A DNA stretch of 6,174 nucleotides from Candidatus Helarchaeota ASGARD archaeon Hel_GB_B (lineage in GTDB: Archaea > Asgardarchaeota > Lokiarchaeia > Helarchaeales > HEL-GB-B). Shown piece by piece: positions 1-6,174 of the stretch. Both the position numbers and the translations under genes were made by a program. How positions within the stretch are numbered: position 1 is the stretch's first letter; each line of letters opens with the position of its first letter. The notes under the pieces are model-generated. The model saw only the letters and a list, made by a program, of their open reading frames with translations, was not told the origin of the DNA and searched no databases. The stretch is from positions 1 to 6,174 of the forward strand of contig SUPR01000159.1 in NCBI GenBank assembly GCA_005191425.1. The letters are read 5' to 3'.

Positions 1-296
1 ACTTCAACTTGTTTTTTCAATGTATCTACATTATCATCTCTATCCGCCGCAACAATATATAATATTCCTTTTCTTTCAACGTATACCCATCTAAATCCTG
101 CCATATCAATTGATTCAATTCCTCTTATTGAACTCTTATCTTTATTTCCATGTCTCGATAATTCAGCTTCACTAAAAGCATATAAACCTGTTAAAAAAGA
201 GCTTAAAAGATCTGGATTTGTTTTTAATGTGCTATACGAGCGGTGTACTAAACATACACCTCTTAATTTTTCCACAATCCAAATCTCTCTTATCAT
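1..296 (-). CDS. Longin-like (profilin/longin-fold) domain protein; C-terminus truncated by window edge
   Basis: Manually translated from ATG at 296, 98 codons open to the edge: MIREIWIVEKLRGVCLVHRSYSTLKTNPDLLSSFLTGLYAFSEAELSRHGNKDKSSIRGIESIDMAGFRWVYVERKGILYIVAADRDDNVDTLKKQVE. The pattern is a beta-hairpin (EIWIV / GVCLVHRSY), an amphipathic helix (PDLLSSFLTGLYAF), three strands (IESIDM / FRWVYVE / ILYIVAAD) and the start of a helix. This matches longin/sigma-adaptin/Mon1-type beta-beta-alpha-beta-beta-beta-alpha topology. ORF confidence is high; the fold call is by pattern recognition only. Confidence 0.75.
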   Translation of the reverse strand, partial: MIREIWIVEKLRGVCLVHRSYSTLKTNPDLLSSFLTGLYAFSEAELSRHGNKDKSSIRGIESIDMAGFRWVYVERKGILYIVAADRDDNVDTLKKQVE

Positions 297-385
297 TGTA
301 AACTATCTCAATAATTTTTAATTTTAATGAGTATTTTACTAATTTTAATCTTTTATATCATTAGGATTAATAATAAATTTTTTGT

Positions 386-409
386 ATTAATAATAGAGGT
401 ATTATTAAT
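386..409. repeat. 10-bp perfect inverted repeat ATTAATAATA-gagg-TATTATTAAT in the intergenic region
   Basis: The arms at 386-395 and 400-409 are exact reverse complements. They are A/T only, so the function is uncertain. Confidence 0.5.
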
Positions 410-543
410 TTATTTAAGAGTATAATATAGAGTATTTTTTAAAAAAATGTTAATAAAATTTATTTTATTTACAAAATAAGCCAATAATATTAAGATTTAT
501 TGAAATCTAAAATAATTTTCTAATTTAGAAATAATTTTTAAAT

Positions 544-1110
544 TTAAAATCTCTTTTCCATTTCTATTTTAAATTTTTCAATATAGTCTTTAAACAATTT
601 TCGCTTAATTTCCCAATAATTAAATATTTCTTCAATAAATAGACTTGGAATAAATTTTATTAATTCTTGTTTTAAAATTCGCATTTTTCTAATATATTGG
701 ATTAAATAGAAATTTAATTGTGCATATTGTCTTTTTAAAAATTTTTTTGCAATTTCTATTTCTTTAATATTTATCAAAATATTAATTATATTTATCGATT
801 TTTTAATTAATTCAAAAATTTCATATTGAATTACTTGGATTATTGATTTTATTGTTAGTTTTATATTATTAATTATATCATTTCTTGATTTTTCATTCAA
901 TAATTTAAGTCTGGTTTTAAATCTATTTTTATTCTCATTATCATTTAGCTCATCAGAAATAGTGATAGCTAATTCATATAGACTTTTTAAATAATTAGTT
1001 TTGTTATCAAATGGTATATTTAGATTTTCTACTAATTTATCCTTTGGGCGATTCTTTATAAAAATAATTAGATCTTCATCATAATGATTTTGTTGTTTTG
1101 ATTTTGGCAT
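544..1110 (-). CDS. Hypothetical all-alpha-helical protein, 188 aa
   Basis: A 567-bp open frame is very unlikely by chance in ~80% AT DNA. It is co-oriented with its neighbours, is rich in I/K/L/E/N with amphipathic periodicity, and has no Gly, Cys, transmembrane segment or recognisable motif. Confidence 0.75.
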   Translation of the reverse strand: MPKSKQQNHYDEDLIIFIKNRPKDKLVENLNIPFDNKTNYLKSLYELAITISDELNDNENKNRFKTRLKLLNEKSRNDIINNIKLTIKSIIQVIQYEIFELIKKSINIINILINIKEIEIAKKFLKRQYAQLNFYLIQYIRKMRILKQELIKFIPSLFIEEIFNYWEIKRKLFKDYIEKFKIEMEKRF

Positions 1111-1122
1111 ATATAAACACTA

Positions 1123-1137
1123 TGAATTTAAAATTCA
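1123..1137. repeat. Inverted repeat TGAATTT-a-AAATTCA, 12 nt upstream of the 188-aa ORF start
   Basis: Exact 7-bp arms with a 1-nt spacer. The position is compatible with an operator, but function is not shown. Confidence 0.4.
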
Positions 1138-1204
1138 ATACTCTTTGATAAATATATTATTAATTAATTTTTATAAATTTAAGGTTAAGAGAAATTTATT
1201 AATG

Positions 1205-1226
1205 TTTAAATTAAATTTAATTTAAA
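1205..1226. repeat. Perfect 22-bp A/T palindrome TTTAAATTAAATTTAATTTAAA just downstream of the AAA ATPase stop codon
   Basis: The sequence equals its own reverse complement and lies 3 nt beyond the stop at 1230-1232. It is A/T only. Confidence 0.5.
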
Positions 1227-1229
1227 ATT

Positions 1230-3854
1230 TTAAGCATAATATCCAATACTAGTTTTAGTTTTTTGTATATTATCAACTGATTTTTTGAACATATTTATCA
1301 TTTCGGGGGTTAAGGAGGGTTTTACAATTTTCATTGCTTTAATAAAATCCTCTTCAGTAATTCTGGTATTAATATCATTATTTAATTTTCTGGTAAAAGC
1401 GATATGGGCTGCTTCACGTGTTAATTTTTCTAAATCTGAGCCCGTGTAATAATTTGTTTTTTCAGCAATAATAGAAAAATTGAAATTTTCTTTAAGGGGC
1501 ATTTTTTTAGTTTTAATTTTTAAAATTTCAATTCTTTCTTGTTCATTAGGGGGTGGTACTATTATAATATACTGGATTTGATTACTAGCTTTAAGAACTT
1601 CTGGAATTCCTTCAAAATTAATTGTCTCACATATAAATAAAACTGGAGTTTCTTTCTTTATTTTTTCAATTTCATTTTGAATAAAAAGAGCGATTTCAAA
1701 TGATTCTATTGTTTCTGCACGTTCTAACAATATTATGGAGGGTGCTACACGTGCTGCATCTCTTATAAATTTTTTAAAATCACGTGGAGTATCTCCTCTA
1801 TATAAAAATACTTTTGATAATTCAAGTGCTGAATATCTGAAAAAATTTGCTTTTGTTTCGGTTGATAGAGCTTCAGCTAAAAGAGTTTTTCCAGTACCAG
1901 GTAAGCCATAAATAATTATACCTTTTTTAGGATTTATACCAAATTCAATTGATTCTTTATAATGAATTAATGGTTGAGCAACATGTTTTATTAAAAATTC
2001 TTTAACATCTTTTAATCCGCCTATATCATCCCAATAAACTGGGTTTATAATATGTTTTACAGGGGTTTTTCCAGTTCTAGAATATTTTTCAAAAGTTTCA
2101 TTAAATTCTTCAATATCTTCTGTTGATAGATCTGGATTAGTTAATTCAATAGTATTTAATAAATCATTCATACATATTTTTTCATATTTTCCTTTATTAA
2201 CAGCTTCAATAGCCTTATTTCTTTTAGTGGTATCACAGATATAAGCTATTTCTGCACCAGTATAATTTTCAGTTATTTTTGCCAGATAATCAAAATCAAC
2301 ATCATCAGCTAATTCAACATTTTTAAGATGTACTTTAAAGATTTCTTTACGTGCTTTAAAATCAGGGGGAGGAATTGCTATTCTTTCATCAAATCTACCT
2401 GGCCTTAAAAAAGCAGGATCTATATCTTCAATCCTATTTGTAGCTCCAATTACCAATACTCGATCTTCTGGAGTCAATTCAGAAAATTCAGACAAGAAAG
2501 TAGATAATATTGTTGTTAAATAAGGGTGATCAGTTGTTTTTGCTCTCTGAAATGCTAAACCATCTAATTCATCAAAAAATAAAATAGTTGGAGGATTTAA
2601 TTTAGCAGTCGTAAATAATTCTCTAATTTTCTGTTCACTTTCACCTAACCATTTTGATAATAAATCTGGTGCACTAGCATATATAAAATTGGATTGTGTA
2701 GTGTCCGCTAAAACTTTTGCGATATATGTTTTACCACATCCAGGAGGACCAAATAATAGAATGCCGGTGGGCGCATGAACTCCATACTTCTCATACATAT
2801 CTTTTGAGGTTAACATAGAAACAATATCTTGTAATTGCTTTTTAACAGAATCATATCCACCTACATCATCCCATGTTAAATTACGTTTAGAAATTTTTTT
2901 CTCGATTGCACCATATCTTATTGCAGTTATCTCATATTGCTGAATTAGTGATTTAGTTAAAGATGGAATTATTTCATCAAAAGCATCTAAAAAATATTTC
3001 ATTGAGAGTTTTTTATTACTTTCAAATAATTCTTCTGCCCATTTTAATTCAGCAGTTCTTACCAATTTATATAAATCTTGAACAGAATAATTAACTGTTT
3101 TTTTAGCCAATAGATCAATATCTACATCATCATCTATAGGTTTATCACTCAGTATCTTTTCCAGAATCTCTTTTCTATCTTTTTCATTGGGAGGGTGAAC
3201 ATATATAATATCAGAAATATATTCTTGTTTTAAAATTAAAGGAGAAACTAATTCAGGATTATCAGTTACCATTATCAAAATAATGGGTTTATCAGAATTT
3301 TTTATTTTATGAATTGCACTCATTAATGTTATTAATGGATCTTGCATTCTAAAAGTAGCTAGATATATCTGTTTGGATTCAATAGGCGGAGCAATTATAT
3401 CAACTTCATTAATCATTATAATTGTAGGATCATTACTTCCAATCTCATCGATTTTAGAATTTAATTCTTCAATTTGTCGTATAGATACAATTTCCAAATT
3501 TGCTTTACATTCATGAGCTAAAGCATGAATCAATTCAGTTTTCATACACCCATCAGGACCAAAAAGAATTAATACTTTTACAGGCTCTACTTTTATACCT
3601 TTTTTAGATAATAATAGTGGATTTTGTACTTTCTGGACTAATTCTTTTTTAATATCATATAATCCAATTATATCATTCCATTTTCCCTTTAAATGAGATT
3701 TTGATGGAATAAATATATGTTCACATTCACGCCAATTTGAACAACAATATTTATCAACATAATCACTTGTGAGGCCTTCATTACATGCTTCACATAAGTA
3801 AAATATTTCATTAACAACCTTCTTTTTCTTTAAATATTCACAAAAATTTTTCAT
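1230..3854 (-). CDS. Cdc48/VCP-like classical-clade AAA ATPase with three tandem AAA modules, a Cys-rich N-terminus and a C-terminal HbYX-like tail
   Basis: Each module opens with W(D/N)D(I/V)(G/I)G: KWNDIIGL aa58, TWDDVGGY aa327, YWDDIGGL aa607. Walker A motifs are GPDGCMKT (99-106), GPPGCGKT (369-376) and GLPGTGKT (650-657). The middle module has pore loop SKWLGESE, Walker B ILFFDE, sensor-1 ATNR and second region of homology FLRPGRFD. Each module has a helical lid (PPxxxxRxEI...A.kT.nY(s/t)gxd/e). The chain ends IGYYA. Confidence 0.92.
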   Translation of the reverse strand: MKNFCEYLKKKKVVNEIFYLCEACNEGLTSDYVDKYCCSNWRECEHIFIPSKSHLKGKWNDIIGLYDIKKELVQKVQNPLLLSKKGIKVEPVKVLILFGPDGCMKTELIHALAHECKANLEIVSIRQIEELNSKIDEIGSNDPTIIMINEVDIIAPPIESKQIYLATFRMQDPLITLMSAIHKIKNSDKPIILIMVTDNPELVSPLILKQEYISDIIYVHPPNEKDRKEILEKILSDKPIDDDVDIDLLAKKTVNYSVQDLYKLVRTAELKWAEELFESNKKLSMKYFLDAFDEIIPSLTKSLIQQYEITAIRYGAIEKKISKRNLTWDDVGGYDSVKKQLQDIVSMLTSKDMYEKYGVHAPTGILLFGPPGCGKTYIAKVLADTTQSNFIYASAPDLLSKWLGESEQKIRELFTTAKLNPPTILFFDELDGLAFQRAKTTDHPYLTTILSTFLSEFSELTPEDRVLVIGATNRIEDIDPAFLRPGRFDERIAIPPPDFKARKEIFKVHLKNVELADDVDFDYLAKITENYTGAEIAYICDTTKRNKAIEAVNKGKYEKICMNDLLNTIELTNPDLSTEDIEEFNETFEKYSRTGKTPVKHIINPVYWDDIGGLKDVKEFLIKHVAQPLIHYKESIEFGINPKKGIIIYGLPGTGKTLLAEALSTETKANFFRYSALELSKVFLYRGDTPRDFKKFIRDAARVAPSIILLERAETIESFEIALFIQNEIEKIKKETPVLFICETINFEGIPEVLKASNQIQYIIIVPPPNEQERIEILKIKTKKMPLKENFNFSIIAEKTNYYTGSDLEKLTREAAHIAFTRKLNNDINTRITEEDFIKAMKIVKPSLTPEMINMFKKSVDNIQKTKTSIGYYA
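1269..2042 (-). other. AAA module 3 (aa ~605-862): Walker A intact, hydrolysis motifs lost
   Basis: GLPGTGKT is intact. Walker B reads IILLER (DE>ER), sensor-1 reads CETIN, and the Arg-finger region LKASNQIQY has no Arg. Confidence 0.85.
2079..2879 (-). other. AAA module 2 (aa ~326-592), catalytically intact
   Basis: GPPGCGKT, KWLG pore loop, ILFFDELD, GATNR, and LRPGRFD with both arginines (R484, R487). Confidence 0.92.
2910..3683 (-). other. AAA module 1 (aa ~58-315), degenerate
   Basis: Walker A GPDGCMKT (G>M before K), Walker B IIMINE (D>N), sensor-1 VTDNP, no Arg fingers (LILKQEYISD). The pore-loop-1 segment is shortened or absent. Confidence 0.8.
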
Positions 3855-3901
3855 TTTTATAATCCAAATTCCTTTTTTAAAACTAAATAATAATTATATA
3901 A

Positions 3902-5587
3902 TTATTTTTCATTACATCTTTGTTGAAGCAAAAATTCAATTATTTTTTCACATTTCTTAATATCTTTTTCACTATTTAATAGTTTAAAATATTTTTTAGC
4001 TATTTCAGCAAATTTCAAACTGGCTTCTATTTCTTTATTTTCATAAAAGAATTGAACACAATCTAAAAAGAAAAATGTCAATTTTATTGATTTTTCTCTA
4101 TAATTTAAAAAATTAGAAAATTGCAATAGATACTTTTTTAAAATACTTACAATTTTTGTATTATCTTTATCTAAAGGTATAATTGAATTACAAATATAAA
4201 AAGTATTAATGATGGTCTCAGTGAATAAATTTAAGAAATTATTTTCAATCTCAAGATTATTCATCAAATTAAATAACTGATTGAATTTATTATCTATTGA
4301 ATAGAACTCTTTATGTATCAAATGTTCTTTAATTTTTCTAGTAAATATTTTAAAATAATCAAATGATTCAATTATCAAATAAATTAATTTATTTTTAATA
4401 TTTAATGATAATTCATATCCAGGGAAAACCTCTAAAGATTTCAAAAATAAATTAATTTTAAAGTTTCCTAAATATATTGGATTATTTAATAAAACTTCAT
4501 TAACTACATTTCTATTAATCCAATTATCTAAGTGATTAAATATTTTTTCTGCATTTGATGATATGAAATTTTGTCTCCAATTTTCTTTATAATCTATATC
4601 CTCTAATATCTCTTTTAACTCGTCTTCAAATGGATTTTTGATGTTATCAAGATATTTAGATACTTTTTCAGTTATTAACTTAGAATTTTCAATTAAATCT
4701 TCATTTTCATTGAGGTAATTTAATATGTCATGAATTAAATGTCTTCCTAATAAATCATATACATTAATATTAAATTCTTCAATAGTTTTACTATAATTCT
4801 CAAAATCATCGATTAATGCCATAGTAAAATATTTTTTAGCTTCCACTAAATCTCCCATTTTTAATAATAATCTTCCTGCATTATATTCAGCTTTAGCATA
4901 ATCATTTTTATATTCAATTGCTTTTTTAAAATATTCTAAAGCTTTCTTAAAATCACCTTTTTTTTCATAAATTAGTCCAATATTATATATTGGATAATTT
5001 CTATTTTCATAAGATTCAATACTTGCTGCTCTTTCATAAGCTTCCATTGCTTTATTCAATTCATTTAGATCAAAATATGCATTACCCATATTATTCCATG
5101 CGTCCCCATAATCTGGATAAATTTCTACAGCTTTTTTATAACATTCAATAGCTTTATGATTGTCATCTTTGTTTCTATAAATATTACCTAAATTATACCA
5201 GCTCCACCTATAATTTGGATCTAATATTACTGCTTGTTTATAATATTTCATGGCAGTTTCATCATCATCATCCTCTTGTGCTTCAATCCCTTTATCATTT
5301 AAAATATATGGAGTAACCCCCAATTCTCTTAATTTATCTTTAATCATATCAATTATTTCATAAAATTTGTCTGTTAAATCGTTTTCTAATAAATAGTTCC
5401 AAAAATCAGGTTTTTTGTCTTGAATTTCATTATATAGTTCAATTACTTCTATTACTTTTGAAACAGCATTATCAAAACCATAATTTTCGAATTCGTCCTT
5501 GTCCAAATTTGTAAATTCAATTGCTGCTTTATAAAGTTTTTTTAGGTCATCAGTTTTTAATTTTTCAATTATCTCATCGATTTTCAT
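3902..5587 (-). CDS. Tetratricopeptide repeat (TPR) protein, 561 aa: ~90-aa helical N-terminus, five TPRs, ~300-aa helical C-terminal region
   Basis: 34-aa repeats with TPR consensus (W/Y-x-N-L-G...A..Y..A...P) at aa 93-126, 127-160, 161-194, 197-230 and 231-264 (nt ~5311-4796). Example: RWSWYNLGNIYRNKDDNHKAIECYKKAVEIYPDY. Confidence 0.9.
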   Translation of the reverse strand: MKIDEIIEKLKTDDLKKLYKAAIEFTNLDKDEFENYGFDNAVSKVIEVIELYNEIQDKKPDFWNYLLENDLTDKFYEIIDMIKDKLRELGVTPYILNDKGIEAQEDDDDETAMKYYKQAVILDPNYRWSWYNLGNIYRNKDDNHKAIECYKKAVEIYPDYGDAWNNMGNAYFDLNELNKAMEAYERAASIESYENRNYPIYNIGLIYEKKGDFKKALEYFKKAIEYKNDYAKAEYNAGRLLLKMGDLVEAKKYFTMALIDDFENYSKTIEEFNINVYDLLGRHLIHDILNYLNENEDLIENSKLITEKVSKYLDNIKNPFEDELKEILEDIDYKENWRQNFISSNAEKIFNHLDNWINRNVVNEVLLNNPIYLGNFKINLFLKSLEVFPGYELSLNIKNKLIYLIIESFDYFKIFTRKIKEHLIHKEFYSIDNKFNQLFNLMNNLEIENNFLNLFTETIINTFYICNSIIPLDKDNTKIVSILKKYLLQFSNFLNYREKSIKLTFFFLDCVQFFYENKEIEASLKFAEIAKKYFKLLNSEKDIKKCEKIIEFLLQQRCNEK

Positions 5588-5679
5588 TGTTCTAAACCAT
5601 TTTTTAACTATAATTTTTTATATCCTAATTAATTTTATGATACTAGATTTCCGTTAAATTTAAATAGGTAGTGTATTTT
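5588..5679. promoter_or_regulatory. 92-bp divergent promoter region between two TPR genes; candidate archaeal TATA element at ~5614-5623
   Basis: The two starts are head to head at 5587 (-) and 5680 (+). TTTTTTATAT at 5614-5623 reads TATAAAAA on the minus strand, 27 nt before the minus-strand ATG, and TTTATA on the plus strand. The AT-rich background limits specificity. Confidence 0.45.
5666..5673 (+). promoter_or_regulatory. Possible Shine-Dalgarno-like site (AGGTAGTG) upstream of the plus-strand TPR gene
   Basis: The AGGT core is 10 nt before ATG 5680, in otherwise G-poor sequence. An in-frame GTG at 5671 is an alternative start. Confidence 0.4.
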
Positions 5680-6174
5680 ATGGATGAACTATATAATTCT
5701 ACTGTCAAGATTAAGAATTTATTATCAAATATTAACCTTCCTAATAGAATTTCTATCGAAATCAAGTTTAATATTAATAAAGATTTTGGTGAAAAATTAT
5801 TTAAATTAATTGAAGATCGAATTGAAATTATTAGTAAATTAGATGATAAAAGTTTAGATAATATTGAATTAAATTTTGAGATTGATTTAATAAAAATATT
5901 ATTCTATATAGAAAAATATGAAGAATGTATTAAATATTTAATTATTTTAAATAAATTATTTCCTAATAATAGAAATATTCTTTATTATCTAGGATATATT
6001 TATTATGTCATAAATAAATATAATGAATCTATTTCTTATTTTAAACAATTATTAAAATTATCACCCAGAAATCCACAAATCTATAACCAAATTGCTTTAA
6101 TTTATTGGGCTATGAACCAACCTCAAAGGGCAATTGAGTTACTTAAAAAAGCAATTAAAATAAATAATAAACAT
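5680..6174 (+). CDS. TPR protein; C-terminus truncated by window edge
   Basis: Manually translated, 165 codons open to the edge: MDELYNSTVKIKNLLSNINLPNRISIEIKFNINKDFGEKLFKLIEDRIEIISKLDDKSLDNIELNFEIDLIKILFYIEKYEECIKYLIILNKLFPNNRNILYYLGYIYYVINKYNESISYFKQLLKLSPRNPQIYNQIALIYWAMNQPQRAIELLKKAIKINNKH. TPRs lie at aa ~64-97 (degenerate), 98-131 and 132-165. Confidence 0.88.
   Translation, partial: MDELYNSTVKIKNLLSNINLPNRISIEIKFNINKDFGEKLFKLIEDRIEIISKLDDKSLDNIELNFEIDLIKILFYIEKYEECIKYLIILNKLFPNNRNILYYLGYIYYVINKYNESISYFKQLLKLSPRNPQIYNQIALIYWAMNQPQRAIELLKKAIKINNKH

Follow-up and report, generated by a model that had tools for sequence, protein, structure and literature searches.

To our knowledge, every classic AAA unfoldase characterised so far is built of one ring or two. 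This is the rule described for the Cdc48 family (PMC5070193). Cdc48, VAT and p97 (PDB 5vc7, 5g4f, 5c18) carry a double-psi-barrel N-domain (with CDC48_2) and two AAA modules, both with Walker B and arginine fingers. VAT has an aromatic pore loop formed by W541-V542 (PMC5423775). PAN consists of a single AAA module with a coiled-coil/OB N-domain. Activation of the 20S proteasome by archaeal PAN, Cdc48 and AMA is governed by a C-terminal HbYX motif (PMC3493965). In Pex1/Pex6 the active threading ring lies beneath a ring that is ATPase-dead and lacks aromatic pore loops (PMC9265785), and the partner of this complex, Pex15, is a helical protein of ~250 residues with a poorly conserved sequence (PMC5762779). 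NSF has an N-domain, an active D1 and an inactive D2, and alpha-SNAP, its partner, is a helical-repeat protein.

The window, the 6,174 nucleotides that were analysed, is the whole of contig C69 from a metagenome bin of 3.5 Mb and 28% GC. It encodes an ATPase with three AAA modules and, 5' of this, a protein in which TPR repeats are fused to a second domain, X (Table 1). On rechecking the open reading frames, the gene order, strands and gaps that the initial annotation gave for the TPR, triple-AAA and helical genes were exact, with 47 bp (3855-3901) between the first two and 119 bp (1111-1229) between the ATPase gene and the helical ORF. The longin-like gene, a further 247 bp downstream, and the divergent second TPR gene were likewise present as described. 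A scan for sigma-70 promoters and terminators, using a model that is ill-suited to archaea, was at chance level (67 sites versus 57.6 +/- 8.4).

Table 1. Genes, domains and motifs of the window, in nucleotide positions; aa, residues of the encoded protein.
Feature	Positions	Strand	Size or residues	Evidence
Longin-like gene, truncated by contig end	3..296	-		Fuz_longin_1 sub-threshold, E 0.058 (Pfam)
Helical ORF	544..1110	-	188 aa	Matches no family (Pfam, nothing significant)
ATPase gene	1230..3854	-	874 aa	Three PF00004 and three AAA_lid_3 stretches (Pfam)
C-terminal HbYX motif	1233..1241	-	Y-Y-A	25/26 family sequences vs 1.9% of genome ORFs
AAA module 3, degenerate	1284..2045	-	aa 604-857	Walker A retained, Walker B gone
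AAA module 2, complete	2100..2885	-	aa 324-585	GPPGCGKT, pore loop KWLGE, FFDE, GATNR, RPGR
AAA module 1, degenerate	2931..3692	-	aa 55-308	GPDGCxK; Walker B Glu retained
4-Cys module	3705..3854	-	aa 1-50	C5, C21, C37, C44 invariant; no family match
TPR-X fusion gene	3902..5587	-	561 aa	Five TPR_1 repeats, E 3e-33 (Pfam)
Domain X	3926..4642	-	aa 316-554	Stand-alone ~250-aa homologues upstream of ATPase in distant loci
TPR half	4724..5359	-	aa 77-288	40-44% identity, E 1e-47 to 1e-54, to sister-clade stand-alone TPRs
Divergent TPR gene, truncated by contig end	5671..6174	+		ORF and Pfam

The ATPase shares with Cdc48, VAT and p97 its classic AAA modules, its Cdc48-type linkers and an HbYX tail, but has three modules, or four in some relatives, where they have two. 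Module 2, which is 38-44% identical to Cdc48 modules, is the only one with both Walker B and arginine fingers, and in a motif table of 24 family sequences its GPPGCGKT, SKW-L/Y-GE pore loop, FFDE, GATNR and RPGR motifs are near-invariant, the pore loop being aromatic as in VAT. The outer modules are degenerate. In module 1 the sensor-1 Asn is changed to Asp, KQEY (KQ-E/D-Y in the family) replaces the RPGR arginine fingers and the pore-loop-1 motif is absent; its Walker A lysine (K105) and Walker B glutamate (E150) are invariant across the family. Module 3 has CET where ATN would be expected, with loss of sensor 1, and its arginine finger is missing. Across the family all of the catalytic motifs are kept by the inner one or two modules only. 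The arginine fingers of AAA proteins work between neighbours within one ring, so that ATP hydrolysis is expected from the middle ring alone. This ring would pull the substrate by its Trp-Leu-Gly pore loops, with the first and last rings acting as catalytically dead scaffolds, like the D1 ring of Pex1/Pex6. An origin of the three modules in a frameshift or an assembly artefact is ruled out by more than 20 independent full-length sequences.

The Walker A motifs of the three modules are spaced by 270 and 281 residues, compared with module starts 271-273 residues apart in the genome's three Cdc48s, and each module is preceded by a W-x-D-x-x-G linker. From this Cdc48-like spacing and the linker motifs we infer that six chains would assemble into three stacked rings. 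The AlphaFold2 monomer shows three well-formed AAA modules (pLDDT 78, pTM 0.40), the relative positions of which are not fixed. Its rmsd to p97 is ~10 A and the Foldseek comparison is compatible with modules that are either stacked or side by side. Were the modules side by side in one ring, as a dimer of three-module chains like dynein or midasin, the finger of module 2 could complete the site of module 1, in keeping with the invariant K105 and E150 and with a monomer model that would accommodate either arrangement. This would, however, leave module 2, whose site is fully conserved, without a finger. Moreover, six positions cannot be filled evenly by chains of four modules, and the linker length and motif match those of the stacked Cdc48 rings, making the side-by-side arrangement very improbable and leaving stacked rings as the preferred one.

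The initial annotation described the ATPase as lacking its normal N-domain. It is correct that CDC48_N (PF02359), matched by four other proteins of the genome, does not match the window ATPase even at E<=1, but the domain is replaced rather than simply missing. The ~55 residues before module 1 hold a module of ~50 residues with four cysteines, which probably binds metal and for which family, structure and ESM Atlas searches found no specific relative. As a whole the ATPase scores below the Cdc48 cut-off of TIGR01243 (485.8 versus 802.65 bits) and also below the cut-offs for PAN (NF003069, 405 versus 500; TIGR01242, 381 versus 500), from which it differs in having three modules rather than one.

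In a homologue search the members of the family (P0001-P0022) scored 687-1963 bits, compared with ~545 for four-module FtsH-type proteins and at most 507 for ordinary Cdc48, and the closest homologues are labelled Ca. Helarchaeota or Lokiarchaeota. The DNA therefore probably stems from an Asgard archaeon of the Helarchaeales. The further matches from an exhaustive profile search of 1.84 billion representative proteins were fragments of the same family only. Among 400 Asgard genomes the family is present in 8, with members at E<=3e-95 and the next matches at 5e-43. Three of these genomes belong to the window's order (Helarchaeales), four to family f28, in which the ATPase has four modules wherever the gene is complete enough to judge, and one to family f29. 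The f29 locus shares its upstream gene with P0012, whose source, GCA_016292335.1, is the type genome of Ca. Sifarchaeum subterraneum (PMC9723677). A profile search of the genome contigs with the full ATPase alignment was dominated by ordinary Cdc48 and did not return the family members. Proteins with three modules have ~875 residues and those with four ~1170; in the latter the active module is duplicated, with both inner modules falling in the module-2 clade of a quick tree. The modules of the family form three well-supported clades outside the D1 and D2 of Cdc48, though in this quick tree, with its long branches, they may attach to Cdc48, to PAN/FtsH or to Vps4. No paper describing the family was found in a full-text literature search of incomplete coverage. 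On the basis of its sequence, the ATPase is a rare and distinct Asgard family.

The number of modules alone is not unique, since multi-module AAA proteins occur in other clades. P0023-25, P0103 and P0123-P0135, from metagenomes, have three to five modules per chain, P0124 with TPR repeats as well, but are found in separate clades, and those included in the tree group with FtsH/PAN. Most or all of their modules are usually intact, HbYX is absent and X is not fused to them. The IetAS anti-phage system was also considered and rejected: the IetA profiles match one module (NF042959, 171 versus 510) and no S8 protease (subtilase) is listed next to the ATPase in the annotated loci.

A second complete locus is present in the bin on contig C104, with an ATPase 71% identical to that of the window (DNA 72%). 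At 23.6% the GC content of C69 lies at the 0.3rd percentile among 6-kb windows of the bin, for which the contamination is 4.9%. For four of the five C69 genes the rest of the bin contains a homologue, spread over two contigs, and both the ATPase, in a quick tree, and X, in its own tree, branch basally within the close clade. Most probably C69 belongs to another, related species that was binned together with the first; the alternative is an old duplication. Its genes are real whichever provenance holds.

The HbYX tail occurs as YYA, YYG, FYG, LYG, LYS, FYS, PYS or IYS, with YIG as the one exception, and the residues ahead of it vary across the family while the motif stays. Such a motif also ends 2-4% of unrelated proteins (PMC3493965; also computed here). 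The genome (G000) has five genes for 20S subunits (PF00227), although C69 may belong to a related species, in which case these may not be the genes of its host. It also encodes PAN and the three Cdc48s, two of which bear HbYX. In common with PAN, Cdc48 and AMA (PMC3493965), the ATPase combines a family-specific N-domain with a conserved HbYX motif, its genome also codes for the 20S, and it has an intact threading module (pore loop 1, Walker A and B, and the second region of homology). It would be a further family of this network with an architecture of its own, and one for which 20S activation is predicted only. Because HbYX is conserved, delivery of substrates to the proteasome, put first in the initial annotation, still leads. 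It would seem quite likely from the motif that the ATPase docks on the 20S, where the C-terminal tails would open the gate.

The protein encoded upstream had been regarded as a TPR adaptor. Its five TPR repeats are real but confined to residues ~95-260, and an all-against-all comparison of neighbouring genes divides the protein into a TPR half and a C-terminal domain of ~240 residues, the non-TPR domain X, which is the part linked to the ATPase across clades. Domain X matches the stand-alone gene of Sifarchaeum with a BLAST E of 2e-21, and an HMM made only from stand-alone X genes has two matches in the window's genome (E 5e-24 and 5e-17), both of them TPR-X fusions. In the sister clade, Sifarchaeum and the four-module loci alike, the stand-alone genes precede the ATPase gene on its own strand, and most of them open with a small Cys cluster lost from the fused forms. 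Sequence divergence is far more rapid in X than in the ATPase, with identities of 17-36% compared with 44-71%. The model of X is all-helical and solenoid-like (pLDDT 89, pTM 0.82). No specific relative was found in Pfam, PDB sequence, Foldseek, VIA or ESM Atlas searches, the best VIA Z of 12.4 being to generic helical repeats and MIT-like bundles. As to a likeness to the PCI lid subunits of the 26S proteasome, in which a winged-helix PCI domain comes after the helical repeats, the model is all-alpha, no PCI match is among the Pfam matches listed, and 26S/Rpn6 chains appear among generic solenoid matches to the model at E>=0.035. Word-index searches with X returned the query alone, the family being too divergent for that index. 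Empty searches of this kind are not proof that the fold is new.

Among the 20 distinct loci whose upstream DNA could be used (three others, L143, L144 and L180, are cut or fragmentary and were excluded), 19 have X 5' of the ATPase and in its orientation. X is fused to the TPR in six, directly adjacent to the ATPase in four, separated from it by one GTPase gene in two and by two small genes in seven, with L133 as the sole locus without it. As these 20 loci come from no more than about five lineages, no p-value is given. In the 400 Asgard genomes the X profile gave eight matches in seven genomes, each adjoining the ATPase gene, with none elsewhere, although remote copies could be missed as the search scored six candidates per genome with a profile from these members. 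X was not found in G304, a genome that is 69% complete and has the ATPase gene at a contig edge. L197, which was retrieved after the profiles were built, matched with E 9e-58 for X and 3e-98 for its TPR gene. Judged by this linkage, it is domain X that accompanies the ATPase in all clades. Its tree has the same clades as that of the ATPase, as expected of linked genes, for which co-inheritance alone suffices.

The TPR half is less widespread. Its orthologues adjoin the ATPase only in the two clades with three modules whose NCBI label is Helarchaeota/Lokiarchaeota, fused to X in all six loci of the window's clade and as a separate, convergent gene in all five of the sister clade. The latter genes, of 273-297 residues, lie directly downstream of the ATPase (L042, with two copies, L131, L132, L173 and L197) and, being convergent, cannot be co-transcribed with it. 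Four-module loci have a different and longer TPR gene (548-553 aa) immediately 5' of X that is not a specific orthologue. TPR and ATPase genes do co-occur in other genomes, as the model of the initial annotation required; the division of the partner into TPR and X, and its count across lineages, are worked out here.

Linkage of this kind could also arise if the genes were to travel as an inherited or transferred block, their proteins not working together. The independent lineages are few, and in the close clade the entire region is syntenic, including genes for an M50 peptidase, a HEAT protein, a HAD and a PfkB. Between clades, however, all other neighbours differ and X remains, even where a GTPase gene or two small genes have been inserted before the ATPase. 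Taken with the lack of any copy of X away from the ATPase in the 400 genomes, and with the fusion of two of the flanking genes, this makes a passive block improbable. The 188-residue helical ORF, which had been put forward as a core member, behaves differently. It follows the ATPase in five of the six close-clade loci, is at no other locus searched, occurs in 2 of the 400 genomes and has no homology to X (hhalign probability 0.5%); as the close-clade region is wholly syntenic, it may be a mere neighbour. The divergent TPR gene is likewise a syntenic neighbour in the close clade only.

Prediction of the complex, as the initial annotation had proposed for the partner pair, gave a score of 0.43 for ATPase residues 3-768 with X, above the controls (best of three, 0.00) although the support is weak. 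At least 98% of contacts are common to the X-ATPase runs and the partner pLDDT is at least 77. On calibration 58 of 80 solved complexes attained the mark, as did 2 of 110 mismatched pairs, but scores of 0.60 or below accounted for just 7 of the 80 solved complexes and yet for both mismatches. No solved relative of X was found from which the model might recall the pair. As binding was likely beforehand, the weak score raises the odds modestly, and that X binds the ATPase is, on the prediction and the gene linkage together, fairly likely. The same linkage and complex prediction would also be expected if X were an inhibitor, an assembly chaperone or a dedicated substrate of the ATPase rather than a substrate adaptor. 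X evolves faster than the ATPase and has no recognisable binding groove, and there is a precedent in Pex15, which is both tether and substrate of Pex1/Pex6 (PMC5762779). The canonical TPR array fused to X in one clade, on the other hand, fits a tether for other proteins, and a role of X other than as an adaptor is considered unlikely. The resemblance to Pex1/Pex6 and Pex15, with X in the place of Pex15 and a dead ring beside an active one, is by analogy only. Here a single gene encodes two dead modules and an HbYX tail, the N1/N2 domains are absent, and a membrane anchor is not seen on X.

An inactive ring next to an active one recalls NSF as well as Pex1/6 (PMC9265785), and would also be consistent with a stand-alone segregase that acts independently of the proteasome, including an NSF/SNAP-like disassembly of complexes of the longin or helical proteins as suggested in the initial annotation. 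With NSF/alpha-SNAP the system shares one active and one inactive ring type and a helical-repeat partner, and the 561-residue protein scores just above the SNAP cut-off in Pfam (PF14938; 28.1 versus 25, two pieces summed). This score is, however, a generic cross-match, ranking 12th of 16 in the genome; the best sequence matches of the protein are to consensus TPR and OGT-type repeats, and alpha-SNAP ranks only 30th for the X model (TM 0.26, E 0.1). The partner does not seem specifically SNAP-like, and a SNARE link is not seen. The ATPase has a dead-active-dead order and no NSF-type N-domain, in contrast to NSF with its active D1 and inactive D2, and it keeps the conserved HbYX motif. The longin-like gene, for which gene linkage was the only test, is absent from every other locus of the ATPase family, and its closest homologue in the genome is on another contig, so that its link to the ATPase is unsupported. 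NSF/SNAP-like disassembly is unsupported, and a stand-alone segregase of any kind has little probability.

The reading that we prefer, at a little better than an even chance, is of a proteasome-docking unfoldase with one active ring between two dead ones, X as a dedicated cofactor and a fused TPR as a substrate-binding tether. X, by binding to the ATPase, would fill the cofactor or gatekeeper role of the missing Cdc48 N-domain. The dedicated, gene-linked partner sets the ATPase apart from Cdc48. The TPR fused to X would tether its peptide-binding groove to the motor. Capture of substrate in this way is the least certain step, and selection of substrates by the TPR half falls somewhat short of an even chance. 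By analogy, the ATPase would most likely work like Cdc48/VAT at the proteasome, with a dead ring resembling that of Pex1/Pex6. Several observations weigh against the preferred model: the member ending in YIG, the locus without X, the few lineages and the common background of HbYX, and also that PAN and two HbYX-bearing Cdc48s are already present in the genome and that 392 of the 400 genomes are without the system. The loose arrangement of modules in the monomer model and the convergent TPR gene of the sister clade count on the same side.

Asgard archaea are the closest relatives of eukaryotes. An AAA ring of three tiers, elsewhere four, capping the 20S with a helical/TPR cofactor that selects substrates could form an Asgard parallel to the eukaryotic 19S, although we think this somewhat unlikely. 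If true, extra ATPase rings would have become dead scaffolds and helical-repeat partners would have taken over the choice of substrate. The reach of such a parallel is limited, the family being rare (8/400 Asgard genomes) and showing no sign of a eukaryotic descendant. The natural series of three- and four-module proteins, with the active module single or doubled between dead ones, would allow the relation of ring number to grip and force to be tested, and with it the purpose of the dead rings. If docking on the 20S is true, the network of archaeal proteasome activators would gain a family whose cofactor is gene-linked and specific to it.

The genes between the ATPase and X, the all-helical domain upstream of it, include an inserted small GTPase gene at two loci (L131 and L197), where the gaps around the insertion are 2–29 bp. 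At the four-module loci, X is separated from the ATPase by two small genes of ~79 and ~66 aa, neither with a Pfam match on record, and a TPR gene of 548–553 aa lies upstream of X (L129, L176, L139–L142, L178, L181). Downstream of the ATPase, L125 encodes a 1240-aa helical-repeat protein at the place of the window's 188-aa ORF. The window's longin-like ORF shares 78% identity with the N-terminal part of another protein in the bin, which is 285 aa long and lies on contig C71; the bin also contains several weaker paralogues of this ORF.

L133 is the sole complete locus without a nearby X or TPR gene; a MoxR/DUF58 cluster lies downstream of its ATPase (P0014), the dead modules of which have the longest branches of the family. 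At L144, which lacks both X and the ATPase N-terminus, an aminotransferase gene leads almost directly into a 158-aa internal ATPase fragment, a gap reflecting either a deletion or a misassembly.

Database proteins P0023–P0025, P0103, P0123 and P0124 also have three or four AAA modules and are unrelated to the ATPase family; they comprise FtsH-type proteins that carry an M41 peptidase domain, together with P0124, in which three intact modules are fused to TPR repeats. The bin also encodes a protein of 463 aa that combines a CDC48 N-domain with a single AAA module, the latter strongly diverged.

Coordinates and orientation of the features discussed
Feature	Location	Orientation
Arf/Rag-like small GTPase gene, C-terminal extension, between X and ATPase	L131:9053-9982	same strand as X and ATPase
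As above	L197:3906-4847	same strand as X and ATPase
Two-small-gene insertion	L129:9425-9865	
As above	L176:7899-8333	
As above	L139-L142, L178, L181	
Stand-alone TPR gene, two tandem copies	L042:7025-8791	convergent with ATPase
Helical-repeat protein	L125:13084-16806	
Longin-like ORF	window 3-296	
285-aa protein	C71:3753-4610	
P0014	L133:1590-4262	
Aminotransferase gene/ATPase fragment	L144:139-2087	
CDC48 N-domain protein	C150:53337-54728	
Contig C69	window 1-6174	

Contigs C81, C68 and C41 of the bin show a gene duplication pattern like that of C69, the contig that makes up the window. Since the GC content of C69 is low (23.6%, 0.3rd percentile) and four of its five genes have a second copy elsewhere in the bin, at 72–74% DNA identity, it probably comes from a second, related species within the bin.

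What the first reader, a model, noticed from the sequence alone, without database searches (positions are those of the whole stretch)
1230..3854. Cdc48-like AAA ATPase with three tandem AAA modules (candidate three-tier ring)
Seen: three complete AAA modules (aa ~58-315, ~326-592, ~605-862), each with W-D-D-I-G-G start, Walker A, Walker B position and helical lid, joined by ~10-15-aa linkers. Established: classical-clade AAA proteins have one module (PAN/Rpt, FtsH, Vps4) or two (Cdc48/p97/VAT, NSF, Pex1/6, Rix7). I know of no characterised three-module member of this clade. Inference: this is a hexamer with three stacked rings and an extended central channel. A side-by-side 2x3 pseudo-hexamer is less likely, because module 2's ATP site would then need an arginine finger from module 1 or 3, and both have lost it.
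Basis: partly seen in the sequence, partly recalled or inferred. Interest (0 to 1): 0.82.

Follow-up and report, generated by a model that had tools for sequence, protein, structure and literature searches.

The report
Asgard three-module AAA unfoldase with partners
This Asgard-archaeal gene really does encode a protein-unfolding ATPase with three motor-like modules in a row, of which only the middle one can work; it belongs to a small conserved family that keeps a proteasome-docking tail and its own helical-repeat partner gene, and no protein built this way appears to have been studied.

Summary
Observation confirmed. Window 1230-3854 (-) is one intact 874-aa gene with three PF00004 AAA modules (aa 57-315, 326-592, 606-864). 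Only module 2 has Walker A and B, pore loop, sensor 1 and arginine fingers. It is not an assembly artefact: full-length relatives occur in other Asgard MAGs (Helarchaeota, Sifarchaeum). Borrarchaeum has four-module versions in which the active module is duplicated. The family is rare: 8 of 400 Asgard genomes and 7 other species among 185,579.

New here:
- 19 of 20 complete C-termini end in an HbYX motif, like PAN.
- Four cysteines in the N-terminal 57 aa are invariant.
- A TPR/solenoid partner (P0002 family) is encoded beside the ATPase in nearly every locus, fused or split. The whole cassette is duplicated in this genome.

Best reading (about 0.5): a hexamer of three stacked rings (scaffold, motor, ATP-binding collar) that docks on the 20S proteasome and is fed by the TPR partner. 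Stacking is inferred, not shown.

It is not a Cdc48 family member. Chains with 3 to 6 classic AAA modules are recurrent in metagenomes (33 of the top 150 representatives), and this scan has flagged such proteins before, including this genome's paralogue. The architecture alone is therefore less exceptional than claimed, but I found no published study of one.

The parts
1230..3854 (-). Gene for the 874-aa three-module AAA ATPase (P0001), about 100 kDa
3684..3854 (-). N-terminal 57 aa with four invariant cysteines (C5, C21, C37, C44); probable metal-binding knot, no known family
   Evidence: Invariant in the 3- and 4-module forms. No Pfam hit. AF2 pLDDT about 50.
2910..3683 (-). Module 1 (aa 58-315): pseudo-ATPase. 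P-loop GPDGCMKT (3537-3560) and Walker B position IMINEVD (3399-3419). Pore loop 1 is deleted and the arginine fingers are replaced by LKQEYIS.
2079..2879 (-). Module 2 (aa 326-592): the only complete motor. Walker A 2727-2750, pore loop SKWLGESE 2634-2657, Walker B 2562-2585, sensor 1 2433-2447, arginine fingers 2385-2408.
   Evidence: It aligns with p97 D2 at rmsd 1.9 A over 257 residues, Z 29.3.
1263..2039 (-). Module 3 (aa 606-864): Walker A intact (1884-1907), Walker B lost (SIILLERAE, 1713-1739), CET in place of sensor 1, no arginine fingers, pore-loop-2 segment deleted. Probably binds ATP without hydrolysing it.
1233..1241 (-). C-terminal Y-Y-A, an HbYX-type tail (stop codon 1230-1232)
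   Evidence: The pattern is present in 19 of 20 complete family C-termini, against 4.8% of this genome's ORFs of at least 150 aa. Criterion from PMC3493965.
3902..5587 (-). P0002, 561 aa: helical N-terminus, four TPRs (aa about 93-260) and a C-terminal helical-repeat half. Conserved partner gene, 47 nt upstream of the ATPase gene.
   Evidence: Complex prediction gave weak support.
544..1110 (-). P0003, 188 aa, all-helical, no family. Downstream cassette member in some loci.
   Evidence: 51% identical copy after the C104 paralogue and 46% in L017; absent in L012.
5671..6174 (+). P0004, divergently transcribed TPR protein (cut by the contig end). Orthologue of the roughly 342-aa TPR gene in related loci.

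Best explanation
P0001 is an intact member of a small Asgard-only family of multi-module classic-clade AAA unfoldases. I read it as a homohexamer of about 600 kDa with three stacked rings. Ring 1, capped by a four-cysteine knot, has no pore loop. In this subgroup its P-loop is damaged, so it serves as an entry vestibule and docking platform. Ring 2 is the only motor and pulls the substrate through the axial channel. Ring 3 binds ATP without hydrolysing it. Like NSF D2, it would hold the hexamer together and act as a collar. Its HbYX tails (Y-Y-A) insert between 20S alpha subunits, so that the unfolded chain passes into the proteasome. The upstream TPR/solenoid protein P0002, and perhaps P0004 and P0003, is a dedicated cofactor that recruits substrates or regulates the machine. 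Shown: gene integrity, module anatomy, family conservation, tail conservation and gene linkage. Inferred: hexamer, stacking, 20S docking and cofactor role.
For: Anatomy and family: three PF00004 modules are present and the motif states are conserved across 15 full-length homologues. Each positional module forms its own clade with 100% support across the 3- and 4-module forms, so the build is ancestral.

Stacking:
- Module 2 alone combines Walker A and B, sensor 1, both arginine fingers and the KWLG pore loop, all invariant. This set only makes sense if module 2 neighbours another module 2.
- Module 1 has lost pore loop 1 and module 3 has lost pore loop 2.
- Borrarchaeum and Sifarchaeum orthologues have four modules: the same module 1 and module 3 plus tail, with the active module duplicated. 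A stack can take an extra tier, whereas a closed six-position ring cannot take an extra module.
- FtsH-type proteins with 3 or 4 AAA modules before one M41 peptidase exist.

20S docking:
- The HbYX pattern occurs in 19 of 20 complete C-termini although the preceding 10 residues average 34% identity. Background is 4.8% of own ORFs.
- This genome's PAN ends in GFYS, like the subgroup-2 tails.
- The genome holds five proteasome subunit genes.
- HbYX governs 20S activation by archaeal PAN, Cdc48 and AMA (PMC3493965).

Partner:
- A homologue of the P0002 C-half lies directly upstream of the ATPase gene in 12 of 13 distinct loci with upstream sequence. The TPR half is fused to it, or encoded nearby, in all branches including the 4-module loci.
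- The whole cassette is duplicated in this genome.
- Complex prediction of ATPase aa 1-320 with P0002 gave weak support. The score was 0.48 against a best control of 0.09. That mark was reached by 58 of 80 solved complexes and 2 of 110 mismatched pairs, but at 0.60 or under by only 7 of those 80 and by both mismatches that passed. The runs agree in at least 92% of contacts and the partner's pLDDT is at least 85. My own alignments were used, so these counts hold only roughly.
Against: - No oligomer could be modelled or observed. The AF2 monomer has pTM 0.40, and its module pairs superpose on p97 D1-D2 only at about 10 A rmsd.
- A dead ring between the motor and the 20S has no studied precedent.
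- The loose HbYX pattern occurs in about 5% of proteins, and one family member (P0008) ends Y-I-G.
- TPR domains often bind C-terminal peptides, so the tail might serve the partner rather than the 20S.
- Single chains with 5-6 classic AAA modules exist. These would more naturally lie side by side, so tandem modules need not stack.
- The complex score is in the range that is more often wrong than right unless the guess was likely beforehand.
Confidence: 0.5

Rival explanations
1. Same stacked hexamer, but a stand-alone remodelling or segregase machine that works with its TPR partner and does not feed the proteasome. The aromatic tail would be bound by the TPR groove (as Hsp70/Hsp90 tails are by TPR co-chaperones, or the p97 tail by PUB/PUL domains), or would serve ring packing.
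For: The TPR region (aa 84-274) resembles peptide-binding TPR domains such as YrrB, HOP and CHIP. Partner linkage is stronger than any direct link to proteasome genes, since no proteasome gene lies in any of the loci. A dead ring 3 separates the motor from any docked protease.
Against: The HbYX ending is kept in branches where the partner is split or differently arranged, and it matches this genome's own PAN tail. The motif is essentially confined to this family among the 33 proteins with three or more modules that were surveyed (only one other, P0148, ends in a matching pattern, F-Y-K).
Confidence: 0.25
2. Side-by-side arrangement: two chains form one planar pseudo-hexameric ring of 2 x 3 modules, as single-chain AAA+ rings do in dynein or midasin.
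For: The linkers of 10-13 aa would allow it. Chains with 5-6 classic modules exist in databases. In subgroup 2, module 1 keeps Walker A and B but no arginine finger of its own, and in a planar ring it could borrow one from module 2.
Against: Only 2 of 6 ring positions would carry a pore loop. The best-conserved ATP site (module 2) would face module 3, which has no arginine finger. Four-module orthologues with identical end modules cannot close a six-position ring. The monomer model shows no confident lateral packing (pTM 0.40).
Confidence: 0.07
3. In this genome the two paralogues (window copy and C104 copy, 70% identical) co-assemble into a hetero-hexamer, as Pex1/Pex6 or Rpt1-6 do.
For: There are two intact copies with the same motif states.
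Against: Each copy has its own diverged partner genes (50% and 51% identity), which suggests two parallel machines. Only one family hit was listed for each of the other genomes surveyed, although those tables are truncated or pattern-limited and do not give copy numbers.
Confidence: 0.08
4. Assembly chimera, gene fusion artefact or decaying pseudogene.
For: The contig is only 6.2 kb, from a MAG with 4.9% contamination.
Against: The frame is uninterrupted. Fifteen independent full-length homologues from other assemblies share the same three modules, some on contigs of 0.3-1.4 Mb. The dead modules are themselves conserved: mean pairwise identity is 56% for module 1 and 50% for module 3.
Confidence: 0.01

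Closest known systems
Archaeal Cdc48/VAT with the 20S proteasome (Forouzan et al. 2012, PMC3493965; Barthelme and Sauer, from my own knowledge)
   Same: Multi-ring classic-clade AAA unfoldase with a C-terminal HbYX tail. The best structural matches are p97/Cdc48 (Z 28-30).
   Different: It has three modules, not two. A 57-aa cysteine knot stands in place of the double-psi-barrel N domain. The ring next to the protease is catalytically dead. It scores below the TIGR01243 cut-off and its modules lie outside the Cdc48 D1 and D2 clades.
PAN / Rpt1-6 proteasome-activating nucleotidases
   Same: HbYX tail; subgroup-2 tails match this genome's PAN tail (F-Y-S). There is a single active motor ring with a KW/Y-x-G pore loop.
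   Different: There is no coiled-coil/OB N-terminus and there are two extra pseudo-ATPase rings. It scores below the TIGR01242 cut-off (380.5 against 500).
NSF (D2) and Pex1/Pex6 (D1): type II AAA proteins with one non-hydrolysing ring (own knowledge)
   Same: A degenerate AAA ring is kept for assembly or docking next to an active ring. Module 3 keeps Walker A but no catalytic residues.
   Different: Here two dead rings sandwich the active one. There is no homology beyond the clade.
Four-module relatives in Ca. Borrarchaeum and Ca. Sifarchaeum (P0011-P0015; loci L014, L023)
   Same: Same cysteine knot, module 1, module 3, HbYX tail and neighbouring P0002-type genes. They are 40% identical over 99% of the query.
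   Different: The active module is duplicated, giving two complete motors. Module 1 keeps GPDGCGKA and a DE Walker B.
Other unstudied proteins with three or more classic AAA modules, such as the Ca. Altiarchaeum 1019-aa 'CDC48 family' protein (P0126/P0281), Marinobacter WP_285388223.1 (5 modules), and bacterial cases flagged earlier by this scan
   Same: Three or more tandem PF00004 modules on one chain.
   Different: They are not members of this family: the N+D1 profile finds the family only in Asgard genomes. The Altiarchaeum protein has three fully equipped modules. Among these proteins, the dead-active-dead pattern together with an HbYX tail was seen only in the Asgard family members (one other, P0148, has an F-Y-K ending without that pattern).

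Membership tests
Classic-clade AAA (Pfam PF00004 with AAA_lid_3) | Match to PF00004 above the gathering score, three separate times | tested here: met
   Scanned alone, the modules score 49.4, 130.8 and 57.9 bits against a cut-off of 21.2.
Classic-clade AAA (Pfam PF00004 with AAA_lid_3) | Complete catalytic set in every module (Walker A GxxxxGK[ST], Walker B hhhhDE, sensor-1 Asn, two SRH arginines, pore loop 1) | tested here: not met
   Only module 2 has all of them. Module 1 has GPDGCMKT and INE, with no pore loop and no arginines. Module 3 has an intact Walker A, LLER at Walker B, CET at sensor 1 and no arginines.
CDC48/p97/VAT (NCBIfam TIGR01243) | Whole-protein score at or above the curated cut-off of 802.65 | tested here: not met
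   485.8 bits.
CDC48/p97/VAT (NCBIfam TIGR01243) | N-terminal double-psi barrel plus beta-clam (PF02359, PF02933) | tested here: not met
   Only 57 aa precede module 1, and there is no such Pfam hit. The two-module Cdc48s of this genome and of the hit list do carry them.
CDC48/p97/VAT (NCBIfam TIGR01243) | Modules belong to the Cdc48 D1 and D2 clades | tested here: not met
   In the module tree, the active module forms its own clade (100/100) apart from Cdc48 D1 and D2. Modules 1 and 3 form separate long-branch clades.
PAN proteasome-activating nucleotidase (TIGR01242 / NF003069) | Score at or above 500; coiled-coil plus OB N-terminus; one AAA module | tested here: not met
   380.5 and 404.9 bits. 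There are three modules and no CC-OB region.
Archaeal proteasomal AAA ATPases (functional class of Forouzan 2012) | C-terminal HbYX, pattern [LVIMGAPFYW][FY]x at the very end | tested here: met
   The protein ends Y-Y-A. The pattern occurs in 19 of 20 complete family C-termini, against a 4.8% background.
Archaeal proteasomal AAA ATPases (functional class of Forouzan 2012) | A cognate 20S proteasome is present in the genome | tested here: met
   Five PF00227 genes on C128, C107 (two), C165 and C133.
Archaeal proteasomal AAA ATPases (functional class of Forouzan 2012) | Tail-dependent binding and gate opening of the 20S | not testable with these tools
   This needs a peptide or full-length activation assay or a binding assay.
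Stacked multi-ring hexamer (type II-like architecture extended to three tiers) | Hexameric assembly with homotypic rings of each module | not testable with these tools
   The complex tool is limited to 1000 residues. The monomer model has pTM 0.40. Only motif logic and the four-module orthologues bear on it.

The most novel reading that the evidence does not exclude
The family is a separate Asgard proteasome regulatory particle. It would be a three-tier (four-tier in Borrarchaeum) unfoldase with a dead entry ring, one or two motor rings and a dead ATP-binding docking collar, paired with its own TPR/solenoid substrate adaptor. It would be the first natural AAA machine with more than two stacked rings and a natural experiment in changing ring number.
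Probability: 0.35. Interest if true: 0.8.

Novelty: new variant of a known kind. Interest (0 to 1): 0.6.

Why it matters
Textbook classic-clade AAA machines have one or two rings. A hexamer with three or four tiers, only the inner ones active, would show how dead rings are reused as vestibule and docking collar. It would also show how far an unfolded chain can be passed passively to a protease. The family gives a compact test system: a 100-kDa protein, a conserved partner, and sister forms with one or two motor rings, in the archaeal lineage closest to eukaryotes, where the origin of proteasome regulators and Cdc48 cofactors is an open question. The census also shows that chains with 3-6 classic AAA modules form a sizeable, unstudied class.

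Tried and rejected
- The AF2 monomer model (pLDDT 78, pTM 0.40) was compared with the PDB by Foldseek and by VIA-align. Only two modules at a time match p97 D1-D2, at about 10 A rmsd, so the model says nothing about stacking.
- The N-terminal cysteine region, P0003 and the C-terminal half of P0002 gave no family by Pfam at E up to 1, NCBIfam or the ESM Atlas.
- The P0002 model (pLDDT 93) matches only generic TPR superhelices.
- P0003 is not a universal cassette member: it is absent after the L012 gene, and the 1240-aa gene there is unrelated.
- Seven literature searches for three- or four-module classic AAA proteins, Asgard Cdc48 or HbYX found no description of this build. Hits were dynein, VWA8 or EccC, which belong to other clades or families. 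The library is partial, so this is not proof of absence.
- Complex prediction was unreachable seven times before the single job ran.
- There are no Rfam or tRNA features in the window.
Full report
**What is there.** The window is a whole 6,174-bp contig (C69) of a 3.5-Mb Asgard MAG with about 23% G+C. Four genes fill it.
- P0004 (5671-6174, +) is a TPR protein cut by the contig end.
- P0002 (3902-5587, -) is a 561-aa TPR protein.
- P0001 (1230-3854, -) is the 874-aa ATPase.
- P0003 (544-1110, -) is a 188-aa helical protein.

A partial gene also lies at 3-296 (-). No RNA genes were found.

Pfam PF00004 matches three separate stretches of P0001, each above the cut-off when scanned alone. The phmmer envelopes are 57-315, 326-592 and 606-864, joined by linkers of 10 and 13 residues. 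A module-by-module alignment with a Cdc48 of the same genome and a 15-sequence family alignment give the anatomy.
- Module 2 is fully canonical and nearly invariant. It has GPPGCGKT, the SKWLGESE pore loop, FFDELD, ATN and RPGR.
- Module 1 has GPDGCMKT and INEVD. The pore-loop-1 segment is deleted (11 residues), and LKQEYIS stands where the arginine fingers should be.
- Module 3 keeps Walker A (GLPGTGKT) and an aromatic pore-loop-1-like stretch. It has LLERAE at Walker B and CET at sensor 1. It has no arginine fingers, and the pore-loop-2 segment is deleted (17 residues).
- All three modules end with the Cdc48-D2-type helix after P-S-L. Cdc48 D1 lacks this helix.

Window coordinates of the motifs were verified by translation.

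**It is a real, conserved family, not an artefact.** Full-length relatives of 870-890 aa, 46-70% identical, come from independent Helarchaeota, Lokiarchaeota and Promethearchaeota assemblies, some on contigs of 0.3-1.4 Mb. Mean pairwise identity is 56% in module 1, 69% in module 2 and 50% in module 3, so the dead modules are under constraint.

In a tree of 59 modules, each positional module forms its own clade with 100% support. The active module is separate from both the Cdc48 D1 and the Cdc48 D2 clades.

A sister group of about 1,170 aa (Ca. Borrarchaeum, Ca. Sifarchaeum marinoarchaea) has four modules. It keeps the same cysteine-rich N-terminus, module 1, module 3 and tail, with two complete active modules that are each other's closest relatives.

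The family is rare and confined to Asgard archaea:
- A search with the N-terminus plus module 1 finds true members in 8 of 400 Asgard genomes, in 4 of 33 families.
- The same region finds members in only 7 other species representatives out of 185,579.

1. Four cysteines (C5, C21, C37, C44) are invariant in the 3- and 4-module forms. No known domain matches this region.
2. The C-terminus is an HbYX-type tail. Using the pattern of Forouzan et al. 2012 (PMC3493965), 19 of 20 complete family C-termini match, against 4.8% of this genome's ORFs of at least 150 aa. The ten residues before the tail are poorly conserved. This genome's PAN ends in G-F-Y-S, like the subgroup-2 tails. The genome encodes five proteasome subunits.
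3. The ATPase is genetically tied to the P0002 family.
   - In the window, in the C104 paralogue and in three other Helarchaeota loci, a TPR protein of 555-580 aa lies 19-74 nt upstream on the same strand.
   - In subgroup 2 the same protein is split. Its C-terminal half sits directly upstream and its TPR half lies downstream on the other strand.
   - In the four-module loci both parts lie upstream as separate genes.
   - In all, 12 of 13 distinct loci with upstream sequence carry the C-half homologue next to the ATPase gene.
   - The whole cassette of TPR protein, ATPase and small helical protein is duplicated in this genome. The copies are 50%, 70% and 51% identical.
   - The C104 copy is the orthologue of the database group. 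The window copy is the more divergent paralogue.

A complex prediction of ATPase aa 1-320 with P0002 gave weak support. The score was 0.48 against a best control of 0.09. That mark was reached by 58 of 80 solved complexes and 2 of 110 mismatches, but at 0.60 or under by only 7 of those 80 and by both mismatches that passed. The runs agree in at least 92% of contacts, and the partner's pLDDT is at least 85. My own alignments were used.

**How it most likely works.** I favour a homohexamer of three stacked rings. The arguments are indirect.
- A translocating ring needs pore loops and trans-acting arginine fingers at every interface. Only module 2 has them, and it has all of them, which fits module 2 sitting beside module 2.
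- In a planar 2 x 3 ring, only two positions would grip substrate, and the best-conserved ATP site would face a neighbour without an arginine finger.
- The four-module orthologues change the number of inner modules while keeping the end modules. That is easy for a stack and impossible for a closed six-position ring.
- FtsH-type proteins with three or four AAA modules before a single M41 peptidase suggest that extra tiers above a hexameric protease have arisen elsewhere. This last point is an inference from the known hexameric FtsH protease ring.

In this model, ring 1 and the cysteine knot form the entry and docking face. In this subgroup its P-loop glycine is replaced and its Walker B Asp is Asn, so it probably no longer binds nucleotide. 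Subgroup 2 and the four-module forms keep GPDGCGK[SA] and DE. Ring 2 is the motor. Ring 3 binds ATP without hydrolysis and carries the tails that would open the 20S gate. The TPR partner would deliver or select substrates.

None of this is shown structurally. The AF2 monomer has good domains (pLDDT 78) but pTM 0.40. Either module pair superposes on p97 D1-D2 only at about 10 A rmsd, whereas module 2 alone fits p97 D2 at 1.9 A.

**Comparison with what is known.** The protein works most like archaeal Cdc48/VAT-20S or PAN-20S, but it is not a member of either family. It scores below both NCBIfam cut-offs, and it has neither the Cdc48 N domain nor the PAN coiled-coil/OB region. Its modules also lie outside the Cdc48 clades. 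The dead rings recall NSF D2 and Pex1/Pex6 D1 (my own knowledge), but here two dead rings flank the active one. I found no paper describing a classic-clade AAA protein with three or more modules.

The architecture as such is not rare in sequence space, however. With module 2 as query against 1.84 billion representatives, 33 of the 150 best hits have three to six modules by my recount. Examples are a 1,019-aa 'CDC48 family' protein of Ca. Altiarchaeum with three complete modules and a five-module Marinobacter protein. This scan had already flagged triple-AAA proteins in bacteria, as well as this genome's paralogue.

**Verdict.** The stacked-ring interpretation is plausible but unproven. The 'Cdc48-like' label is wrong as membership. 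The novelty lies less in 'three modules' than in the conserved package found only in a few Asgard lineages:
- a dead-active-dead order of modules, with one or two active modules;
- a cysteine knot at the N-terminus;
- an HbYX tail;
- a dedicated TPR partner.

I rate it a new variant of a known kind, with interest 0.6.

Noticed in passing
G000 contig C104:6332-11461 (locus L011:3333-8462): A second complete copy of the cassette: a 576-aa TPR protein, an 878-aa three-module ATPase ending G-Y-Y-G, and a 206-aa helical protein. It is 50%, 70% and 51% identical to the window's genes and is the orthologue of the database group.
   Followed up: yes
L014:6001-9507, L023, L024, L026 (Ca. Borrarchaeum and related); proteins P0011-P0015: Four-module relatives of about 1,170 aa. 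They have the same cysteine knot, module 1, module 3 and L/F-Y-S tail, with two complete active modules that arose by internal duplication.
   Followed up: partly
P0027 (1433 aa), P0107 (1210 aa): FtsH-type proteins with four or three tandem AAA modules in front of a single M41 peptidase domain. P0027 also has an FtsH extracellular domain.
   Followed up: no
P0125 (2124 aa), P0131 (2055 aa), P0140 (1631 aa), P0130 (1815 aa, Marinobacter WP_285388223.1): Single chains with five or six classic-clade AAA modules behind N-terminal regions of 400-700 aa. By a crude motif check, most modules have Walker A and B but no RPGR-type arginine fingers. They may be single-chain rings of the classic clade.
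   Followed up: no
P0126 / P0281 (Ca. Altiarchaeum hamiconexum, 1019 aa): Annotated as 'CDC48 family', but it has a 185-aa N-terminal region followed by three fully equipped AAA modules. The same protein was seen on 60 contigs.
   Followed up: no
L013:5053-5982 (+): In a Lokiarchaeota locus, a Gtr1/RagA/Arf-type small GTPase gene (PF04670, E 1e-22) sits 19 nt upstream of the three-module ATPase gene, between it and the P0002 C-half homologue.
   Followed up: no
window 3-296 (-): A partial gene (98 aa so far, running off the contig end) with only a faint hint of a longin domain (PF19036, E 0.058). Unassigned.
   Followed up: partly
G103 and G107 (other Asgard genomes), frames of about 1184 aa: Open frames of about 1,184 aa with generic AAA matches, possibly further multi-module ATPases outside this family.
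   Followed up: no

Follow-up and report, generated by a model that had tools for sequence, protein, structure and literature searches.

The question raised by this locus is whether the C-terminal tail of an archaeal three-module AAA ATPase docks on the 20S proteasome. The window, that is, the whole stretch of 6,174 nucleotides analyzed here, contains on its reverse strand the gene of the ATPase (P0001) and one co-directional gene on either side (Table 1). The plus strand at positions 1230–1244 reads ttaagcataatatcc, whose reverse complement, GGA TAT TAT GCT TAA, encodes G-Y-Y-A followed by the stop, and the translation of the entire ORF yields 874 amino acids with the end ...NIQKTKTSIGYYA. 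The original prediction started from an HbYX-type end (-GYYA) after the last helix, and the translation of 1230..3854 on the minus strand confirmed that this end is real. The tripeptide Y-Y-A matches the strict form Hb-Y-X and also fits the published pattern [LVIMGAPFYW][FY]x. An assembly artifact can be dismissed, because ...IGYYG is found as the end, at the identical aligned position, in the closest orthologues and in a paralogue on contig C104. In the AlphaFold2 model, the final helix comprises residues 850–865, and the pLDDT falls below 50 for residues 869–874 (mean of the last block 34). Because of the low pLDDT after this helix, the end is read as a free tail; disorder is predicted for the last nine residues, which follow the terminal helix of AAA module 3.

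Table 1. Features of the ATPase locus, in the order of transcription
Feature	Positions	Strand	Basis or remark
Gene P0002, 561 aa, upstream and co-directional	3902..5587	−	47-bp gap to the ATPase gene
ATPase gene P0001, 874 aa	1230..3854	−	Ends ...KTKTSIGYYA-stop
N-terminal region with four family-invariant Cys (C5, C21, C37, C44)	3705..3854	−	Family alignment; low-confidence model
AAA module 1, residues about 57–317	2904..3686	−	Family alignment, domain parse
AAA module 2, residues about 326–595	2070..2879	−	Pfam/NCBIfam matches, family alignment, domain parse
AAA module 3, residues about 605–865	1260..2042	−	Pfam AAA and AAA_lid_3, family alignment, domain parse
Flexible tail, residues 866–874 (KTKTSIGYYA region)	1233..1259	−	AlphaFold2 model
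G871-Y872-Y873-A874 and TAA stop, Hb-Y-X (Y-Y-A) C-terminus	1230..1244	−	Translation
Gene P0003, 188 aa, downstream and co-directional	544..1110	−	No known family

The three modules differ in their catalytic equipment. Module 1 is degenerate, with GPDGCMKT as Walker A and INEVD as Walker B, and lacks the pore loop and the Arg fingers, in whose place the invariant stretch KQEYIS is found; in more distant family members, this module still has GPDGCGKS and DEID. Module 2 is fully canonical (Walker A GPPGCGKT, pore loop KWLG, Walker B FFDELD, sensor-1 ATN, Arg fingers RPGRFD), and its motifs GPPGCGKT, KWLG, DELD, ATN, and RPGRFD are invariant in the family. In module 3, Walker A is intact (GLPGTGKT), IILLER replaces Walker B, CET takes the place of the sensor-1 ATN, and the Arg fingers are absent. 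Across the whole family, module 3 retains the Walker A lysine but is without the Asp-Glu of Walker B, the Asn of sensor 1, and Arg fingers, and its pore loop shows only loose conservation. The assumption that module 3 is hydrolysis-dead therefore holds as a prediction from these motifs across the entire family; the module is predicted to bind nucleotides without hydrolyzing them. Judged by motifs, catalytic completeness is limited to the middle module, and the ring next to a 20S proteasome would therefore be non-hydrolytic.

The family belongs to neither Cdc48 nor PAN. The best NCBIfam match of P0001, CDC48 (TIGR01243), reached 485.8 bits compared to a curated cut-off of 802.65, and the PAN models TIGR01242 and NF003069 scored 380.5 and 404.9 bits, below their 500-bit cut-offs. 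Pfam gives AAA and lid domains only, hence neither the double-psi barrel and beta-clam N-domain of CDC48/VAT nor the OB or coiled-coil domain of PAN. In accordance with this, PF02359 and PF02933 are missing from the precomputed Pfam lists of the family members and present in all Cdc48 matches. The place of the Cdc48 N-domain or of the PAN coiled-coil/OB domain is taken by the four-Cys N-terminus of about 50 amino acids, for which no Pfam match was obtained. The number of modules differs as well, with three in P0001 and four in some relatives compared to two in CDC48/VAT and a single one in PAN, and a bona fide PAN is separately encoded on contig C29 (403 aa, end GFYS). In Foldseek searches with the whole ATPase model, p97/Cdc48 chains were the best solved matches at about 30% identity; their low TM scores are due to the unreliable predicted orientation of the modules to each other (pTM 0.41), and the comparison of structures goes no further than that of the sequences. 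In the module tree, every module forms a clade of its own with full support, outside Cdc48 D1 and D2. With modules 1 and 3 long-branched there and the active module joined to Vps4 only weakly and on long branches, the descriptions "Cdc48 with an added ring" and "PAN fusion" were both rejected. The family is very rare, with two 50%-identity clusters among 1.84 billion and members in 7 of 400 genomes of its phylum. Full-text literature searches on HbYX and Asgard archaea, archaeal three-AAA-domain proteins, and three-tiered AAA hexamers yielded no description of it.

The conservation of the tail was analyzed in 20 complete family members, which are 36–70% identical and possess three or four AAA modules. 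The penultimate residue is Tyr in 19 of them and Ile in the single exception, which ends in S-Y-I-G. The antepenultimate residue is hydrophobic in 19 of 20 cases (Leu in eight, Tyr in five, Phe in five, Ile in one) and Pro once, and the terminal residue is without exception Ser (12), Gly (7), or Ala (1). Positions −4 and −5 vary across the family, as does the length of the linker before the motif (by up to eight residues), and this drift points to selection on a terminal tripeptide anchored at the C-terminus. The original prediction depended first of all on the HbYX end being kept across homologues; with a penultimate Tyr in 19/20 members it was not refuted, where 19/20 amounts to fewer than 19 independent observations because the members share kinship. 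The background was determined from 2862 ATG-started ORFs of at least 100 amino acids in the same genome. A penultimate Tyr occurs in 4.2% of them, [VLIMFWY]-Y-X ends in 1.7%, the looser published pattern in 5.0%, and Hb-Y-[AGS] ends in 0.38% (11 ORFs). These 11 ORFs include PAN (..GFYS), a PAC2-family PbaB-like protein (..PPMYG), and both family paralogues. For T. acidophilum, the published count of HbYX-like ends is 63 of 1484, and for M. mazei it is 133 of 3368 (PMC3493965). By this comparison of sequences, the HbYX end is more than chance.

A cognate proteasome is encoded in the genome, which contains five proteasome-family genes for two alpha and three beta 20S subunits. Both alpha subunits carry the motifs YDR..FSPxGR..QVEYA and IEKI and keep Y8/D9, P17, G19, Y26, and K66 in T. 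acidophilum numbering (residues 9/10, 18, 20, and 27 in the alignment, the number of K66 being unchanged), all of which are invariant in 22 related alpha subunits. Judged by these residues, the alpha pockets and the gate of this 20S proteasome are intact. The role of the alpha subunit K66 has been described (bioRxiv 10.1101/2021.04.28.441858). In M. mazei, five of five HbYX AAA proteins stimulated the 20S proteasome and two without HbYX did not, and activation by the T. acidophilum CDC48 was abolished upon deletion of its last 12 residues, HbYX included (PMC3493965). The PAN proteins of other family-carrying genomes are also HbYX-ended (FYS, IYM, FYA). A strict match between the tails of the family and of PAN in the same genome was not found (FYS/YYA or YYG, IYM/PYS, FYA/LYS).

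On balance, we consider it somewhat probable that P0001 is a three-module AAA+ unfoldase whose HbYX tail docks on the 20S proteasome, opens its gate, and caps the protease. By homology, the classic-clade protein with its three stacked modules would assemble into a hexamer of three rings, of which the middle one alone would hydrolyze ATP and pull on the substrate. The tail would act as it does in PAN, archaeal Cdc48/VAT, AMA, Rpt2/3/5, and PbaB. In this role, the carboxylate at the chain end would form a pair with Lys66, a conserved residue at the bottom of the inter-subunit alpha pockets, and the Tyr would stabilize the open gate. The ATPase would then cap the 20S proteasome and feed unfolded chains through the passive third ring into the protease. 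The hexamer, the docking, the gate opening, and the translocation through an inactive ring are all four steps that we infer. Several observations count against docking. The ring touching the 20S proteasome would be hydrolysis-dead with a loosely conserved pore loop, and we know of no characterized proteasomal ATPase built with a dead 20S-proximal ring. An additional cap is not required either, since the organism possesses PAN and at least one Cdc48 with an HbYX-like end. Furthermore, the Leu-Tyr-Gly end of eukaryotic p97 serves PUB/PUL cofactors, and the binding of p97 to the 20S proteasome is debated (PMC10641518). The docking proposed in the original prediction is thus partly supported; it is the best-supported, though provisional, reading of the tail.

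The genes next to the ATPase bear on what else the tail might bind. P0002 starts with a TPR solenoid, to which an all-helical domain is joined at the C-terminal side, and in more distant loci the two halves are separate genes beside the ATPase. A helical protein of about 240 amino acids, either directly upstream of the ATPase or fused to the TPR protein, is found in the window and at the C104 paralogue, and its placement is the same at loci L006, L007, L008/L017, L010, L013, L014, L015, and L016. Most of these loci also have a related TPR gene next to the ATPase or nearby. At every locus with enough flanking DNA, the ATPase is accompanied by TPR and helical-protein genes, the partner genes having been recognized as homologous by pairwise BLAST and tblastn. 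The association of TPR gene and ATPase is not due to chance, because TPR-like ORFs account for only 21 of the 2862 in the genome. Downstream of the C104 paralogue, a gene 47% identical to P0003 is located. The structural model of P0002 is confident (pLDDT 93.8). Its fold searches were dominated by generic TPR matches over residues 37–274 and barely probed the helical half. A homologue search of a large protein collection with this helical half returned only itself, and nothing significant was obtained in Pfam for it or its split homologues. Homology of the partner to SNAP was not found in searches covering the TPR part only.

With such neighbors, the Hb-Tyr-X tail might be a cofactor-docking peptide that is not meant for the 20S proteasome, with the adjoining TPR or helical partner as its likeliest ligand. 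We regard this as unlikely, yet it is the alternative that survives best. The conserved helical gene beside the ATPase across loci and the TPR gene near it in most of them speak for it, as does the superposition of the TPR part of P0002 on the peptide-binding TPR domains of Hop TPR1, CHIP, and Sti1 (Z 16–18), although this is generic for TPRs. The four-module family forms end in ..QDLYS, which resembles the ends of eukaryotic Cdc48. Known TPR carboxylate clamps, however, bind acidic EEVD-type or SKL-type ends and not Hb-Tyr-small. A precedent is provided by the Leu-Tyr-Gly end of p97/Cdc48, which is held by PUB and by helical-repeat PUL domains (PMC10641518). Searches of the genome for PUB (PF09409) and PUL (PF08324) gave no match, which counts against such a cofactor, but the control genomes were silent as well, so that absence is not demonstrated. 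Adaptors of AAA proteins usually sit N-terminally on the substrate entry side, an arrangement compatible with a tail that still binds the 20S proteasome, and the Hb-Y-[S/G] end is shared by PAN and PAC2, the two proteins of this genome that belong to known 20S ligands.

Even less probable is a structural or regulatory role of the terminal Tyr within the hexamer, where it would pack on a neighboring subunit or the D3 lid or tune the ATPase and would need no partner from outside. The region of the C-terminal helix weakly matches the Vps4 C-terminal oligomerization domain (residues 831–857, E 2.4 ∙ 10−5), and the active module weakly groups with Vps4 in the module tree (92/86, long branch), both of which would fit such a role. 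The last nine residues, however, are unpacked in the monomer model (pLDDT about 34), and a linker as variable and unconserved as the one preceding the motif is ill suited to a fixed intramolecular contact. In addition, a motif that has to stand at the very end of the chain is the mark of pocket binding through the carboxylate. A coincidental HbYX match without function is highly improbable: although 1.7% to 5% of the ORFs of this genome end in an HbYX-like tripeptide and published backgrounds are similar (PMC3493965), the penultimate Tyr persists in 19/20 members down to 36–40% identity and in two architectures, while the adjoining tail positions drift.

A small network of HbYX AAA proteins, namely PAN, Cdc48, AMA, and PAN-2, serves archaeal proteasomes, and with a docking tail the present family would join it with a different build, in which three or four rings are stacked, the ring facing the protease is dead, the N-terminus carries four Cys, and TPR/helical partner genes are conserved. 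More speculatively, and with a low probability in our view, a few Asgard archaea may possess an alternative 20S cap unlike any described. Such a cap would consist of an AAA hexamer with three or four tiers and with its only motor ring or rings in the middle of the stack, docking by an inert nucleotide-binding ring with a eukaryote-like Y-Y-A/G tail, and the TPR-plus-helical partner, fused here and split elsewhere, would be a lid- or adaptor-like component. If true, archaea would independently have tried out the construction of a regulatory particle from several parts. Among known organisms, the Asgard archaea, to which the host belongs, are most closely related to eukaryotes. If the tail docks on the 20S proteasome, the range of pre-eukaryotic regulatory particle designs would be wider, and the system would serve as a test of whether a motor can push its substrate through a passive ring into a protease. 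If it binds the neighboring helical-repeat partner, an archaeal counterpart of the p97 C-tail/cofactor recognition would have been found. Either reading is directly testable with a short peptide and recombinant 20S proteasome.

Among the known systems, NSF, with its active D1 and D2 as oligomerization ring, resembles the family in its non-hydrolytic nucleotide-binding C-terminal ring and its helical-repeat partner, the TPR-like alpha-SNAP. To our knowledge, NSF neither has an HbYX end nor feeds a protease. The likeness to p97/Cdc48 lies in the Hb-Tyr-small end on a flexible tail at the distal face of the last ring; p97 ends in Leu-Tyr-Gly, the family in LYG, LYS, FYG, or YYG. Unlike the PUB/PUL cofactors of p97, the cofactors here would be TPR/helical proteins of no known family. 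Like archaeal CDC48/VAT, P0001 is a stacked-ring classic-clade AAA unfoldase by its predicted architecture, with a flexible Hb-Tyr-X tail past the last module. In Cdc48, D2 is the main motor, whereas the last ring of P0001 is catalytically dead by its motifs. The archaeal Cdc48–20S system is reportedly also the subject of work by Barthelme and Sauer. CDC48/VAT has been described as a proteasomal ATPase (Forouzan et al., 2012, PMC3493965). With PAN and Rpt1–6, the family shares the C-terminal HbYX and module 2, which aligns over the whole PAN AAA domain. AMA and PAN-2 (MJ1494), two further HbYX AAA ATPases of archaea, have been shown to activate the 20S proteasome (PMC3493965; PMC11475706), and as lineage-restricted extra AAA ATPases first recognized as proteasome regulators via their conserved HbYX end they provide a close parallel. 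They are, however, single-module proteins of methanogens and Archaeoglobales (AMA was compared by description), whereas the present family combines three or four modules with dedicated TPR and helical neighbors and occurs only in a few Asgard lineages. The Y-Y-A of P0001 is also the end of yeast Blm10 (SYYA) and of human Rpt5, for which the original prediction was borne out by the published end ANLQYYA (bioRxiv 10.1101/2021.04.28.441858). The human 20S proteasome displays a "Y-Phi" preference with a small residue at P4, Tyr at P3, Tyr or Phe at P2, and Ala or Thr at P1 (bioRxiv 10.1101/2021.04.28.441858), which is fitted by the G-Y-Y-A of P0001.

The codons and the ORF translation agree that the ATPase of the window ends in GYYA followed by a stop, and this part of the original prediction was correct as written. 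The window is a whole contig (C69, 6174 bp) of a metagenome-assembled genome (3.54 Mb, 28% G+C, 93.7% complete, 4.9% contaminated), and its nearest protein relatives carry the labels Helarchaeota, Lokiarchaeota or Promethearchaeota. Docking of the ATPase to the 20S proteasome via its HbYX tail passed every sequence-level test applied and is considered moderately probable.

Conservation of the HbYX end among homologues was the first check proposed, and its loss had been named beforehand as grounds for rejecting docking. In the 20 complete family sequences from which the tail statistics were drawn, the penultimate residue is Tyr in 19 (Ile in the sole exception, ending in SYIG), a count that overstates independence because the family members are related, and the last residue is S, G or A in all 20 (12/7/1, respectively). 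At the third-last position, L occurs 8 times, Y and F 5 times each, and I and P once each, as in the ends GYYA, GYYG, KLYG, LFYG, SPYS, AIYS, RFYS, TLYS, and QDLYS. The residues at −4 and −5 vary, as does the length of the linker that joins the last helix to the motif (by up to 8 residues). A tripeptide kept in a drifting tail, in two architectures and down to 36–40% identity, is what would be expected if the C-terminal peptide were functional. In an AlphaFold2 model (mean pLDDT 78) built on an alignment of 14 family sequences, which are 46–70% identical to the query, the last helix covers residues 850–865 and the final residues are coil (pLDDT ~34), consistent with a free tail as in PAN and Cdc48.

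Among the 2862 ORFs of the genome, 4.2% have a penultimate Tyr, 1.7% have the strict Hb-Y-X end, 5.0% fit the less stringent pattern from the literature, and 0.38% end in Hb-Y-[AGS]; published HbYX backgrounds are 63/1484 in T. acidophilum and 133/3368 in M. mazei (PMC3493965). The 11 ORFs ending in Hb-Y-[AGS] include both family paralogues, PAN (..GFYS), and a PbaB-type PAC2-family protein (..PPMYG; Pfam PF09754, E 1.6e-40); thus, the two recognizable 20S ligands of this genome share the end type of the ATPase. An HbYX-like end (..IPFYG) is also found on a DUF2299 protein, whose function is not assigned. The three Cdc48-like proteins of the genome (on C2, C107, and C162) end in ..KPQYG, ..HMPYT, and ..KYTKR, one of which fits the published HbYX pattern, and many Asgard Cdc48 matches end in ..RLFV or ..QFV (Hb-Phe-Val).

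A receptor for such a tail is encoded in the same genome. Two of its five proteasome-family genes encode alpha subunits (238 and 244 amino acids) that carry both the gate motif at the N-terminus and the lysine of IEKI, and the 238-amino acid protein aligns end to end with the Archaeoglobus alpha subunit of the solved PAN-20S complexes (E 3e-87). Y9, D10, P18, G20, Y27, and K66 are invariant in 22/22 related alpha subunits; Lys66 pairs with the HbYX carboxylate (bioRxiv 10.1101/2021.04.28.441858).

Pfam detects three AAA stretches (PF00004) and AAA_lid_3, the latter matching two stretches (best 791–837). In the family alignment, four Cys residues are invariant in an N-terminal region of approximately 50 residues. 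Module 1 retains an invariant Walker A Lys and lacks the pore loop and Arg fingers; an invariant stretch, KQEYIS, is found instead. In the window's clade, the Gly preceding the Walker A Lys has given way to M, E, L or Q, and Asn occupies the position of the Walker B Asp (GPDGCMKT, INEVD), whereas more distant members retain GPDGCGKS and DEID, so this decay appears confined to the window's clade. Module 2 carries all canonical motifs, nearly invariant. In module 3, Walker A is retained (GxxGxGK[ST]), the Walker B Asp-Glu and the Arg fingers are missing, and sensor 1 reads CET instead of ATN. Because these features recur throughout the alignment, the dead third ring proposed for the single protein holds family-wide. 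A second architecture of approximately 1170 amino acids (P0009–P0013, P0015), ending in ..QDLYS or ..HEFYS, contains an additional active module in the order degenerate, two active, dead. Its two active modules are sisters in the module tree, indicating that the motor ring (module 2) was duplicated within this lineage.

Neither of the two top NCBIfam models reaches its cut-off: CDC48 scores 485.8 bits where 802.65 are required, and PAN 404.9 bits where 500 are required. In a maximum-likelihood tree of 54 AAA modules, the modules of the family fall outside Cdc48 D1, Cdc48 D2, and PAN, each as a separate clade with full support; the active module groups with Vps4 weakly and on long branches. The ATPase is thus neither Cdc48 nor PAN.

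Co-directional with the ATPase gene and 47 bp upstream of it lies P0002 (561 amino acids), whose product has a TPR solenoid as its N-terminal half and, as its C-terminal half, an all-helical domain that belongs to no known family. The fused gene also precedes the paralogue on contig C104 and, in L006 and L014, the orthologues. More distant loci carry the halves as separate genes encoding a helical protein (239–262 amino acids, 24–25% identical, E ~1e-6 to 1e-7, no known family) and a TPR protein (276–292 amino acids, 40–44% identical, E 1e-51 to 1e-57), which gives the trio of TPR, helical protein, and ATPase a gene-fusion link. Wherever flanking DNA suffices, the helical gene lies beside the multi-AAA gene: directly upstream in L010 and L013, and upstream but separated from it in L007 by a gene for an Arf/Gtr1-RagA-like small GTPase, itself 18 bp from the ATPase gene on the upstream side, and in L008/L017 and L016 by small ORFs or a gap. 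The TPR gene is convergent and just downstream in L007 and L010, lies across the ATPase from the helical gene in L015, and in the four-module locus L008 has a TPR-like counterpart approximately 2 kb upstream. In the Lokiarchaeota locus L007, the next gene after the convergent TPR gene encodes a HEAT-repeat protein. Since only 21 of the 2862 ORFs of the genome are TPR-like, the association is regarded as real, and the gene order indicates a conserved trio tied by gene fusion.

These conserved neighbors could themselves bind the tail, as the Leu-Tyr-Gly end of eukaryotic p97 serves PUB and PUL cofactors, its 20S binding being still debated (PMC10641518). A TPR/helical partner as the ligand is nevertheless rather unlikely. 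PUB and PUL had no match in the genome, in a search that lacked a positive control. An intramolecular role of the tail is still less probable, and a chance HbYX end is very improbable. With docking to the 20S proteasome, the partners would be compatible as well, and could act as substrate adaptors on the entry face.

The family is rare. When the representatives of 1.84 billion clusters (50% identity) were searched with a profile, only two full-length clusters (877- and 1172-amino acid forms) and one fragment emerged, beyond which the score falls from 1454 to 659 bits with proteins matching module 2 only. Members occur in 7 of 400 species-representative genomes of the phylum, in four genera. 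The entire cassette is doubled in the window's genome, a bin with 4.9% contamination, with the second copy on C104. The Helarchaeota locus L006 is orthologous to C104; the window's copy represents the lineage that has diverged further, and the databases contain no nearer relative.

Coordinates of the ATPase, its partner genes, and other features
Feature	Location	Strand	Remarks
ATPase ORF	window 1230..3854	-	874 residues, C-terminus ...NIQKTKTSIGYYA
Codons G-Y-Y-A and TAA stop	window 1230-1244	-	C-terminal end of ATPase
Module 1	window 2904-3686	-	degenerate AAA module
P0002, TPR-helical fusion	window 3902-5587	-	
Truncated ORF	window 3-296, off contig end	-	faint Fuz_longin_1 (longin domain) match, E 0.058, below threshold
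C104 TPR-helical fusion	L011 6332-8062		576 aa
C104 ATPase	L011 8091-10727		878 aa, 71% identical, end IGYYG
C104 downstream gene	L011 10841-11461		206 aa, 47% identical to window ORF 544-1110
Helical/TPR partner genes	L007 6331-7050 and 10638-11468		
Small GTPase gene	L007 7053-7982		
Helical/TPR partner genes	L010 7155-7943 and 10674-11552		
Helical/TPR partner genes	L008 6625-7374 and 4412-6058		
Four-module ATPase	L008 8001-11507		
Helical partner gene	L013 about 398-1099		
Helical partner gene	L016 and L017 83-829		
PAC2-family protein	C83:29241-29999 (L061)		
DUF2299 protein	C148:19214-19756 (L062)		180 aa

HbYX-bearing archaeal AAA ATPases have precedents, and what is new here is the multi-ring build and the dedicated partners. 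HbYX-ended archaeal CDC48 and AMA proteins bind and stimulate 20S (Forouzan et al.; PMC3493965): five of five M. mazei AAA proteins with the motif bound and stimulated it, none of two without the motif did, and T. acidophilum CDC48 shortened by its last 12 residues no longer activated it (PMC3493965). PAN-2 (MJ1494) was added by ProEnd in the same manner (PMC11475706). The end of yeast Blm10 is SYYA. Human Rpt5 does end in YYA, as originally stated (native sequence ANLQYYA), and shares this tripeptide with the ATPase, whose G-Y-Y-A also agrees with the narrower "Y-Phi" motif that the human 20S is reported to prefer (P4 small, P3 Tyr, P2 Tyr/Phe, P1 Ala/Thr).
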